Assembly: GCA_017403155.1 (NCBI GenBank)
Contig: JAFQOP010000014.1
Location: 15,270 to 79,269, forward strand
Source of the DNA: Clostridia bacterium
Lineage (GTDB): Bacteria > Bacillota > Clostridia > Oscillospirales > CAG-272
DNA length: 64,000 nucleotides
Direction: 5' to 3'
Position numbers and translations under genes: made by a program
Notes under the pieces: generated by a model
What the model saw: the letters and a program-made list of their open reading frames with translations, nothing else
What the model was told of the DNA's origin: nothing
Databases searched by the model: none
Shown: positions 1 through 64,000 of the stretch, one piece after another
Layout of the letters: each line of letters opens with the position of its first letter
Numbering within the stretch: position 1 is the first letter of the stretch

Positions 1-1053
1 AACGAAGTTCTCAGTACCAAAGCCTGCCGTCGATATTATCGAGGCGACAGTGAATGCGGCGTGCTTGAACGCATTTCCGAGGGAATATCCGTTCTCTCCG
101 TAGTCGTTGTTTGCCACGTCGTAAACGGCATCTCCTATATCGGCATAGTATATGTTCAGCGCTACCGAGACAATTGCAATAACGACTATTGCAAGGAAGA
201 CTCTGACCTCGAGGTTAAGGGCATCCTTGAATCTGAACTTAGCAATAAGATAGTAGGAGCTGAAGTTGATAGAGAAGAAAATTAAGAATACGGTAACGAC
301 AATCTGAGAGTAGGTTGAGAAGCCCGCAAGCGAGTCGTTTTTAATGCCAAAGCCGCCTGTGCCCGCAGAGGCAAATGCGGTGTTAAGCGCATCGAATGCA
401 GTCATTTTTCCGTTTGCGGCGTCGGCACCGTTGTCAAAGAGGAGTAGGATAAAGAGCGCCAGGGTGAGAATAAAATATACGACGTAAAGAATAAGGGCGG
501 TCATTCTCATCTTGGGTACGAGCTTTGATACGGTGGGGCCGGGAGACTCTGCCCTCATTATATGTAGGTTCTGTGCACCTCCGAGGGGGAGAAACGCCAT
601 AATAAATACAAGCACCCCCATGCCGCCGACCCAGTGGGTGAAGCTGCGCCACATCAGCATACTCTTCGGCAGCTCCTCAACAGCGGGCACAATGCTTGAG
701 CCCGTGGTTGTAAATCCCGATGCCGTCTCGAAGAAGGCATCAATGTAGTTGGGAATTGAGCCCGAAATGACGAAGGGAAGAGCACCGAAGGCGCTCAGCA
801 AGATCCACGATAGCGAAACTATCACAAGACCGTCCCGCGCATACAGCACTCTTTTTGCCGGGCGAAGCATTTTGAGAAGATAACCGACCGCGGCGCATAT
901 TGCCATGGTTATCAGTATAGCTATCAGCGCATGGACCTCTTTATCGTACTCGCTGCCTATATAGGACAGCGAGGTAATGAGCGGAACCGCGAGAAAGCCT
1001 GCCTCGAACAGGAGAATCCAGCCGAGGGTGTAGCCTATCATTTTATAATTCAT
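1..1053 (-). CDS. trkH: TrkH family potassium uptake membrane subunit (3' end runs off the window)
   Basis: Not in the ORF track. Read manually from ATG at 1053 (MNYKMIGYTLG...). Contains DAFFETASGFTTTGSS, WRSFTHWVGGMG, FASAGTGGFG and STAGFG pore-loop motifs; directly downstream of trkA. Confidence 0.93.
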   Translation of the reverse strand, partial: MNYKMIGYTLGWILLFEAGFLAVPLITSLSYIGSEYDKEVHALIAILITMAICAAVGYLLKMLRPAKRVLYARDGLVIVSLSWILLSAFGALPFVISGSIPNYIDAFFETASGFTTTGSSIVPAVEELPKSMLMWRSFTHWVGGMGVLVFIMAFLPLGGAQNLHIMRAESPGPTVSKLVPKMRMTALILYVVYFILTLALFILLLFDNGADAANGKMTAFDALNTAFASAGTGGFGIKNDSLAGFSTYSQIVVTVFLIFFSINFSSYYLIAKFRFKDALNLEVRVFLAIVVIAIVSVALNIYYADIGDAVYDVANNDYGENGYSLGNAFKHAAFTVASIISTAGFGTENFV

Positions 1054-1071
1054 AATATATGCCCCGAAGTA

Positions 1072-2430
1072 TTAGTCGCTCAGAACGTCGGTAATATCGC
1101 GCAGAGCCATAAGCTTGGTAACGATAATTACCGAGTCGCCCTGCTTTATCGTATCGCTGCCGCGAGGGATTATAACCGATCTTCCCCTCATTATTGCCGC
1201 AACGAGCACGTCGTTCTTGAACTTGAGATTCATAAGTGGAACACCGATTATCGGAGAACCCTCGCGCACGTAAAACTCGGACGCCTCGACCTTGTCTTTT
1301 ATGATATTGTACATCGTCTCAACGTTGCTGCCGAGCACGTTCTTCATAGCGCGGACGTATCTTACGATAGAGTCTGCCGTGATGCTGCTGGGGTAGATGG
1401 TGGTATCGAGGTCGAGGTGCTTCACAATGTCCTCATACTCAAGGCGGTCGATTTTTGTAACAACCTTAACTCCGTCCGTCTTCTTTGCAAAGAGGGAGAG
1501 AATAATGTTTTCCTCGTCGTGGGAAGAAAGAGCCACAAATGCATCACATCTGTCGGCGCCCTCCTCGATAAGCAGATCCTGGTCAGCCTCGTCTCCGTTT
1601 ATGACGGTGACCTCGGAGAAGCGCGAGGCGAGCTCGTCGCAAGCAGGCAGATTCTTGTCTATAACCTTTATTTCCATGCCCGAGGAACGCAGGGTTTCGC
1701 ACAGATAGTGAGTGACCTCCTCGATGCCTACTATAATAACGTTCTTTGCACCGTGGGAGACGCTTTCTATCTTCTTGAAGAAGTTGTATGCCTTTCTCGT
1801 CGAGGAAATAACCGAGATTACGTCTCTCTCTGCGAACACAAAGTCACCGTTGGGGATATATGCCTCGTTTTCTCTCTCGACGGTGCACACAAGCACGTCA
1901 CAGCGGAGCTTGGTTACGATTTCCTTTACCTTCATTCCGACAAGAGGACTTCCATCCGCAATTTTGAAGGTAATGAGCTCTACACGTCCTTTGCCAAAGG
2001 GCTCAATTTTTATTGCAGCAGGGAATCGCAGCACGCGCGCAATTTCCTCCGCTGCCTCGAACTGAGGGTTTATTATCATTTCCAGCCCCAGCTCGTCCTT
2101 GAGGTAGGAGATATCGGTATTGTACTCGGGGCTTGTAACCCTGGCTATTACGCGGCAACTGCGCGATTTCTTTGCTATCATGCAGCAAAGCAGGTTTAAT
2201 TCGTCCGAATCGGTAACTGCGATGAGGAGGTCGGCCTTGTCTATTCCCGCCTCCACAAGAGTGGTGTGAGTAGCTCCGTTGCCGACGATACCCATTACGT
2301 CATACTTGGCGGTTATGTCATTAATTTTCTCGGCGCTCAGATCAATTACAGTGACGTCGTTGTTCTCTCTGCCGAGCTGTGCTGCAAGCGTTTCACCGAC
2401 CTTACTGCAGCCAACTATTATAATATTCAT
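1072..2430 (-). CDS. trkA: Trk system potassium uptake protein TrkA
   Basis: 452 aa with two RCK_N/RCK_C repeats (NIIIVGCSKVG, AVTDSDELN; NVIIVG, SHDEENI); adjacent to trkH. Confidence 0.95.
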   Translation of the reverse strand: MNIIIVGCSKVGETLAAQLGRENNDVTVIDLSAEKINDITAKYDVMGIVGNGATHTTLVEAGIDKADLLIAVTDSDELNLLCCMIAKKSRSCRVIARVTSPEYNTDISYLKDELGLEMIINPQFEAAEEIARVLRFPAAIKIEPFGKGRVELITFKIADGSPLVGMKVKEIVTKLRCDVLVCTVERENEAYIPNGDFVFAERDVISVISSTRKAYNFFKKIESVSHGAKNVIIVGIEEVTHYLCETLRSSGMEIKVIDKNLPACDELASRFSEVTVINGDEADQDLLIEEGADRCDAFVALSSHDEENIILSLFAKKTDGVKVVTKIDRLEYEDIVKHLDLDTTIYPSSITADSIVRYVRAMKNVLGSNVETMYNIIKDKVEASEFYVREGSPIIGVPLMNLKFKNDVLVAAIMRGRSVIIPRGSDTIKQGDSVIIVTKLMALRDITDVLSD

Positions 2431-2470
2431 AGTCGCTCCTTGTCAAGAATTTGAAAAACTATTGTATATA

Positions 2471-2498
2471 ATTATACAACTTTTATCCAATTTGTCAA
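2471..2498 (-). promoter_or_regulatory. sigma-A promoter for trkAH
   Basis: Minus strand TTGACA-N16-TATAAT about 40 nt upstream of the trkA start. Confidence 0.6.
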
Positions 2499-2653
2499 GT
2501 AAAATACAGTGAGAATCAGTGTATATCGAGCAAGAATTTGTGTTTTTGTTCATAGTTTAGATATAGTTTATTTTAATATTATAAAATACAACGAATAAAT
2601 CGGCAATTATTTACAAAATATGCCTATTTGTGTCCAAACTGTTAAAATGGCAA

Positions 2654-2682
2654 TTGACTACCGGTACATAATGTGTTATAAT
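2654..2682 (+). promoter_or_regulatory. sigma-A promoter (extended -10) for the fakA operon
   Basis: TTGACT(2654)-N17-TATAAT(2677) with TG at 2674-2675. Confidence 0.75.
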
Positions 2683-2698
2683 AACACCTGTGTTATTA
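2673..2698. promoter_or_regulatory. Candidate repressor operator overlapping -10/+1
   Basis: Perfect inverted repeat TAATAACAC-CT-GTGTTATTA (2679-2698) plus a third GTGTTAT half-site at 2673-2679. Confidence 0.55.
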
Positions 2699-2729
2699 AA
2701 AAAAGTCGATGAAAAGAGAGATTTAATTT

Positions 2730-4391
2730 ATGAACACTATGATTCTTGACGGAAAGACTCTTCGCCGTATGCTTATCGGTGCGGCATCACGGATTAAGGA
2801 TAATTGCGAGCATATAAATGAGCTTAACGTATTTCCCGTCCCCGACGGAGATACGGGAACAAATATGACGAAAACGGTCGAGGGCGGTATAGCCGAGCTT
2901 ACGGGGATTGATCCCGAGGCAGAGGTCTCCGTTTCCGACGTAACTTATAAATTCGCTCACGGCTCTCTTCTCGGTGCACGCGGAAATTCCGGCGTTATTC
3001 TTTCGCAGATATTTGCAGGAATAGAGGAGGAGCTTGTTAAATGCGAGGTCGCTACCGTTATGGACTTCGTAAGAGCATACAGAAACGGAATAACCAAGGC
3101 ATACAACTCGGTTATGAACCCCACCGAGGGTACTATTCTCACGGTATTCAGAGAGGCGACCGAGTATGCTGCAGCAAAGGTCACCGAGGACTCAAGCATT
3201 GAGGATTTCCTCTCTATGCATATTGATGAGGCAAAGCGCTCCCTTGCGCGCACCAAGGATATTCTTCCTGTCCTCAAGGAGGCGGACGTCGTTGACAGCG
3301 GCGGAGCAGGCTACGTATCTATCGCTACGGGCATGTACGATGCCCTGACAGGCACCGAGAGCTTTGACGATTATGAATTCATCGAATCGAATTCCTCGCC
3401 CTCTGCAGTAAACTTTGATGCCTTTACCCGTGATTCTGTGCTCGAGTTCGGATATTGCACCGAGTTCTTTTTGAGGCTTCAGTCGTCCAAGGTCGACCCC
3501 GACAGCTTTGACGTCAGCGTAATAACCGATTTTCTTACCGAAATGGGCGGTGATAGCATCGTATGCTACAAGACCGATGACATCGTAAAGGTGCACGTTC
3601 ATACCGAAAACCCGGGTGAGGTGCTCACGAGAATGCGTACGTTTGGTGAGATGCTCACTATAAAGATAGAGAATATGTCTCTTCAGCACAACGAGAGCGA
3701 GGCTGCGCAGGATAAGCGAGAGCGCGTTGGAATGGCGGTGCTCGCAGTTGCGAGCGGAGAGGGAATGTGCGAGCTCTTTAAATCTATCGGTGCTGACGGT
3801 ATTGTCAGCGGCGGTCAGACCAATAACCCCTCTGCCGAGGAGTTCCTACGCGCCTTCGACGAGGTGAATGCGGATAAGATTCTCGTCCTCCCCAACAACA
3901 AGAATATTTTCTTAACCGCCAAGCAGGCGGCAGCTATGTACGAGGGCTCTGAGGTGTATATAATACCCACAAAGACCCTGATGCAGGGTTATGCAGCGCT
4001 CTCTGTGATAACTCCCGACCCCGATCAGCTTGACTCGATTATAAAGAGCGCAACCGACGCTGCGGAAAACGTAATAGGAGCCGAGATAACCTATGCTGTG
4101 CGCGACGCTGTCATAGGCGGAGCGAGTGTAAAAAAGGATCAATTCATGGCTATCAGCGGCGGAGCAATTAAAGCAACCGCTGATACAGCGCAGGAAACAC
4201 TTATCAATATGCTTGCCTCAGTCGAGGACATTTCGGATTATGAAATTATAACCGTTTTTGTCGGCAAGGATATTGCAGAGGAGGAGCGCGCAGAGGTAAC
4301 CGAGCGAATCGAGGAGCTTTATCCCGACCATGAGGTAATCGTTTATGAGGGTGGACAGGAGGTATACAGCTACCTTCTCGCCATCGAATAA
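2730..4391 (+). CDS. fakA: DAK2-domain fatty acid kinase ATP-binding subunit FakA (YloV family)
   Basis: 553 aa; NELNVFPVPDGDTGTNM, GARGNSGVILSQ, EGTILTV, VVDSGG, YCTEF, HVHT, GGQTNNPS and LPNNKNI motifs. Confidence 0.93.
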   Translation: MNTMILDGKTLRRMLIGAASRIKDNCEHINELNVFPVPDGDTGTNMTKTVEGGIAELTGIDPEAEVSVSDVTYKFAHGSLLGARGNSGVILSQIFAGIEEELVKCEVATVMDFVRAYRNGITKAYNSVMNPTEGTILTVFREATEYAAAKVTEDSSIEDFLSMHIDEAKRSLARTKDILPVLKEADVVDSGGAGYVSIATGMYDALTGTESFDDYEFIESNSSPSAVNFDAFTRDSVLEFGYCTEFFLRLQSSKVDPDSFDVSVITDFLTEMGGDSIVCYKTDDIVKVHVHTENPGEVLTRMRTFGEMLTIKIENMSLQHNESEAAQDKRERVGMAVLAVASGEGMCELFKSIGADGIVSGGQTNNPSAEEFLRAFDEVNADKILVLPNNKNIFLTAKQAAAMYEGSEVYIIPTKTLMQGYAALSVITPDPDQLDSIIKSATDAAENVIGAEITYAVRDAVIGGASVKKDQFMAISGGAIKATADTAQETLINMLASVEDISDYEIITVFVGKDIAEEERAEVTERIEELYPDHEVIVYEGGQEVYSYLLAIE

Positions 4392-4416
4392 GACGTGTAA
4401 TAAGGAGAGGGAAGAT

Positions 4417-5391
4417 ATGAATAAATATTATACGGTGGTACTTGATACCGAGGGAAGCGACAAGGGTCCCGCCATGGTTGCGGAAGGAGCAGCCCTATCG
4501 CTTGAAAAATATCCCGAGCTTAAGCTCGTTCTCGTCGGTAATGAGTCAGCCCTGCGTGCCGAGATGGAAAAGCGCGGTGCCGATGCCGATAGACTTTCAT
4601 ACATCAATGCAACCGAGGTCATAACGAATTACGACAATCCCTCCGTAGCTTTGTTTACCAAGAGAGATTCCTCTCTCGTTAAGGCTCTCGAGGCGGTCAG
4701 CATCAATGACGAGTACGTCGGAATGGTGAATGCGGGCAGCACGGGCGCACTTTTAGCGGGTTCGCTTCGTTATCTTGCTACCCCCGATATGAAGCGCCCT
4801 GCGCTTGCTGCGGTCCTTCCTGCGGAGAGCGGTGGATTTACAGCGCTTGTTGACACTGGTGCCACGATAGATTGCACACCTGCCCAGCTTGTTCACTTTG
4901 CACATCTCGGTAAGGAATTTATAAAAACTCTTTACGGTGTCGAAAATCCCAGAATAGGTATCCTCTCCAACGGTAAGGAGGAAGGAAAGGGTAATAAGCT
5001 CGTCAAGGAGGCATATCAGCTCCTCAAGGCAGAGAGGGAACTAAACTTCGTCGGCAATATTGAGGGCACCAATGCGCTCTCGGGTGACTGCGACGTGCTT
5101 GTGTGCGACGGCTTCGCAGGCAACCAGATACTCAAATGCACCGAGGGAATTGCAAGAAGAATAATTAAGGATATTGTCGTTTTTTCCAAAAAGACGGGCG
5201 ACGAGAGTATCATGAGGGTGGTTGGTCATCTTATGAAGCTCTATGACTTTAATTCTCTCGGCGGCGGTGTTGTGCTCGGTGTCCGTAAGCCCGTAGTAAA
5301 GGCACACGGAGCCGCAAACGAGCAGTCGATAGTAAGCACCGTAGGCATAGTTCTCAACCTTGCGAAAAACAAAAAAATAGAATATAAGTAA
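4417..5391 (+). CDS. PlsX-like acyl-phosphate:ACP acyltransferase (divergent second copy)
   Basis: Start moved to ATG 4417 after AGGAGAGG. Motifs AGSTGA, RPALAAVLP, NGKEEGKG, FVGNIEG, CDGFAGN, KAHG. N-terminal DTEGSD replaces canonical DAMGGD. Confidence 0.88.
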   Translation: MNKYYTVVLDTEGSDKGPAMVAEGAALSLEKYPELKLVLVGNESALRAEMEKRGADADRLSYINATEVITNYDNPSVALFTKRDSSLVKALEAVSINDEYVGMVNAGSTGALLAGSLRYLATPDMKRPALAAVLPAESGGFTALVDTGATIDCTPAQLVHFAHLGKEFIKTLYGVENPRIGILSNGKEEGKGNKLVKEAYQLLKAERELNFVGNIEGTNALSGDCDVLVCDGFAGNQILKCTEGIARRIIKDIVVFSKKTGDESIMRVVGHLMKLYDFNSLGGGVVLGVRKPVVKAHGAANEQSIVSTVGIVLNLAKNKKIEYK

Positions 5392-5409
5392 TTTCAGGAG
5401 GAAATAAAA

Positions 5410-6315
5410 ATGGAAAACAAAAGACTGGTAATGGCTATCTCGTCGGGATGTCTTGACTACGTGCCCGAGGAAATCAAGGATCTTGATATTGATATCATAA
5501 GACTCCACATTTCCTTTAAGGGCAAGGAATACCTTGAGGGCCTTGATCTCGATCCTATAAAGTTCTATGCAGAACTTGAGACTCTTAAGGATGCTAAGAA
5601 CAATCTCCCTAAGACAAGCATGCCGAGCGTTGCGGAGTTCTGCGAGCATTTTGATAAGGCTATCGAAAACGGCTTTAATGAAATTATTATCCTCTCTATA
5701 AGCACCGGTCTCAGCGGCACCTACGGTGTTGCCTGCCAGGTTGCAAAGACCTATGAGGATAGACTGAAGATAACTGTTGTTGACACCAAGACCAACTCCT
5801 TCAACGAGGGTATGCTTGCTGTAAAAGCGGCACAACTTGTTAAGCAGGGAATGTCCACCGAGGATATTCTCAAGGAAATAAACTGGATTATGAAAACGCA
5901 GGAGTTCTTCGGTGTAGACGGAAAGCTCGACTACCTTATCTACAACGGCAGACTAAAGGGTGGCAAGGCTCTTATCGGTAAGATGCTCAGCATCTGCCCC
6001 GTTGTAGGATTTAATAAGGACGGCACTCTCACCTCTTGGGAGACCGTAAGAACTCAGAAAAAGGCTCTTGCGCGTTGCTGCGAAATCCTCAAGGAGAAGA
6101 TTGGCGACAGAGCTCCCGAGGATTATCTGCTCTGGCACTGTCACACGGGTCCCTCGCTTCTCCCGATACTTGAGGAGCTTGAGGCAAAGGTAGGTATCAA
6201 GACGAACCATCCCCCCGTTATGATGTCTCCCGCCAGCGGCTCGCACAACGGTCCCTGGTTCGCAGGCTACGGTCTTATGTTTATCCGCCGTGAGGATGAA
6301 CCCCTCGAGGATTGA
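5410..6315 (+). CDS. DegV family fatty acid-binding protein (FakB)
   Basis: 301 aa; PKTSMPS, ISTGLSGTY, VVDTK, LDYLIYNGRL and SHNGP motifs. Confidence 0.93.
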   Translation: MENKRLVMAISSGCLDYVPEEIKDLDIDIIRLHISFKGKEYLEGLDLDPIKFYAELETLKDAKNNLPKTSMPSVAEFCEHFDKAIENGFNEIIILSISTGLSGTYGVACQVAKTYEDRLKITVVDTKTNSFNEGMLAVKAAQLVKQGMSTEDILKEINWIMKTQEFFGVDGKLDYLIYNGRLKGGKALIGKMLSICPVVGFNKDGTLTSWETVRTQKKALARCCEILKEKIGDRAPEDYLLWHCHTGPSLLPILEELEAKVGIKTNHPPVMMSPASGSHNGPWFAGYGLMFIRREDEPLED

Positions 6316-6332
6316 GGCGGAGGACAGGACAT

Positions 6333-7457
6333 ATGATATCTGTCAGAGAAGTTAAGGGGTCTCGCGATATAAAAAAGTTCGTAGACTTTCCGATAAAGCT
6401 GTATAAAAGGTGCGAATATTTCGTTCCCTGCCTTTATTCTGACGAAAAAAAGCTTCTCTCCGGCAAGACAAGCTACGATGACGTTGCCGAGAGTGCCTTC
6501 TTCCTTGCGGAGAGGGATGGCGAGGTAGTAGGTCGAATCCAGGCGATAATCCAGCGCCAGCACAACGAGCTGACAGGAGAGCGCCGCGTGCGCTTCACTC
6601 GATTTGATGCCATAAACGACCCCGAGGTTTCCGCGGCGCTCTTCCGCGCGGTAGAGGACTTCGGTCGCTCTCGCGGGATGGATATCGTTTGCGGACCTCT
6701 CGGATATTCCGACCTTGATAGGGAGGGAATGCTTATCGAGGGCTTTGACCAGACGCAGACCTTTGAGGAGCAGTATAACTACGATTACTATCCTGCTCTT
6801 ACCGAGGCTTATGGCTTTGAGAAGGAGATTGACTGGCTCGAGTTCAGGCTTTTTGCGCCCGAAGATGGTGCAAATCCCTTCAAGAGAATTGCCGAGCGTG
6901 TCCTCGAGATGCAGAAGCTCCACGTTGCCGACGCCTCGATGCCTAAGCGCGAATACATAGAAAAGTACGGCGACGGTGCCTTTCACTGCATTGACGAGTG
7001 CTATAAGCACCTCTACGGAACGGTACCGATTACCGAGGGAATGAAGAAAGAGCTTATAGACCAGTTTATGCTGGTTCTTGACCCGAAGTATCTCGTTATT
7101 ATTTGCGATGAGAACGAGAGGGTCGTGTCCTTTGCTCTTTGCTTTCCTGCGATGGGTGAGGCTCTCCGTAAGAGCGGCGGCAAGCTTACCCCTGCGGCGC
7201 TCGTCCGTCTTTTCCGTGCTTTGAAAAAGCCGAGGGCTATCGACCTCGGACTTGTTGCCGTTTTACCCGAGTATCAAAACGCGGGTGTCAACGCGGTGTA
7301 TATGGATTATATTATCACACAGCTTACCGAGGGAGGAATCGAGTATTTTGAGACTAATCTCAACCTCGAGACCAACACCCAGGTAATGGCACAGTGGAAA
7401 TATCTGAAGGCGGTGAACCACAAGCGCCGTCGCGCCTATGTTAAGAAAATTGATTAA
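6333..7457 (+). CDS. GNAT-fold N-acyltransferase, YghO/bacterial ceramide synthase (bCerS)-like
   Basis: ATG 6333 after GGAGGACAGGA. Motifs KKFVDFP..LY....FVP.L..DE, GEVVGRI.AII, GPLGYSDLDREGMLIEGFD, YNYDYY, GFEKEIDW, LVAVLPEYQNAGV, LETN and KRRRAY. Confidence 0.7.
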   Translation: MISVREVKGSRDIKKFVDFPIKLYKRCEYFVPCLYSDEKKLLSGKTSYDDVAESAFFLAERDGEVVGRIQAIIQRQHNELTGERRVRFTRFDAINDPEVSAALFRAVEDFGRSRGMDIVCGPLGYSDLDREGMLIEGFDQTQTFEEQYNYDYYPALTEAYGFEKEIDWLEFRLFAPEDGANPFKRIAERVLEMQKLHVADASMPKREYIEKYGDGAFHCIDECYKHLYGTVPITEGMKKELIDQFMLVLDPKYLVIICDENERVVSFALCFPAMGEALRKSGGKLTPAALVRLFRALKKPRAIDLGLVAVLPEYQNAGVNAVYMDYIITQLTEGGIEYFETNLNLETNTQVMAQWKYLKAVNHKRRRAYVKKID

Positions 7458-7471
7458 GGAGAATAGGGAAA

Positions 7472-7693
7472 ATGGAAGAAAAGCTTAAATCAGTTATTGA
7501 AAGAGCGGTTCCCGGTGTTGACGTTTCGGGAATTACAAGAGATACCAAGCTTGTTGAGGAGCTTGGATTTGACTCGCTTGCCCTTATGATGATGGCAATG
7601 GGCATAGAGGATACCTTCGGTTATCGCTTCGAGGAATTTGTGCGCTTTGAGACCGTTGGCGAGGTTCTCGACTACCTCAAGGAAAGAATCTGA
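7472..7693 (+). CDS. Acyl carrier protein (operon-specific, non-canonical)
   Basis: 73 aa, acidic; L.EELGFDSL phosphopantetheine site and TVGEVLDYL helix; RBS AAGGAG. Confidence 0.9.
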   Translation: MEEKLKSVIERAVPGVDVSGITRDTKLVEELGFDSLALMMMAMGIEDTFGYRFEEFVRFETVGEVLDYLKERI

Positions 7694-7712
7694 CCCAGCA
7701 CAGACGGGATAT

Positions 7713-7752
7713 GGCGTAGATGGAGCCTTGCTCTGCTACGCCCTTTCTTTTT
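7713..7752 (+). terminator. Intrinsic terminator ending the fakA-ACP operon
   Basis: GGCGTAG...CTACGCC stem with inner GAGC/GCTC pairing, followed by TTTCTTTTT. Confidence 0.7.
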
Positions 7753-7756
7753 GGAA

Positions 7757-7786
7757 TTGACTTTTAATGTTGTCTTATGCTATAAT
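7757..7786 (+). promoter_or_regulatory. sigma-A promoter for bioY
   Basis: TTGACT-N18-TATAAT with an extended TG. Confidence 0.6.
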
Positions 7787-7814
7787 TTATCTGTTTTTAA
7801 GAAGGGGGTGCTTT

Positions 7815-8348
7815 ATGAAAAAAACGGTTTTGCATGAGCTTGTGCTTATTTCGCTTTTTGCCGCGATCATTTCGGTTTTTTCGCTTATAGCGATCCCGCT
7901 TTTCGGCGTCCCTATCACAATGCAGAGCTTTGCCATTGCGGCATCCCTGTTCTTTCTTGGAGGCAGACGCACCCTTGCTGCGGTAGCATTATATATTGCT
8001 ATCGGCTGTATAGGCTTACCGGTATTTTCGGGCTTCAGCGGCGGCTTCGGTGCACTGGTAGGACCCACGGGCGGATTTATATTCGGCTTTCTTCTTGAGT
8101 CGGCTGCATATTTGCTGATAACAAAAATGCTTGGTACAGGCACGCGAGCAAAGCTTTTGGCATATTTGGTTGGCCATTTGCTTCTTTACCTTGTCGGTGC
8201 TCTTTGGTTTTTCGTAGGATATTCAGACGGAGCATCCCTTGCAGAAACGCTTTGTGCTTCGGTTCTTCCTTTTATAATCCCCGACGGAATAAAGGCTTTC
8301 GTAGCCTATGTAATAGCCTCAAGGCTGAGTATAAAAATAAAAACATAA
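7815..8348 (+). CDS. bioY: Biotin ECF transporter S component BioY
   Basis: VPITMQSF, LYIAIGCIGLPVFSGFSGG, GPTGGFIFGF and PFIIPD..K motifs; ATG 7815 after AAGGGGG. Confidence 0.92.
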   Translation: MKKTVLHELVLISLFAAIISVFSLIAIPLFGVPITMQSFAIAASLFFLGGRRTLAAVALYIAIGCIGLPVFSGFSGGFGALVGPTGGFIFGFLLESAAYLLITKMLGTGTRAKLLAYLVGHLLLYLVGALWFFVGYSDGASLAETLCASVLPFIIPDGIKAFVAYVIASRLSIKIKT

Positions 8349-8416
8349 AAAAGGTTGAACATTTTAATACTTTGTGATAATATTAGTGTAGAAATAAAAT
8401 TTATTGGAGCGAAGCT

Positions 8417-9634
8417 GTGAAATCAATAAAGGATATTTATAAGATAGGTACAGGTCCGTCCAGCTCACACACAATGGGACCCGCAAAGGCTATGTCGATA
8501 TTCGCCTTGGAGAATCCCGATGCGGATAAATATGCCGTAACCCTTTTCGGCTCACTTTCGGATACGGGACGAGGCCACGGCACCGATATTGCAATAAGGG
8601 GTGCGTCGGGAGGCAAGGAGGTTGATATAACCTTCAATTCTGTTGACAGAGAAATTCCGCATGAGAATACAATGGATATTTTTGCCATAAAAAATGGCGA
8701 GATATGTAGCAAAATGCGTGTTATGAGCATAGGTGGCGGAGATATACGCATCGAGGGACGTGATGATAGCGGAGAGGATGAAATATATTCCGAGACAAGC
8801 TTTGCCGAAATTGCAGAATACTGCAAGCACGAGGGAATACGGCTCTCGGACTTCGTATTTATGCGCGAAGGCGAGGGTGTCAAAGCATTTCTGCTTGATG
8901 TTTGGGAGACAATGAAGGCGGCAATCCATCGCGGACTTACCACGTCGGGTATCCTCCCGGGCGGACTTGAGGTTGAGAGAAAGGCGCAGTATCTGTATAA
9001 TCGCAGACACATTGATGAGAGCCCCGTGACTCGGGAGAATAGGGTAGTGTGCTCTTATGCGTATGCTGTAAGCGAGGAAAATGCAGATAACGGAGTCATA
9101 GTAACGGCACCCACCTGCGGTGCGTGTGCTGTGCTTCCCTCTGTGCTTAAATACATGCAGGAGAAGCACGGATTTTCTGATATGCAGATTCTACGCGCTC
9201 TTGCCGTTGCGGGCCTTGTCGGCAATCTTGTTAAGACAAACGCGTCCATAAGCGGAGCAGAGTGTGGCTGTCAGGCGGAGATAGGAACTGCATGCTCCAT
9301 GGCATCCGCGGCACTTGGCGAGCTGTTTGAGATGGGGATAGATCAGATAGAATATGCTGCAGAAATTGCATTCGAGCATCATCTCGGTCTCACCTGTGAC
9401 CCGATTTGCGGATTGGTGCAGATACCCTGCATTGAGCGAAATGCGGTAGCGGCTATGCGCGCAATCAATGCAATGAGCCTTGCTAACTTCCTCTCAGGCT
9501 CTAGAAAAATATCGCTCGACCTTGTTATAAAAACGATGTATGAAACAGGCAAGGACCTCTCCCACCTTTACAGAGAAACCTCGGAGGGCGGACTTGCAAA
9601 GCTATATGAGAGGCATAATAATGGAAAAAGGTAA
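8417..9634 (+). CDS. sdaA: Fe-S-dependent L-serine ammonia-lyase, single-chain form
   Basis: IGTGPSSSHTMGP, TGRGHGTD, VTAPTCGAC, ISGAECGCQAEIG and EHHLGLTCDPICGLVQIPCIERN. Confidence 0.95.
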   Translation: MKSIKDIYKIGTGPSSSHTMGPAKAMSIFALENPDADKYAVTLFGSLSDTGRGHGTDIAIRGASGGKEVDITFNSVDREIPHENTMDIFAIKNGEICSKMRVMSIGGGDIRIEGRDDSGEDEIYSETSFAEIAEYCKHEGIRLSDFVFMREGEGVKAFLLDVWETMKAAIHRGLTTSGILPGGLEVERKAQYLYNRRHIDESPVTRENRVVCSYAYAVSEENADNGVIVTAPTCGACAVLPSVLKYMQEKHGFSDMQILRALAVAGLVGNLVKTNASISGAECGCQAEIGTACSMASAALGELFEMGIDQIEYAAEIAFEHHLGLTCDPICGLVQIPCIERNAVAAMRAINAMSLANFLSGSRKISLDLVIKTMYETGKDLSHLYRETSEGGLAKLYERHNNGKR

Positions 9635-9770
9635 AATCGACAGAATAAACGAGCTCGGCAGACTCTCGAAGCAAAGAGAGCTGAGTGAGGAAGAGAAAAA
9701 GGAACAAAAGGCGCTTCGCGAGGAGTATATCGCATACGTGAGAGCGCAGCTGAAGGGAGATAAAAAATGA
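9621..9770 (+). CDS. DUF896/UPF0291 (YnzC-like) small protein
   Basis: 49 aa, MEKGKIDRINELGRLSKQRELSEEEKKEQKALREEYI; overlaps the sdaA stop. Confidence 0.88.
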   Translation: MEKGKIDRINELGRLSKQRELSEEEKKEQKALREEYIAYVRAQLKGDKK

Positions 9771-10240
9771 GCTGTTCAATATGCAACAATAGTATAAACG
9801 AGGAAAGTGCGCCCATAATTGCAATGGGCGGGACAGGAAGAGCACGGTATATTTGCGACAGGTGTGCACAAGACGTAGAGTGTGCAACGTCGGGAAGGGA
9901 GCCCTCCGAAATTAAGAAAGCAATCCGTAGCCTCGCTGACAGAATGAGCGAGTTCGGTGTGGAGGATGAGCTTGTGATAGAATCGGTAAGCTCTATTCTT
10001 GAGGGCGCCGAGGAGCGCGCAAGACTTATCGAGGCTGGAGAGTATGACTTCCTTGCCGAGGATGAAGAGACGGAGGATGACGGTATTCCCGAGGAGCTTG
10101 CCGAGACCGAGGAGGACCGCGCACTTGACGAGGCAGAGCGTATAAAGAACAAAAAAATTGATAAGATATTTAACTGGATAACGGCAGGTATTTGTGCTCT
10201 CGCCGTCATCGGTGTAGCTCTTATTTATATCTTGAGATAA
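9767..10240 (+). CDS. Hypothetical protein: N-terminal C4 zinc finger, acidic linker, C-terminal TM helix
   Basis: CSIC...YICDRC; hydrophobic C-terminus; ATGA overlap with the upstream gene. Confidence 0.8.
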   Translation: MSCSICNNSINEESAPIIAMGGTGRARYICDRCAQDVECATSGREPSEIKKAIRSLADRMSEFGVEDELVIESVSSILEGAEERARLIEAGEYDFLAEDEETEDDGIPEELAETEEDRALDEAERIKNKKIDKIFNWITAGICALAVIGVALIYILR

Positions 10241-10326
10241 GCAGATAATTTCACACGGGTGACTGTTTAATGTTGTTTTTGCACAACGCAAAACATAACA
10301 ATTATTTACAAAACGAATATTAGAGC

Positions 10327-10361
10327 AGACCTCCGCATATTTTTGTTGCGGAGGTCTTTTT
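10327..10361 (+). terminator. Hairpin/terminator that also contains the RBS of the next gene
   Basis: AGACCTCCGCA / TGCGGAGGTCT perfect 11-bp stem plus a T run; GGAGG at 10350-10354 lies in the 3' arm. Confidence 0.7.
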
Positions 10362-11633
10362 ATGAGTATACAGTCTTTTCTTCCGCCTGTTATCATAGCC
10401 TGCGGCTCATATATGCTGATAAGGCTTCGTTTTTTCACTTTTCTTTCACCCCACCGCGTGCTGGGACGGTGCAGACGCACGCTCTCTTCAAAAAAAGCGA
10501 GGTCAAATCTTGCCCTCGCTCTTGCCGGCACACTCGGCGTCGGTAACATTGTCGGTGTCGCAGTGGGTATTTCAGTCGGGGGAAGCGGCGCACTTTTCTG
10601 GATACTTATATCCTCAGTTTTTTCATCGGTACTTAAATATTCGGAGGCAACACTGTCGTCCTATTGCGGCAATTGCGGCTATGGCTTTATGCCTGTGCTG
10701 GAGCATTTCTTTCCACGGCGCGGCCGCATGCTCGGAAGACTGTACGCTATGTGTTGCCTTTTGCTTTCCTTTGTGCTTGGGGCCGCCCTGCAGTCTTCTG
10801 CGGTCTTTGGTGTTAGCGGACTAGAGGAGCAACACGCACTTCTTGTGTGGTGCGCTATGTCGCTCTCAGCTATGCTTATCGTTGCTAGAGGCGGGGAGAT
10901 AATCAGACGCTTTACACTCCGAGTCGTACCGTTAGCCACGCTTGCTTACGTTCTTCTCTGTCTTTTCGTCATCTTGAGAAATATAGCAGATGTTCCCACT
11001 GTCCTTGCTCGCGTTATTTCCTCTGCCTTTACCGTTGACGGTGGTGCCGGTGGAGCTGTCGGTGCTATAACCTCAAAGGCTGTTGGTGAGGGCTTTTCTC
11101 GAGGTCTTTTGTCTAACGAAGCGGGCGCGGGCACATCCTCTCTTGCTACCTCAGACGGTGTAGAGCACCCAACCGATGCGGGAATACTCGGGCTGCTTGA
11201 GGTAGTGTTTGACACAGTTCTTTTATGTACCCTTACAGGGCTTGCCGTTCTTGTATGTATACCTGATCCTACGGTGTATATCTCGGGAGCGCAGCTTGTG
11301 CGCGAGAGCATCGGGGCAGAGCTGGGTGCATTTTCATCCGTATTGGTTACCTGCCTAATATTTGTTTTTGCCTTTTCCACGGTCGTGTGCTGGTATTATT
11401 ACGGCATAAGATGCCTCAGCTACCTTACAAAGCGCTTTGTCGGCATATATACGGCAGCCTTCCTCGGGTGTGTTGCATTTTTGCCGGTTGTAGGAGAGTC
11501 TGTTCTATTTTGTGTATCCGACGTTCTTTTGCTTATACTGACTCTTTTAACTGTTACGTGTATAATAAAAGGCTCCGACAAGATCAGGACCTTGTCGGAG
11601 CTTTCCGGGCTTTTTCCCTTTACTCGGCGTTGA
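10362..11633 (+). CDS. Alanine/glycine:cation symporter (AGCS) family protein
   Basis: ALAGTLGVGNIVGVA, GGSGALFW, KYSE, RGLLSNEAGAG, EVVFDTVLLCTLTG and FAFST motifs. Confidence 0.9.
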   Translation: MSIQSFLPPVIIACGSYMLIRLRFFTFLSPHRVLGRCRRTLSSKKARSNLALALAGTLGVGNIVGVAVGISVGGSGALFWILISSVFSSVLKYSEATLSSYCGNCGYGFMPVLEHFFPRRGRMLGRLYAMCCLLLSFVLGAALQSSAVFGVSGLEEQHALLVWCAMSLSAMLIVARGGEIIRRFTLRVVPLATLAYVLLCLFVILRNIADVPTVLARVISSAFTVDGGAGGAVGAITSKAVGEGFSRGLLSNEAGAGTSSLATSDGVEHPTDAGILGLLEVVFDTVLLCTLTGLAVLVCIPDPTVYISGAQLVRESIGAELGAFSSVLVTCLIFVFAFSTVVCWYYYGIRCLSYLTKRFVGIYTAAFLGCVAFLPVVGESVLFCVSDVLLLILTLLTVTCIIKGSDKIRTLSELSGLFPFTRR

Positions 11634-12321
11634 TTCCGAGTGATGCTTTTTTCGATTCCTCCGAGATAATAGAGAGAGGGTCGATTTTTGTTCCGTTCTG
11701 TATTACCTCAAAGTGCAGGTGCGCCTCGTCTGCCATTTCATACACCGCGCTGTCACCTACGGTTGCGATTCTGTCGCCACACTCCACCTTGTCTCCAACA
11801 GCAACGACAGGCTCGGACTCCGAGCAGAGATTTGAGTAAACAGAAACAGTTCCGTCACCGTGATCTATTTTAACGGTGTAGCCGTATCTTGGATCGTTGC
11901 AGATCTCGCTGACAGTGCCGTCGGCAGCCGCAAATACGGGAGCCGCCTCCTCTGTTAAGATATCAATTCCCGCGTGCACTCGCCATTCCTCGAGGGTAGG
12001 GGAGAATACGGGAACAGTAAGACTGAACTCTGTTGCGACAGTTCCGCTTACGGGAGAGATGAGCTGGAGCTTTTCGGGCTTTGGCTCGCTCGGGGTGTCG
12101 TCTGCGGGCGGAGTGTTGTTATTTGTTCCGTCCTGAGTTCCGCCATTCGAATCGGACCCTCCCTCATCGGCAGGGGGCGTGTCGGGCAGATTGCCCGTAT
12201 CACGGTTGTTTGCAGCTACGATGCCGATAATTATTGCCGTGATACACAGCACAGCGATAACAATACCGTAAACGATCTTTGCGAGGCGTGGGTTCTCGCT
12301 GAATTTGATTTTCTTTTCCAT
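11620..12321 (-). CDS. Membrane-anchored M23/LytM peptidase, SpoIIQ-like
   Basis: N-terminal TM, P/D/G/N-rich linker, VFSPTLEEWRVHAGIDI and HLHFEV; start at 12321 after GAAAGGA; sigma-F-like promoter upstream. Confidence 0.85.
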   Translation of the reverse strand: MEKKIKFSENPRLAKIVYGIVIAVLCITAIIIGIVAANNRDTGNLPDTPPADEGGSDSNGGTQDGTNNNTPPADDTPSEPKPEKLQLISPVSGTVATEFSLTVPVFSPTLEEWRVHAGIDILTEEAAPVFAAADGTVSEICNDPRYGYTVKIDHGDGTVSVYSNLCSESEPVVAVGDKVECGDRIATVGDSAVYEMADEAHLHFEVIQNGTKIDPLSIISEESKKASLGINAE

Positions 12322-12351
12322 TTTGCATCCTTTCATGAAAGTTGTACAACG

Positions 12352-12381
12352 TTATTCTGCCAAATGCTTGTAAAAATATTC
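12352..12381 (-). promoter_or_regulatory. sigma-F-type forespore promoter
   Basis: Minus strand GAATA-N15-GGCAGAATAA, about 30 nt upstream of the SpoIIQ-like gene. Confidence 0.6.
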
Positions 12382-12429
12382 ACGGCAAGGAATTTATTTG
12401 TTTGTTGCAAACAAAAAAGCGAAAAGATA

Positions 12430-12459
12430 TTGACACGGTGGACCAAAATATATTATAAT
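12430..12459 (+). promoter_or_regulatory. sigma-A promoter for the cmk-argS operon
   Basis: TTGACA-N18-TATAAT. Confidence 0.65.
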
Positions 12460-12520
12460 ATTATGAATGCGCATACACGGGCGTATGCTTGTAAGTAATA
12501 TAATATTTTGGAGATATGAC

Positions 12521-13342
12521 ATGTACGAGAAAATTTCACTCGCAGGTGACCTCGGTAGCGGAAAGAGCACTGTTTCGAGCATTCTTATCGAGCAGCTCGG
12601 CGCCGAGTATTACTCAACGGGCGCAATAGTGCGCTCCGTTGCCGAAAAGATGGGGATGAGCGTAGTTGAGCTCAACGTATATATGGAAACACACCCCGAG
12701 ATAGACACGGAGATAGATAACAGGCTTATCGAGCTCGGTGATGAGGACAAGCCCCTTATAATTGATTCGAGAATGGCGTGGCACTTTACCAAGGGCACCT
12801 TCAAGGTTTATCTCACCGTTGATCTCGAAACCTCCGCGCTGAGAATTATGAATGCCAATCGAAAGGGCGAGCATGCGCACACCCTTGCCGAGACTATCGC
12901 AGATACCAGAGGCAGACGCGAGAGCGAAAAGAAGAGATATATGACACAGTATGGTGTGGACATAAAGGATTTGACGAATTACGCACTCGTCGTTGACACG
13001 ACCGAGGCAACCCCAATCGAGGTTGCAAATTGCATCGTTTCCTCGTTTAATGAGTGGCAGGCAAACAGGGATTTCTGCCGTGCGTATCTTTCCTCGGCTC
13101 GTCTTTCCTTCCCTGACGATGCCGCCGACAGCGAGCTTGTTGAGGAGTATGCGGGCAGGCTTGAGCTGGGAGAGGAGCTCCCCGAGATAGCCGTGGTAGA
13201 GTCGGACGGAGAGTTCTACATATATTCGGGAGCAGAATCTGCTCTTGCATATAGCTTCTGTGGCAGCACGTTCGTTCCTTGCAGGATAATCAAGGCGGAC
13301 ATATCGGGCAGAAGCTTCGTAAAAATGAAAAACAGTCTGTAA
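12521..13342 (+). CDS. cmk: Cytidylate kinase (type 2/archaeal-like) with an extra C-terminal domain
   Basis: ISLAGDLGSGKSTV P-loop, STGAIVR, IIDSRMAW and ESEKKRY...YGVD; about 90 extra C-terminal residues; ATG 12521 after GGAG. Confidence 0.8.
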   Translation: MYEKISLAGDLGSGKSTVSSILIEQLGAEYYSTGAIVRSVAEKMGMSVVELNVYMETHPEIDTEIDNRLIELGDEDKPLIIDSRMAWHFTKGTFKVYLTVDLETSALRIMNANRKGEHAHTLAETIADTRGRRESEKKRYMTQYGVDIKDLTNYALVVDTTEATPIEVANCIVSSFNEWQANRDFCRAYLSSARLSFPDDAADSELVEEYAGRLELGEELPEIAVVESDGEFYIYSGAESALAYSFCGSTFVPCRIIKADISGRSFVKMKNSL

Positions 13343-13353
13343 GGAGAAATAAA

Positions 13354-15123
13354 ATGCTTGTTTTAAAAAAGAAGATTGCAGCACTTCTCGAATCGGCGGT
13401 TGCCGAGAAATTCGGGCAGGGTCTGCTTACAAAGGAAGAAATCATGGGAATGCTTGAGTATCCGCCCGATAAGGAGATGGGTGACCTTGCTCTCCCTTGC
13501 TTTAAGCTTTCAAAGACACTTCGTCGCTCGCCGATGGACATTGCCAAAACTCTAGGCGAGGCGCTTGTCTGTGACGAGCTTTCCTCCGTCGACGTTGTTG
13601 CAGGATACCTCAACCTCAAGCTCAATGCGAATGTATTTGCCGCTCGCGTGCTTCGGGAGATTGCCGAAAAGGGAAATAAGTACGGCTCCTCAGGAGAAGG
13701 CAAGGGAAAGACCGTCGTTCTTGACTATTCCTCGCCAAACGTTGCCAAGCCCTTCCATATAGGTCACCTCGGCACAACGGTAATAGGCCACTCGCTCAAG
13801 CTCATGCATGAGTTTGCGGGCTACAATTGTGTCGGTATTAATTATCTCGGTGACTGGGGCACCCAGTTCGGTAAGCTGATCGTAGCTTACAAAAAGTGGG
13901 GCAGTAAGGAAAAGGTAGAAGAGGGCGGAGTTGATGAGCTTGTCGCTCTCTACGTTAAGATCAATAACGCAATCAAGGACGAGGAGGACGAGAGCGTAAA
14001 AGGACTCTCCGAGGAGGAGGCAGCCCGTGCCAGACACTCGGAGCTCGCAGACCTCTCGCGCGCCGAATTTGCAAAGCTCGAGCAGGGAGACGAGGAAAAT
14101 CTTGCGCTCTGGCGTTGGTTCGTTTCGGTGAGCCTCGTTGAGTATGAAAAGACGTATAAGCAGCTGGGGATAACCTTCGACAGCTACAAGGGCGAGTCCT
14201 TCTACACCGATAAGATGCCTGCTCAGGTAGAGAAGCTGCGCGAGATGGGCTTGCTTGAAATAGATGACGGTGCATCTATCGTAAACCTTGATAAATGGGG
14301 AATGCCCGTATGCCTGATCTTGAAGCGCGACGGCTCCACCCTCTATCCCACCCGTGATATTGCCGCAGCGGTCTACCGCAAGGGTGAATACAACTTTGAC
14401 AAGGCGATATACGTAACAAGCGCAGCTCAGTCGCTTCACTTTGCGCAGTGGTTTAAGGTTGTCGAGCTGATGGGCTATGATTGGTACGACAAGCTCGTCC
14501 ACGTCCCCTATGGCACGGTAAGCATAAACGGCGCCAAGCTCGCAACCCGAACGGGCAACGTAATTCTGCTGAAGGATCTCTTTGCCGAGGCTATATCGAG
14601 AGTCTATGACATAGCTAAAGAAAAGAATCCGAACGAGGAGGATTGCCGCAGAATTGCCGAGCAGGTCGGCGTTGGCGCAATCGTATTCCATTATCTTTCC
14701 AACAATAGAATGAGGGATATAAACTTCGTTATGGAGGATGCGCTTTCCTTCGACGGAAATACGGGTCCCTACGCACAGTATACCTATGCGCGCACCTGCT
14801 CCGTTCTTGAGAAGATCAAGGAGAGCGATAGCTTCGACCTTTCCGGCATTGAGCTCTGCTCAGAGGAGCACGAGCTTGTAAAGGCGCTTGCCGTATTCCC
14901 CGAGAAGATTGCAAACGCACTCTCTGATTATGAGCCCAGCGTGATAACCAGATATATCCTAGATCTATGCGCGGCATTCAACCGCTTCTACCACGATTGC
15001 AAGATTGCAAGCTGCGAGGAGAGCTCAAGAAGGGCATTCAGAGTTGCGTTAACCGCAGCAACGAAGGATGTGCTTGGCACAGCCCTTCACCTTATTTGCA
15101 TAGCAACACCCGAAAAAATATAA
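13354..15123 (+). CDS. argS: Arginine--tRNA ligase
   Basis: DYSSPNVAKPFHIGHL, NYLGDWGTQFG, KLATRTG, FDGNTGPYAQY and FNRFY; ATG 13354 after AAGGAG. Confidence 0.97.
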   Translation: MLVLKKKIAALLESAVAEKFGQGLLTKEEIMGMLEYPPDKEMGDLALPCFKLSKTLRRSPMDIAKTLGEALVCDELSSVDVVAGYLNLKLNANVFAARVLREIAEKGNKYGSSGEGKGKTVVLDYSSPNVAKPFHIGHLGTTVIGHSLKLMHEFAGYNCVGINYLGDWGTQFGKLIVAYKKWGSKEKVEEGGVDELVALYVKINNAIKDEEDESVKGLSEEEAARARHSELADLSRAEFAKLEQGDEENLALWRWFVSVSLVEYEKTYKQLGITFDSYKGESFYTDKMPAQVEKLREMGLLEIDDGASIVNLDKWGMPVCLILKRDGSTLYPTRDIAAAVYRKGEYNFDKAIYVTSAAQSLHFAQWFKVVELMGYDWYDKLVHVPYGTVSINGAKLATRTGNVILLKDLFAEAISRVYDIAKEKNPNEEDCRRIAEQVGVGAIVFHYLSNNRMRDINFVMEDALSFDGNTGPYAQYTYARTCSVLEKIKESDSFDLSGIELCSEEHELVKALAVFPEKIANALSDYEPSVITRYILDLCAAFNRFYHDCKIASCEESSRRAFRVALTAATKDVLGTALHLICIATPEKI

Positions 15124-15152
15124 ACTAATAAATGAAACAGAGGTAATATAAA

Positions 15153-15878
15153 ATGTCAGGACATTCTAAATGGAATAATATCAAGCACAAAAAGGAAAAG
15201 TCGGATGCCGCAAAGGCGAAAATCTTTACCAAAATCGGTAAGGAGATGGCAGTTGCCATCAAGGCAGGAGGACCCGACCCTCAGAACAACGCAAAGCTGC
15301 GCGACCTCATCGCAAAGGCAAAGGCAAACAACGTTCCCAACGATAACATCCAGCGCACTATAAAGAAGTTCACCGACAACAGCGACATCAACTACGAGGA
15401 GATAACCTATGAGGGCTACGGTCCCTCGGGCGTTGCCGTAATAGTCGAGGCCTCCACCGACAACCGCAACCGTACCGCAGGTAACGTGCGCGCTTGGTTT
15501 AACAAGTACGGCGGAAATATGGGACAGAACGGATGCGTTGCATACCTCTTTGAGGAGAAGGGCGTCATCACCATCATCGACGAGGATGAGGAGATTGACG
15601 AGGACAAAATCATGGAGGATGCGCTCGAGGCAGGTGCCGAGGATATCAAGTGCGACGAGGGTGAGTATACTATCTACACCGAGTCGGATGACCTTGATGC
15701 CGTCAGAGATGCCATCATAGCTCTTGGATACAAGATTGATACTGCCGACCTGGCAAAGGTCCCCTCTACCTACGTTACTCTTGAATCGGAGGATGATATC
15801 GAGAATATGCAGAAGATGCTCGATAAGTTCAACGAGGACGACGACGTAAATGCCGTTTTCACAAACTGGGACAACTGA
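15153..15878 (+). CDS. yebC: YebC/PmpR family protein
   Basis: MSGHSKWNNIKHKK, YEGYGPSGVA and TDNRNRT. Confidence 0.96.
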   Translation: MSGHSKWNNIKHKKEKSDAAKAKIFTKIGKEMAVAIKAGGPDPQNNAKLRDLIAKAKANNVPNDNIQRTIKKFTDNSDINYEEITYEGYGPSGVAVIVEASTDNRNRTAGNVRAWFNKYGGNMGQNGCVAYLFEEKGVITIIDEDEEIDEDKIMEDALEAGAEDIKCDEGEYTIYTESDDLDAVRDAIIALGYKIDTADLAKVPSTYVTLESEDDIENMQKMLDKFNEDDDVNAVFTNWDN

Positions 15879-15885
15879 TTATACG

Positions 15886-16227
15886 ATGCTGGAGAAGGTA
15901 AAAAAGACGAGAATTCTTCTCGCGTCGCTTGCTGCGGCAGTGCTTGTTATTGCAATTGCGCTTACCGCGGTATCTCTTTTTCTGACCCTGCGCGAGAGCT
16001 ATACGGCACTTTGGTATATCGTACCCATATCAGTCGTATGTTATTACGGCGCTCTCGTGCTCGGCTTTCTTGCAGTGGATAGGTCGGGCGCCATTCGACT
16101 TCTTGCAGCGGTGCAAGGGCTTGGTGGCACAACCGATGTGCAAGCCCTTGCTCTCGAGATGGGATGGAAGCAGAAGGCAGTAGAGAAGCTACTAAAAAAA
16201 TGCAAAAGATGGGATTATATCGACTGA
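15886..16227 (+). CDS. Hypothetical membrane protein (2 TM plus short C-terminal helix-turn-helix-like tail)
   Basis: Fills the yebC-uvrB gap on the same strand; two hydrophobic segments; tail DVQALALEMGWKQKAVEKLL...YI. Confidence 0.7.
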   Translation: MLEKVKKTRILLASLAAAVLVIAIALTAVSLFLTLRESYTALWYIVPISVVCYYGALVLGFLAVDRSGAIRLLAAVQGLGGTTDVQALALEMGWKQKAVEKLLKKCKRWDYID

Positions 16228-16248
16228 TATAGCCCGAAAGGAGTACCT

Positions 16249-18207
16249 ATGGAGGGCACGTTTAAGCTGAAAAGTGAATACAGTCCGACGGGCGACCAGC
16301 CCGAGGCTATCCGCGCGCTCACCGATGGTATTCTCGCAGGCGAGCGGGCGCAGACCCTACTGGGTGTAACCGGCTCGGGCAAGACCTTTACTATGGCAAA
16401 CGTTATAGCAAGGCTTAACCGACCGACCCTCGTCCTGGCACACAACAAAACGCTTGCCGCACAGCTGTGCACTGAGTTTCGTTCATTTTTTCCTGAAAAT
16501 GCGGTAGAGTATTTTGTTTCATACTACGATTATTATCAGCCCGAGGCATATATCCCGGGTAAGGATATGTATATTGAAAAGGACGCGATGATAAACGAAG
16601 AGATAGATATGCTCCGTCACAGCGCCACCAGCGCTCTTTTTGAGCGTAGGGACGTTATCATCGTAGCCTCCGTTTCATGCATCTATTCTCTCGGTGACCC
16701 GAGGGAGTACCAGGACCTGCTCGTTTCGGTCAGACCGGGGCAGCAGATGTCGCGTGAGGACTTGATAAGAGCTCTTGTTTCTATAAGCTATGAGCGAAAC
16801 GATATGAATTTTATCCGTAATAAGTTCAGAGTGCGCGGAGACGTTGTTGAGGTCTTTCCCGCCTCAAGCACGGATAAGGCGCTCCGCATTGAATTTTTTG
16901 GAGATGAGGTCGACAGAGTGTCGCGCATCAATCCCCTAACGGGAGAGGTGCTTGAGCATCTGTCCTACGTTGCCATCTTTCCCGCAACACACTATGCTGT
17001 TTCCGATGACAAGCGAGAGCTCGCACTGCAGGAAATAGAGCGCGAAATGCTGGAAAGGGTTAAATTCTTTGAGTCGCAGAATAAGCTGATAGAGGCACAG
17101 CGCATAAAGGAGAGAACGAGATATGACCTCGAGATGCTTCGCGAGGTTGGCTTCTGCTCGGGTGTCGAGAACTATTCCAGGGTTCTTGCAGGCAGACCCG
17201 AGGGATCTACTCCATACACACTCCTTGACTATTTTCCCGACGACTTCATTATGTTTATTGATGAGTCTCACGTAACCCTGCCGCAGGTTCGCGGTATGAG
17301 CGGCGGTGACTTCGCCAGAAAGAAAAATCTGGTTGAGTACGGCTTCCGTCTGCCCTCCGCATTTGACAACCGTCCTCTCTTCTTTGAGGAGTTTGACGAG
17401 AAGATAAGGCAGGTAGTTTACGTCAGTGCAACCCCCGGAGAGTATGAGCGCGGTGAGAGCTCGGGAGTGGTAGAGCAACTTATCCGTCCCACGGGTCTTA
17501 TCGACCCCGAGGTAATAGTTCGCCCCGTAAAGGGACAGGTCGACGACCTCATAGGTGAGATAAGAGAAACCGTTGAGCGCGGAGAAAAGGTGCTCGTAAC
17601 AACAATGACGACAAAGATGGCAGAGGACCTTACGGAGTACCTCGCCACACACAACATAAAGGTCAAATATATTCACCATAGAATTGAGACGATTGAACGA
17701 ATGGAGATAATTCGCGATTTGCGTCTCGGTGAATTCGACGTCCTGGTAGGCATAAACCTCTTGAGGGAGGGACTCGATATACCCGAGGTATCTCTTGTAG
17801 CTATACTCGATGCGGACAAGGAAGGATTCCTCCGTAGTGAGACCTCACTTATTCAGACCATAGGACGTGCGGCTAGAAACGTCAACGGCCATGTAATCAT
17901 GTATGCCGATAAGATAACAGGCTCCATGCGTGCCGCAATCGACGAGACAAACCGTCGACGTGAAATTCAAAAGAAATACAACGAAGAGCACGGAATCACC
18001 CCCGAGAGCGTGCGCAAGAAGGTTGCCGACGTCATCGAAATAGGTAAGAAGGCAAAGCCTGAGGAGAAAAAGAAGATGACAAAGCTCGAGAGAGAGCGAA
18101 TGATCGAAACCCTCACCGCCGAGATGAAGGAGGCAGCACGCACCCTCGAGTTTGAAAAGGCGGCATATCTGCGCGATAAGATTCGAGAGCTCAAAAATGT
18201 AAAGTAA
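16249..18207 (+). CDS. uvrB: Excinuclease ABC subunit B
   Basis: [40 protein letters not shown] and C-terminal UVR domain. Confidence 0.98.
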
Positions 18208-18216
18208 GGAAAAAAG

Positions 18217-21051
18217 ATGTCAAAAAAAATAGTAATCAAGGGAGCACGGGTCAATAACCTTAAAAACATCGACCTGGAAATCCCAAGAGATAAGCTCGTC
18301 GTGCTTACCGGCCTTTCTGGCAGCGGCAAGTCATCGCTTGCATTCGACACCCTCTATGCGGAGGGGCATCGCCGCTTTGTCGAGAGCCTTTCCTCTTATG
18401 CGAGGATATTCCTCGGCCAGATGGACAAGCCCGACGTAGACCTTATCGAGGGACTCTCTCCCTCCATATCGATAGACCAGAAAACAACCTCCAAGAATCC
18501 ACGCTCAACAGTGGGAACCGTAACGGAAATATACGACTATCTGCGTCTCCTTTACGCGCGCGTCGGTATTCCGCACTGTCCCGTTTGCGGCAAGGAGATA
18601 CGTCAGCAATCCTTGGACCAGATTGTCGAGAGAATTCTGACACTCCCGGAGGGAACGAGGTTTATGGTTCTCTCTCCGGTTGTTAATGCGCAGAAGGGTA
18701 TGCATGAGAAGGTATTTGCCGATGCAAAGAAGAACGGTTACGTCCGCGTTCGCGTTGACGGAAATATGTACGACCTTTCCGAGGAAATAAAGCTGGACAA
18801 AAACCTCAAGCATACGATTGATATAGTCGTTGACAGGCTGATAATGAAGGAGGGCGTGCGCCCAAGACTCTCTGACTCGGTAGAGAGCGCATTGAAGGCG
18901 TCTGACGGCAGGGTGAGCATTGTCACTGTTCTTGCCGACGGAGAAGGTGAAGCACTCGAGTTTTCACAAAAATATGCCTGCGAGGAGCATGGCATCAGCT
19001 TCCCTGAGCTTGAGCCGAGAATGTTCTCGTTCAATAATCCCATCGGTGCATGTCCCGCGTGCGCAGGAATAGGAAACATGCAGCAGGTGTCGGTAAAGAA
19101 GCTTATTCCGCATAAGCACCTTTCTCTGCGTGAGGGTGGCATTGCTGCCAATGGGTTCCGTACCATGACCGAGGACTCCTGGACGGGACCTCTCATTGCG
19201 GCAGTTGGCGAGGATTATGGCTTTACTCTCGATACTCCCCTTAGAGATTTCTCGGAGGAGGCTATGCACGTGCTTATGTACGGAGCGCCGGATAAGAGAT
19301 ACCGCGTTACCCGTTATTTTGGCGGTCAGGGTAGGGAACAGGATGCAAGGTTCGACGGAATAGTTCATATTATCGAAAAACGAATGAAAATGGCGGGCGG
19401 CGACTACTACCAGGAATTCGTCGAGGAGGTTGATTGTCCAAAATGTCGGGGCAGACGTCTTTCCGATACTGTTCTTGGAGTAACCGTCGGAGGACTAAAT
19501 ATTGATGAAATTTGCCGCCTCTCCATAGATAAAATGCTCGCCTTCGTCGAAGGGCTGACCTTTGGTGAAAGCGAGGCTAAGATAGCAAAAGAGGTTCTCA
19601 AGGAGATAAAGGCAAGACTTAATTTCCTTGTCAGAGTCGGACTCGATTACCTCAATCTTGCCAGAACCGCAGGAACACTCTCGGGCGGTGAAGCACAGAG
19701 AATTCGTCTTGCCACACAGATAGGCTCGGCACTTACGGGAGTATTGTATATTCTTGACGAGCCAAGTATAGGTCTGCACCAGCGAGATAACGGTAAGCTC
19801 ATAAACACATTAAAAAACCTTCGCGATCTCGGCAACAGCGTTGTTGTTGTTGAGCACGATGAGGATACTATGCGTGCGGCGGACTTCATAGTCGATATAG
19901 GACCCGGCGCGGGTATACACGGAGGCGAGGTAGTTGCATCGGGCACACCGGAGGAGGTTGCTGCCTCGGAGAAGTCCATAACGGGAGCATATCTCTCGGG
20001 CAGGAGCTATATCGCTGTTCCCACAGAGCGTCGCCGCGGCAACGGACTTTTCCTTACCGTCAAGGGAGCAGAGGAGAACAACCTCAAGAAGGTAACGGTC
20101 GATTTTCCGCTTGGATGCTTCATAGCAGTTACGGGTGTATCCGGCAGCGGAAAATCTTCTCTCGTAAATTCTGTACTGTACAGAACTCTTGCCAGAGATC
20201 TCAACCGAGCGATAACCTACCCGGGAAAGGTAGAGGAGATCGAAGGACTTGAGCATCTTGACAAGGTTATTGCTATCGACCAAAGCCCGATAGGCAGAAC
20301 TCCGCGCTCGAATCCTGCAACCTATACGGGACTTTTCACCGATATACGCAACCTTTTTGCTAAAACGAAGGATGCAAAGGCGAGAGGCTACGACGCAGGT
20401 CGCTTTTCCTTCAACATCCGCGGAGGCAGATGTGAGGCGTGTGAGGGTGACGGAGTTAAGTGCATAGAGATGAACTTCCTTCCCGACGTCTACGTTAAGT
20501 GCGACGTATGTAAGGGAAAGAGATATAATCGCGATACCCTTGACGTAAGGTATAAGGGCAAGAGCATATATGATGTTCTGGAAATGTCGGTAGAGGAGGG
20601 AATATCCTTTTTTGACGGACTTCCTCAGCTCCAGCGGAAGCTGACAACCCTCTACGACGTGGGACTCGGATATATAAAAATCGGTCAGTCCTCGACAACC
20701 CTCTCGGGCGGAGAGGCACAGAGAGTGAAGCTTGCAACGGAGCTCTCAAAGCGCTCAACGGGTAAGACGATATATATTCTCGATGAGCCTACTACCGGTC
20801 TTCACAGTGAGGACGTCTCGAAGCTTATCGGCATTCTTCAGCGCCTGGCGGACGGAGGAAATACCGTTGTCGTTATAGAGCATAACCTCGACCTTATCAA
20901 GACCGCAGACTATATTATCGACCTCGGTCCCGAGGGCGGAGACGGTGGTGGCACCGTGGTTGCCACGGGTACACCCGAGGAGGTCGCAAGATGCGAAAAA
21001 TCTTACACGGGTGCCTTCCTTCGCGAGAAACTGGGAATGGAGGATGCCTGA
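18217..21051 (+). CDS. uvrA: Excinuclease ABC subunit A
   Basis: Two ABC modules ([26 protein letters not shown] x2) and zinc fingers. Confidence 0.98.
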
Positions 21052-21608
21052 TGCACTTTGGCGCGATAAAGAAATTCGATATTGCAAACGGTGAAGGAAT
21101 ACGCACGTCCCTCTTTGTAAGCGGATGCCGCAACCGTTGCCCCGGCTGCTTCCAGCCTGAAACGTGGGCATTTGATTACGGTCGCGTATTTGATGAGGCG
21201 GCAAAAACGGAAATTTTTGAGAGCTTTAGCATTCCTTCGGTGCGCGGACTCAGCATACTTGGCGGTGAGCCTATGGAGCCCGAAAATCAGAGAGGACTCC
21301 TCCCTCTTCTCAGGGAGTTCAAGGAACGCTTTCCGGATAAAAACGTATGGCTTTATACAGGGAACACCTACGAGGAGCTTGTTGCCGAGGTAGGAACGAA
21401 TCCAAAGGCTATCGATATAACGCGTGAGCTTCTTTCGCTTGTTGACATTCTTGTTGACGGCAGATTCGTTGAGGAGAAAAAGACACTCGGACTTCGCTTC
21501 AGGGGCTCCTCTAATCAGCGCATTATCGATTTAAATAAAACGAGAGAAACGGGTGAGATTGTAATCTGGTCGGGCTGTGACGGTGATCGGGTATACTCTC
21601 CCGTGTGA
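21051..21608 (+). CDS. nrdG: Anaerobic ribonucleotide reductase activase
   Basis: DIANGEGIRTSLFVSGCRNRCPGCF (CxxxCxxC), GGEP and FRGSSNQRIID; TGATG overlap with uvrA. Confidence 0.94.
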   Translation: MHFGAIKKFDIANGEGIRTSLFVSGCRNRCPGCFQPETWAFDYGRVFDEAAKTEIFESFSIPSVRGLSILGGEPMEPENQRGLLPLLREFKERFPDKNVWLYTGNTYEELVAEVGTNPKAIDITRELLSLVDILVDGRFVEEKKTLGLRFRGSSNQRIIDLNKTRETGEIVIWSGCDGDRVYSPV

Positions 21609-21615
21609 GGAAAAT

Positions 21616-22053
21616 ATGAATGTAAATATTAAAATACTCGACTCGCGTGCCACACCCATGACCTACGGCACGGAGTTTTCAGCGGGTGCGGATCTGTATA
21701 ATCTGCAGGATACTCCCGTTGTTATCGAGCCGCATTCCACCGCCCTTATACATACGGGCATAGCAATGGAAATCCCCGTCGGCTACGTCGGGCTTATCTT
21801 TGCGCGCAGCGGCCTTGCCACAAAGCGCGGTCTCGCCCCTGCTAACAAGGTGGGCGTCATAGACGCAGATTACCGTGGAGAGATAATGGTTTCTCTCCAC
21901 AACCACTCGGACGTTGTGGCTACCGTCGAGGGTGGCGAGAGGGTGGCGCAGATTGCCATCGTCCCATTCCTCAAGTGCGAGTTTACCCCGGTCGACGGGC
22001 TTTCCGACACAGCGCGCGGCGCGGGTGGCTTCGGCTCTACGGGAAGAAAGTAA
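21616..22053 (+). CDS. dut: dUTP diphosphatase
   Basis: SAGADL, RSGLA, GVIDADYRGEI, RVAQ and RGAGGFGSTG. Confidence 0.97.
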   Translation: MNVNIKILDSRATPMTYGTEFSAGADLYNLQDTPVVIEPHSTALIHTGIAMEIPVGYVGLIFARSGLATKRGLAPANKVGVIDADYRGEIMVSLHNHSDVVATVEGGERVAQIAIVPFLKCEFTPVDGLSDTARGAGGFGSTGRK

Positions 22054-22088
22054 TATACTGATTTGCAGAAAAAGAGGCGATATTCATT

Positions 22089-22781
22089 ATGCTTCGCAAG
22101 ACGTATGATATTCGCTCGGAAAGTGCAATAAAAAATTGGGACGAGGGGCTTCCCCTCGGGAACGGCAGGCTTGGTACCCTTATATACGGTAGCGGTCCTT
22201 TGCGCCTTTCGGTCGACCGCACCGACCTCTGGGACAATCGTCCCCACCCCTTTACTAAGGAGGAGGGATTAAATTTTCCAAATCTCGTTCGCCTCGTGAG
22301 GTCGGGCAGTGATGAGGATTGGTGTGAATCTCAGCGTCTTTTTGAGTCTATATACTATCTTCCTTACCCCCACAAAGCTTACCGCAGGTCGCATTGAGCT
22401 TGATTTCGGTATTTGTACTGACCGCATTACCTCCCATCTCAGCTTCAAAGAGGCAGTTGCCGACGTTTTGGTCGAGGGGGCGAGCGGGGCAGGGGAGAGC
22501 TTTTCATGAGTGCTACCGCGTTCATCGGAGTCGCTCGCGTTTGGGGCGATTTTTCCCTCAGCCTGCGACCACCGCGCTATCTTTCGGGAAGTGCCGAGCT
22601 TCGGGATGGGACCCTTCGACGGGTGGTGCTTGAGGGTGGTGTAAACAAGACCATCCGTATAAAAAACACATTTCCAAAGACAACCCTCACTGTGCGCAAC
22701 GGCTGCGCGGAATACACCGTTACGGCAGAGCCGGGCGAAGTCATTGAGATTGCTCACGAGGGTAAAACCGAAATTTTCTAA
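22089..22781 (+). pseudogene. GH95 (alpha-L-fucosidase-like) remnant with two frameshifts and a large internal deletion
   Basis: N-terminal WDEGLPLGNGRLG...LSVDRTDLWD continues over three frames (shifts near 22370 and 22495) and joins a C-terminal-type segment SAELRDG...IKNTF. About 230 codons versus about 750+ typical. Confidence 0.75.
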
Positions 22782-22787
22782 ACAAAC

Positions 22788-22824
22788 AAAGAGGACCGTG
22801 GCACTGTGCCGTCGGTCCTCTTTT
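22788..22824. terminator. Bidirectional intrinsic terminator
   Basis: AAAGAGGACCG...CGGTCCTCTTT stem between convergent genes. Confidence 0.85.
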
Positions 22825-22828
22825 GATA

Positions 22829-23797
22829 TTATTGCTTAAAGAAATCCTTGGTAAAATATATCTCGTCCTTCGGGATGGAAAATTCCTTTCCGTTAAGGTA
22901 TTCCAGTGCTGTGGGCTCACCCTTGAAGGAAAAGCGTAGCTTATACGAATAAAGGGCTTGGTATTTATATCCCCTTGCTCGGTCGCTTTTGTTTATTCCG
23001 TACTTTCCGTCACCGACAAGTGGGTGACCGATGTGCGCCATGTGCGCACGTATCTGGTGTGTTCTGCCTGTGAGAAGCTCGACCTCTATAAGCGCGCTGT
23101 CGCCGTTTTTCGCGATTACCCTATATCTTGTGATAATATTTTTTGCGCCTCGGGGAGGATTCCTGTCGTATACGCGAACAATATTGTTTTTCTCATCCTT
23201 GATAAGATAGCCGTACAGAGTGTCTTCTGCCTTCTTCGGTATTCCGTGTATTGCTGCAAGGTAGAACTTATCAATCTCTCTGAGCTTGATTTTTTCATTC
23301 ATCACGCGCAGCGCCTCGGCGGTCTTTGCCGCGATAACTATGCCGCCCGTGTTGCGATCTATTCGGTTGCATAAAGCGGGGGTAAAGCTCTGCTCGTCGT
23401 CGGGTAAGTATTCGCCCTTTTGATATAAATATGCGAGCACGTGGGTGATAAGCGTGTCGGTTGAGCCGTTTTCGTCCTCGTGTACGGAAACACCGGGGCG
23501 CTTGTTGAGCAGAAGGATGTTATCATCCTCGTAGATAACGGATAGCTTTGGGTTAATGCGCAGATATGACCCCTCATCCGTCCTTTTCTCAAAAAACTCC
23601 TCGGGCAAAAAGCATTGCACCGTATCCCCCTCTGCAAGGAGGGTATTGTTCTCGGCTCTTTTTCTGTTTACCTTTATTTTCTTCGTTCTGATAGCCTTGT
23701 ACAGCAGCCCGGTCGGCAGACCGAGAGCCTTGGTAATAAACTTGTCAAGTCGTTGACCTGCATCGTTTTTCTTTATTATAAGTTCTCTCATAGACAT
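22829..23797 (-). CDS. RluA family (RluC/D-like) pseudouridine synthase with S4 domain
   Basis: GQRLDKF, NRIDRNTGG, LTGRTHQIRAH and GHPLVGD.KYG; start at 23797 or 23791. Confidence 0.93.
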   Translation of the reverse strand: MSMRELIIKKNDAGQRLDKFITKALGLPTGLLYKAIRTKKIKVNRKRAENNTLLAEGDTVQCFLPEEFFEKRTDEGSYLRINPKLSVIYEDDNILLLNKRPGVSVHEDENGSTDTLITHVLAYLYQKGEYLPDDEQSFTPALCNRIDRNTGGIVIAAKTAEALRVMNEKIKLREIDKFYLAAIHGIPKKAEDTLYGYLIKDEKNNIVRVYDRNPPRGAKNIITRYRVIAKNGDSALIEVELLTGRTHQIRAHMAHIGHPLVGDGKYGINKSDRARGYKYQALYSYKLRFSFKGEPTALEYLNGKEFSIPKDEIYFTKDFFKQ

Positions 23798-23828
23798 TGC
23801 CGTAAAAATCGGCGTCTCCTTTTACATA

Positions 23829-23947
23829 ATTATACATTTAAAGGGCGACTATTTCAAGTGCAAAATGTGTTTTTCTCCAAAAACGGGACGAAAATACAAA
23901 AAAATAGAGCATACTTACTTGAAATTTACACCTTTGTATGCTATACT
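23829..23947. promoter_or_regulatory. Divergent sigma-A promoters
   Basis: Minus: TTGAAA-N17-TATAAT (23829-23857). Plus: TTGAAA-N17-TATACT (23919-23947). Confidence 0.6.
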
Positions 23948-23980
23948 CAAGTCGTAAAATAAAATTACAGGAGATATGTT

Positions 23981-24892
23981 ATGAAAAATCCAGAGCTTGT
24001 TATAATGGCGGCAGGAATGGGCAGCCGCTACGGAGGTCTCAAGCAGATTGACACTGTTGACGATCAGGGGCACATAATTATTGACTTCTCCATCTACGAT
24101 GCGATGAAGGCCGGCTTCAAGGCGGTGACCTTCATAATCAAGAAGGAAATAGAGAAGGATTTTCGCGAGGTTATGGATAAGCACCTTGAGGGCAAGGATA
24201 TCGAGGTTAAGTACGTTTTTCAGGAGATTGATAAGCTCCCCGAGGGATATTCCGTTCCTGAAGGAAGACGCAAGCCCTGGGGCACAGCGCATGCAATTCT
24301 TTGCTGCCTTGGTACGGTAGATGCACCCTTTGCGGTAATCAATGCGGATGACTACTACGGAGCAAATGCGTTCTCCAAGATATATAACTTCCTCAAGAAC
24401 ACAAACGATGAGGGCAAGTATCACTACGCAATGGTAGGATACAGAATCAAGAACACCGTAACAGAGCAGGGGACAGTATCCCGCGGTGTTTGTGCCTCCG
24501 GTGAGGACGGTATGCTTACCGAAATTGTTGAGAGAACGAAGATCGGAGTAAACGGTGATAAGATATACTTCACCGAGGATGGTGTTGACTACGACCTTGA
24601 TCCCGATACTCTTGTTTCGATGAACCTCTGGGGCTTTACCCCCTCTTACATTCAGGAGTGCGCAAAGCGTTTCCCCGCATTCCTTGACGAGAATGTGCCG
24701 AAGAATCCCGAAAAGTGTGAGTTCTTCCTTCCTTCTGTTGTATCCGAGCTTATCGGCGAGGGCAAGGCTGACGTAAAGGTCCTTGACAACACCGATAAGT
24801 GGTACGGAGTTACCTACAAGGAGGATAAGGCTACCGTAATCGAGGCGTTCCGCGCCCTCAAGGCAGCAGGAGTATATCCCGAGAATTTCTGA
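23981..24892 (+). CDS. Sugar-phosphate nucleotidyltransferase family protein
   Basis: MAAGMGSRYGGLKQ, KPWGTAHA, VINADDYYG, SMNLWGF and WYGVTY. Confidence 0.9.
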   Translation: MKNPELVIMAAGMGSRYGGLKQIDTVDDQGHIIIDFSIYDAMKAGFKAVTFIIKKEIEKDFREVMDKHLEGKDIEVKYVFQEIDKLPEGYSVPEGRRKPWGTAHAILCCLGTVDAPFAVINADDYYGANAFSKIYNFLKNTNDEGKYHYAMVGYRIKNTVTEQGTVSRGVCASGEDGMLTEIVERTKIGVNGDKIYFTEDGVDYDLDPDTLVSMNLWGFTPSYIQECAKRFPAFLDENVPKNPEKCEFFLPSVVSELIGEGKADVKVLDNTDKWYGVTYKEDKATVIEAFRALKAAGVYPENF

Positions 24893-24925
24893 TTACGGGC
24901 ATTAATCGGGCATTAAAGTAAATAG

Positions 24926-24971
24926 AGAACGGGTGTTTTTTTGCAAAAACATGAACGCCCGTTCTTTTTTT
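24926..24971 (+). terminator. Intrinsic terminator
   Basis: AGAACGGGTGTT / AACGCCCGTTCT stem followed by a T run. Confidence 0.7.
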
Positions 24972-24981
24972 ATTACATTAC

Positions 24982-25010
24982 TTGACAAATCAAATGCGTA
25001 ATGATATAAT
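24982..25010 (+). promoter_or_regulatory. Consensus sigma-A promoter
   Basis: TTGACA-N17-TATAAT with an extended TG. Confidence 0.8.
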
Positions 25011-25040
25011 AATTATAACTAAAGATTTAAGGAGACAATT

Positions 25041-25967
25041 ATGATTTGTAAGAACTGTCTGCACGAGATTGCGGACGATGTACAATCTTGTCCTGACTGC
25101 GGTGCAGAGCTCACCTCCTCTTCCGAAAAGGAGATTGAGGCTACGCCTTCTGCCGACGCGGTAATAAACACCAGCGGAGCAAGAAAGCTGCCCTTTATTT
25201 TCACGTTTGTGGGAGTATGCCTTATTGCACTCGGCTATCTTGCATTTTGGGTTGCAAATCTGGCACTTGGAGGCGCGGGTGTTGCTAATTCGGCTATGAT
25301 TACGTCTGTGTTCGGACGTGTGGCAACCTGCTTGGTACATAGTGTTATTCTTGCAGCGGCAATCGTTGCGATTGTTTATGCTGTTAAGATTTCCCTGAAC
25401 AAGGGTAATCTTGCATTCTCTATTTACAGATTTAATTTCCTTCCCAGGGTGCTGACGATATTTTCCGTTTTTGCTATGCTCGACGGATTTATCATTTTCT
25501 TCGTTGCTACCATTTCCAATTCAATAGTTGGCGAAAAGCTTACCTGGCTTAACAACTATTATGCTATTGCTGAGATAACCGAGAACATCGGTTATGCAGG
25601 ACTTGAAATCAGAGAAGAAATCGAGCTGCTGAGTGATGGCTTCCTTGCTATCGCCAGTGCTGTGCTCTTTGGTCTTTCCTTCCTTGCTTTCTCGGCAGTA
25701 TCTTTCTTCCTATTCGGTAAGATTAAGAACTACTATATGATTCTTGCGAATACTGCAAACGGCGCGCAGTATGACAAGGATAACAAGCCTCCGATCATTC
25801 TTTCCTTTGTAATGGCGGCTCTTTACGTTGGCCTTGCTGTAATATCTCTTATAGCAGGTGTATGGGTTGATGCTATTATTCAGATCGGTATGTCTATCTT
25901 CCTTGGCGCGTGCGGTTGGATGTTCATTTCCGTTCATACCGACCTTCGTAAGACGAGCGTGGAATAA
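25041..25967 (+). CDS. Zinc-ribbon-containing multi-pass membrane protein
   Basis: N-terminal CKNC...CPDCG and about 6 hydrophobic segments; RBS AAGGAG. Confidence 0.85.
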   Translation: MICKNCLHEIADDVQSCPDCGAELTSSSEKEIEATPSADAVINTSGARKLPFIFTFVGVCLIALGYLAFWVANLALGGAGVANSAMITSVFGRVATCLVHSVILAAAIVAIVYAVKISLNKGNLAFSIYRFNFLPRVLTIFSVFAMLDGFIIFFVATISNSIVGEKLTWLNNYYAIAEITENIGYAGLEIREEIELLSDGFLAIASAVLFGLSFLAFSAVSFFLFGKIKNYYMILANTANGAQYDKDNKPPIILSFVMAALYVGLAVISLIAGVWVDAIIQIGMSIFLGACGWMFISVHTDLRKTSVE

Positions 25968-25976
25968 TTTTGACTT

Positions 25977-26010
25977 AAAAAGCAACGGCACGCAGCCGTT
26001 GCTTTTTTTT
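25977..26010 (+). terminator. Intrinsic terminator
   Basis: AAAAAGCAACGGC / GCCGTTGCTTTTTTTT. Confidence 0.85.
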
Positions 26011-26044
26011 GTGAAATATAAATTAAACGGAGAATCGAGATATT

Positions 26045-27505
26045 ATGAATATAAAAAGAGTTGTACGATTTGTTATCCTTATACTATCCTTGCTCACGGT
26101 CATCGCCCTTGCAGTCTCTTGTGCTGACCCCGAGCCCTGCCTCAATCATATAGATACAGACAGTGATAATATATGCGACATCTGCAGTACAGACGTGACA
26201 CCATCGCTTCCCGAGCCAGATGAGCATCGCGATGAGAATCGCGACTTCATTTGTGATGAATGCGGCACCGAGTGCTTCCCCGACTGCGGTGGAGAGCACA
26301 AGAACGAAAACGACAACAACAAGTGTGATATCTGCGGAAAGGACGTTCCTGTTGATATAACGGTCAGCGTTGTCGACCATCTCGGTAATCCCATTGCCAA
26401 CGTTAAGGTATCGCTTGAGGATGAGAATTTCAATAAATATGAGGGCACAACCAATAACGATGGCAAGATAGTGCTTTCTCTTCTTGTCGGAAGGTATGAT
26501 ATTTCCTATGACCTGTCCGAGCTTGACGCAAACTATATCACGGGTGCGACGTCCGTAACCATCAGCGATGAGGACCGCGAGATTAATCTCGAATTTGTTG
26601 ACAACACACCTAACGGCACCTTTGAGCGTCCCTTTGTAATTTCCACGGATGAAACAACGGTGTCCCTGACGATTCCTGCAAACACGAAATATGAATATAA
26701 GATTCCGTTTGGCGGAGGCAGGACGGTTACCTTCTACTCCCCGGATATCGAAGTTCTTTATCACGAAAGGGCAGAGGACGGAAGCTATTCCTCGGCTCAG
26801 TATCTCCCCGATTCAAAGGGTGAGATATCCTTCAAGCTCAGAGAGACAGATACAAACACACCGAATCTTTTCTCAGTTGAGAACAAGTCGGGGCAGAGCA
26901 TCACCTTTAACGTTTCGCTTGTGTCCAGACTCGGTTCGCTTTCCAATCCTATTGTTATTGATAGCATAGAGGGTCCCGTTAACTGTGAGCTTGCAGCAGA
27001 GACAACGGTTAATTATAAGTGGGTAGCCACCGACGGTAAGTGGCTCAAGGCAGTTGCACAGCCTATATACGTTTTCAGAAAGGATTCAACCTCTGCCGCA
27101 CCTCTTGTTAAGACAGAAGGCGGGGAAGGGCTTGTCGGTACTTACACCGCAACGCTTGAGAGCGGTTTAGTTACTGTTATTATAACAGAAACAGAAATTG
27201 AAGTTGTTGATGAAACAACCGATTGGGAGAACGTAAGCGGAAGCTATTCATATACTCTTGAGGGCGGTGTGATAACAATTTTGAGCGCCGCGGACGGTGT
27301 TGCCGTCGATACGTTTTCTGTTGCCGCGTGCCAGCTCTCCGTATATATAACGAATAGCAGAACCTCGGCACAAAAGGTGATAGGCGAGGGCATCAATGAG
27401 GCTTTGATTTCAGTTTCCGAGGGAGATGAAATCAGGTTTTCGATTACCTCTGCATATGACGTAGAGTTTATTTTGAATTTGGCACTCTTAGATACCTTGG
27501 AGTAA
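26045..27505 (+). CDS. Putative lipoprotein with three His/Cys/Asp repeats and beta-sandwich domains
   Basis: Signal peptide with lipobox LAVS-C26; repeats H.(D/N).(D/N).(D/N)..CD.C; carboxypeptidase-regulatory-like segment (VVDHLGNPIANVKV...TTNNDG); two G...(R/N)P repeats. Confidence 0.8.
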   Translation: MNIKRVVRFVILILSLLTVIALAVSCADPEPCLNHIDTDSDNICDICSTDVTPSLPEPDEHRDENRDFICDECGTECFPDCGGEHKNENDNNKCDICGKDVPVDITVSVVDHLGNPIANVKVSLEDENFNKYEGTTNNDGKIVLSLLVGRYDISYDLSELDANYITGATSVTISDEDREINLEFVDNTPNGTFERPFVISTDETTVSLTIPANTKYEYKIPFGGGRTVTFYSPDIEVLYHERAEDGSYSSAQYLPDSKGEISFKLRETDTNTPNLFSVENKSGQSITFNVSLVSRLGSLSNPIVIDSIEGPVNCELAAETTVNYKWVATDGKWLKAVAQPIYVFRKDSTSAAPLVKTEGGEGLVGTYTATLESGLVTVIITETEIEVVDETTDWENVSGSYSYTLEGGVITILSAADGVAVDTFSVAACQLSVYITNSRTSAQKVIGEGINEALISVSEGDEIRFSITSAYDVEFILNLALLDTLE

Positions 27506-27540
27506 AAAAAGAGCCGTGCGTAAAAGCACGGTTCTTTTTT
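27505..27540. terminator. Bidirectional intrinsic terminator
   Basis: AAAAAAGAGCCGTGC / GCACGGTTCTTTTTT between convergent genes. Confidence 0.85.
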
Positions 27541-27545
27541 GCTTA

Positions 27546-28400
27546 TTAAACGCCCGAGTAGGCGGAGAAGCCTCCGTCAATCGGGAGAACTACACCGGTG
27601 ATGAAGCTTGCCGCCGCATCCGAAAGGAAGAAGAGCAATCCGCCGATAAGCTCGCTTGCCTCGCCAAAGCGCTTCATGGGCGTTCCGCCGAGAATCTTAT
27701 TTGTTCGTGGGGTGGGTGAGCCGTCAGGATTGAAGAGAAGTGCTCTGTTCTGGTTGGATACGAAGAAGCCGGGAGCAATTGCATTTACTCTTATGTTTGC
27801 ATTTGCAAAATGAACTGCCAGCCACTGTGTAAAGTTAGATACTGCCGCCTTAGCTGCGCTGTATGCAGGAATCTTGGTAAGGGGGCGATATGCATTCATC
27901 GATGAGATGTTTATGATATTTCCGCCCTTGCCACTCTTTGCCATCTCCTTGCAGAATACCTGAGTTGTAAGGAAAGCAGCGGTAACGTTCAGATCAAATA
28001 CAAATCTGAAGCCGTCGGGAGAAAGGGAGAAGAAATCCTGCACGTTCTCATTTTCGAGTGCCTCGAGGTCGAAATACTCGTTAGCTGTCGTTGCTTTGGG
28101 ATTGTTTCCGCCTGCGCCGTTAATCAGTATATCGCATACACCAAGCTCACGCTCCACAATTTCACGCGCCTCTTCAAGGCTCGCTTTTTCAAGGCAGTTT
28201 GCCTTTACTGCGATGGCAACACCGCCATTATCTCTTATTTCCTTGGCAAAGCCTTCTGCCGCATCGAGATTTATATCGAGAAGTGCTACCTTTGCGCCGC
28301 ATTCTGCTATCGCCTTGGCAAAGTCGGAGCAGAGAACTCCACCCGCACCTGTAACGACGGCAACCTTGCCGCTAAGGTCAACGTTGAAGGGAATGTTCAT
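27546..28400 (-). CDS. uxuB: SDR family D-mannonate oxidoreductase (fructuronate reductase, Firmicutes type)
   Basis: TGAGGVLC, NGAGGNNP, SSMNAYRPLTKIPAYSAAK and DGGFSAYSGV; next to uxuA. Confidence 0.88.
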   Translation of the reverse strand: MNIPFNVDLSGKVAVVTGAGGVLCSDFAKAIAECGAKVALLDINLDAAEGFAKEIRDNGGVAIAVKANCLEKASLEEAREIVERELGVCDILINGAGGNNPKATTANEYFDLEALENENVQDFFSLSPDGFRFVFDLNVTAAFLTTQVFCKEMAKSGKGGNIINISSMNAYRPLTKIPAYSAAKAAVSNFTQWLAVHFANANIRVNAIAPGFFVSNQNRALLFNPDGSPTPRTNKILGGTPMKRFGEASELIGGLLFFLSDAAASFITGVVLPIDGGFSAYSGV

Positions 28401-28432
28401 TCTTTATATCTCGCTTTCTGTAGTTTTTAATA

Positions 28433-29488
28433 TTACTTGGTTTTCTTGATGCCTTCCCACACACCGTAGAGATATGTGGCACCAAGCGCTCTGTCATAAA
28501 GTCCGTATCCGGGCTTGCCGTCCTCGCCCCAGATGTTTCTGCCGTGGTCAGGACGTGTATAGCCCTCAAAGCCATTGTCGGCAAGCGCTTTCAGAATGCC
28601 GTATATATCAAGAGAACCGAATTCGGTGGGGTGGGGAGACTCATTGAAGAAGAGCCGTCCGTCGTCCGTCTTCTCGAATTTGATATTTCTTGCGTGGAGG
28701 AAGTGGACTCTGTCCATAGCGGCATATTTGCCTGCCATCTTAACAAGATCGTTATCCCTCGATGCGCCAAGAGAGCCTGTGCAAAGTGTTATGCCGTTGT
28801 ACTTTGAATCAACGGCGGCAAAGAGCTTGTCGATGCCTGCCTCACCGGTAATAATTCTGGGCAGACCAAAGAGGCTCCACGGCGGATCGTCGGGATGCAC
28901 CGCCATCTTAACGTCGCACTCCTCGCATACGGGAATAATCTTCTTAAGGAAGTATACCATATTGTCGAAGAGCTTGTTCTCATCCACGGATTCGTAGCGC
29001 GCGAGAAGCGCATCCAGCTCCTCCTTGGTATAGCTCTCGTCCCAGCCGGGAAGGGAAAGTGTCTGCTTCTTGGGGTTAAGTCCGTCGATTGTTCGCTGGT
29101 CATATGCCAGACAGTTGGAGCCGTCTGCAGTCTTATATTTGAGCTCCGAGCGCACCCAGTCGAATACGGGCATAAAGTTGTAGCATATAACCTTGACGCC
29201 TGCTTTTCCAAGATTGCGGATAGTCTGGATATAGTTGTCGATAAGCGCATCACGCTTGTCCGAGCCGAGCTTGATTTCCTCGTGGACGGGCACGCTCTCG
29301 ATAACCTCCATTTCCAGCCCTGCGGCATTTACCATGTCGCGCAGCTTGAGAATAGAGTCGAGGTCCCACACCTCTCCTACCGGAATTGTGTACAGTGCGG
29401 TTACGACACCGGTAATCCCGGGAATTTGTCTGATGCTTTCCAGGGAGACGGGGTCGGTCGGACCGTACCATCTGAACGTCATTTTCAT
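28433..29488 (-). CDS. uxuA: Mannonate dehydratase
   Basis: MKMTFRWYG, ESVPVHE, CYNFMPVFDW, HPDDPP, RPDHG and PGYGLYDRALG. Confidence 0.97.
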   Translation of the reverse strand: MKMTFRWYGPTDPVSLESIRQIPGITGVVTALYTIPVGEVWDLDSILKLRDMVNAAGLEMEVIESVPVHEEIKLGSDKRDALIDNYIQTIRNLGKAGVKVICYNFMPVFDWVRSELKYKTADGSNCLAYDQRTIDGLNPKKQTLSLPGWDESYTKEELDALLARYESVDENKLFDNMVYFLKKIIPVCEECDVKMAVHPDDPPWSLFGLPRIITGEAGIDKLFAAVDSKYNGITLCTGSLGASRDNDLVKMAGKYAAMDRVHFLHARNIKFEKTDDGRLFFNESPHPTEFGSLDIYGILKALADNGFEGYTRPDHGRNIWGEDGKPGYGLYDRALGATYLYGVWEGIKKTK

Positions 29489-29515
29489 AATCGTGTCTTC
29501 CTTTTTTATTTTTTG

Positions 29516-30517
29516 TTATATTAGTGTATCCGTATCGTTTGATTTATATGCCGCAAGCAGGATTTTCAGTGCGTGCTTTGCCTCCTCCAGTGGCACGGGG
29601 CTTTTCTTGCCCTCGGTGATAGCATCGTAGAACAAGTCGATGAGAGCAACGTGCCCGTTGCCGTAACACTTTTTTCCAACGTAGTTATCTTCATTCTCAA
29701 AGCAGGTTGTAACACCGTCGATTGTGATGTTTGGCAGATTTATTATCACGTGATGATTCTTGCTGCGGAGAGTTACCGTTGTGTCATCGGTACCGAGGGA
29801 GCTTGTAGTGGCATAGAAGTTTGCAACGCCGCGCTCAAAGCGGATAACGCCCTCGCAGCTGTCTTCCACGTCTATTACACCCTTGAGGTGGTGATTTGCC
29901 GTTGTGGCACAGACCGCACTAGGCTTCCCGAGGAACAGTGTCAGCATATCGAGCGAGTGTATCGCTTGGTTTATCATAACACCGCCGCCCTCGGTTGCGC
30001 GTTTACCGCGCCAGCCCGAGCTTACGTAATATTTCTCGTCCCTTTTCCAGAAAAGAGAGAAGTGTGCGGATGTTGCACCTCCGTCTGCTTCAAGAGTCTC
30101 CTTCGCCAGCTTTACAGCACTTGTAAAGCGGTTCTGGAAGCATACGCAAACGGTTGCCTTGCTTTTCTTCTCCGCCACAATAAGGCTCTCAATCTCCTCC
30201 TCGGAGATGCACATGGGCTTCTCGAGGAATACGTTGATGTCTCGCTCCAGCGCTGCTATCGTCATAGGTGCGTGGAGATAATGCGGTGTTGCGATATGTA
30301 CTGCATCAAGCGAAAGCTCCGCGAGCATTTTGTAGTAGTCAGTATATATTCCGACACCTTCAAGAGAATATTTCTGTGCCATCTCTTTGCTTCTCTCGCT
30401 AACAGTATCGCACAGCGCAACCACGCGCACGTTTTTCATTGAAGTTAATGCGTTCAGATGATTGGGCGCTATTGTGCCGCAACCAACCAAAGCTACGTTA
30501 AAGATTTTGCTTTTCAT
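29516..30517 (-). CDS. Gfo/Idh/MocA oxidoreductase (sugar 3-dehydrogenase-like)
   Basis: VGCGTIA, ATPHYLH, EKP, FQNRF and WRG..ATEGGGVMINQAIH.LD. Confidence 0.9.
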   Translation of the reverse strand: MKSKIFNVALVGCGTIAPNHLNALTSMKNVRVVALCDTVSERSKEMAQKYSLEGVGIYTDYYKMLAELSLDAVHIATPHYLHAPMTIAALERDINVFLEKPMCISEEEIESLIVAEKKSKATVCVCFQNRFTSAVKLAKETLEADGGATSAHFSLFWKRDEKYYVSSGWRGKRATEGGGVMINQAIHSLDMLTLFLGKPSAVCATTANHHLKGVIDVEDSCEGVIRFERGVANFYATTSSLGTDDTTVTLRSKNHHVIINLPNITIDGVTTCFENEDNYVGKKCYGNGHVALIDLFYDAITEGKKSPVPLEEAKHALKILLAAYKSNDTDTLI

Positions 30518-30523
30518 ATCGTT

Positions 30524-31678
30524 TTACTGAGATGCTACGACGTCGTCGTTAGCCGTTGCACGGGGCTTGGATACAGCTATGCGCTTTTTAAGCTCCTCAT
30601 AGAAGAAACCGTCGTCGAAGGGAAGGGTAACGTCCTTGTTTATCCAGGTTGAAAGAAGCATCGCGTTTGCCAGCTCAACTCCGTGGATGCCGTCGCTTGC
30701 AGGAGCATAAACGTCCTCAAGACCGAGTATTGCATTTGCAATATTGTTGCATATGCCTACGTGCTGGGAGTTTTCACCCTCAAGCTCTACCTCGACGGTA
30801 GGAAGAGCCTCGGGCGCTGCGAAGCCGCTCTTGGCAGCATAGCAGTGCTCTCGCTCGTCAACCTTGAGCTCCTTGTAGAAGAGCTTGTCATCCTCAAAAA
30901 AAAGGGTACCCTTAGTTCCCGTAACCTCAAAGCGGTTGGTGCCGGGGGCGTCGGCAGTCGTTGTTATAAATACGCCGGTTGCTCCGTTTGGATACTCGCA
31001 GTAGCAGGTAACGTCGTCCTCTACCTCGATATCATGCCACTTTCCGAAATGGCAGAACGCGCGCACCTTTGTCGGCATCATTCCGACAATCCACTGGAAG
31101 AGGTCGAGCTGGTGGGGAGCCTGATTGTAGAGAACTCCGCCGCCCTCTCCCGCCCAGGTTGCACGCCATGAGCCGGTGTCGTAGTAGTACTGTGTGCGGT
31201 ACCAGGTTGTGATAATCCAGTTAGTTCTCTTAACCTCACCAATCCTGCCGTCCTTTATCATCTGTCTCATCTTCTTGAAAGCAGGGTTTGTTCTCTGATT
31301 AAACATTATGCCCAGGATTTTGTCCGAGTTTTTTGTTTTTTCGAGCATTTCGCGCACCTGAAGAGTATAGACGCCGGCAGGCTTCTCCACGATACAGTGA
31401 TGACCCGTTTCAATAGCTCTCACTGCGAGAGTAGGGTGGCTGTAGTGGGGGGTGCAAATCATAATGACGTCGCATGTGCCGGATGCAAAGAGCTCCTCGG
31501 AATCGGTGTAGTAGCTTATACCCTCGCTCTGAAGCTTTTTGACGATTTCAAACTTCTTTGTGTTTATGTCGCAAATGGCGGTAAGGATACCGTTCTCGAT
31601 CTTTCCTTCGATGAGATGCTTTGCGTGGCTTGAGCCCATATTACCGCATCCGATAATACCAAATCTTACTTTTTCCAT
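30524..31678 (-). CDS. Gfo/Idh/MocA oxidoreductase
   Basis: IGCGNMG, TPHYSH, EKPAGVY, FNQR and WRATWAGEGGGVLYNQAPHQLD. Confidence 0.9.
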   Translation of the reverse strand: MEKVRFGIIGCGNMGSSHAKHLIEGKIENGILTAICDINTKKFEIVKKLQSEGISYYTDSEELFASGTCDVIMICTPHYSHPTLAVRAIETGHHCIVEKPAGVYTLQVREMLEKTKNSDKILGIMFNQRTNPAFKKMRQMIKDGRIGEVKRTNWIITTWYRTQYYYDTGSWRATWAGEGGGVLYNQAPHQLDLFQWIVGMMPTKVRAFCHFGKWHDIEVEDDVTCYCEYPNGATGVFITTTADAPGTNRFEVTGTKGTLFFEDDKLFYKELKVDEREHCYAAKSGFAAPEALPTVEVELEGENSQHVGICNNIANAILGLEDVYAPASDGIHGVELANAMLLSTWINKDVTLPFDDGFFYEELKKRIAVSKPRATANDDVVASQ

Positions 31679-32547
31679 GTTCCTACCTCAGTCTCCTTGT
31701 ATCCATGTTTTGTGAGCAGTGCCTTGAGTGCATTTGTTGCAAAGTCGAATGACTCGCGCGTTGTAGCGAAGACGCGGGTGTTCCTAAGCTCGTGCGTGTC
31801 TATTGTTTTGTATGCCTCGAATGCGTTCAGGTGCGGCTCCAGCGTGAGGTACACGACCTCGTTCGATTTGTCATTTACGATATCAATAACCTCACCTATT
31901 CTTCCTTCGCCCTCGCCGGCGGGGAGTATCGTCTGCGTTTTGTATTCAGCGTCCTTGATATGAAGATATGCGAGATTTATCAGTGTTGCATTTATTCCCT
32001 CGATAACATCTGCGTTGTTCATTCGGTAATTGGCAGGGTCAAAGATTCCATACAGACCGTCAACGGTAGTGAGAAGATCCTTTACCTCCTCGGGCATCTG
32101 ACCGTATATAAGCGATTCGTTCTCGTGGCAGAGAAGAATACCCTCTGCCTTTGCCATCTCCACCATGACAGAAAGGCGCCTTATGACCTCATCTCTCTTC
32201 TCGACGAGCGAGTCCTGTCCGACGAAGAAGGAGAACATTCTTATTTTGTCTGTTCCGAGCGCTTTTGCTACCTCGAGCGCTCTTTTGAATTTTTCAAGAT
32301 GCTCTTCAAACGGAGCATCAATGTCATACTTGCCAATCGGAGAGCCGAGGGCGTTTACCTTAATTCCGTTTTCTGCAAGAGCCTTTGCCATTTGAGAAAG
32401 CTCTGCGTCGGTGAGGTCTAGTATTCCCTTGCCGTTTACAAATCTAGGTTCAATAAATTTTATTCCGTTTTCCTTCAGCGCGATTATCTGCTCGTCGAGC
32501 GTGGCGCCTGCCTCGTCCGCAAAAGCGGACAGCTTGAATGTTGCCAT
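31666..32547 (-). CDS. Xylose-isomerase-like TIM barrel (sugar phosphate isomerase/epimerase family)
   Basis: SAFADE, GSPIGK, IRMFSF, HENE, FDPANY, HIKD and LEPHL. Confidence 0.9.
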   Translation of the reverse strand: MATFKLSAFADEAGATLDEQIIALKENGIKFIEPRFVNGKGILDLTDAELSQMAKALAENGIKVNALGSPIGKYDIDAPFEEHLEKFKRALEVAKALGTDKIRMFSFFVGQDSLVEKRDEVIRRLSVMVEMAKAEGILLCHENESLIYGQMPEEVKDLLTTVDGLYGIFDPANYRMNNADVIEGINATLINLAYLHIKDAEYKTQTILPAGEGEGRIGEVIDIVNDKSNEVVYLTLEPHLNAFEAYKTIDTHELRNTRVFATTRESFDFATNALKALLTKHGYKETEVGTWKK

Positions 32548-32557
32548 TGCTGTTTCC

Positions 32558-33319
32558 TCACTTTCTGATTATAGGATTCAGATGCTTGTAGCTTCTTTCC
32601 ATCTGCTCGATGGGGTTGGGGAAGTCGGGGGCGTTGTCCTGCTCAACGTATATTTCATTAATACCAACCTCCTTACAGCAGGATGCGAGAAGGGCAAAAT
32701 CTATAGCTCCGTCTCCGCAGGCACATATCGGTCCTTTTGGCAGCTCCTTCATATCCTTGAAATGAATATGCTTCATTCTTCCGCTTTCCGCAAAGAGCCT
32801 TATGTATTTTACGGGATCGGCGCCTGCATAGGTGCTCCAATACACGTCGTGGATAAAATCCATATCGGTCATTTCGTTTATAAGGAAGTCATAAATCATA
32901 ACTCCGTCCACCGATTCAAACTCAAAGGCATGATTGTGATATGCAAAGCGTAGCCCCGCGTCCCTTATCATTTTAATCGGCTCTGTGAGCTTCTCCTTGA
33001 ATGCCTTTATGCCCTCATAGCTTTTTTGATACTCGAGGGGCATAGCACCAAGTCCTATTGTATCACAGCCGATTGCCTTATGGTAGTCAATTGACCGTGC
33101 GGTGTTGGTAATAATTTCGTCAAACGGACGGTGGGTGCAGCCAACGGGCAGGGAATACTCTCGGCTTATCTCGGCAAGATAATCTGCCTCAAGAGGGCAG
33201 ATTCCGGAGAGCTGAACTCCCTCGTAACCGATATCTCTGAGACGGTGAAATGTATTCCGCGTATTCTCCGGTGTGTCGCATACTGTTCTTAACGAATATA
33301 GCTGTGCGTTAATTTTCAT
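32558..33319 (-). CDS. Xylose-isomerase-like TIM barrel (sugar phosphate isomerase/epimerase family)
   Basis: AQLYSLR, YHNHAFEF, DVYW, HFKD and VEQD. Confidence 0.9.
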   Translation of the reverse strand: MKINAQLYSLRTVCDTPENTRNTFHRLRDIGYEGVQLSGICPLEADYLAEISREYSLPVGCTHRPFDEIITNTARSIDYHKAIGCDTIGLGAMPLEYQKSYEGIKAFKEKLTEPIKMIRDAGLRFAYHNHAFEFESVDGVMIYDFLINEMTDMDFIHDVYWSTYAGADPVKYIRLFAESGRMKHIHFKDMKELPKGPICACGDGAIDFALLASCCKEVGINEIYVEQDNAPDFPNPIEQMERSYKHLNPIIRK

Positions 33320-33354
33320 AAAGGAATACCTCTTGTATATTTAATTACAAATCA

Positions 33355-33454
33355 ATTTTAACATAATGATTTTCTAAGTTCAATATTTTTAAAAAAAAAA
33401 TTCATTGCGACCCTTGCGAAAACTATTGCAAAACTTGTCGTGATGTGCTAAAAT
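33355..33454. promoter_or_regulatory. Divergent sigma-A promoters (sugar operon / araC-family gene)
   Basis: Minus: TTGAAC-N17-TAAAAT (33355-33383). Plus: TTGCAA-N17-TAAAAT (33426-33454). Confidence 0.6.
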
Positions 33455-33501
33455 ATACGATGTATAGTTATGCATAGGTATAAAAGGAAGGAGGGAGAGC
33501 T

Positions 33502-34323
33502 ATGGATGGAACGATGATTGCAGAGGGAAACACCTTTTTTCTCCGCAAGCGAGTAGAGGTAGACCGTGAAGCGTTGAGCCTAACGCACTGTCATGATAAA
33601 TATGAGATCATCTACGTTGCCGAGGGCGAGGGAAAATTCATCGTAGAAGGTATAGAATATCCGATAAAGCCGCGCACTCTGATGGTTTTTGCTCCTCTTT
33701 CGTATCACTGTGTATGTATTGATTCGGGCTCTGCCTTTGAGAGATACGTTATTCATTTTGACAAGGACGTTGTTCTCTCGGAGGCAAAGGCGGCATTCGA
33801 GTCGCTTAATGACCTTGCCAGAGTTGCAGGCGCGTTCTATGCTCCCGAGGCGGTATCAAATCAGGTGATTGCTATATTTGAGAGGCTTGAGGGCTACGGC
33901 TCTCTGCCCGAGCACGAAAGAACTGTGTTTACCCGCTTTGCCGTGTCAGAGCTTATAATGCATCTCTCTCTTTCATACTCCGAGCTTTATCTGCGCGACG
34001 ACGGAGAGCTTGGTGCCAGGGTTATAAAGTATCTTAACCAGAACATGGACAGGGATATCCCGCTTGATACATTGGCAAAGCGCTTCTTCGTCAGCAAGTA
34101 TTATCTGTGCCGCGCGTTCAAAAAGCATAACGGCATATCCGTGCACGGATACATAAACAGAAAGCGCATAATGTATGCCAAGCAGCTGATAGAGGCAGGA
34201 GAGACCGCATCTATGGCAGCATATAGAGTCGGCTTTGGCGACTATTCTGCATTCTACCGTGCATATGTAAAAATAGTCGGCAAGTCACCGACGCAGTCGA
34301 AGGAGGTAAAGGTGGATGAATGA
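33502..34323 (+). CDS. AraC family transcriptional regulator
   Basis: Cupin motif HCHDKYEI; HTH LAKRFFVSKYYLCRAFKK and VGFGDYSAFYRAY. Confidence 0.95.
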   Translation: MDGTMIAEGNTFFLRKRVEVDREALSLTHCHDKYEIIYVAEGEGKFIVEGIEYPIKPRTLMVFAPLSYHCVCIDSGSAFERYVIHFDKDVVLSEAKAAFESLNDLARVAGAFYAPEAVSNQVIAIFERLEGYGSLPEHERTVFTRFAVSELIMHLSLSYSELYLRDDGELGARVIKYLNQNMDRDIPLDTLAKRFFVSKYYLCRAFKKHNGISVHGYINRKRIMYAKQLIEAGETASMAAYRVGFGDYSAFYRAYVKIVGKSPTQSKEVKVDE

Positions 34324-36184
34324 CGGTATACTCAATTCTATAAACTCTCCCGAGGACGTAAAAAATCTTTCCGAGGATAAGATCCCCACTCTTTGCGACG
34401 AAATCAGAGAATTCCTTATTAACAATATTGAAAAAAGCGGTGGTCACCTTGCTTCCAATCTTGGTGTGACGGAGCTTACGGTTGCGCTTCACAGGGTTTT
34501 TGATTCTCCGCGAGATCGCATTATATTCGACGTAGGTCATCAGTCGTACGTGCATAAGCTGCTGACGGGCAGACGTGATGCCTTCTCCACCCTGAGGACT
34601 ACGGGAGGGCTGTCGGGCTTTACCAAAACTAGCGAGAGCGAGCATGACCCGTTTGGTGCGGGGCACAGCTCCACCTCTGTATCGGCGGCGCTTGGTTTTG
34701 CAGAAGCAAACGTACTTTCGGGCTCCGACGCATACACCGTTGCAGTGCTTGGCGACGGTGCGTATACCGGCGGTATGGTTCACGAGGCTCTCAACAACTG
34801 CCGTCCTGAGCTCAAGCTGGTGATAGTTCTTAACGAAAACGGTCTTTCTATATCCCTTAACAAGGGCTCATTTGCGAGCTATCTATCGAGTGTCCGTATA
34901 TCGAAGGGATATAGAAAGTGGAAGGAAAATACCAATTCCATATTCTCAAGGATTCCGCTTATAGGCAAGCCCATCAAGCGCTTTTTGACCTTTGTCAAGA
35001 AAAAGTTCAAGAGCCTTTTCTTCTCCTCAAACTATTTTGAGGATCTCGGACTTTACTACCTCGGACCCATCGACGGCAACGATTACAAGAAGGTAGAGCG
35101 AGCACTGAAGCGTGCAAAGAACCTGGGTGAGTGTGTTATCGTTCACGTTAAGACGGTCAAGGGCAAGGGCTATGAGCCTGCTGAAAGGTCTCCCGATAAT
35201 TTCCACAGCGTTTATTCAAGCAAGGCGAGCGAAAGCACCTTCCACTCACATTTAGTGGACAAGCTCATATCTCTTGCAAGCGAGGACAAGTCCGTTGCGG
35301 GCATTACTGCAGCTATGGGAATAGGCACGGGGCTTGACCGCTTTGGCGAGATTTACCCCGACAGATATTATGACGTCGGCATTGCAGAGGGGCATGCTCT
35401 TACCTTTTCAGCCGGGCTTGCTGCTGCGGGAGTGAAGCCCTTTGCGGCAATATATTCCACCTTCCTTCAGCGCGGCTACGACAGCATTGTCCACGATATT
35501 GCATTGCAGAATTTGCCGGTAAGAATGATGATAGACAGGGCAGGACTTGCGGTTGGCGACGGTGCAACGCATCACGGCATTTTTGACGTATCCTTCCTCT
35601 CCCATATTCCAAATATGACTGTAATCTCTCCTGCGAGCTACCGCGCGCTTGATATGGCTATCGAATATGCGTATAATGCCAATAGTCCTGTTGCGGTGCG
35701 TTATCCCAATACCGCAGAGAGTGAGGACGTAGCGCGCGCCTTTTATTCGTATGAAGGAGAGCGAGAGCTTGGTGCTGTCGCAGATTTTGATGCAGGCAAT
35801 GCTGCGGAGTATGTATTTATTACATACGGCTCACTTGCACCGCGCGTTCTTCGTGCAGAGCAGCTCCTGAGGGAGAGGGGATATAATGCAGGAACAGTCC
35901 TCCTTGAGGTTCTCAAGCCCTATGACAGATGTGCCGAGGCACTTCTACCGTATCTTGGAGGTGCTCGCCGCATCCTCTTTGCCGAGGAGGGAATTCTGTC
36001 CGGTGGCGCGGCAGTTTCTTTGCGTGAGGAGCTTATAAAGAGAGGCTTTGACTTTGAAAGGTGCGAGTATCTCATATCTGCAATAGACGACAATTTTGCA
36101 TCTCCAGACACACCCTGTGAGCTGTATGATTACCTCGGGCTCTCTCCCGAAAAGCTCGCAAATAAAATGAGCGATAATATTTAA
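34316..36184 (+). CDS. dxs: 1-deoxy-D-xylulose-5-phosphate synthase
   Basis: GGHLASNLG, DVGHQSY.HK, GAGHSSTS, GDGA, DVGIAE.HA, YSTFLQR and DRAG..VGDG.TH. Confidence 0.96.
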   Translation: MNDGILNSINSPEDVKNLSEDKIPTLCDEIREFLINNIEKSGGHLASNLGVTELTVALHRVFDSPRDRIIFDVGHQSYVHKLLTGRRDAFSTLRTTGGLSGFTKTSESEHDPFGAGHSSTSVSAALGFAEANVLSGSDAYTVAVLGDGAYTGGMVHEALNNCRPELKLVIVLNENGLSISLNKGSFASYLSSVRISKGYRKWKENTNSIFSRIPLIGKPIKRFLTFVKKKFKSLFFSSNYFEDLGLYYLGPIDGNDYKKVERALKRAKNLGECVIVHVKTVKGKGYEPAERSPDNFHSVYSSKASESTFHSHLVDKLISLASEDKSVAGITAAMGIGTGLDRFGEIYPDRYYDVGIAEGHALTFSAGLAAAGVKPFAAIYSTFLQRGYDSIVHDIALQNLPVRMMIDRAGLAVGDGATHHGIFDVSFLSHIPNMTVISPASYRALDMAIEYAYNANSPVAVRYPNTAESEDVARAFYSYEGERELGAVADFDAGNAAEYVFITYGSLAPRVLRAEQLLRERGYNAGTVLLEVLKPYDRCAEALLPYLGGARRILFAEEGILSGGAAVSLREELIKRGFDFERCEYLISAIDDNFASPDTPCELYDYLGLSPEKLANKMSDNI

Positions 36185-36186
36185 AG

Positions 36187-37575
36187 ATGAATTTGAATTT
36201 ACACGAAACAGATACACCTCGGTATATCGAAAGAGTAAAGAAGTATAACGAGGGAAAGAATAAGTATGCCACGGTTATCACCCTTGGCTGTCAGCAGAAC
36301 GAGGCAGATAGCGAAAAGATAAAGGCAATGGCACGTGATATGGGCTATACGCTAACCGATAAGGCTGAGCTGTGCGACCTTATAGTAGTAAACACCTGCG
36401 CTATACGTGAGCATGCGGAGCAGAAGGCGCTGTCGATAGTCGGAAACTTCAAGGCACTGCGCCGCGAAAATCCGGATCTTGTCGTCGGTGTGTGCGGTTG
36501 TATGGCGGCAGAGCCCCACGTGGCAGAGAAAATCAAAAAAAGCTATCATCACGTGAGCTTCACGCTTGAGCCCTCCATGCTCCACAGATTCCCCGAGCTT
36601 GTCTGCCGCACACTGCTTGACAGACGTCGCTCCTTTGTACTCGGTCTTGATGAGGGAGACGTGGTTGAGGGAATGGGCAGTGTCAGACTGTCATCTCACA
36701 AGGCATGGGTGTCGATAATGTACGGCTGCAATAATTTTTGCTCCTACTGTATTGTTCCGTACGTAAGGGGCAGAGAGAGAAGCAGAAAAAGCGAGGATAT
36801 CCTTGCCGAGTGCCGTGAGCTTGTCGGACTTGGATACAAGGAGATAACTCTCCTTGGGCAGAACGTAAATTCCTATCGGGCAGATATATCGTTTCCCGAG
36901 CTTCTGCGCCGTGTTGCCGGGATACCCGGCGATTTTATAGTCAGATTTATGACCAGCCACCCGAAGGATGCTTCCGACGAGCTGATAGCCGTGTTCGGTG
37001 ATTATTCGGGAAAGATTGCTCCATCCTTCCACCTTCCGCTTCAATCGGGCTCAGACCCTATTTTGAAGGCGATGAATCGCACCTACAATAGACAGAGGTA
37101 CCTCGATACGGTGCGAAAAATCCGCGAGGCAGTGCCCGACGTTGCATTGACGAGCGATATTATTGTTGGTTTCCCGGGTGAGACGGACGAGGACTTTGAG
37201 GCAACCCTCGACATCCTTCGTACCGTCAGATTCGATATGGTTTTTTCCTTCAACTACTCCATAAGAGAGGGAACGCGTGCCGCAGGTATGCAAAACCAGG
37301 TGCCCGAGCAGGTAAAAAAGGAGAGAATGACCCGACTTCTCGATATGCAATGCGAGATATCAAGGGAAATTAACGATACTCATCTCGGTAAGACGGAGAG
37401 AGTTATCGTGGATGCGGTAGAGAAAAAGGACGGTGCCGTATTGTATAACGGACGCACCTCGCAAAATAAGCTCGTTCACTTCACCTCGAGCGGCTGTAAA
37501 ATAGGTGATTTTGTAAAAGTAAAAATAACTCGCGCAGGGGCGTTTGACCTCTTTGGCGAGATGGAGGAAATATAA
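36187..37575 (+). CDS. miaB: tRNA-2-methylthio-N6-dimethylallyladenosine synthase
   Basis: TLGCQQN, NTCAIRE, GCM, GCNNFCSYCIVPYVRG and TRAM domain. Confidence 0.95.
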   Translation: MNLNLHETDTPRYIERVKKYNEGKNKYATVITLGCQQNEADSEKIKAMARDMGYTLTDKAELCDLIVVNTCAIREHAEQKALSIVGNFKALRRENPDLVVGVCGCMAAEPHVAEKIKKSYHHVSFTLEPSMLHRFPELVCRTLLDRRRSFVLGLDEGDVVEGMGSVRLSSHKAWVSIMYGCNNFCSYCIVPYVRGRERSRKSEDILAECRELVGLGYKEITLLGQNVNSYRADISFPELLRRVAGIPGDFIVRFMTSHPKDASDELIAVFGDYSGKIAPSFHLPLQSGSDPILKAMNRTYNRQRYLDTVRKIREAVPDVALTSDIIVGFPGETDEDFEATLDILRTVRFDMVFSFNYSIREGTRAAGMQNQVPEQVKKERMTRLLDMQCEISREINDTHLGKTERVIVDAVEKKDGAVLYNGRTSQNKLVHFTSSGCKIGDFVKVKITRAGAFDLFGEMEEI

Positions 37576-37974
37576 ATGACGAAAATAATTGAGCTTGCTC
37601 ATCTTCTCGGTGAGGAGATAGCAAAAAGTGATGAGATCAAGGCACTCGAGACTGCAAAGGCGGCATTCGATGCCGACAAGGACCTTCAGGCGAAGATGAG
37701 CGAATATGAAACCGAGCGTGTGCTCCTTGCGCAGGAGTTTTCCAAGGAGCCCGACCAGGCAGATGCCATAGCTATCGCAAATATAAAGGCAAGACTCGAG
37801 GAGCTTTCGCGCGAGATAAACGTAAATCCTCTTTATATTGCGTTTGCAAATGCGCAGAGAGCTATGAACGAGCTTATGAACGGTGTTAATGCTGAAATAA
37901 AATTCTGCATCACGGGTCAGCGCCCCGACAGCTGCACCCACGATTGCTCGACCTGCGGCGGCTGCTCGCACTGA
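37576..37974 (+). CDS. YlbF/YmcA (RicA/RicF) family protein with a Cys-rich tail
   Basis: Helical protein (LAHLLGEEIAKS) between miaB and mutS; C-terminal CTHDCSTCGGCSH. Confidence 0.85.
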   Translation: MTKIIELAHLLGEEIAKSDEIKALETAKAAFDADKDLQAKMSEYETERVLLAQEFSKEPDQADAIAIANIKARLEELSREINVNPLYIAFANAQRAMNELMNGVNAEIKFCITGQRPDSCTHDCSTCGGCSH

Positions 37975-38014
37975 TTTTTTGAAAACTAGACTTTGAAAGA
38001 GGTTTTTTGATTTT

Positions 38015-40642
38015 ATGGCAGAAATTATAGAGAGAGCTTCGGATGTAGTTAATACAACTCCTATGATGAAGCAATACCTGGAGGTTAAGGAGCAGTATAT
38101 TGATTATATACTTATGTACCGTCTCGGAGACTTCTATGAGTGTTTCTTTGATGATGCGCTCATTGCATCCAGGGAGCTTGAGCTTACCCTCACCGCCAGG
38201 GACTGCGGAGAAGGGAAGCGCGCCGCAATGTGCGGCGTTCCCTTTCACAAGGCAGACGTATACGTGGGCAGATTGGTGGAGAAGGGCTACAAGGTTGCTA
38301 TCTGTGAGCAGACAGAGGACCCGAAGGCTGCGGTCGGACTCGTTAAGCGAGAGGTGACCAGGGTTATAACTCGCGGCACCATAACCGACGATACCCTCCT
38401 CTCCGAGGGAAAAAACAACTTCCTTGCCTCCGTGTGCTACGGAGTAGGAGGTATTGCGCTTGGATTTGCGGATATATCCACCGGAGAAATTTCGTGCACG
38501 TTTATCTCGGGAGATGACGTTCTTTCTCGCGCAGAAAACGAGCTCGCAGCATATCAGCCCTCCGAGGTGATAATCAATCTGCCGCGCAGCGAGTGTGCCG
38601 AGCTTGTCGAATTTCTTACAAACAGATTCGGTACTCTTATAACCGATAACGCAAAGAGGCTCTTCGACTATTCACGCGGCAAGGAGAGAGCCAGACGCGT
38701 ATTCGGTGAGGAGGCAGACAAGCTCACCGAGCCTGAGCAGCTTATGGCGATAAGCTCGCTCCTCTTTTACATAAACGAAACACAGAAGACCGAGGTCGCG
38801 TTTGCCAAGGATATAAACGTATATTCGAAGGGACAGTACCTCGAGCTTGATATAAACACCAGGCGAAATCTGGAGCTCACCGAGTCGATGCGTACCAAGG
38901 AAAAGCGCGGATCGCTGCTTTGGATACTTGACAAAACAAAGACCGCCATGGGTGCCAGACTTCTTCGCACCTGGCTGCTCAAGCCCCTAATTGACCCCGT
39001 TGCCATATCTCACCGCCAGGCGGCGATAGGCGATCTTGTATCAAATGCTCCTCTCTCCGACGATCTTGCTGATATTCTTTCGGCAACCCTTGATATCGAG
39101 AGGCTTACAGCAAAGGCTGTGTATGGCACGGCAAATGCAAAGGACTTGAGAGCTATATACCAGAGCATAGTCGGTCTGCCCAAAATTAAGGTCATGATTT
39201 CCAAGCTCAAGAGTAATTCTATGCAAATCATCGCCAAGGAACTGGATACTCTTGAGGATATTGCTGAGCTTCTTGGAAATGCAATAGTAGATACCCCTCC
39301 ATTTACTGTCCGCGAGGGCGGCATGATACGTGAGGGCTTTAATGCAGACGTTGACTACTACCGTTCTGTGAGAAACAACGCCTCCGATATAATGCGCTCT
39401 ATTGAGGAGCGAGAGAAGGAGGAAACGGGAATCAAAACTCTCAAGGTTGCATATAACAAGGTCTTTGGATATTATATCGAGGTATCAAAGTCGTTTGCCG
39501 ACCAGGTGCCCGACAGATTTATAAGGAAGCAGACCCTTGTTAACTGCGAGAGATATATTACCCAGGAGCTGAAGGAGATGGAGACGACTATCTTCTCAGC
39601 CGACGAGAAGCTCGTTACACTGGAGTTTGATATATTTACCAGCCTGCGCAATTTTATTGCAGAGAACTCCGACCGTATAAGAAGGAGCGCCGCAATGATA
39701 GCAAGCGTCGACGTCATTCGCTCCCTTGCAGAGGTAGCCAGAAAGAATTCCTACGTGTGTCCTGATGTAGATCTGTCTACCGATATTGTTATCAAGGACG
39801 GCAGACACCCCGTGGTAGAGAAGTTTGTTAAGGACAGCTATTTCGTTCCCAACGATACCACCCTCGACACGGCGGCAAACCGTATGATGATAATAACGGG
39901 TCCCAACATGGCGGGTAAATCGACCTATATGCGTCAGGTTGCGATTATAACGCTTATGGCGCAGATTGGCTCCTACGTTCCTGCCAAGTCCGCGAAAATC
40001 GGTGTTGTTGACAAGATATTCACCCGTGTCGGTGCATCCGACGACCTCGCCTCGGGGCAGTCCACGTTTATGCTTGAGATGAACGAGGTTGCCTCAATTC
40101 TGAGAGGTGCAACGAAAAAGTCGCTCATAATTTATGACGAGGTAGGCAGGGGAACAAGCACCTACGACGGTATGGCAATCGCAAGAGCTGTCGTTGAATA
40201 TACACATTCAAAGAAGATAGGCGCAAAGACACTCTTCGCCACACACTATCACGAGCTCACCGATATGGAGGAGCAGTATGAGGGTATTGTAAACTATAAC
40301 ATCGCGGCAAAGAAGCGCGGTGACGGTATCATATTCCTGCGCAAAATAGTAAGGGGTGGCACCGATGATTCTTATGGAATCGAGGTTGCAAAGCTTGCAG
40401 GTGTACCCTCGGAGGTTGTAAAGCGAGCCAAGGAGATACTGGCTGAAATAGAGAAGGCAGGAGCTGTGAGCGCGCCCGTTCGCAAATTTCACACCGAGAG
40501 CGCGCAGACGGATATGTTCACATCCCTTGCTGTGGCAAAAGACAGCGAGGTTGCCGACAGACTGCGTGAGGTCGATATAAACACCCTCACTCCCATAGAG
40601 GCAATGAATCTTCTTTATGAGCTTAAAAAGAAACTAGATTGA
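38015..40642 (+). CDS. mutS: DNA mismatch repair protein MutS
   Basis: TPMMKQY, GDFYECF, TGPNMAGKSTY, STFMLE, DEVGRGTST and ATHYHEL. Confidence 0.98.
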   Translation: MAEIIERASDVVNTTPMMKQYLEVKEQYIDYILMYRLGDFYECFFDDALIASRELELTLTARDCGEGKRAAMCGVPFHKADVYVGRLVEKGYKVAICEQTEDPKAAVGLVKREVTRVITRGTITDDTLLSEGKNNFLASVCYGVGGIALGFADISTGEISCTFISGDDVLSRAENELAAYQPSEVIINLPRSECAELVEFLTNRFGTLITDNAKRLFDYSRGKERARRVFGEEADKLTEPEQLMAISSLLFYINETQKTEVAFAKDINVYSKGQYLELDINTRRNLELTESMRTKEKRGSLLWILDKTKTAMGARLLRTWLLKPLIDPVAISHRQAAIGDLVSNAPLSDDLADILSATLDIERLTAKAVYGTANAKDLRAIYQSIVGLPKIKVMISKLKSNSMQIIAKELDTLEDIAELLGNAIVDTPPFTVREGGMIREGFNADVDYYRSVRNNASDIMRSIEEREKEETGIKTLKVAYNKVFGYYIEVSKSFADQVPDRFIRKQTLVNCERYITQELKEMETTIFSADEKLVTLEFDIFTSLRNFIAENSDRIRRSAAMIASVDVIRSLAEVARKNSYVCPDVDLSTDIVIKDGRHPVVEKFVKDSYFVPNDTTLDTAANRMMIITGPNMAGKSTYMRQVAIITLMAQIGSYVPAKSAKIGVVDKIFTRVGASDDLASGQSTFMLEMNEVASILRGATKKSLIIYDEVGRGTSTYDGMAIARAVVEYTHSKKIGAKTLFATHYHELTDMEEQYEGIVNYNIAAKKRGDGIIFLRKIVRGGTDDSYGIEVAKLAGVPSEVVKRAKEILAEIEKAGAVSAPVRKFHTESAQTDMFTSLAVAKDSEVADRLREVDINTLTPIEAMNLLYELKKKLD

Positions 40643-40656
40643 TAAACGAGGCAAAA

Positions 40657-42618
40657 ATGTCAAAGATAAACGTACTTAGCTTTGAAATTGCAAACCTTAT
40701 TGCCGCAGGAGAGGTCGTTGACCGCCCCTCCTCGGTGCTGAAGGAGCTTATCGAAAACTCAATAGACGCCGGCGCAAGCACAATAGTTGCTGAGATAAAG
40801 CGCGGAGGCGTCGCACTTATCCGCGTCACCGACAACGGCTCCGGAATCGAGAAGGAGGACCTTCCCGTTGCGCTTCAGCGCCATGCGACAAGCAAGATAA
40901 AGGATAGGGACGACCTCGATGCTATAATGACTCTCGGATTCCGCGGTGAGGCACTTGCTGCCATTTCCTCCGTTTCCGAGATGACAATAATCAGCAAAAC
41001 GAAGGACGCGCCTATGGCAACCATGCTCACCGCAGTCGGCGGTAGGGTAGTGGACATCAGCGAGGTAGGAGCATCCGACGGCACAACCGTCGTTGTTGAG
41101 AACCTTTTCGGCAACGTTCCCGCACGTCGCAAATTCCTGAAGAAGGATGCCACCGAGGCAATGAACGTTGCCGCACTTGTGGAGCGCGTTGCAGTATCCC
41201 ACCCCGAGATATCAATACAGCTGCTTATAGATGGTGAGGAGCGTTTTAAAACCCCGGGAGACAGCGATTTATATAATGCCATATATGCCGTCTTCGGCAG
41301 AGACTTCGCCAAGAAGATGATAAAAGCAGACGGCACAGCAAACGGTGTGCGTGTGCATGGATACGTAGGCAGGAGCGACAACGTCAGAAAGAACAGAAAT
41401 CTCGAGAATTTCTTCATAAACGGCAGATATGTAAAGTCTATGACGGCAATGGCGGCAATAGAGAAGGCGTATACCTCCTTTATCGCACCCGAATGCTTTC
41501 CGTCCTGCGTTCTATTCCTCGAAATAAACCCCTCGTTGGTTGACGTAAACGTCCATCCCGCAAAGCTGGAGGTGAAGTTTACAGATGAGAAGGCAGTATT
41601 TGAGGCAGTGTATTATACCGTTAAGCGTGCTCTTGAGGACAGCGAGGATCGCCCCGAGCTCTCTCTCGGCACGAAAAGAACGACCGATAGAAATGCACTC
41701 GGTGCATTTGTGCCCGTTGGAGACGATTTGAAGTATGAGCAGACGCGTCTTAGTGCTACCGCGCCAACTATAAGTACACCGAAGCCTCCCACTGCTCATG
41801 CAGAACCGAGAGTCGGTGCACCGCGCGCAGAATATACAAGCGAGTATCAGGGCATATATGACCGCCCTGCCGAGGTTGCCAGTCCTACGAAAATATCAGC
41901 CCCGCGTGAGGTATCGGGAACGGTTATGACACCTCGTAGCTCGATTGAGCTTCTTGAGAGATACCGTGATTCCAAGCCCAAGCAGACGGATGAGGAAGCC
42001 GTTTCGGCGGTTGAGACACCTGCTGTGCCCTTGCCGGAGTATAAGCTCGTCGGTGAGGTTTTTGATTGCTATATCATAATTGAGTATGACGGGGCTATGC
42101 TGCTTATAGATAAGCATGCCGCGCATGAAAGAATTATATTTGAGGAGCTGAATGCGGCAAGGAAAGAGAAGAATACTGTAGCAACGCAGGCACTTATGCT
42201 CCCCATCACGGTTCTGACCTCGCCCGAGGAATATGCTGCGGCAGAGGAGTATGCGAGTGACGTTAAATCTGTCGGATTCGAATATAACCTGAACGGTCGC
42301 TCGATAGATCTTGTTGCGGTTCCCGGCGCTATTGAAATAGCTGATGCCGAGGCTCTGTTTTCGAGGATTCTCACCGAGCTTGCCGACGGACGCGGCAGAC
42401 CGGAGATTACCGAGGATATAAGAAGAGAAAAGGCGCTCTATCAGATAGCCTGCAAGGCGGCAATCAAGGGTGGCAGAATGTATAATTCAACTGTCGTGAG
42501 ATGGATTGTCGAGAGAGTGCTCGCCCTTCCCGATATAACGGTTTGCCCCCATGGCAGACCAATTGCGTATAAGCTAACCAAAAATGAGCTTGACCGACAG
42601 TTTGAGAGAATAAAATAA
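40657..42618 (+). CDS. mutL: DNA mismatch repair endonuclease MutL
   Basis: IAAGEVV, DNGSGI, GFRGEAL, DVNVHP.K, DKHAAHER and CPHGRP; ATG 40657 after GAGG. Confidence 0.97.
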   Translation: MSKINVLSFEIANLIAAGEVVDRPSSVLKELIENSIDAGASTIVAEIKRGGVALIRVTDNGSGIEKEDLPVALQRHATSKIKDRDDLDAIMTLGFRGEALAAISSVSEMTIISKTKDAPMATMLTAVGGRVVDISEVGASDGTTVVVENLFGNVPARRKFLKKDATEAMNVAALVERVAVSHPEISIQLLIDGEERFKTPGDSDLYNAIYAVFGRDFAKKMIKADGTANGVRVHGYVGRSDNVRKNRNLENFFINGRYVKSMTAMAAIEKAYTSFIAPECFPSCVLFLEINPSLVDVNVHPAKLEVKFTDEKAVFEAVYYTVKRALEDSEDRPELSLGTKRTTDRNALGAFVPVGDDLKYEQTRLSATAPTISTPKPPTAHAEPRVGAPRAEYTSEYQGIYDRPAEVASPTKISAPREVSGTVMTPRSSIELLERYRDSKPKQTDEEAVSAVETPAVPLPEYKLVGEVFDCYIIIEYDGAMLLIDKHAAHERIIFEELNAARKEKNTVATQALMLPITVLTSPEEYAAAEEYASDVKSVGFEYNLNGRSIDLVAVPGAIEIADAEALFSRILTELADGRGRPEITEDIRREKALYQIACKAAIKGGRMYNSTVVRWIVERVLALPDITVCPHGRPIAYKLTKNELDRQFERIK

Positions 42619-42628
42619 GGAAAAGATA

Positions 42629-43771
42629 ATGGCAAAATTTACACTGTTAAAGAAAGACGGAAAGGCCCGTCGCGGCAGATTTGAGACCGTTCACGGCACA
42701 ATAGAAACTCCCGTGTTTATGAACGTCGGTACATCCGCAGCTATTAAGGGTGGAATATCCACGTGCGACCTCAAGGAGGTAAACTGCCAGGTAGAGCTTT
42801 CCAACACATACCACCTCCATATCCGACCCGGAGACAAGCTTATACACAAGCTTGGCGGTATTCATAAGTTCTTCAACTGGGACAGACCCGTTCTTACAGA
42901 TTCGGGCGGATTTCAGGTTTTTTCGCTTGCAAAGCTGCGCAAGATAACCGAGGAGGGAGTGGCGTTCAATTCCCACTTCGACGGAAAGAGAATTTTTATG
43001 GGCCCCGAGGAGTCTATGCAAATTCAGTCTAACCTCGGATCAACTATCGCTATGGCATTTGATGAGTGCGTTGAGAATCCTGCGCCCTATCAGTATGTGA
43101 AGGCATCAGAGGAGAGAACCGTCCGCTGGCTGAGGCGTTGTCGTACAGAGCTTGACAGACTTAATTCGCTCCCCGAAACAGTAAACAAAAATCAGCTGCT
43201 CTTCGGTATCAATCAGGGAGGCACCTATGAGGACCTTCGCGTGAGAAATATGGAGGCAATTAAGGAAATAGAGTGCGACGGATATGCAATAGGCGGACTT
43301 GCGGTAGGCGAGAGTGCCGATGTAATGTATCATATAATCGATACGGTTGAGCCTCATATGCCCGTGGACAAGCCGAGATATCTTATGGGTGTCGGCACTC
43401 CACAGAACATCGTTGAGGCGGTGTATCGTGGTGTCGACTTCTTCGACTGCGTTATGCCCAGCCGTAATGCAAGGCATGGCAACCTCTTTACCTGGGAGGG
43501 AAAGATAAATCTCTTAAACGAGAAATATCTTGACGATCCCCGTCCCATTTCGCCAAGCTGCTCCTGTCCTGCCTGCTCAAGCTATTCCAGAGCATATATC
43601 CGCCACCTCTTCAAGGCGCGCGAGGCTCTCGGTATGCGACTTGCCGTATTGCATAATCTTTATTTCTACAATGAGCTTATGCAAAGGATTCGCGATGCAC
43701 TTGACGAGGGCAGATACGAGGAATTCTATCAGAAATACCGTAACAGCCTTGCAGAGCGCTGCGAGGACTGA
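42629..43771 (+). CDS. tgt: Queuine tRNA-ribosyltransferase
   Basis: TPVFMNVGT, NTYHL, TDSGGFQVFSL, GGLAVGE, YLMGVG and C.C..C. Confidence 0.97.
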   Translation: MAKFTLLKKDGKARRGRFETVHGTIETPVFMNVGTSAAIKGGISTCDLKEVNCQVELSNTYHLHIRPGDKLIHKLGGIHKFFNWDRPVLTDSGGFQVFSLAKLRKITEEGVAFNSHFDGKRIFMGPEESMQIQSNLGSTIAMAFDECVENPAPYQYVKASEERTVRWLRRCRTELDRLNSLPETVNKNQLLFGINQGGTYEDLRVRNMEAIKEIECDGYAIGGLAVGESADVMYHIIDTVEPHMPVDKPRYLMGVGTPQNIVEAVYRGVDFFDCVMPSRNARHGNLFTWEGKINLLNEKYLDDPRPISPSCSCPACSSYSRAYIRHLFKAREALGMRLAVLHNLYFYNELMQRIRDALDEGRYEEFYQKYRNSLAERCED

Positions 43772-43772
43772 C

Positions 43773-43804
43773 AAAAAAGGCTTTCCGTTCGGAAAGCCTT
43801 TTTT
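43773..43804. terminator. Bidirectional intrinsic terminator
   Basis: AAAAAAGGCTTTCC-GTTC-GGAAAGCCTTTTTT perfect stem. Confidence 0.92.
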
Positions 43805-43805
43805 A

Positions 43806-44210
43806 TTACAATTTTACGGGATGACCGTCACAGTGTCCGTCGAACATTCCCGTCATATCGCACTCATATACTCTGCTCTCGTTTAGCTTGAAGCCAATCG
43901 ATTTCAGGAGACGCTCGTCCGCGGCGTCAATTGCCGCGCGGCATTTGTGAGAGCCGCAAAGATCTATGAAGTTCATAGTTGCCCTTCCGAGGATAAACAT
44001 AGCCTCGAAGTCGCTGTAACCAACCTTGGGACGAAGGTCTGATATATATCCGTATTCTCCGTCAATCTCGAACTGTGCCATTCCCATAAGCTGTCCGCTA
44101 TCAGCGTCCGTCATGGCATAGGCAAAGAAGCCCTCTCGGTAGTCAGTGCCGCATTCTGTTGAATATTTTTTCTGCAGCTCGGTGTCGTTAATCGGTGTGA
44201 TTTTAAACAT
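43806..44210 (-). CDS. Hypothetical protein, possible degenerate GNAT fold
   Basis: 134 aa immediately after rluB; pattern LMGMAQF...LGRATMNF...LKSIGF; C-terminal GHCDGH. Confidence 0.7.
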   Translation of the reverse strand: MFKITPINDTELQKKYSTECGTDYREGFFAYAMTDADSGQLMGMAQFEIDGEYGYISDLRPKVGYSDFEAMFILGRATMNFIDLCGSHKCRAAIDAADERLLKSIGFKLNESRVYECDMTGMFDGHCDGHPVKL

Positions 44211-44211
44211 G

Positions 44212-44943
44212 TCAGCCTCTCCTTCCCGTTGCCTTGTAGAGGTAATCTACCTCCTCGGGCTCAAGGTAGCGCCATTTTCCCACAGGGAGATTGTTCAGCT
44301 TCAGCTGTCCTATTGAGATGCGTGAGAGTCGCTTAACTGTGAGCCCTGCAATCTCGCACATTTTTCTGATCTGTCTGTTTCTGCCCTCCAAAAGCGTGAA
44401 CTTCAGAACGGTGCCGCTTTCGTCAGTCTCCGACACGGTAACCTCGCAGGGCTTAATCGTGTATCCGTCTATTTCAAGGGGAGAGGTGAGGGTCTCAAGC
44501 TGTGAGGGAGAAACCGTACCGCTGACCTTGACGCGATAGAGCTTTGGCAGGGAGTGGCTCGGGTGTGTGAGCCTGTTTTTCAAGGCTCCGTCATCGGTAA
44601 GAAGGAGCATTCCCTCAGAGACAAGGTCGAGCCTGCCGACGGGATAAACCCTGGCTTCAACACCGTCAAGCAGGTCGGTAACGCATTTGCGACCTCTGTC
44701 ATCGGTGGTGCTGGACAGATATCCGCGCGGCTTATTCATCATTATATATGTATATTCGCGCTTCTGTGCCGAAATTTTCTTTCCCTTGTATGTAACGACG
44801 TCGACTCGGGGGTCTATCTTCGTTCCCAGCGTAGCAACGTGACCGTTAACAGCCACGTTGCCCTTTTCTATTTCCGACTCTGCCGCGCGGCGGGACATAA
44901 GTCCCGCATCGGCGATAAATTTTTGCAGTCTTATTTTTTCCAT
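44212..44943 (-). CDS. rluB: RsuA family pseudouridine synthase RluB
   Basis: RLQKFIADAGLMSRR, KPRGY, VGRLD..SEG and EGRNRQIRKM; canonical position after dacB. Confidence 0.92.
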   Translation of the reverse strand: MEKIRLQKFIADAGLMSRRAAESEIEKGNVAVNGHVATLGTKIDPRVDVVTYKGKKISAQKREYTYIMMNKPRGYLSSTTDDRGRKCVTDLLDGVEARVYPVGRLDLVSEGMLLLTDDGALKNRLTHPSHSLPKLYRVKVSGTVSPSQLETLTSPLEIDGYTIKPCEVTVSETDESGTVLKFTLLEGRNRQIRKMCEIAGLTVKRLSRISIGQLKLNNLPVGKWRYLEPEEVDYLYKATGRRG

Positions 44944-44955
44944 AATTATATCCTT

Positions 44956-46068
44956 CTAAAAAAGTCCTTCCCAAAAGCTCTTTTCCTTAATTTCAGCAGC
45001 ATTTTCTTCAGCTATAAGCGGTACTCTGCCGATTTCAGCACCGTCAGCATAGAGAACAACCTCACCAACCGCGTCGCCCGCTTTAATGGGAGCAGCGAAA
45101 TATCGAGGGAGGTTGACCTGCCTTGTGAATATGGGCGCCTCACCTCTGTAAACGTACTTGAATGCTTCCTTGTTGGTTATTCTTATATTTTCTCGGTCTG
45201 AATTGAGCACGGGGAGGGAATAGCTGATTTCTCCTTCCTCAAGCACACCTGCTGTGTGAATGCTCTCAAAGCCGTAATTCAAAAGCTCCGTGTGATCGCG
45301 CCAATCGTCTGGTGCATCTATTGTAACGCATATAAGGGTAGTGCCATCTCGCTCAGCCGCACTGACGAGCGAGCGTCCCGATAGCTGGGTATATCCTGTT
45401 TTTACACCTATACAGCCATCATATAATTTAAGTAGCTTGTTGTGATTTACAACCACTCTTTTTTTCAAGCTGCTCTCAATCTCCTTTTTATACGTAGAGA
45501 CGACTTGTCGAAAGAGGTCGTTTTTCAGTGCCTCAGCACCTATGAGGGCGAGGTCGTGTGCCGTTGTATAGTGTCCGCCTGCATCAAGTCCGTGCGGATT
45601 CTTAAAGCAGGTGTCGGTTGCTCCGAGCTCAATAGCACGCTTATTCATCAGTTCAGCGAAGTCAGCAATATCTCCCGAAATTGCATACGCCAGTGCCTCG
45701 GCTGCGTCGTTTGCGCTTCCCAGCATAAGCGCATAGAGAAGGCTCTCGGCACTCAAAATTTCTCCCTCCTCGAGATAAATGCTGGAGCCGTCTGTTCCGA
45801 CAGCGCGTTCGTCTACCTCGATGAGGTCGGTAGGGGATAGCTGCTCGAGTGCTATGAGGGCGGTCATTATTTTTGTTGTGCTTGCCATTGGCAGGTGCTT
45901 GTTTTCGTTTTTTGTATATATAAAGCTTTGACTCGTCGGCTCGTATAGCGCCGCTGCTCTTGCGCTGACGCTCGGTGCGTATGCTGAGGATACGTAGAGG
46001 GTCAGTGCGAGAAATGACAGAGTCAAAATTATAAGCACGGTTATGATTCGATTTCTGTCGTCCTTCAT
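44956..46068 (-). CDS. dacB: D-alanyl-D-alanine carboxypeptidase (S11; DacB/DacF-like)
   Basis: ASTTK, SAN, NPHGL and KTG motifs; scpB-ytfJ-dacB-rluB context. Confidence 0.85.
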   Translation of the reverse strand: MKDDRNRIITVLIILTLSFLALTLYVSSAYAPSVSARAAALYEPTSQSFIYTKNENKHLPMASTTKIMTALIALEQLSPTDLIEVDERAVGTDGSSIYLEEGEILSAESLLYALMLGSANDAAEALAYAISGDIADFAELMNKRAIELGATDTCFKNPHGLDAGGHYTTAHDLALIGAEALKNDLFRQVVSTYKKEIESSLKKRVVVNHNKLLKLYDGCIGVKTGYTQLSGRSLVSAAERDGTTLICVTIDAPDDWRDHTELLNYGFESIHTAGVLEEGEISYSLPVLNSDRENIRITNKEAFKYVYRGEAPIFTRQVNLPRYFAAPIKAGDAVGEVVLYADGAEIGRVPLIAEENAAEIKEKSFWEGLF

Positions 46069-46137
46069 ATCATTCTCCTTTTACTCCGTATGTAGTTTTA
46101 ACGGATTGTCAGGAAAATATAATATGAAAAAAGTGGC

Positions 46138-46512
46138 TCATTCGAGTGCATCGCGTATTCTTTTCAGAATTTCCGGGCTACGCTCTATGAGAGATGTAAT
46201 TCCCGAAACGTTTTTTTCTGCCTTCTCGCTGATATAGGTCAGATTTACTGCTCCCTCGGCGCTTACCGTGAGAAATGCAATAGGAGTTATTGAAATTCCG
46301 CTTCCACTGCCCGAGCCGATACCGTTTGTCTCCTTCTTTTTGCCGAAGAGGTCGAGACCTCCGCCGGCAAAGCCAAAAGCAATTTTGGAAACGGGTATCA
46401 CAGTAACTCCGCTCGGTGTGTGAATAGGACTTCCGATTACCGTATTCATATCAGCAAAGCCCCTCACACCGTCAATCGATGCCTTGATGAGGTCAGTCAT
46501 CTCGTTTTCCAT
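46138..46512 (-). CDS. ytfJ: Sporulation protein YtfJ (GerW family)
   Basis: NTVIGSPI, IPVSKIAFGFAGGG and GSGSGISITPIAFL; ATG 46512 after AAGGAG. Confidence 0.92.
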   Translation of the reverse strand: MENEMTDLIKASIDGVRGFADMNTVIGSPIHTPSGVTVIPVSKIAFGFAGGGLDLFGKKKETNGIGSGSGSGISITPIAFLTVSAEGAVNLTYISEKAEKNVSGITSLIERSPEILKRIRDALE

Positions 46513-47033
46513 TTTCTCCTTCTCCTTTTGTGTGCCGTGTATTCGTGAAGATAACACAAAAGAAGTCTGAATGCAGAGAATAGCGGAGCAGAGAGCTGTG
46601 CGTCCAGCTCGTATGTTGTTGAGCTTTCTTGCTCTGTAAGTGCGGTGAGGTTTATCGCCCCCTCGCCAATCTGTACATCCTTGCAGGATGAATGGAGTGT
46701 GACGACGGTGGGGTATAGCAGTGCAAACACGAAGCCGAGCGTGCTATATGCCTTCTCCGTCTGCTCTCTTGTAATATTGACGGCTGCAATATTAATTGAC
46801 GCTCTTGAAAGGCTGAGAGCTTTGCGTATGAGCCTTATGGCTTGGAGCGGACCGATAGGAGATTTTTTATCCTTCTGCCCGACTTTATTTCCAAAATCTG
46901 ATAGGATTACCTTGATAAAGATATATTCAACCTCAACATTCAGCTTCTTTCCTGCGAGTATCCTTACATTGATTGGTGCTATTAAAATAAGTGCTATTGA
47001 CAGTAGAATGAGTGCTAAGGCAATATATATCAT
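46497..47033 (-). CDS. YtfI/DUF2953-like membrane-anchored protein
   Basis: N-terminal TM; conserved position directly upstream of ytfJ; sequence divergent. Confidence 0.65.
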   Translation of the reverse strand: MIYIALALILLSIALILIAPINVRILAGKKLNVEVEYIFIKVILSDFGNKVGQKDKKSPIGPLQAIRLIRKALSLSRASINIAAVNITREQTEKAYSTLGFVFALLYPTVVTLHSSCKDVQIGEGAINLTALTEQESSTTYELDAQLSAPLFSAFRLLLCYLHEYTAHKRRRRKWKTR

Positions 47034-47855
47034 TTACTCCTCGTCATCCGTATCATCATCGGTATCGTCGTAAATATCGTCCTCTGCTGAGGGCTCCTCG
47101 AGCAATACCTCGTCAACTGTATCCTCGCTTACACCGTCTATGGTAAGCTGGGTGGTATCACCGTCTATTGTTTCCCCGTCACCCTCGTTTGATACGCCGT
47201 CTGCGTTAGTTAGCTTTGCATTTGCAAATACGTCCATCATCTCATCTGTCGTTTTTGGCAGATGATCGAGGTCGGGAAGGCCGAAGCAACGCAGGAAGTC
47301 GGAGGTTGTGCCGTAAAGCATAGGTCTGCCGGGCACGTCGAGTCGACCCTTGCATTCGATAAGACCGCGGTCGATAAGGCTGTTCATTGCATATGATGAG
47401 TCCACCTTGCGTAGCGTATCGACGAAAAGTCTCGTTACAGGCTGGTTATATGCCACGATAGCAAGCGTTTCCAGCGCGGATGAGGAGAGAGTACCGCTCT
47501 TTTTTATTCCAAGCGCGTCTCTTATCTCCGCGAGGTAGTGCTGCTTTGTGCACAGCTGGCAGGAATCGGTGTACGTCAGGAGCATAACGCCGCGAGGGAG
47601 CTCGGAGCTATTGTACTTGAGCGCATATACCGCAACTGTGTCGCGTATCTTGGTTGGCGTTGTATCAAAAACTCTGGCAAGGGTAGCGTAGGAAATAGGG
47701 TGTCCTGCGGCAAAGAGAATTGCCTCAATTGCCTCCTCAATGACGATGGAGCGAAACTCCTCGCTAATCGCCTTAACCTCCGCCTCGGTTGCCTTGTCAA
47801 GCTCGGTGACCTTTTCCTCGAGCTCCTCGTTTATATTCTTGATTTCTTCACTCAT
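47034..47855 (-). CDS. scpB: Segregation and condensation protein B
   Basis: IEAILFAAG, LS.SALETLAIVAYNQPVTR and GRPMLYGTT..FL..FGL; start moved to 47855. Confidence 0.95.
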   Translation of the reverse strand: MSEEIKNINEELEEKVTELDKATEAEVKAISEEFRSIVIEEAIEAILFAAGHPISYATLARVFDTTPTKIRDTVAVYALKYNSSELPRGVMLLTYTDSCQLCTKQHYLAEIRDALGIKKSGTLSSSALETLAIVAYNQPVTRLFVDTLRKVDSSYAMNSLIDRGLIECKGRLDVPGRPMLYGTTSDFLRCFGLPDLDHLPKTTDEMMDVFANAKLTNADGVSNEGDGETIDGDTTQLTIDGVSEDTVDEVLLEEPSAEDDIYDDTDDDTDDEE

Positions 47856-47874
47856 TGCTCTCTTTATCCTTTCC

Positions 47875-48705
47875 TTACTTCTTTCCATCACTGTCGTCTG
47901 CTGCGACAGGCGCGTCAAATTCACTTTCCAGAATATCGTCACCCGGCACGTAGTCGGGATTAAGCATAAATTTCATATCAAGTCCGTTAGTCTCATACTC
48001 GGCAACGTCCTCAACAAAATGCACTGTTGTGATTTTTATTCTGTGTATTTTTATAAGCTCCAGCACTCCCATAAATCTTGCAACAAGCTCCGAGCGAGAG
48101 TCGGCATCCTTGAGCAGGAAGAAAAGCGATGCCTCCTCGTGCTCCTCGAGCAGACCGCAGATTTCTTCAATTTTTTCCTCTACGGATACAATTTTGTGCT
48201 TGATAAGCGGGTTAACAAGGTCCTTTGGTGCTCTTTCCGAATTCGCTATTCTTATCCTGCGCATAACCGAATTGAGTGCCTTGATAAGAAGGGCGGGATC
48301 CAAGTCCAGAGGGAGTCCCTTTTCGGGCGGAATATCGTCCGTACCCTTGACGTATCTGCCGGAATACTCCTCATACAACGGACGCAGCTCCTTCGCGGCG
48401 AGCTTTGCCTGCTGATAGAGGAGAAGGGCATCGGCAATTTCGCGACGCGGGTCGTTTTCGGTGCCCTCCTCGTGGGGCAGGATCATTCGGCTCTTGATAA
48501 GCATAAGCTCGCTTGCCATTACGATAAACTCGCTAGCTATATCGAGGTCCAATCGCTGTGCTTCGTCGATGTACTCCATATACTGATCGCAGATGAGTGC
48601 TATCGGTATATCGGTTATGCTTACCTTGTTTTTTGATATAAGAGTAAGAAGAAGGTCGAGCGGACCTTCAAATTGGTCCAGTCGGTACGTAAGCTGTTCA
48701 GTCAT
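47875..48705 (-). CDS. scpA: Segregation and condensation protein A (kleisin)
   Basis: FEGPLDLLL.LI, SEFIVMAS.L..IKSR and F..VLELIK. Confidence 0.95.
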   Translation of the reverse strand: MTEQLTYRLDQFEGPLDLLLTLISKNKVSITDIPIALICDQYMEYIDEAQRLDLDIASEFIVMASELMLIKSRMILPHEEGTENDPRREIADALLLYQQAKLAAKELRPLYEEYSGRYVKGTDDIPPEKGLPLDLDPALLIKALNSVMRRIRIANSERAPKDLVNPLIKHKIVSVEEKIEEICGLLEEHEEASLFFLLKDADSRSELVARFMGVLELIKIHRIKITTVHFVEDVAEYETNGLDMKFMLNPDYVPGDDILESEFDAPVAADDSDGKK

Positions 48706-48735
48706 TTATAAGTGCTCCGTTGAATAGATTGGATG

Positions 48736-49482
48736 TTAATTAAAGATGGGAATAAGCCTCCAGAAGGAGAACATAAGATCGCTGAGAAGTCCTGCGAGAT
48801 ATCCGAGTATGTTGGAAAGAGAGAGCATCTCGGCAACAAATGACAGGATGGGGGAGGCTGCTATTGCAGGGACGGTTAACATAGCACGGGATATAAGGTT
48901 GCCGCCAATCAGCCAGCCAAGTAGGATTAAATAAATTGTTCGTTCGTTTCGCAGAATCCACATCACCGCGCGGTAGGGCAGAAATGCACAAAGAATGCGT
49001 GAGCCGTCAAGCGGAGGAACGGGAATAAGATTGAATACTGCAATACCCAGGTTAAGATAGTGAAAGATGTAGATAAAATCGCATATAACGAACAGTAAAT
49101 TAGTATAGAAGGTGCCTGCTGCTCCAACCGAATATATCAGAAGACGAAGCCCCAGCCAAATAAGAGCAGAGAAAAATGCGAGCACAAGATTCATAAGAGG
49201 ACCTGCAAGTGCTACAAGCGCCATATCTCTTTTTGGCTTTTTCAGATTTCTTGTATTGACGGGGATAGGCTTAGCCCAGCCAAAACGGAAGAAAATGAGG
49301 CAAAGCGCACCTATCGGGTCAAGATGCTTCAGGGGATTCAGAGTGAGTCTGCCGAGGCTCTTGGCTGTCGGGTCGCCGAGCTTGTGCGCGGCAAGTCCGT
49401 GTGCCAATTCGTGCAAGGGGAGAATCAAAAGGACAGCCAATGCTGACATAACGATGGAGATTATATCACTAATGCCAAACAT
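48736..49482 (-). CDS. Site-2 protease (M50) family protein
   Basis: HELAH, GRLTLNP, ALAGP and FNLIPVPPLDG. Confidence 0.95.
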   Translation of the reverse strand: MFGISDIISIVMSALAVLLILPLHELAHGLAAHKLGDPTAKSLGRLTLNPLKHLDPIGALCLIFFRFGWAKPIPVNTRNLKKPKRDMALVALAGPLMNLVLAFFSALIWLGLRLLIYSVGAAGTFYTNLLFVICDFIYIFHYLNLGIAVFNLIPVPPLDGSRILCAFLPYRAVMWILRNERTIYLILLGWLIGGNLISRAMLTVPAIAASPILSFVAEMLSLSNILGYLAGLLSDLMFSFWRLIPIFN

Positions 49483-49494
49483 AATATATCCTCC

Positions 49495-50091
49495 TTATAT
49501 TTTCTCAAATATCTTCTTCCAAACCTCGTCCTTTCCGTCTCTTGTCACAGAGGAGAAGGGGATAATTTCAATATCTGTGCCGAGGAAATATTCGTTGTGA
49601 ATATGCTCAAGCGCATCGGCAAGCTGCTTTTTTGAGAGCTTGTCTGTTTTCGTTGCCACAACAATAAACGGACAGTTCATATCTATCATCCAGTTTATCA
49701 TCATAATATCATCGTCGGTAGGACCTGTCCTGACGTCTATAAGCTGTATTACCAGCTTGAGAGCATCGTGGGAGGGATTCTTGATGAAGAAGTCCTGGGT
49801 AAGGGTGCTCCACACTACCTTCGAGTCCTTTGAGCGCTTTGCATAGCCGTATCCGGGCAGGTCGACGAGAAAGAGCTTTTTGTCAATATCGTAGTAGTTG
49901 ATTGTGATAGTCTTTCCCGGAGCAGAGGACACCCTGGCAAGCGATTTTCTGCCGAGCAATGTGTTTATAAGAGAGCTTTTTCCTACGTTGCTCCTGCCCG
50001 AGAGAGCTATCTCGGGGCGCGGATCTCGCGGGAACTGATGCGATGCACCGACACTCATAACGGCGCCTACGTTGTTAATATTGATCTTCAT
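49495..50091 (-). CDS. engB: Ribosome biogenesis GTPase EngB/YsxC
   Basis: GRSNVGKSS, PGKT, DLPGYG, TKTDK and FSS; start moved to 50091. Confidence 0.96.
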   Translation of the reverse strand: MKININNVGAVMSVGASHQFPRDPRPEIALSGRSNVGKSSLINTLLGRKSLARVSSAPGKTITINYYDIDKKLFLVDLPGYGYAKRSKDSKVVWSTLTQDFFIKNPSHDALKLVIQLIDVRTGPTDDDIMMINWMIDMNCPFIVVATKTDKLSKKQLADALEHIHNEYFLGTDIEIIPFSSVTRDGKDEVWKKIFEKI

Positions 50092-50110
50092 TTCGATTCC
50101 TAGTCCTAGA

Positions 50111-52441
50111 TTATCTGACGAGTGCATTCATCAGCACGTCGTCGGCTGTTTTGCAGGGGATAATGATAAGGTGGTCGCGTGCCTCCTTATCTATCTCGTC
50201 AAGGTCGCGCATATTGTCCTCGGGAATGAGAACGGTCTTAACACCCGAGCGATATGCTGCAAGAGTTTTCTCCTTGAGTCCTCCGATTGCAAGCACCTTG
50301 CCGCGCAGGGTTATCTCTCCGGTCATCGCAATGTCGCGCTTGACGGGAATATTGCCGAGCGCGCTTACCATTGCCGTAACCATCGTTACACCTGCCGAGG
50401 GGCCGTCCTTCGGAATTGCACCCTCGGGGAAGTGAATATGTATATCGGTGGATTTATGGAATTCGGGATCAATTCTATATTTCTTGGCAATGGTTCTAAC
50501 GTAGGAGTGTGCAATCTTTGCCGATTCCTTCATAACGTCGCCAAGAGAGCCGGTTATCTCTATCTTGCCGTTGCCCTCCATTGTCGCTACCTCGACCTTC
50601 AGCAGGTCGCCGCCCGTCTGTGTGTAGGCGAGTCCGTTAACGGTGCCGACGGGGTCGGTTGCCTCAAGTGCCTCGGGGATTACCTTACTCTTGCCGAGAT
50701 ATTCGGAGATATTCTTGTCGGTTATCGTTACCGATTTTACGTCAGTCTCCGCGATCTTCTTTGCCACCTTGCGGATGAGTGAGGCAATCTCGCGCTCCAG
50801 CGTTCTGACGCCTGCCTCCTTGGTGTAATCGGTTATGAGCGCCATAATGCCCTTGTCGGTTATTCTGAAGCGCTTTTTAGTCATTCCGTTGCGCTTTAGC
50901 TGCTTTGGAATCAGATGGTTCTTTGCAATAGCCAGCTTTTCCGAGTCGGTGTATGTGGAGAGCTCTATTACCTCCATTCTGTCAAGCAGCGGCAGGGGAA
51001 TGGATGAATAACTGTTTGCCGTTGCAATGAAGAGAACGTCGGAGAGGTCTATCGGCATCTCCATAAAGTTGTCGCGGAAGGACTTGTTCTGCTCGGGATC
51101 AAGCACCTCAAGCAGGGCGGAGGTCGGGTCACCGCGGAAGTTGTTCGACATCTTGTCAATCTCGTCAAGAACAATAACGGGATTTTGCACCTTTGCATTT
51201 ATAAGGGCGGTGATTATTCTGCCGGGCATAGCACCGACGTAGGTCTTTCTGTGGCCGCGTATCTCTGCCTCGTCGTGCATTCCTCCCAGTGACACTCTTG
51301 CATATTTTCTCTTGAGCGCGCGGGCAACGGATGCCGCCACGGACGTCTTTCCGACACCGGGAGGGCCCACAAGACAGATTATCTGGTTTTTAACGTCGGG
51401 AGAGAACTGCTTTACAGCAACAAACTCAAGTATGCGCTCCTTAACCTTTTCAAGTCCGTCGTGGTCCGCGTCGAGCACCTTGCGTGCCTCGCTGACTGTT
51501 ACAGAATCGGTCGTCCTTATTCCAAAGGGGAAATCAAGACACGTATCGAGATAGGTGCGCAGCACGGTGCTTTCGGCAGCACCGAATGGCGTTTTCATAA
51601 GCTTTCCTAGCTCCTTGAAGAGCTTTTCGCGTACGTCCTCGGGAAGGTTAGCGCTCGCTATTCGCTGCTCATATTCCTTTATCTCGTCATCCTCGTCCTC
51701 TCCGAGCTCGGATTGGATTGCCTTTATCTGCTCACGGAGGAAGTAATCCTTCTGATTGCGGTCGATCTTCTCACGCACCTGCATCTGGATGTCGTGCTCG
51801 CATTCAAGTAGCATCCCCTCCTCCTCGAGGGCAACAAGCAGCTTCTCCAGTCTCTGCTTGGGAGAGAGCGTTTCAAGCACCGACTGCTTGTTTTTGTAGT
51901 CTATAACCGCGCTCGACGCCACAAAATCAGCAAGATAATCGGGGTCGGTTATTGCCTCGGCGGCAAGACGCATATCCTCGGTAAAGGTAGGGTGGATTTC
52001 CTTGAGAGGAACGAGTGATTTCTTTACCTCGCGCATGAGAGCCTCAAGCTCGGGGGTCATTTTTGTGTGTCTTTTGCCCTCTCTGACGGTTGCATATGCA
52101 GACATAAAGCCGTTTGCATCGTCAAACCTTGCAATCTTTGCTCGTGCAATTCCCTCAAAGATTACTGCCAGAGTGCCTTGAGGATTCTTGACTACGTGCT
52201 TGATTTCTGCAAGCACACCGGTCTTGTACATATCCTCACCGGTGGGGTTTTCGATATTTATTTCCTTCTGGGCAACGAGAAGTATTTTTGCATCGTGGAG
52301 AGTTGCCGCAGCGGTAAACGCCTTCAGGGAGGAGGGGCGCGCAATTTCGATATTCATCTGTACTGCAGGGAAACCGACGAGTCCTCGCAGGGGAAGAACG
52401 GGAAGAACCACCTCTATATAATTTTGTGTTAATTCTGACAT
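50111..52441 (-). CDS. lon: Lon ATP-dependent protease
   Basis: LPVLPLR, GPPGVGKTS, DEIDK, PKDGPSAG and IGGLKEK; ATG 52441 after GAGG. Confidence 0.97.
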   Translation of the reverse strand: MSELTQNYIEVVLPVLPLRGLVGFPAVQMNIEIARPSSLKAFTAAATLHDAKILLVAQKEINIENPTGEDMYKTGVLAEIKHVVKNPQGTLAVIFEGIARAKIARFDDANGFMSAYATVREGKRHTKMTPELEALMREVKKSLVPLKEIHPTFTEDMRLAAEAITDPDYLADFVASSAVIDYKNKQSVLETLSPKQRLEKLLVALEEEGMLLECEHDIQMQVREKIDRNQKDYFLREQIKAIQSELGEDEDDEIKEYEQRIASANLPEDVREKLFKELGKLMKTPFGAAESTVLRTYLDTCLDFPFGIRTTDSVTVSEARKVLDADHDGLEKVKERILEFVAVKQFSPDVKNQIICLVGPPGVGKTSVAASVARALKRKYARVSLGGMHDEAEIRGHRKTYVGAMPGRIITALINAKVQNPVIVLDEIDKMSNNFRGDPTSALLEVLDPEQNKSFRDNFMEMPIDLSDVLFIATANSYSSIPLPLLDRMEVIELSTYTDSEKLAIAKNHLIPKQLKRNGMTKKRFRITDKGIMALITDYTKEAGVRTLEREIASLIRKVAKKIAETDVKSVTITDKNISEYLGKSKVIPEALEATDPVGTVNGLAYTQTGGDLLKVEVATMEGNGKIEITGSLGDVMKESAKIAHSYVRTIAKKYRIDPEFHKSTDIHIHFPEGAIPKDGPSAGVTMVTAMVSALGNIPVKRDIAMTGEITLRGKVLAIGGLKEKTLAAYRSGVKTVLIPEDNMRDLDEIDKEARDHLIIIPCKTADDVLMNALVR

Positions 52442-52743
52442 TTTGGATACCTCGCTAATCGTAAAACAATAGAAATTCATTATATTATAACATATCCTGA
52501 TGAAAAAATCCATATAAACGCGCAAAATATTTAAAATAATTTTATAAATTCCTTATATTTACCTTCAAGCACCTCCTTTTTCTCTCCGGATAAGCCAACC
52601 CTGCCACCCGTGTCAAATTAAAACGGGAAAATACGGAAAATGATTTCATCGCACCGCGAGGACAGATATTGTCTGAGAAATTGAGCGATAAGCTCCTACG
52701 ACGTCAAATTTGTCATTGTTTACAAAAATATTTTCAAAACCTA

Positions 52744-52772
52744 TTGACAATTAACGAAAAGCGTGATATAAT
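52744..52772 (+). promoter_or_regulatory. Consensus sigma-A promoter of the infC operon
   Basis: TTGACA-N17-TATAAT with an extended TG. Confidence 0.85.
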
Positions 52773-52777
52773 TTCCA

Positions 52778-52915
52778 GAAGAAGCAAAAGGCTTCTAAAA
52801 CAAGCAGAATTTCCGTTCTCACCATACCACAGGGGTGCGTATGGTAAATACCGTTTCCCTCATTAGAGGTATTTTAGGTGCGTACGGAAGAATCTGTATG
52901 CATTTTTTGTTTTTT
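52778..52915 (+). ncRNA. Ribosomal protein L20 leader (attenuator)
   Basis: 5' UTR of infC-rpmI-rplT with AAGCAGAA...TTCTCACC and a terminator-like stem TGCGTACGGA/TCTGTATGCA plus T run; boundaries approximate. Confidence 0.75.
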
Positions 52916-52929
52916 GGAGGTATAAAACA

Positions 52930-53460
52930 ATTAGCGCTAACAACAAGGATATGCTCATCAACGACGAAATCAAGGCTCCCGAGGTCAGAGTAATCGGCAT
53001 CGGCAACGAGCAGCTTGGAATTATGAAGATTGAGGATGCAAGAAGCTATGCGTACTCAAACGGCGTTGATCTTGTACTTATTGCTCCTACCGCGACTCCT
53101 CCCGTTTGCCGTGCAGTAGATTACGGCAAGTTTTGCTTCGAGCGCGATAAAAGAGAAAAGGAAGCGAAGAAAAAGCAGGTTATCGTTAAGGTTAAAGAGG
53201 TTCAGCTTTCCTGCCGCATCGAGCAGCATGATTTCGACACCCGTGTCAACCACGCCAAGAGATTCCTCAGCGAGGGCAACAAGGTAAAGGCGGTTATCCG
53301 CTTCAGAGGTAGAGAAATGGCTCACGTGGAGCTTGGCCGCGAGGTTATCGAGAAGTTCCAGGAGGCATGCGCCGGATTCGGTGTATCGGAAAAAAAGCCT
53401 GTATTTGAGGGTAGATTCATGTCGATCATCCTCTCTCCTGTAAAGCAGGACAAAAAATAA
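52930..53460 (+). CDS. infC: Translation initiation factor IF-3 (ATT start)
   Basis: INDEI, DLVLI, DYGKF and FRGRE; GGAGG at 52916-52920 is 9 nt upstream of an in-frame ATT at 52930. Confidence 0.95.
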   Translation: MSANNKDMLINDEIKAPEVRVIGIGNEQLGIMKIEDARSYAYSNGVDLVLIAPTATPPVCRAVDYGKFCFERDKREKEAKKKQVIVKVKEVQLSCRIEQHDFDTRVNHAKRFLSEGNKVKAVIRFRGREMAHVELGREVIEKFQEACAGFGVSEKKPVFEGRFMSIILSPVKQDKK

Positions 53461-53507
53461 TTTAATTAGTTAATAAAATAGGGTAAAACCCAAAAAGGAG
53501 AATAAAA

Positions 53508-53702
53508 ATGGGAAAAATCAAGACACATAAGGCATCTGCCAAGAGATTTTCTCTCACCGGTAGCGGTAAGGTAAAGATGTCCCACAACAACCATCGTCAC
53601 AACCTTGGTCACAAGACCTCGAAGCGCAAGAGAGATCTTCGCAAGGGCGCAATTCTTTCTGAGAGCTTTGCACCTACCTACAGACTCCTTATTCAGAAGT
53701 AA
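53508..53702 (+). CDS. rpmI: 50S ribosomal protein L35
   Basis: KIKTHKASAKRF..TGSGK. Confidence 0.97.
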   Translation: MGKIKTHKASAKRFSLTGSGKVKMSHNNHRHNLGHKTSKRKRDLRKGAILSESFAPTYRLLIQK

Positions 53703-53739
53703 TAAGGCAATTAGAGAAAATTTTGGAGGAAGATAGAAA

Positions 53740-54093
53740 ATGGCTAGAATTAAGGGCGCATTAATGACGCGCAAGAGAAGAAAGAGCATCCTCAAGGCAG
53801 CTAAGGGCTACTGGGGTGCAAAGTCCAAGCATTTCAAGATGGCAAAGCAGGCTGTTCTTAAGAGCGGCAACTATGCCTTCACCGGTCGTAAGCTCAAGAA
53901 GAGAGATTTCCGTTCTCTTTGGATCACCAGAATTTCCGCGCAGGCAAAGGTCAACGGTATGAACTACTCGACCCTTATGCACGGTATCAAGGTTGCAGGC
54001 ATAGACCTCAACCGCAAGATGCTCGCTGAGCTTGCAGTTTCCGACAAGGAAGCATTTGCAAAGGTTTGCGAGATGGCAAAGGCTGCGCTTTAA
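53740..54093 (+). CDS. rplT: 50S ribosomal protein L20
   Basis: [24 protein letters not shown] and [10 protein letters not shown]. Confidence 0.98.
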
Positions 54094-54099
54094 TAATTT

Positions 54100-54134
54100 A
54101 TCCCGCTTTACCGAATGGAAAAGCGGGATTTTTT
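54100..54134 (+). terminator. Intrinsic terminator after rplT
   Basis: ATCCCGCTTT / AAAGCGGGAT stem plus T run. Confidence 0.85.
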
Positions 54135-54162
54135 CAATAATAAGTACTTCACGGAGCAGATT

Positions 54163-54993
54163 ATGATAATACAGAACGACGTATTGAGAAGTCGGCAGAA
54201 CCCTACGGTAAAGTGGGCAGCCTCTCTCTCGACAAAAAAATACAGAGAGGAGCACCTCGCATTCATAGCAGAGGGTGACAAATTAACCTTTGAGGCTGCG
54301 GAGGCGGGACTTCCCGTGACACATATTTTCGTCACAGAATCGAGAATAGATGGGATAAAGGAGAAAATTTTATCCGCCTTTTGCGATGAAAGATATGAAA
54401 AATGTATGCTTATCACGGTGTCGGATGAGGTTTTTGAAAAAATATCAACCGAAATGGCACCTCAGGGTATCATAAGTGTGATAAAATATCTTGACTTTTT
54501 CCGTGATATGGATATAATATATAAGGAAGACTTTTTTCTCCCGAGGACTGAGCGCGCTATTGCATTGTGCTCTGTCAGGGATCCGCAGAACCTCGGGTCG
54601 GTAATACGTAGCTCGGTTGCCTTTGGCGTCGACCACGTTGTATTGACCGATGACTGCGCGGATATATATAATCCAAAAACCGTAAGGAGTGCCATGGGCT
54701 CTCTTTTCAGAGTCAAGGTGACTCGTGTCGGAGATTTCGGCTCGTTCATCACCTCGGCAAGAGAGAACGGAAGGCGCGTCTTTGCGGCTGAGCTAACCGA
54801 CGGCGCTACTCCGCTGACCTCCCTTGGTGCACAAGATACCGATATATTCATAATCGGCAACGAGGGGCACGGCATACCGAGCGAGCTTTCCGCCATGGCG
54901 GACGGAAGTGTATATATCCCGATCTCAAAGAAAACCGAGTCGCTCAATGCATCTGTTGCGGCGGCGATATTTATGTGGGAGATAAGTAAATAA
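54163..54993 (+). CDS. TrmH/SpoU family RNA methyltransferase
   Basis: SRQNP, DPQNLGSVIRS, RSAMGS, GNEGHG and ESLNASVAA; start moved to ATG 54163 after GGAG. Confidence 0.94.
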   Translation: MIIQNDVLRSRQNPTVKWAASLSTKKYREEHLAFIAEGDKLTFEAAEAGLPVTHIFVTESRIDGIKEKILSAFCDERYEKCMLITVSDEVFEKISTEMAPQGIISVIKYLDFFRDMDIIYKEDFFLPRTERAIALCSVRDPQNLGSVIRSSVAFGVDHVVLTDDCADIYNPKTVRSAMGSLFRVKVTRVGDFGSFITSARENGRRVFAAELTDGATPLTSLGAQDTDIFIIGNEGHGIPSELSAMADGSVYIPISKKTESLNASVAAAIFMWEISK

Positions 54994-55011
54994 ACCCGAA
55001 GAGGAGCTTTT

Positions 55012-56265
55012 ATGGACGAGCGTGTGTATTGGATATGGCTATCAAATGCAGTAACAGCAGGCTCGTCTACCTTTGCGAAGCTCCTCTGTAAATTTTCTAC
55101 GGCAGAGGAGGTCTATTACGCGAGCGACGAGATGATCGCCTCTGCGATAACCTCCAGATCCAAGGATTATACGGCTCTGTGCGACAAGGACCTTACAAAG
55201 GCGGAGAAAATTCATCGATACTGTCTTGAGAAGAATATCGGAATAGTTGTGTTCAGCGACAGATTATTTCCTCACATGCTGAAGGAAATACCTACACCTC
55301 CCGTTCTTCTTTATTACAGAGGAACCTTTCCCGAATTTGACTCGGAGTTCGGTGTTGCCGTCGTCGGCACACGTCGCCTCTCGAGGTACGGACGGAAGAA
55401 TGCGTTTACGATATCCTACGACCTTGCCCGCTCGGGAGCTCTTGTGATATCGGGAATGGCTCTGGGCATCGACGGCGTTGCGCACGCGGGAGCCCTCAGT
55501 GCCGGAAAGAAGACGGTTGCCGTTATCGGTTCGGGAATCAACGTGCTTTATCCCAAGGTCCACGGTCACCTTGCGCGAGAGATAGTGAAGTGTGGATGCG
55601 TGATAAGCGAGTTTGCGCCCTTTACTCCACCAGAAAAGCAGAATTTCCCGATAAGGAACAGACTTATCAGTGGTCTGTCCGTGCTTACCCTTGTTATCGA
55701 GGGACGCGAGAGAAGTGGTGCTCTTCTTACCGCCCGTCATGCCAGAGCGCAGGATAGGGCAGTTTACGCACTGCCGGGCAACGTAGGCAACGCGACAAGC
55801 GAGGTGACAAATCTCCTTATCAGAAACGGTGCTGTTCTGTGTACCGCTGCGGATGATATTGTGCGCGATTACGAGATACGCTCGCGCGGAAAGCTGAATC
55901 CGCATGAGCTGGCAAAGCCCTCACGCGTAAATATGGAGGAGGCGCTATCGGAGCTCAAGATTTCATGCGTTTCCGCCGAGGATAGGGAAATCTTCCGCCC
56001 GACTAAGACTGAACGGAAAAAGAAAGAAGAGGATGCTGAAGAGCCGACGGCTACGACACTGCCCATGCCCGAGGCTGATCTCGGTAGCTTTGATGAAAAG
56101 ACGGTAAGACTATATCAAAGAATTCCTCTTGGCGATGGGTGTCTCGTGGATTCCTTGGTTGACGGCGAGATGACTCTGCGCGATGTAATGAAGGGACTTT
56201 TGAAGCTCGAGATGGGTTGCTTTGTAAAAATGCTCCCGGGTGAGCGCGTCCGTCGAAATTTTTAG
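55012..56265 (+). CDS. dprA: DNA processing protein DprA
   Basis: PPVLLYYRG, AVVGTR, ISGMALGIDGVAH, FPIRNRLISG and SGALLTA. Confidence 0.96.
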   Translation: MDERVYWIWLSNAVTAGSSTFAKLLCKFSTAEEVYYASDEMIASAITSRSKDYTALCDKDLTKAEKIHRYCLEKNIGIVVFSDRLFPHMLKEIPTPPVLLYYRGTFPEFDSEFGVAVVGTRRLSRYGRKNAFTISYDLARSGALVISGMALGIDGVAHAGALSAGKKTVAVIGSGINVLYPKVHGHLAREIVKCGCVISEFAPFTPPEKQNFPIRNRLISGLSVLTLVIEGRERSGALLTARHARAQDRAVYALPGNVGNATSEVTNLLIRNGAVLCTAADDIVRDYEIRSRGKLNPHELAKPSRVNMEEALSELKISCVSAEDREIFRPTKTERKKKEEDAEEPTATTLPMPEADLGSFDEKTVRLYQRIPLGDGCLVDSLVDGEMTLRDVMKGLLKLEMGCFVKMLPGERVRRNF

Positions 56266-56297
56266 TATGAAAGGCAGCGGCTAAGCCGCTAATATCT

Positions 56298-58556
56298 ATG
56301 GCAAATTTAGTAATAGTAGAATCTCCTGCAAAAGCAAATACAATAAAGGGCTATCTCGGCTCGAATTATAAGGTTATAGCATCAAAGGGTCATATCAGAG
56401 ACCTGCCTAAGAGCACCCTCGGTATTGATGTTGAAAACGGCTTTGAGCCGCATTATATCAACATTCGCGGCAAGGGCGACGTCATAAAGGAGCTCAAGCG
56501 CGAGGCAAAGTCGGCAGGAAAGATATTTCTGGCAACCGACCCTGACCGCGAGGGTGAGGCTATATCGTGGCATATTGCCACGCAGCTTGGCATCCCTCCC
56601 GAAAAGGAGTGCCGCGTAACCTTCAACGAAATAACGAAGAATGCTGTCAGAGAGGCTATTAAAAAGCCTCGCAGAATAAATATGGATCTTGTTAACTCGC
56701 AGCAGGCGCGCAGAATCCTTGACAGACTTATCGGCTTTAACCTCAGCCAGATTCTCTGGAAAAACGTAAAGAGCGGACTTTCCGGTGGAAGAGTGCAGTC
56801 GGTTGCTGTCCGAATCGTCACAGAGCGCGAGGAGGAGATCCGTGCATTTGTCCCCCGGGAGTACTGGACGGTAGATGCAGAGGTGCAGGGCGAAGGCGAT
56901 AAGACAACCGTAAAGCTCCACGGCAACAAGCGCGGTAAGCTCAAGCTCACCGATGAGACGGCGGCAAGCCGTGTCCTCGAGAAGATTGGCAACAGCCCCT
57001 TCAAGGTTACGTCGGTAAAGCACGCTGAAAAGCAGAAGCTGCCGTCTCCTCCCTTTACAACCTCGACACTTCAGCAGGATGCGTCGAGAAAGCTTGGATT
57101 CCAGGCGCAGAAGACCATGAAGGTCGCCCAGGAGCTGTACGACGGTCTTAATCTCGGTCATGAGCTTGGCGGTGTGCAGGGTCTTATTACCTATATGCGT
57201 ACCGACTCTCTGCGCATATCCGAGAGTGCCCAGGGTAGTGCTCTTGAATTTATTCGCGAGAATTACGGAAGCGAGTTTGCTCCCAAGAGACCGAGAGTAT
57301 ACAAGAGCAGCAATAATTCTCAGGATGCTCACGAGGCAATAAGACCCTCGAGCATAACCCTCACACCCAAGGCGGTCAGAAAAATGCTCACCTCCGACCA
57401 GTATAAGCTGTATAAGCTTATCTGGGAGAGATTCGTTGCAAGCCAGATGGCATCCGCTGTGTTTGATACTGTGTCCGTAGAGCTTGAGAACAACGGTTAT
57501 ATTTTCAAAACGGGCGGATACGTTGTAAAGAGCAAGGGATTCCTTGCAGTTTATGGAGATATCGACGAGGTTGAGGGTGACGAATTTGCCGCGTGCGGAC
57601 TTCCCGAAATGCGCGAGGGCGAGGAGCTTAAAAATCTCGGGCTCGCAAAAAGCCAGCATTTCACCGAGCCGCCTCAGCGCTACACCGAGGCTTCTCTCAT
57701 TAAATTCCTCGAGGAAAACGGCATTGGTCGCCCCTCGACCTATGCTCCGATTATTTCTATCATCGTTTCTCGCGATTACGTAAAGAGAGACGGAAAATCC
57801 CTTGTGGGTACCGAGCTCGGTGCGGTTATAACCAAGTTCACACGTGAGTATTTCCCCGAAATAATCGACTACGAGTATACTGCCTTCATGGAGGAGAATC
57901 TCGACTCCATAGAGCATAAGAAGAATACAATAATCGGAGTTATCTCCGATTTCTACGCCACCTTTGCTGCAGAGCTTGAGAAGGCATCGAAGAGCGAGGC
58001 GAAGGTGAAGATAGAGCCAACCTACGAGGTGAGCGACGTTGTCTGCGAGATATGCGGTGCCAGAATGGTTTACAAGAACGGGCGCTACGGCAGATTCCTT
58101 GCGTGCCCCAGTTATCCTGCCTGCAGGAACACAAAGGCTCTTGACAAGGATGGCAACATTGTAAAGCCTGAGCCGGAGCGTGCTCCCAGGCTTGCGGGCT
58201 TTGCGTGTGAGGTTTGCGGTGCGGATATGGTTGTCAGACGCGGCAGATACGGTGTGTTCTATGCCTGCTCAAATTATCCGACCTGCAGCTTCACCAAGCA
58301 AAAGACGACCGACACGGGAGCCAAGTGTCCCGCCTGCTCGTCTAAAATCCTGGCACGCCACGGAAAGGGAAGAACACTCTTTTACAGCTGTGAGAGGTAT
58401 CCCGAGTGCAATTTTTCAAGCTGGGATATGCCCCTTGCAGAGAATTGCCCCGAGTGCGGAGAAATGCTCTATTACAGAAAGAGCAAGAAAATAGTTATGT
58501 GCAAGAGCAAGACTTGCGATTACAAAAGAGATGAGGAAATGACGGTAATCGAATAA
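56298..58556 (+). CDS. topA: DNA topoisomerase I
   Basis: LVIVESPAK, DPDREGE, GRVQS, ITYMRTD, AHEAIRP, GIGRPSTY and four C4 zinc ribbons. Confidence 0.98.
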   Translation: MANLVIVESPAKANTIKGYLGSNYKVIASKGHIRDLPKSTLGIDVENGFEPHYINIRGKGDVIKELKREAKSAGKIFLATDPDREGEAISWHIATQLGIPPEKECRVTFNEITKNAVREAIKKPRRINMDLVNSQQARRILDRLIGFNLSQILWKNVKSGLSGGRVQSVAVRIVTEREEEIRAFVPREYWTVDAEVQGEGDKTTVKLHGNKRGKLKLTDETAASRVLEKIGNSPFKVTSVKHAEKQKLPSPPFTTSTLQQDASRKLGFQAQKTMKVAQELYDGLNLGHELGGVQGLITYMRTDSLRISESAQGSALEFIRENYGSEFAPKRPRVYKSSNNSQDAHEAIRPSSITLTPKAVRKMLTSDQYKLYKLIWERFVASQMASAVFDTVSVELENNGYIFKTGGYVVKSKGFLAVYGDIDEVEGDEFAACGLPEMREGEELKNLGLAKSQHFTEPPQRYTEASLIKFLEENGIGRPSTYAPIISIIVSRDYVKRDGKSLVGTELGAVITKFTREYFPEIIDYEYTAFMEENLDSIEHKKNTIIGVISDFYATFAAELEKASKSEAKVKIEPTYEVSDVVCEICGARMVYKNGRYGRFLACPSYPACRNTKALDKDGNIVKPEPERAPRLAGFACEVCGADMVVRRGRYGVFYACSNYPTCSFTKQKTTDTGAKCPACSSKILARHGKGRTLFYSCERYPECNFSSWDMPLAENCPECGEMLYYRKSKKIVMCKSKTCDYKRDEEMTVIE

Positions 58557-59902
58557 TGCAGGACAAACCTACAATTAGAGTTATCGGTGCGGGGCTCGCA
58601 GGCTGCGAGGCGGCATATCAGGCAGCTAGGCTTGGCGCCTTCGTTGAGCTTTACGAGATGAAGCCGCACAAATTTTCGCCCGCTCACCACAGCCCCACCT
58701 TTGCCGAGCTTGTGTGCTCCAATTCCTTGCGCTCCAACGTAACCTCCAATGCAGTAGGCCTCCTCAAGGAGGAGCTAAAAAGAATGGGCTCTTTGATTAT
58801 GGAGGCGGCATATGCTACCGAGGTTCCTGCGGGAAGCGCTCTGGCAGTAAACCGCGAGGATTTTTCGGCGTATATTACCGAAAGGATAAAATCAAATCCG
58901 AGCATCAGAGTCATAGAGGGCGAGGTAACCGATATTCCCGAGGACGGCATTACGGTCATCGCGACAGGACCGCTGACGAGCGATGCACTTGCGGAGCATA
59001 TATCCGCGCTGACAGGCGGTGCAGAGCTTCATTTCTTTGACGCGGCGGCACCTATTATAGATTTTTCGAGCGTTGATATGTCACGTGCCTTTTTTGCCTC
59101 GCGTTACGGCAAGGGCGAGCCTACGGACTATCTTAACTGTCCTATGACAGCAGAGGAGTACGATGTGTTTTACCGTGCACTTATTTCTGCAGAGGGTGCA
59201 CCTCTGAAGGATTTTGATAGGGAGAGCCAGGCAGAGCCCACCGTTTTTGAGGGATGTATGCCCGTTGAGGTTATGGCAAAGCGCGGATATGACACTCTTC
59301 GGTTTGGACCGATGAAGCCCGTTGGACTTCCGTGCCCCGATACGGGGGAGGACGCGTTTGCCACGGTGCAGCTTCGTCGCGAAAACAGAGAGGGCACGAT
59401 GTATAATATAGTCGGCTTCCAGACGCATCTTACCTTTCCCGAGCAAAGGCGTGTTTTTAGAATGATACCGGGTCTTGAAAACGCAGAGTTCCTCAGATAC
59501 GGTGTTATGCACAGAAACACATATCTCAATTCCCCGGGATTTTTGACAAGCATTTATTCGGTTGCAAATAACCCCAACCTGTTCTTCGCAGGACAGATGA
59601 CCGGTGTTGAGGGATATGTTGAGTCAACGTCCTCCGGCTTCGTTGCGGGAATAAACGCGGCACTGAGGGCGCTTGGCAGAGAGGCGGTTGTATTTCCTAG
59701 AGAATGCGAGATTGGTGCGCTTGCACACTACGTCAGTGAGGGCGGCGTCAGCTCCGACTTTCAGCCAATGAATGCTAACTTTGGAATAATTGCTCCGTTT
59801 GATAAGAAAATTAAAGGAGGAAAGAGAGTGAGAAACGAGGCATATGCAGAGCGCTCGCTTGAAATAATAGATACCCGTTTTTCATATCTTAAGAACTCAT
59901 GA
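58556..59902 (+). CDS. trmFO: Folate/FAD-dependent tRNA m5U54 methyltransferase
   Basis: GAGLAGCEAA, ELVCSNSL, FEGCMP, VGFQT and AGQMTGVEGYVES. Confidence 0.96.
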   Translation: MQDKPTIRVIGAGLAGCEAAYQAARLGAFVELYEMKPHKFSPAHHSPTFAELVCSNSLRSNVTSNAVGLLKEELKRMGSLIMEAAYATEVPAGSALAVNREDFSAYITERIKSNPSIRVIEGEVTDIPEDGITVIATGPLTSDALAEHISALTGGAELHFFDAAAPIIDFSSVDMSRAFFASRYGKGEPTDYLNCPMTAEEYDVFYRALISAEGAPLKDFDRESQAEPTVFEGCMPVEVMAKRGYDTLRFGPMKPVGLPCPDTGEDAFATVQLRRENREGTMYNIVGFQTHLTFPEQRRVFRMIPGLENAEFLRYGVMHRNTYLNSPGFLTSIYSVANNPNLFFAGQMTGVEGYVESTSSGFVAGINAALRALGREAVVFPRECEIGALAHYVSEGGVSSDFQPMNANFGIIAPFDKKIKGGKRVRNEAYAERSLEIIDTRFSYLKNS

Positions 59903-60939
59903 GAATAATAGTTGACGTAATGAGTGGCGACAACGCGCCGCTTGAGATAATAAAGGGTGCCGTTCTCGCAGCAGAGGAGTATGAGGCAACCATCGTTATG
60001 GTCGGAGACGAGAACGTTATATCCGACATTTGCGTAAAAAATGATATAAAGCTTCCCGAGAATACAGAAATTGTAAACGCCGCCTCTGTAATCAGCATGG
60101 AGGATAAGCCCATGTCCGTTGTTCGTGACAAAAAGGATTCCTCGATGAGCGTAGGACTCCGTATGCTGGCAAACGGCGAGGGCGACGCCTTTGTAAGCGC
60201 GGGTAATACGGGTGCACTAGTAACGGGTGCGACTCTCATTGTGCGCCGTATCGTGGGTATAAACCGTCCTGCGATAGCCTCGGTGCTTCCCCTTGCCAAT
60301 CCCGTCCTTCTTATGGACTCGGGCGCCAACCTTACCGTAACGTCGGACAACATCGTCCAGTTTGCGTTTATGGGTGCTAAGTATATGGAAAAGATATACG
60401 GCATAGACCGTCCGAGAGTCGGTCAGCTTAATAACGGTACAGAGTATAATAAGGGAAACGAGCTTCAGGTTGAGTCATATCAGACTCTATCCGAGAGCGG
60501 ACTGAACTTTGTCGGCAACGTTGAATCCAAGGCTGTTCCGTTCGGTGTGTGCGACGTTCTTGTTTGCGACGGATACACGGGTAACATATTCTTAAAGAGC
60601 GTTGAGGGCATGGGAAAGTTCATGATGGATATTCTCAAGGACGTTCTTTATACCAACATAGCAACGCAGGTATCCGCCCTTACCATGAAGAGCAAGCTGC
60701 GCGATATCAAGCATAGATTCGATTCCTCCGAGCACGGCGGCGCGCCTATCCTCGGTGTAACAAAGCCTGTAATAAAGGCGCACGGCTCGTCTGATGCCAA
60801 CGCAATTAAAAATGCAATCAGGCAGGCCATTCACTTCGTTGATTCGGGTATCAACAAGGATATTATCAGCTTTGCGGCAGATTACGATGAGAAGAAGCTG
60901 CTCGCAGATGCTGAAAAAATGTACGGAACAAGAGTGTAA
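59899..60939 (+). CDS. plsX: Phosphate acyltransferase PlsX (housekeeping copy)
   Basis: VDVMSGDNAP, SAGNTGA, RPAIA, DSGAN, DGYTGN and KAHGSS; canonical plsX-rnc-smc context. Confidence 0.95.
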   Translation: MRIIVDVMSGDNAPLEIIKGAVLAAEEYEATIVMVGDENVISDICVKNDIKLPENTEIVNAASVISMEDKPMSVVRDKKDSSMSVGLRMLANGEGDAFVSAGNTGALVTGATLIVRRIVGINRPAIASVLPLANPVLLMDSGANLTVTSDNIVQFAFMGAKYMEKIYGIDRPRVGQLNNGTEYNKGNELQVESYQTLSESGLNFVGNVESKAVPFGVCDVLVCDGYTGNIFLKSVEGMGKFMMDILKDVLYTNIATQVSALTMKSKLRDIKHRFDSSEHGGAPILGVTKPVIKAHGSSDANAIKNAIRQAIHFVDSGINKDIISFAADYDEKKLLADAEKMYGTRV

Positions 60940-60956
60940 GATTTAAAGGAGGATGT

Positions 60957-61670
60957 ATGTCGATAGGCAGAGAGCTCACAGAGCTGTACGGTATAATTGG
61001 ATATTCCTTTCGTGATATATCGTATCTTGAAAACGCGATGACACACTCCTCCTATGCCAACGAGCGCCGCGGCAAGGGGATATATCCCTCTAATGAGAGA
61101 CTTGAATTTCTCGGAGATGCGGTGCTTGAAATGGTTATATCAGAGCATCTTTACGAGAACTTTGCTGGTAAAAGCGAGGGAACACTCACTAAAATGCGTC
61201 AGTATCTCGTATGCGAGAAGACCCTTGCCAAAATTGCAAATGAGATATCACTTGGAGAATTTCTGAACGTTGGGCGCGGCGAGGAGCTTACCGACTGCCG
61301 AAAAAGACCAAAGGTGCTTGCAGACGCTCTGGAGGCACTTATTGCCGCAATATATCTCGATTCGGGCAGGTCGCTCGAATTTGCAGCTCGCTCGGTGATA
61401 CTGTCCTTGTTCGGGGCTCAGATTGATAATTGCCCCGATATGCAGAAGGGCGATTTCAAGACCCTTTTGCAGCAGCTTGTTGAAAAGGATGGCGCGGCGC
61501 TCCTCGAATACCGCGTAGTAAACGAGGAGGGACCGGAGCATGACAAGGTGTTTACCGTAGAGGCTCTTGTAAATAACAACGTCGTGGGCAAGGGAAGCGC
61601 TACCACCAAGAAGGATGCGGAGCAGCTTGCTGCAAGAGATGCGCTTGCTCTGTTTGGTATTTCCGTATGA
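60957..61670 (+). CDS. rnc: Ribonuclease III
   Basis: THSSYANE, NERLEFLGDAVL, ADALEA and dsRBD (GPEHDK, KKDAEQ.AA). Confidence 0.97.
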   Translation: MSIGRELTELYGIIGYSFRDISYLENAMTHSSYANERRGKGIYPSNERLEFLGDAVLEMVISEHLYENFAGKSEGTLTKMRQYLVCEKTLAKIANEISLGEFLNVGRGEELTDCRKRPKVLADALEALIAAIYLDSGRSLEFAARSVILSLFGAQIDNCPDMQKGDFKTLLQQLVEKDGAALLEYRVVNEEGPEHDKVFTVEALVNNNVVGKGSATTKKDAEQLAARDALALFGISV

Positions 61671-62689
61671 GCCGACACGTAAATATTCCGGTCTTTATTC
61701 CTCACCTCGGCTGTCCTAACAGCTGTGTCTTCTGTAATCAAAGGAGCATTACGGGGGTCGGTGAATTTGACCCGGGCTCGGTACGCGACATAATTGAGGC
61801 AGCACTCGCCACGGTTGAGCCCGATGCGGAATGCGAGATCGCCTTCTTCGGTGGCTCGTTCACGGGAATTGATTACGACCTCATGATTTCTCTTCTGGAG
61901 ATAGCACACAGCTACGTCGTCGCAGGAAGGGTAAGGTCGATAAGATGCTCGACACGTCCCGATTATATAGACGAAAAAATACTTGACACTCTTGAGAGGT
62001 ATGACGTGAGAGTCATCGAGCTCGGACTCCAGAGCATGTCGGATGAGGTTCTCATGCAATCGAAGCGTGGGCATACCTCTGCCCGTGCCAGGCATGCGTG
62101 CGAGATGATAACCTCCCGTGGTTTTTCTCTTGTCGGTCAGATGATGATAGGACTCCCGGGCTCTACCGCGGAGGACGAAAAAAATACTGCCGCGCTAATC
62201 GCTGAGTGCGGCGCCACAGCGGCGAGGATATATCCTACTGTCGTTTTTAAAGATACGGAGCTTGAATATATGACGTGCGCGGGAGAGTACGCTCCTCTCG
62301 GGCTCGAGGAAGCAATCGAACGCTCCGCGGCAGCATACGAGATATTAAGAGGTCACGGTGTAGACGTAATCCGAATAGGTCTATGCTCCTCGGAGAATCT
62401 GACCGGCGAGGATACCTATTTTGCAGGACCTAACCACCCCGCTATCGGAGAGCTGGTTAAAAACGAATATTTTTACAAAAGAATAAAAGAAGCAACGGAA
62501 AGGCTTGCCCCCTCCGCAGGAGAGAGCCTTACTGTTGCGGTCAATCCTTCGTCACTGTCGATGGCGATAGGTCAGAAAAAGAGAAATAAGGAGCGCCTTA
62601 GCCGTGAATACCGAGGTGTCGGATTTGAATTCGTCGTAACGGACACGGTTGGCGCCTATGATATAATTGTTGAGATAAAAGGAGACTAA
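61667..62689 (+). CDS. Radical SAM protein (Elp3-like, rnc-smc associated)
   Basis: FIPHLGCPNSCVFCNQ, FFGGSFT, STRPD, IELGLQS, RIYPT and GPNHP. Confidence 0.9.
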   Translation: MSRHVNIPVFIPHLGCPNSCVFCNQRSITGVGEFDPGSVRDIIEAALATVEPDAECEIAFFGGSFTGIDYDLMISLLEIAHSYVVAGRVRSIRCSTRPDYIDEKILDTLERYDVRVIELGLQSMSDEVLMQSKRGHTSARARHACEMITSRGFSLVGQMMIGLPGSTAEDEKNTAALIAECGATAARIYPTVVFKDTELEYMTCAGEYAPLGLEEAIERSAAAYEILRGHGVDVIRIGLCSSENLTGEDTYFAGPNHPAIGELVKNEYFYKRIKEATERLAPSAGESLTVAVNPSSLSMAIGQKKRNKERLSREYRGVGFEFVVTDTVGAYDIIVEIKGD

Positions 62690-62690
62690 G

Positions 62691-64000
62691 ATGTATTTAA
62701 AATCGCTGGAGCTTCATGGTTTTAAATCCTTCCCGAACCGAACCGTGCTTACCTTTGAGCGTGGTGCGACTGTCATCGTCGGTCCTAACGGAAGCGGTAA
62801 GTCCAACATCTCCGACGCTATGCGTTGGGTTCTCGGTGAGCTTTCGAGTCGAAATATCCGAGGCACAAAGATGGAGGACGTTATATTCGGCGGTACAGAC
62901 GAGCGCCGTCCAATGGGCTTTGCTGAGGTATCTGTAACCTTCGACAACACCGATCCCGAGAACCGACTCGACTCCGCCTATGATGAGGTAATAGTAACCC
63001 GTCGCTACTTCCGTACGGGAGAGAGTGAATATCTTATCAACCGTCAGCCCTGCAGGCTTCGTGATATATACGAGCTCTTTATGAATACGGGTGTCGGCCG
63101 CGAGGGATATTCTATCATCGGTCAGGGTAAAATCGCGGAAATCATTTCCAAGAAGAGTGACGAGCGCCGCAGCATCTTTGAGGAGGCGGCGGGTATATCC
63201 AAGTACAGACACAGAAAAGAGGAAACCGAGCGTAAGCTTAAGCAAACGCAGGACAATCTCGACCGTGTAAAGGATATTCTTTCCGTGCTTGAGGCGCGAG
63301 TCGGTCCTCTTGAGAAGGAGGCAGAGAAGGCGCGCAAGGGTCTTGCGATATATGAGGAAAAGAAGAGAGCAGACGTTGCACTCTGGCTCTATGATACAGA
63401 GCAGGTAAAGAAGGATATCGACGAGGCAGAGCGCGCGTGGCGCCTTGCACAGCATGAGCTTGAGATAATTGACCAGATAATGGCCGATCTTGACGCACAG
63501 GAGAATGCTCTGTACGAGAAGGTGCAGGAGAACAAGGAGCTCTCGAACAGTCTTACCAACGAGATGATCGAGTCCAACCAGCGCCTCGGTGCACTTAATA
63601 CCGCACTTCTTACCGCAGATTCGGACTATGCGCATTCCGCAGAGATGATAGAGCAGTGCCGAATCAGAATTGACGAGCTCGACGGACAGATAAAGACTCT
63701 TACGGATAACAAATCCACACATGAGGAGAAGAAGGGCGAATTTGAGAGAGCACTTGCCGAGCTGATGGACAAGAGGCTCGAGCTTCTTTCCGAGCAGCAG
63801 CGCCTTACCGATAGAATAGAGGAGATACGGCATGCCCTTGACGAGGCTCTTGACGAGCTTACGGTAGAGGAGGGAACTTCTTCCAGCCTTCAGGTCAGAA
63901 TCGGTGTCCTCAAGAGCTCCAGTGTAAACGATAGCACAAAGAGCGAGGATATCGAGCGTGAGATTGCGGAATATGAACGCCGCGAGGCAGAGCTCAAGGC
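62691..64000 (+). CDS. smc: Chromosome segregation protein SMC (3' end runs off the window)
   Basis: Not in the ORF track. ATG 62691 after AAGGAG gives MYLKSLELHGFKSF...VGPNGSGKSNISDAMRWVLGE, then IIGQG, FEEAAG and coiled coil. Confidence 0.97.
   Translation, partial: MYLKSLELHGFKSFPNRTVLTFERGATVIVGPNGSGKSNISDAMRWVLGELSSRNIRGTKMEDVIFGGTDERRPMGFAEVSVTFDNTDPENRLDSAYDEVIVTRRYFRTGESEYLINRQPCRLRDIYELFMNTGVGREGYSIIGQGKIAEIISKKSDERRSIFEEAAGISKYRHRKEETERKLKQTQDNLDRVKDILSVLEARVGPLEKEAEKARKGLAIYEEKKRADVALWLYDTEQVKKDIDEAERAWRLAQHELEIIDQIMADLDAQENALYEKVQENKELSNSLTNEMIESNQRLGALNTALLTADSDYAHSAEMIEQCRIRIDELDGQIKTLTDNKSTHEEKKGEFERALAELMDKRLELLSEQQRLTDRIEEIRHALDEALDELTVEEGTSSSLQVRIGVLKSSSVNDSTKSEDIEREIAEYERREAELK

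Follow-up and report, generated by a model that had tools for sequence, protein, structure and literature searches.

The window, by which we mean the whole analysed stretch of 64,000 nucleotides, contains at positions 2654–7752 a compact group of five plus-strand genes that follow one another in the order fakA, divergent plsX, degV/fakB, a tandem GNAT of 374 residues and an acyl carrier protein (ACP; Table 1). With ATG starts the intergenic gaps measure 25, 18, 17 and 14 nt, and a GGAG-type ribosome-binding site lies ahead of each of the five starts; in the list of open reading frames, those of plsX2 and of the GNAT can also be read from 4345 and 6312, respectively. The stop codon of the ACP gene is followed by a hairpin (7713–7742) and then by CTTTCTTTTT. 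This hairpin folds with −23.3 kcal/mol (z = −3.4), a stability that none of 200 shuffled sequences reached, and had been missed by a simple terminator scan because of its internal bulge. The downstream neighbour, bioY, has a promoter of its own (7757–7786). Judged from these signals, the region is one unit that runs from a strong promoter through five genes to a hairpin terminator: gene content, operon borders and a separate housekeeping plsX are all as the initial annotation had described them.

Table 1. Features of the operon and the housekeeping plsX paralogue, in coordinates of the window.
Feature	Position	Strand	Basis
Sigma-70-type promoter, TTGACT-17-TATAAT with extended −10 TG	2654..2682	+	11/12 matches
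fakA2, fatty acid kinase catalytic subunit, second copy	2730..4391	+	TIGR03599, full length
plsX2, divergent acyl-phosphate:ACP transacylase paralogue	4417..5391	+	PF02504; 36% identical to plsX1
degV/fakB, fatty-acid-binding subunit of fatty acid kinase	5410..6315	+	TIGR00762, PF02645
Tandem-GNAT acyltransferase, 374 aa, YghO / bacterial-ceramide-synthase-like family, fak-linked clade	6333..7457	+	YghO homology, tree
ACP2, dedicated acyl carrier protein	7472..7693	+	PF00550, Asp-Ser site
Intrinsic terminator, 13-pair bulged hairpin and T-tract	7713..7752	+	fold energy
plsX1, housekeeping paralogue, rnc directly after; outside the operon	59899..60939	+	context only

Four of the five proteins can be assigned to families of lipid metabolism by profile comparison. 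FakA2 matches TIGR03599 with 540.5 bits (cut-off 396.1) over residues 1–530 of 530 and consists of the Dak2, FakA-like_M and FakA-like_C domains, which places it in the FakA/YloV family; against NF038248, the equivalog of the S. aureus type, it reaches 430 bits, under the cut-off of 975. The DegV/FakB protein belongs to its family by TIGR00762 (217.8 bits, cut-off 99.7) and PF02645 (200.8 bits), and among solved structures it is closest to 3lup, 3fys and 4x9x, solved FakB proteins being among those matched. PlsX2 comprises a full-length FA_synthesis domain (PF02504, 245.6 bits against 29.1, positions 2–316 of 324), for which PlsX1 scores 327 bits; with 239.5 bits it stays slightly below the 243.4-bit cut-off of TIGR00182 and hence outside the housekeeping equivalog. 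ACP2 contains a PP-binding domain (PF00550, 33.9 bits against 20.8) whose phosphopantetheine attachment site, D34-S35, is invariant in 40 orthologues. Since every NCBIfam ACP model remains below its own cut-off, ACP2 appears to be a divergent ACP.

The four lipid genes are each a second copy, as the genome encodes elsewhere a fakA–degV pair, a plsX–rnc pair and an ACP. The other fakA (C1:21642–23357, with C1 denoting the contig) is 43% identical to fakA2 and adjoins the second degV, the genome having three DegV genes with that of the operon included; the other ACP is located at C14:239614–239817, and PlsY and PlsC are found as well. This paralogy fits the dedicated line of acyl transfer that had been postulated for the operon. 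In the assembly, which is 87% complete and thereby sets the scope of every genome-wide negative, neither the ketoacyl synthase PF00109 nor FabZ (PF07977) gave a match, and of 24 genomes from the same genus, 23 were without a PF00109 match; by its gene content, the host is a gut Clostridium without type II fatty acid synthesis. The same search, which the initial annotation had proposed for spt, cerR and the type II genes, found no homologue of Spt, CerR or AasR in this assembly, the PF00155 matches being of the AspC or HisC type; Spt is missing from operon and window too, as had been claimed. A search for AcpS (PF01648) was likewise without a match at 87% completeness. The suggestion that FakAB and PlsX replace an acyl-CoA/acyl-ACP synthetase has to be softened, as the genome also encodes a 563-residue AMP-binding (FadD-like) protein, whose matches to fatty-acid-CoA ligases are sub-threshold and which makes an acyl-CoA donor conceivable.

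We then compared the tandem GNAT with its relatives. Pfam yields a weak match to Acetyltransf_1 (PF00583, 30.7 bits against 20.7, residues 250–348 of the 381-residue frame), the NCBIfam scan returned no family, and the cluster names in the ESM Atlas are limited to the generic "GNAT / N-acetyltransferase". With E. coli YghO, the protein aligns over its full length (28% identity over 377 residues, E = 1e-39; hhalign probability 100) and has the same tandem-GNAT architecture of roughly 375 residues, which makes it a member of the YghO family. Its AF2 model (pLDDT 95.6) has exclusively tandem GNATs as top Foldseek matches (probability 1.00), and the donor-binding motif of the GNAT fold is present as YQNAG at residues 314–318. 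The nearest solved folds are the tandem GNATs 2wpw, 5kf1, 7q3a and MshD (1ozp), with TM scores of 0.54–0.61 normalised to the query and 9–12% identity; when the PDB was searched by sequence, neither the GNAT alone nor a profile of 101 sequences led to a solved relative, all matches being generic GNAT ones confined to the C-terminal domain.

The connection between YghO and the bacterial ceramide synthase bCerS is one of synteny and published gene sets: In non-K-12 E. coli, the neighbours of yghO are spt, lptFG and genes for an ACP, an acyl-AMP ligase and a reductase, and this matches the ceramide gene set of Caulobacter as described in PMC11324152. By this analogy YghO is a ceramide-synthase-type gene, in line with the earlier statement that the family includes one. 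A homologue search with E. coli YghO returned only enterobacterial proteins (79–99% identity) named "N-acetyltransferase", with no link by name to the Caulobacter enzyme, and the tables of strains and plasmids in which an E. coli lysine-acetyltransferase screen lists YghO (PMC6199490) say nothing about its function. In B. fragilis, deletion of a homologue of the Caulobacter enzyme is reported to cause accumulation of 3-ketosphinganine (10.1101/2023.05.23.541633). In a FastTree phylogeny of 269 rows, the window GNAT falls into a starred clade that comprises 75 rows (64 fak-linked), whereas YghO, the ceramide-synthase type, lies in a separate starred clade together with 13 Clostridial paralogues, none of them fak-linked. 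Moreover, of 22 conserved family positions the two proteins share 16; the 6 at which YghO differs include the YNxxY motif and, in the donor-site motif YQxxG, the glycine. The description of the GNAT as YghO/bCerS-like thus holds for the family but fails for the clade and for these positions; given the 28% identity, the other clade and the motif differences, neither donor nor acceptor can be transferred by homology.

The linkage of the five genes extends well beyond this genome. Among 80 species-level loci of related species, 46 have the order fakA, plsX, degV, GNAT, acp and 70 have at least one partner gene adjacent to the GNAT, sometimes in a different order; rearrangements such as fakA, degV, GNAT, plsX, acp preserve the linkage, and 10 close GNAT homologues are without a partner gene nearby. 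The co-conservation across Clostridia that the initial annotation had proposed to survey is borne out by these counts. The full operon was also present in 3 of 15 loci from relatives. A divergent PlsX (236–258 bits) occurs only in genomes with an operon-type GNAT, namely G000, G003, G007 and G023 and, as a fragment, G005, which are those that carry the GNAT at an identity of at least 61%. Judged from this distribution, the five-gene module is accessory. A distant family member (35% identity) adjoins a divergent AMP-binding enzyme and an ACP, which would be another way to load an ACP; this locus, L132, is the exception, as scanning 20 neighbours of such distant members with Pfam otherwise revealed unrelated contexts.

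We consider it fairly likely that the operon encodes an accessory and self-contained module of acyl activation and transfer, in which scavenged fatty acid is converted via acyl-phosphate and a dedicated acyl-ACP into an acylated product. The binding of exogenous fatty acids by FakB (DegV) and their phosphorylation to acyl-phosphate by FakA are established for both families, and the transfer of the acyl group from acyl-phosphate to ACP is established chemistry of the PlsX family. In the first step, DegV/FakB would bind an exogenous fatty acid and FakA2 would phosphorylate it; PlsX2 would then move the acyl group onto ACP2, its presumed partner. In the last step, the tandem GNAT would take the acyl chain from acyl-ACP2 and hand it to an acceptor that is not encoded in the operon. 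Because of the analogy with the only characterised relatives of the GNAT, this acceptor is probably an amine and the product probably an amide-linked lipid. The separate copies of FakA, PlsX and ACP would keep the acyl pool of the operon apart from the housekeeping route of FakA1/FakB, PlsX1 and ACP1, which feeds PlsY and PlsC. FakAB and PlsX would take the part that in proteobacterial sphingolipid clusters falls to the acyl-ACP synthetase AasR, which there serves a special ACP (AcpR).

The pairing of GNAT and ACP2 passes in complex prediction with a score of 0.57, against 0.00 for the best of three controls, with at least 93% of the contacts agreeing between runs and a partner pLDDT of at least 86. 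Of 80 solved complexes 58 reach the mark, as do 2 of 110 mismatched pairs; with a score of at most 0.60, only 7 of those 80 reach it, along with both passing mismatched pairs, and solved enzyme–ACP complexes may be remembered by the prediction model. We read this outcome as weak support for the pairing.

Three further readings have to be weighed, of which the first is rather unlikely: The operon might serve the synthesis of N-acyl amides or the detoxification of fatty acids, with a common soluble amine (amino acid, biogenic amine or polyamine) as acceptor and with a membrane aminolipid, a signal or a neutralised toxic dietary unsaturated fatty acid as product. The 80 loci stem from MAGs of animal guts, and gut communities supplied with labelled linoleic acid are reported to form N-acyl glycine, taurine, ethanolamine and other amides (10.1101/2025.09.11.675017). 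A ubiquitous acceptor would suit the operon, in which no acceptor-making gene is conserved, and neighbour clustering of the 80 loci detected no further conserved enzyme gene. In 28 of these loci a TetR-like regulator directly precedes fakA, as would suit induction by a ligand; this gene is without a Pfam match, however, and is missing from the window. A further point against this reading is that the known bacterial N-acyl amino acid synthases belong to another family.

It appears improbable that fatty-acid-auxotrophic gut Clostridia use a private FakAB–PlsX–ACP line and a ceramide-synthase relative to join scavenged fatty acids with sphinganine, sphingosine or 3-ketosphinganine from host, diet or Bacteroidota, the resulting ceramide serving the membrane or detoxification. 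This idea draws on the only characterised relatives of the GNAT, which are ceramide synthases (YghO by synteny; PMC11324152, PMC11087976, 10.1101/2023.05.23.541633), and on the host genome, which without Spt, CerR and AasR homologues at 87% completeness would need an outside source of sphingoid bases; moreover, the existence of a bacterial sphingolipid salvage pathway is called unclear in PMC11324152. It is opposed by the clade and the conserved motifs of the window GNAT, both of which differ from those of YghO, and by the genomic context: Spt is a neighbour in none of 135 Clostridial loci of the GNAT family, and neither a transporter nor another sphingolipid gene is conserved beside the operon in the 80 loci. 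The family is also very large (4492 clusters at 50% identity), and most of its members cannot all be ceramide synthases. Nothing in the data favours the sphingoid bases proposed in the initial annotation over any other acceptor. If ceramide salvage were true, it would constitute a bacterial sphingolipid salvage pathway and make these Firmicutes sphingolipid producers without Spt.

There is likewise a small chance that the GNAT is not fed by an ACP but transfers acetyl or short acyl groups from CoA to some protein or small molecule involved in fatty acid uptake, for example to regulate Fak, PlsX or ACP by acylation, or that it is a passenger in a second phospholipid-precursor route for special fatty acids. 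Its nearest solved folds, named above, use acetyl-CoA, and the FadD-like gene of the genome points the same way. In G209 and G413, which belong to another genus, no PlsX was found besides the operon-linked one, so the module and housekeeping lipid synthesis may not be separate in every case. Against this, the GNAT keeps its degV, fakA, plsX and acp neighbours through several changes of gene order in many species and is accompanied by an ACP and a PlsX paralogue of its own; furthermore, its characterised relatives transfer long acyl chains, and the complex prediction with ACP2 passed, albeit weakly. Two other candidates were rejected: lipoprotein N-acylation, because the GNAT model has no signal peptide or membrane segment and relatives are described as cytoplasmic (PMC11087976), and aminoacyl-tRNA-dependent transfer, brought up by a fold that resembles the L-PGS and Sbb17 type, because the conserved partners are fatty-acid-activating proteins.

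A literature search, with subscription journals mostly outside its coverage, found no published description of the five-gene architecture, which apparently is undescribed, as had been surmised. If acyl transfer via a dedicated acyl-ACP is correct, the operon would be the first case in which Fak/PlsX, the known phospholipid salvage route of Firmicutes, loads a dedicated carrier for a non-phospholipid product. It would also place one clade of a very large GNAT family, unnamed and with ceramide synthases as its only characterised members, in a context that bears on function. The microbial synthesis of gut N-acyl amides from dietary fatty acids is said to remain unclear (10.1101/2025.09.11.675017); with five genes in a compact operon and nothing further needed on paper, the module is directly reconstitutable for this question and for that of sphingoid-base salvage.

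Three known systems resemble the operon in part. With the solved tandem-GNAT acetyltransferases of the clavulanic acid pathway (2wpw), glucosamine N-acetylation (5kf1), MAB_4324 (7q3a) and MshD (1ozp), the window GNAT has in common the fold of two GNAT domains and a donor-binding motif in the C-terminal one; these enzymes use acetyl-CoA and are only 9–12% identical to it. The proteobacterial sphingolipid cluster (aasR-cerR-acpR-spt with cerS/bCerS in Caulobacter, the yghO locus in non-K-12 E. coli) likewise combines a tandem GNAT of the YghO family with a dedicated ACP and a loading enzyme (PMC11324152). This loader is an acyl-AMP ligase in the proteobacterial cluster and FakA/FakB with PlsX in the window operon; Spt and CerR are part of the former only, the GNATs belong to different clades, and the window operon resides in a Gram-positive-type Clostridium without an outer membrane. 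Additionally, the special ACP of Rhodobacteria is described in PMC11324152 as serving Spt and not the N-acyltransferase. The FakAB–PlsX pathway by which Firmicutes incorporate exogenous fatty acids (PMC10146087), finally, employs the same families and presumably the same chemistry, from fatty acid via acyl-phosphate to acyl-ACP, whereas the genes of the window are paralogous extra copies that are united in one operon with an ACP and a GNAT of their own, while the housekeeping copies are located elsewhere.

The five co-oriented genes of the operon are each preceded by a ribosome-binding site, are separated by intergenic gaps of 25, 18, 17 and 14 nt, and lie between a promoter and a terminator-type hairpin, while the housekeeping plsX1 stands apart. 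Plus-strand ORFs, family scans and hairpin folding bear out in every detail the initial annotation, which had listed the five genes, their close spacing, a promoter, a terminator and the separate plsX.

Features of the five-gene operon and the housekeeping plsX
Feature	Position in the window	Strand	Evidence
Promoter	2654-2682	+	TTGACT-17-TATAAT, TG upstream; promoter scan/sequence
fakA (fakA2)	2730-4391	+	Dak2, FakA-like_M and FakA-like_C domains; TIGR03599, 540 bits (cut-off 396)
PlsX homologue (plsX2)	4417 (likely ATG)-5391	+	PF02504, 245.6 bits
degV/fakB	5410-6315	+	TIGR00762, 217.8 bits versus 99.7
GNAT, 374 aa	6333-7457	+	Weak Acetyltransf_1 match in the C-terminal half, the sole library match
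ACP2, 73 aa	7472-7693	+	DSL attachment motif
Hairpin	7713-7752	+	Bulged, 13 pairs, then T-tract; -23.3 kcal/mol, z = -3.4
plsX1	59899-60939		rnc directly after

Against the TIGR00182 equivalog, PlsX2 scores 239.5, slightly below the cut-off of 243.4, and the GNAT matches no NCBIfam family. The next gene, bioY (7757-8348), has a strong promoter of its own (TTGACT-18-TATAAT with TG) that overlaps the first ATG of its ORF; translation probably begins at ATG 7815, behind a GGGGG ribosome-binding site. Farther downstream follow a 405-aa single-chain L-serine dehydratase (8417-9634), matched by the beta-chain profile over its first 64 positions only, and an AgcS-type Na+:alanine/glycine symporter (10362-11633).

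The initial annotation had made the case for the operon depend on co-conservation of its genes, and a neighbourhood survey confirmed this linkage. Its 80 loci each came from a different species-level genome, all of uncultured Clostridia from animal guts (with labels such as Oscillospiraceae, Christensenellaceae and Ca. Scatosoma), with the GNAT at 52-71% identity: The identical five genes occur in identical order in 46 loci, and the GNAT lies next to at least one of fakA, plsX, degV and acp in 70, several of the incomplete operons being cut by contig ends; the remaining 10 have no partner gene near the GNAT. Alternative orders, such as fakA>degV>GNAT>plsX>acp and degV>GNAT>plsX>acp, indicate that the linkage has outlasted rearrangement. 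Besides these genes, just one neighbour is conserved: in 28 of the 80 loci (e.g. locus L061:3841-4395), a TetR-like gene stands immediately before fakA. This gene encodes about 184 aa with an N-terminal helix-turn-helix judged by eye and has no Pfam match; it is absent from the window, and a distant homologue lies elsewhere in the same genome (G000:C7:81412-81906). Within the window's genus, the GNAT family is present in 9 of 24 genomes and an operon-type copy (at least 61% identity) in only 4 of those 9, three with the full operon and a fourth cut by a contig end. A divergent PlsX type is found in exactly the same genomes as the operon-type GNAT, and this confinement of both to the same few congeners marks the module as accessory. 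In a class-wide sample, 64 of 399 genomes encode a member of the GNAT family, and below about 44% identity the contexts are mostly unrelated. One distant member (35% identity; L132:5131-8125) stands beside a divergently transcribed AMP-binding enzyme and an ACP, which by their gene content are a putative alternative ACP-loading module next to the same GNAT family; at another locus (L134:6120-9273), degV precedes two tandem GNAT-family genes, each sharing 34% identity with the window protein.

Profile searches of the window genome (a 1.51-Mb assembly of 21 contigs, 87% complete) found neither ketoacyl synthase (PF00109) nor FabA/FabZ (PF07977). A search of 24 other congeneric genomes, among them many that are 95-99% complete, likewise detected no PF00109 in 23. 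Lack of type II fatty acid synthesis therefore resembles a genus-wide trait, and by gene content the genus seems to be auxotrophic for fatty acids. The congener G022 has two ketoacyl synthase matches, both within 811-aa frames. PlsY and PlsC are both encoded in the window genome, in which fakA, plsX, degV and acp of the operon are second copies: The other fakA, 43% identical to the operon copy, adjoins another degV on contig C1, a third degV is also present, plsX1 is 36% identical to the operon plsX, and the second ACP (G000:C14:239614-239817) stands alone beside a ClpB-like gene. In the window, plsX1 is directly followed by rnc (59899-61670) with no acpP between them, as in genome G345, while genome G367 has the order plsX-acp-rnc. 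Three of five further genomes carry a second, housekeeping plsX, before (acpP-)rnc or placed elsewhere; in the other two, both of one genus, only the operon-linked plsX was seen. Despite the two encoded ACPs, no AcpS/phosphopantetheinyl transferase (PF01648) was found in the 87%-complete assembly.

The best-supported reading of the operon is a private acyl line. An exogenous fatty acid would be bound by FakB and phosphorylated by FakA2, PlsX2 would move the acyl group onto ACP2, and the tandem GNAT would pass it to an acceptor. The Fak and PlsX steps would follow the established chemistry of these families, whereas we infer the pairing with ACP2 and the final transfer from gene linkage, paralogy and the nature of the characterised relatives of the GNAT. 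Complex prediction hints weakly at a GNAT-ACP2 interaction: The pair scored 0.57, against 0.00 for the best of three controls, with a contact agreement between runs of at least 93% and a partner pLDDT of at least 86. Among solved complexes, 58 of 80 pass the mark applied, compared with 2 of 110 mismatched pairs, and the scores of at most 0.60 that reach it comprise only 7 of the 80 solved complexes plus both passing mismatches.

The GNAT itself belongs to a very large family (5700 proteins at E <= 1e-3 out of 8000 scored candidates; 4492 clusters at 50% identity, nearly all of about 375 aa and aligned end to end). Its AlphaFold2 model, built with 101 sequences in the alignment, has a mean pLDDT of 95.6 and retrieves from the PDB by Foldseek the tandem-GNAT proteins 2wpw, 5kf1, 7q3a and MshD (query-normalised TM 0.54-0.61, 9-12% identity), and sequence searches of the PDB found no nearer solved structure. 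Its proposed membership of the YghO family is upheld by a full-length alignment with E. coli YghO (28% identity, E = 1e-39; hhalign probability 100). In K-12, the 5' end of yghO (L027:14044-16341) borders on an IS5 element, with which it overlaps. In another E. coli strain (L028:4506-10103), yghO adjoins genes for a fatty acyl-AMP ligase, an NAD-dependent epimerase/dehydratase, an ACP and an annotated serine palmitoyltransferase as well as lptG and lptF; spt, ACP, reductase, acyl-AMP ligase and lptFG are missing beside the K-12 gene. This set equals that of the Caulobacter ceramide cluster, which PMC11324152 describes as aasR, cerR, acpR and spt, followed by second copies of lptF/lptG and by cerS. 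The synteny therefore supports counting the bacterial ceramide synthase among the YghO family, as the initial annotation did.

By analogy with these relatives, an amine is the likeliest acceptor. It may be a sphingoid base, in a salvage reaction, as kinship with YghO would allow; the evidence, however, does not say that the window GNAT is a ceramide synthase. A FastTree phylogeny of 269 family members puts it not in the YghO clade, as had been considered, but in a 75-row clade with good support, in which 64 members have fak-type neighbours, and YghO in a separate supported clade with 13 Clostridial paralogues without such neighbours. Sixteen of 22 invariant or near-invariant alignment positions are common to YghO, which departs at R87, G124, Y148, N149, Y152 and G318, positions that take in a YNxxY motif and, within the YQxxG donor motif, the glycine. 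The absence of Spt noted initially extends from the window to the genome as assembled: E. coli protein queries found no homologues of Spt, CerR or acyl-AMP ligase (AasR) barring one weak AMP-binding match, and of five class I/II aminotransferase matches the three strong ones belong to the AspC or HisC type rather than to the alpha-oxoamine synthases. A 563-aa AMP-binding protein is encoded, with fatty-acid-CoA-ligase matches below threshold. Likewise, none of the 135 Clostridial GNAT-family members examined has an Spt homologue at a distance of up to about 7 kb. The product may instead be an N-acyl amino acid or N-acyl amine, or the enzyme may N-acylate a lipid head group. A symporter similar to the one downstream in the window also follows the operon in 5 of 80 related loci. 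This probably reflects synteny among close kin, though it may point to an amino-acid connection to the acceptor.

A full-text literature search, whose coverage largely excluded subscription journals, returned no published description of this five-gene architecture. As read from sequence, the operon is conserved, sharply bounded and open to direct testing. Its closest known counterpart is the proteobacterial sphingolipid cluster, whose Spt and CerR are missing in the window system: While an acyl-ACP synthetase loads the special ACP there, FakAB together with PlsX would replace the synthetase here.

Follow-up and report, generated by a model that had tools for sequence, protein, structure and literature searches.

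Ceramides and other N-acyl lipids of the gut microbiota influence host immunity and metabolism, and to our knowledge the production of such gut bacterial lipids has so far been credited almost entirely to the Bacteroidota. A gene predicted to encode a tandem-GNAT N-acyltransferase of the bCerS/YghO family (hereafter the GNAT), located within a 64,000-nucleotide stretch of a Clostridia genome (the window), raises the question of what such an enzyme would acylate in this organism, and with which fatty acids. The initial annotation of the gene described its host as a Gram-positive spore former, which is plausible: the named close homologues come from Clostridia, Ruminococcaceae and Oscillospiraceae MAGs, and a Spo0A gene is present.

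Translation of the plus strand confirmed that the GNAT open reading frame is real, running from ATG 6333 to a stop codon at 7455-7457. A longer alternative would start at TTG 6312. The ATG is the likely start, since GGAGGA lies 8 nt upstream of it and the homologues, which are 372-378 aa long, align from residue 1 onward. The six motifs by which the gene had been recognised are all present in the translation (FVDFPIKLYKRCEYFVPCLYSDE, GRIQAII, GPLGYSDLDREGMLIEGFD, YNYDYY, GFEKEIDW and VLPEYQNAGV). The LY/VP motif among them was described with the wrong spacing, as the gap from LY to VP is six residues and not the claimed four. By BLASTP, the GNAT is 28% identical to E. coli K-12 YghO, end to end over 377 columns (E 1e-39); a significant match to bCerS/YghO had been set as a test beforehand. 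The proposed family membership was thus upheld by full-length homology, and also by placement inside the family in the tree. Homologues numbered 4492 cluster representatives at an E-value cut-off of 1e-3 and 445 at a cut-off of 1e-30, and the family match is far beyond chance.

Identity to family members from the Bacteroidota was 36-42%, and some of these lie in spt-cerS-cerR operons. The GNATs inside such operons of Saprospiraceae and Chitinophagaceae are 36-37% identical to the window protein. They include that of the Saprospiraceae locus L088 (37%, E 2.6e-87), where the serine palmitoyltransferase (SPT) scores above the NCBIfam equivalog cut-off. A Sphingomonadales member (L050) was more distant (26%, E 6.5e-29). 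The connection to characterised bCerS is drawn from synteny and from the occurrence of a single copy in 38 of 41 members of a Bacteroidales genus. The related-locus search was built on a six-sequence family alignment, and genes were called with a codon-usage caller trained on the source genome. Searches with the GNAT protein against general libraries gave generic results: Pfam and the ESM Atlas returned only generic GNAT domains (PF00583, PF13508 and PF13527) and generic GNAT clusters, respectively, no NCBIfam family was matched, and a sequence search of the PDB gave one chance-level match and no family member with a solved structure.

The family tree places the GNAT within clade II (SH-aLRT 100), which also holds Bacteroidales members and Saprospiraceae members adjacent to SPT, and E. 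coli YghO in the other deep clade, clade I. The GNAT's own clade is deep, comprises 13 rows and contains Clostridia only (SH-aLRT 100); we refer to it below as the Fak-linked clade. The trees were quick IQ-TREE searches, with midpoint rooting used for drawing only. Among the Clostridia sampled, the family was found in 68 of 399 genomes and 38 of 219 genera. The best identity was 42% to Bacteroidetes members and 28% to Proteobacteria members, and the G+C content of the operon (0.46-0.53) does not differ clearly from its surroundings. Of the two origins suggested at the outset, a recent or isolated horizontal acquisition was rejected because there is neither a close relative outside the Clostridia nor a clear anomaly in composition. 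The other, an uncharacterised branch perhaps with a different amine acceptor, fits the distinct Clostridia-only clade and its class-sample genomes without SPT.

A serine palmitoyltransferase-like gene occurs in 55 of the 399 sampled Clostridia genomes, often adjoining a KdsR-like reductase gene, and 41 of these 55 genomes also carry a bCerS/YghO family member (41 of the 68 GNAT-bearing genomes). Parts of the Firmicutes therefore possess ceramide-synthesis genes. The statement that Firmicutes are not established sphingolipid producers is weakened by these SPT-like genes elsewhere in the class, although no SPT was found in the source genome.

The most informative feature of the locus, missed by the initial annotation, is a fakA-plsX-degV-GNAT-ACP operon. 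Five closely packed genes in the same orientation, fakA'-plsX'-degV(fakB')-GNAT-ACP', make up the operon, with the GNAT in fourth place; a promoter-like site precedes them and a terminator-like hairpin follows (Table 1). The RNA fold of 7690-7765 had an energy of -23.8 kcal/mol (z -3.0 against shuffles), and a promoter-like site for bioY lies beyond the hairpin, at 7757-7786. Pfam scores far above the cut-offs place fakA', degV/fakB' and plsX' in the FakA/FakB/PlsX families. Against NCBIfam, fakA' and degV/fakB' exceeded the cut-offs of TIGR03599 YloV (540.5 bits; cut-off 396.1) and TIGR00762 (217.8; cut-off 99.7) and fell below those of the S. aureus-type FakA and FakB1 equivalogs; plsX', whose start is uncertain and whose homology begins at about residue 30, scored just below the TIGR00182 cut-off (239.5 versus 243.4). 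The ACP' gene begins 15 nt past the GNAT stop codon, with AAGGAG preceding its ATG.

Table 1 Features of the accessory operon and the comparison copy of plsX in the window.
Feature	Position	Strand	Basis
Promoter-like site (TTGACT, 17 nt, TATAAT with TG)	2654..2682	+	Consensus scan, 11/12 matches; pattern match only
fakA', putative accessory fatty acid kinase catalytic subunit	2730..4391	+	553 aa; Pfam Dak2, FakA-like_M, FakA-like_C
plsX', putative accessory acyl-ACP:phosphate transacylase	4345..5391	+	PF02504, 245.6 bits
degV/fakB', putative accessory fatty-acid-binding subunit	5410..6315	+	301 aa; Pfam DegV E 3.6e-59
bCerS/YghO-family tandem-GNAT N-acyltransferase (predicted)	6333..7457	+	374 aa; central gene of the study
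ACP', putative acyl carrier protein	7472..7693	+	73 aa; conserved LGFDSL serine motif; Pfam PP-binding E 3.9e-8
Terminator-like hairpin then T-rich run, operon end	7713..7752	+	RNA fold of 7690-7765
Housekeeping plsX, comparison copy outside the module	59899..60939	+	PF02504, 327.3 bits

The gene order of the operon was kept by all three full-length orthologues in the genus (61-62% identity), and members from other Clostridia families (47-54% identity) were arranged as fakA-(degV)-GNAT-plsX-(ACP). At least one Fak gene adjoins the GNAT in 11 of the 13 rows of the Fak-linked clade. In the remaining two (L152 and L153), no Fak gene occurs up to about 7 kb away, and their neighbourhoods gave no hint on the acceptor. 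The link of the GNAT to Fak, PlsX and ACP genes persists, with rearranged gene order, in at least six Clostridia families (automatic labels). In the other families the ACP gene follows plsX, which is the usual Firmicutes order, so that the ACP may serve PlsX there and not the GNAT.

The operon is a second, accessory copy of the machinery for activating exogenous fatty acids. Elsewhere, the source genome carries a second fakA-degV pair, a housekeeping plsX and another ACP. The second fakA, on contig C1, is 43% identical to fakA', and the DegV beside it is 28% identical to degV/fakB'. The housekeeping plsX, 36% identical to plsX', is flanked by trmFO (GIDA) and rnc, and no ACP gene separates it from rnc. 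Comparison within the genus showed one PlsX, of the housekeeping type, in five members that lack the GNAT and two PlsX in three genomes that carry it (93-99% complete in both groups). Orthologues of ACP' (46-63% identity) occur in exactly four genus members, the same ones that have a GNAT orthologue. The module, including a separate PlsX and ACP, is thus present or absent together with the GNAT. ACP' also scored below every NCBIfam AcpP cut-off (TIGR00517, 36.5 versus 70.45). That ACP' is a housekeeping AcpP left over from plsX-acpP synteny was considered and rejected for this genus: here a different ACP is conserved (58-71% identity, in most members), and ACP' follows the GNAT. Such an origin is still conceivable for the families in which the ACP gene comes after plsX.

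The gene content of the source genome (87% complete), recovered from animal gut metagenomes, suggests a lipid scavenger in which neither FASII nor sphingoid-base genes were found. No ketoacyl synthase was found in this genome, and only one of the 24 other genus members has one; nor was a KAS or PKS gene found there that could offer another route to long-chain bases. No serine palmitoyltransferase was found in it either. Its four PF00155 genes are ordinary aminotransferases, E. coli Kbl and three SPT-like queries gave no match, and three CerR-like queries gave one weak generic match (24% over 179 aa, E 2e-5). The Kbl query likewise detected no alpha-oxoamine synthase in the relatives G003, G007 (93% complete) and G023, where the sole match (G023, E 3.6e-4) fell short of family strength. 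At E ≤ 1e-30, none was detected in any of the nine class-sample genomes of the clade, eight of which, besides the source genome, are 95-100% complete.

The AlphaFold2 model of the GNAT is a tandem GNAT (mean pLDDT 94.7, pTM 0.91), and its top Foldseek matches were the tandem GNATs 2wpw, 7q3a and 5kf1 (TM 0.54-0.61, 10-12% identity). Clade I, the remainder of clade II and the Fak-linked clade have 25 conserved positions in common, and all are kept in the consensus of the last, which is marked by only six clade-specific residue switches. At position 110 the window protein has F and the consensus W. Clade I has N at position 221 in 100% of its rows, and the other clade II rows have it in 85%; in the Fak-linked clade, 92% have D. 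Prediction of a GNAT-ACP' complex gave a score of 0.42 against 0.17 for the best control, with at least 95% of contacts shared between runs and a partner pLDDT of at least 84. The score lends weak support to an interaction: it passes a mark that was also attained in 116 of 157 solved complexes and in 2 of 215 mismatched pairs, yet scores of 0.60 or less were given by just 18 of the 157 solved complexes and by both passing mismatches.

We propose, with a probability of roughly 0.6, that the GNAT is an active bCerS/YghO-family N-acyltransferase that has been drawn into an accessory, self-contained route handling scavenged fatty acids. Because the host appears to have neither fatty acids nor sphingoid bases of its own making, and the GNAT lies in a spare activation operon, the host probably builds an amide-linked lipid from scavenged fatty acids. 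The catalytic steps, which we infer from gene content, would be as follows. A free gut fatty acid would be bound by FakB' and phosphorylated by FakA' to the acyl-phosphate, PlsX' would transfer the acyl chain to ACP', the carrier reserved for this module, and the GNAT would move it from acyl-ACP' to an acceptor amine, yielding an N-acyl lipid. The operon does not encode this acceptor, which may be a sphingoid base from the diet, the host or Bacteroidota; other candidates are amino acids, lipid head groups and other long-chain amines. Several observations count against this pathway: no phosphopantetheinyl transferase (PF01648) was found in the source genome, although 33 of 41 relatives have one, PlsX' lies below its NCBIfam cut-off, two of the 13 clade members lack Fak neighbours, and a related genome (G027) carries an SPT-like operon. 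Moreover, the acyl donor of characterised bCerS is reportedly acyl-CoA and not acyl-ACP, which argues against the use of acyl-ACP'.

Ceramide salvage, in which sphinganine, 3-ketosphinganine or sphingosine would be N-acylated with scavenged fatty acids delivered by Fak', PlsX' and ACP', is a specific form of the N-acyl-lipid explanation and does not contradict it; we regard it as possible but doubtful. The sole tested function in the family is sphingoid-base N-acylation: a B. fragilis cerS knockout accumulates 3-ketosphinganine (10.1101/2023.05.23.541633) and dihydroceramide requires Caulobacter CC_1154 (PMC11324152). The family-wide conserved residues are retained in the Fak-linked clade; the N-to-D switch at position 221 and the five other clade-marking switches speak against salvage. 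In G027, an SPT-like/KdsR-like operon lies on another contig and the only family member is a GNAT of the Fak-linked clade. The acceptor of this clade may therefore still be a sphingoid base, and the G027 operon suggests that such a base was its ancestral acceptor. Salvage would also suit a lipid scavenger of the animal gut, although neither a sphingolipid uptake system nor a head-group enzyme was seen within the operon. Salvage of sphingolipids by bacteria through CerS is raised as a possibility in one report (PMC11324152), and in another, labelled linoleic acid entered the ceramides of gut communities whose only members with detected SPT were E. coli and B. thetaiotaomicron (10.1101/2025.09.11.675017). 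Contrary evidence comes from work with sphinganine-alkyne in mice: 99% of the labelled cells were Bacteroides, and the cells that did not take it up were Firmicutes, Tenericutes and Deferribacteres (PMC7910519).

That the GNAT is instead an unrelated acetyltransferase, with a small molecule, protein or cell-wall component as the target that it acetylates or acylates and with no functional tie to its Fak neighbours, is unlikely. The Pfam domains are only generic, the closest solved folds include acetyltransferases (glucosamine N-acetyltransferase, MshD and Eis), paralogues in related genomes lie in non-lipid contexts, beside MacB-type ABC transporter, GtrA or rimI/tsaD genes, and L152 and L153 stand apart from Fak genes. 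However, the Fak/PlsX/ACP link has survived reordering across Clostridia families, the whole module co-occurs with the GNAT, and the tested relatives are long-chain N-acyltransferases (PMC11324152; 10.1101/2023.05.23.541633). De novo ceramide synthesis, with sphingoid bases made through an SPT gene in the unassembled 13% of the source genome, is very unlikely: G027 and the 41 SPT-like-bearing genomes with family members offer a precedent, but the searches described above for alpha-oxoamine synthases in the source genome, its three relatives and eight further clade genomes, and for a KAS/PKS route in the source genome, were all negative.

In this compact five-gene operon, a ceramide-synthase-family enzyme of Clostridia is coupled with what would be its own supply of scavenged fatty acids. 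Either a new class of amide lipids or sphingolipid salvage in Firmicutes is indicated. It is conceivable, though we hold it only tentatively, that abundant fatty-acid-auxotrophic gut Clostridia run such salvage on bases from the diet, the host or Bacteroidota through a dedicated supply line. Firmicutes would then be overlooked producers or consumers of gut ceramides, and the GNAT would become the first member of the bCerS family with demonstrated use of acyl-ACP. Roughly a tenth of the sampled Clostridia species have SPT-like and KdsR-like genes alongside family members, which suggests that the question of Firmicutes sphingolipids merits direct experiment. A literature search found no paper on this operon or on ceramide genes in Clostridia; the original bCerS publication, with its supplementary tables, may cover part of this ground.

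GNAT-fold enzymes that transfer long acyl chains from acyl-ACP to an amine are known: OlsB, the N-acyl amino acid synthases and the LuxI-type synthases provide the precedent, each with a single GNAT domain and not a tandem. In the Pfam search, the window GNAT showed no detectable sequence relationship to them. With bCerS/CerS (Caulobacter CC_1154 = CCNA_01212; B. fragilis BF9343_4218) it shares family, length and tandem-GNAT architecture; it differs in lying in a Fak/PlsX/ACP operon, with no SPT partner found in the source genome, and in belonging to a separate deep Clostridia-only clade. The Sphingomonadales L050 gene has the Caulobacter-type layout aasR-cerR-acpR-spt...lptF/G-cerS. E. coli YghO resembles the GNAT from end to end but belongs to clade I; in other Escherichia species yghO lies beside aasR-like, cerR-like, ACP, SPT-like and LptF/G genes, and in K-12 it is abutted by an IS5 element.

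Caulobacter AasR/AcpR loads fatty acids onto a special ACP dedicated to a sphingolipid-pathway enzyme (PMC11324152), a kind of route like that proposed here. AasR is an adenylate-forming acyl-ACP synthetase that feeds SPT, whereas FakAB and PlsX of the window would feed an N-acyltransferase, and the parts are non-homologous except for the ACP fold. The three genes upstream of the GNAT belong to the same families as the FakA/FakB/PlsX system, by which Gram-positive bacteria incorporate exogenous fatty acids (PMC10146087), and the same logic, from fatty acid to acyl-phosphate to acyl-ACP, is assumed for the window operon. The window operon differs from that system as a second, divergent copy with an ACP of its own, in which an N-acyltransferase would replace the PlsY/PlsC outlets.

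The acyltransferase gene of the window encodes a tandem-GNAT protein and lies fourth in a run of five genes (see table). GGAGGA is present 8 nt 5' of its ATG, and alignments with homologues of 372-378 aa begin at residue 1. The initial annotation had placed the protein in the YghO family on the basis of six motifs. All six were found in the translation, with LY and VP separated by six residues rather than the four noted, and the family placement was borne out by BLASTP against E. coli K-12 YghO, taken as the translation of the annotated record (28% identity, 377 columns, E 1e-39). Pfam recognized a generic GNAT domain alone (residues 243-341, E 4e-7); no NCBIfam model for the protein and no related solved structure in a PDB sequence search were found. 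At least 5700 of 8000 scored candidates from a 90%-identity collection matched at E<=1e-3, as did 4492 representatives of 50%-identity clusters (445 at E<=1e-30). The few named close relatives, from Clostridia, Ruminococcaceae or Oscillospiraceae MAGs, are called 'hypothetical protein' or 'GNAT superfamily N-acetyltransferase'.

The identity of this family with the bacterial ceramide synthases (bCerS) was judged by synteny, with characterized proteins represented through their gene neighborhoods. One genome per species was scanned with a six-sequence alignment headed by YghO. The scan confirmed 590 relatives, of which the best 80, spread over many phyla, were retained. An alpha-oxoamine synthase adjoins or neighbors the GNAT gene in many of these 80 loci (local BLAST, E. 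coli Kbl probe). By Pfam and NCBIfam, a Sphingomonadales MAG (L050) carries genes for an AMP-binding protein, epimerase-type reductase, ACP, serine palmitoyltransferase (SPT, above the NF047599 cut-off) and two LptF/G proteins, then the GNAT gene. This order is the layout given for Caulobacter CC_1165 to CC_1154 (aasR, cerR, acpR, spt ... cerS) in PMC11324152. The same analysis found an equivalent gene set beside yghO in a non-K-12 Escherichia (L038) and compact SPT-GNAT-reductase operons in Saprospiraceae (L088, SPT above the NF047600 cut-off) and Chitinophagaceae (L110). According to a preprint (10.1101/2023.05.23.541633), the B. fragilis homologue of Caulobacter CCNA_01212 behaves on deletion like a ceramide synthase gene. 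The family is also mostly single-copy within a Bacteroidales genus: of 41 genomes, 38 have one member and no more, with 36-42% identity to the window protein. Because of the SPT-linked synteny, the B. fragilis deletion and the single-copy presence in Bacteroidales, assignment of the window protein's family to the bacterial ceramide synthases is sound.

Phylogenetic placement was assessed with two quick, unrooted LG+G4 trees. The first held 94 rows (78 GNATs of the best 80 loci, all covering 85% or more of the query, 15 from relatives, and the window protein), near-identical Escherichia loci and fragments being excluded, and resolved a pair of deep clades (SH-aLRT 100 for both). Clade I contains YghO, Sphingomonadales and other SPT-linked genes, with an alpha-oxoamine synthase adjacent or nearby in 29 of 42 rows; clade II contains Bacteroidales, Ignavibacteria, Anaerolineae, SPT-adjacent Saprospiraceae and every Clostridia row. 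For the second tree (116 rows), 27 Clostridia from a class sample were added, while five enteric near-duplicates and a partial sequence were dropped. The window protein fell within a Clostridia-only clade of 13 rows (SH-aLRT 100), hereafter the Fak-linked clade, which is sister to the other 66 clade II rows (SH-aLRT 96), among which further Clostridia clades are dispersed.

Several loci of the wider family have features of their own. In K-12 an IS5 element abuts yghO, whereas a number of other taxa, among them further Escherichia species, Citrobacter and Pantoea, have it next to genes for an AMP-binding protein, an epimerase-type reductase, an ACP, an SPT-like enzyme and LptF/G proteins, the arrangement of the Caulobacter-type ceramide cluster also seen in L050. 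Four Desulfuromonadales/Geobacter loci (L070, L071, L078, L082) each carry two bCerS-family genes about 1 kb apart, one directly 3' of an SPT-like gene; both copies fall in clade I, in different subclades. A Bacteroidales MAG (L080, 5617-11892) has an SPT-like gene, two tandem bCerS-family genes, an aminotransferase, a CDP-alcohol phosphatidyltransferase and a nucleotidyltransferase, and may represent an operon for sphingolipid head groups in which the acyltransferase is duplicated.

Genes of the operon and the housekeeping plsX (primes mark accessory copies; window positions)
Gene	Position	Strand	Features
fakA'	2730-4391	+	Dak2 and FakA-like domains; TIGR03599 above cut-off
plsX'	4345-5391	+	PF02504
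degV/fakB'	5410-6315	+	DegV
GNAT	6333-7457	+	bCerS/YghO-family gene; ATG to stop, 374 aa by translation
ACP'	7472-7693	+	73 aa; PP-binding; LGFDSL motif; own AAGGAG
plsX	59899-60939		trmFO-plsX-rnc position; 36% identical to plsX'

ACP' starts 15 nt past the GNAT stop codon. A strong promoter-like site by sequence pattern precedes fakA'. A stable hairpin ending in a T-rich stretch is predicted 3' of ACP', and bioY, which comes next, is preceded by a promoter-like site of its own. The fak/plsX/ACP set of the operon is a spare copy. A second fakA, 43% identical to fakA' and with its own degV, lies on another contig (C1), and the second plsX occupies the classical position for this gene. Genus members lacking the GNAT (n = 5) have one PlsX each, 32-36% identical to the plsX' product, and GNAT-bearing genomes (n = 3) have two; all are 93-99% complete. 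Within the genus, ACP' orthologues (46-63% identity) are confined to G003, G005, G007 and G023, the members with a 61-62% identical GNAT orthologue (split across two contig ends in G005). The other ACP (58-71% identity) is found in most of the genus and in the window's genome stands alone far off on the window's contig (C14:239599-239823). At least 12 ACP' clusters in a large protein collection have a longest contig equal in length to that of a GNAT orthologue cluster, which suggests origin from the same contigs. The housekeeping plsX is separated from rnc by just 18 nt; acpP usually lies between these genes and is therefore missing there.

The Fak association is conserved. The five-gene order is identical in all three full-length 61-62% orthologues, and matches of 47-54% identity from other families in the class sample show fakA-(degV)-GNAT-plsX-(ACP). 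Two more members of the Fak-linked clade have GNAT-fakA-degV or GNAT-degV and two lack any Fak gene over roughly 7 kb, so that at least one Fak gene stands beside the GNAT in 11 of 13 members. Paralogues outside the clade (35-44% identity) have unrelated contexts. Two sets of genus paralogues have recurring neighbors: one is divergent from a gene for a 450-500-aa protein of no recognized family, with a MacB-type ABC transporter, and the other lies between genes for a DUF6320 protein and a GtrA-like protein (L025-L028 and L029/L032/L033).

An AlphaFold2 model of the window protein from a 90-sequence alignment (pLDDT 94.7, pTM 0.91) has two GNAT-like halves. The best Foldseek PDB matches are tandem GNATs (TM 0.5-0.6, 10-12% identity): the clavulanate-pathway protein 2wpw, MAB_4324, a Clostridium glucosamine N-acetyltransferase, MshD and Eis. 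The Fak-linked clade keeps 25 family-wide conserved positions and is switched at six (125, 133, 146, 221, 245 and 300). Prediction of a GNAT-ACP' complex scored 0.42 (best control, 0.17). Of 157 solved complexes 116 reach this mark, as do 2 of 215 mismatched pairs, but scores up to 0.60 take in just 18 of the solved complexes plus both passing mismatches. Runs agreed in at least 95% of contacts, with partner pLDDT of at least 84. The modeling thus lends weak support to a GNAT-ACP' pairing.

The window's genome (1.5 Mb, 21 contigs, 87% complete) was searched for SPT with E. coli Kbl and three SPT-like queries, and no match was found; its four PF00155 genes all encode ordinary aminotransferases. 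De novo ceramide synthesis in this organism is very unlikely. Among 399 scored genomes of the Clostridia class sample, 68 hold a family member and 128 an alpha-oxoamine synthase at E<=1e-30, which is absent from all nine Fak-linked clade genomes sampled, the window's genome included. No ketoacyl synthase was found in this genome, and of the 24 other genus members just one has such a gene, so the genus appears, from gene content, to be auxotrophic for fatty acids. A phosphopantetheinyl transferase (PF01648) was found in 33 of 41 relatives and not in the window's genome or G007, though both encode ACPs. The metagenomes in which the operon stretch occurs are chiefly from animal guts. Setting aside the run that may be its source and one more run of that study, three runs, from three other studies, contain 38-56% of the words sampled from it.

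Other Clostridia do carry SPT-like genes. That of the complete genome G320 is 56% identical to a Saprospiraceae SPT and 40% to Kbl, and its best NCBIfam match is serine palmitoyltransferase (586.8 bits, below the cut-off of 640). Matches of at least 51% identity, a cut of our choosing, occur in 55 of the 399 genomes, the next best being at most 47%. These genes share 52-56% identity with Bacteroidota SPT-like genes beside bCerS-family genes. An SPT-like gene and family GNAT occur together in 41 genomes, the GNAT only in 27, the SPT-like gene only in 14 and neither in 317; these are plain counts, given without a statistical test because the genomes are related. In nine of 14 loci (L158 from G320, L160 from G027, and L161-L172) the SPT-like gene adjoins an SDR resembling ketosphinganine reductase (KdsR); in G320 and G027, where the SDRs were scanned, the best NCBIfam match was 3-ketodihydrosphingosine reductase, below cut-off. 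Such genes, with a bCerS-family GNAT, could possibly form a complete dihydroceramide gene set in Firmicutes. No account of these Clostridia gene pairs was found in a literature search.

FakB', FakA', PlsX' and ACP', all encoded in the operon, would convert free fatty acid to acyl-ACP, and the GNAT would transfer the long acyl chain to the amine of an acceptor, as tested relatives do. Because a complete acyl-ACP supply set accompanies one enzyme with amine-acylating tested relatives, the locus probably (about 0.6) encodes a private pathway in which scavenged fatty acids are built into an amide-linked lipid. A sphingoid base acquired from the surroundings is a candidate acceptor. It matches the known chemistry of the family, and G027, whose sole family member belongs to the Fak-linked clade, has an SPT-like/KdsR-like operon; however, the clade-specific residue switches speak against it, as does the finding in PMC7910519 that labelled sphinganine was not taken up by Firmicutes in mice. 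The proposed acyl-ACP supply has a counterpart in Caulobacter, where AasR and AcpR are described in PMC11324152 as the dedicated supply line of the ceramide pathway. The operon would likewise provide a dedicated line, but one built from different parts.
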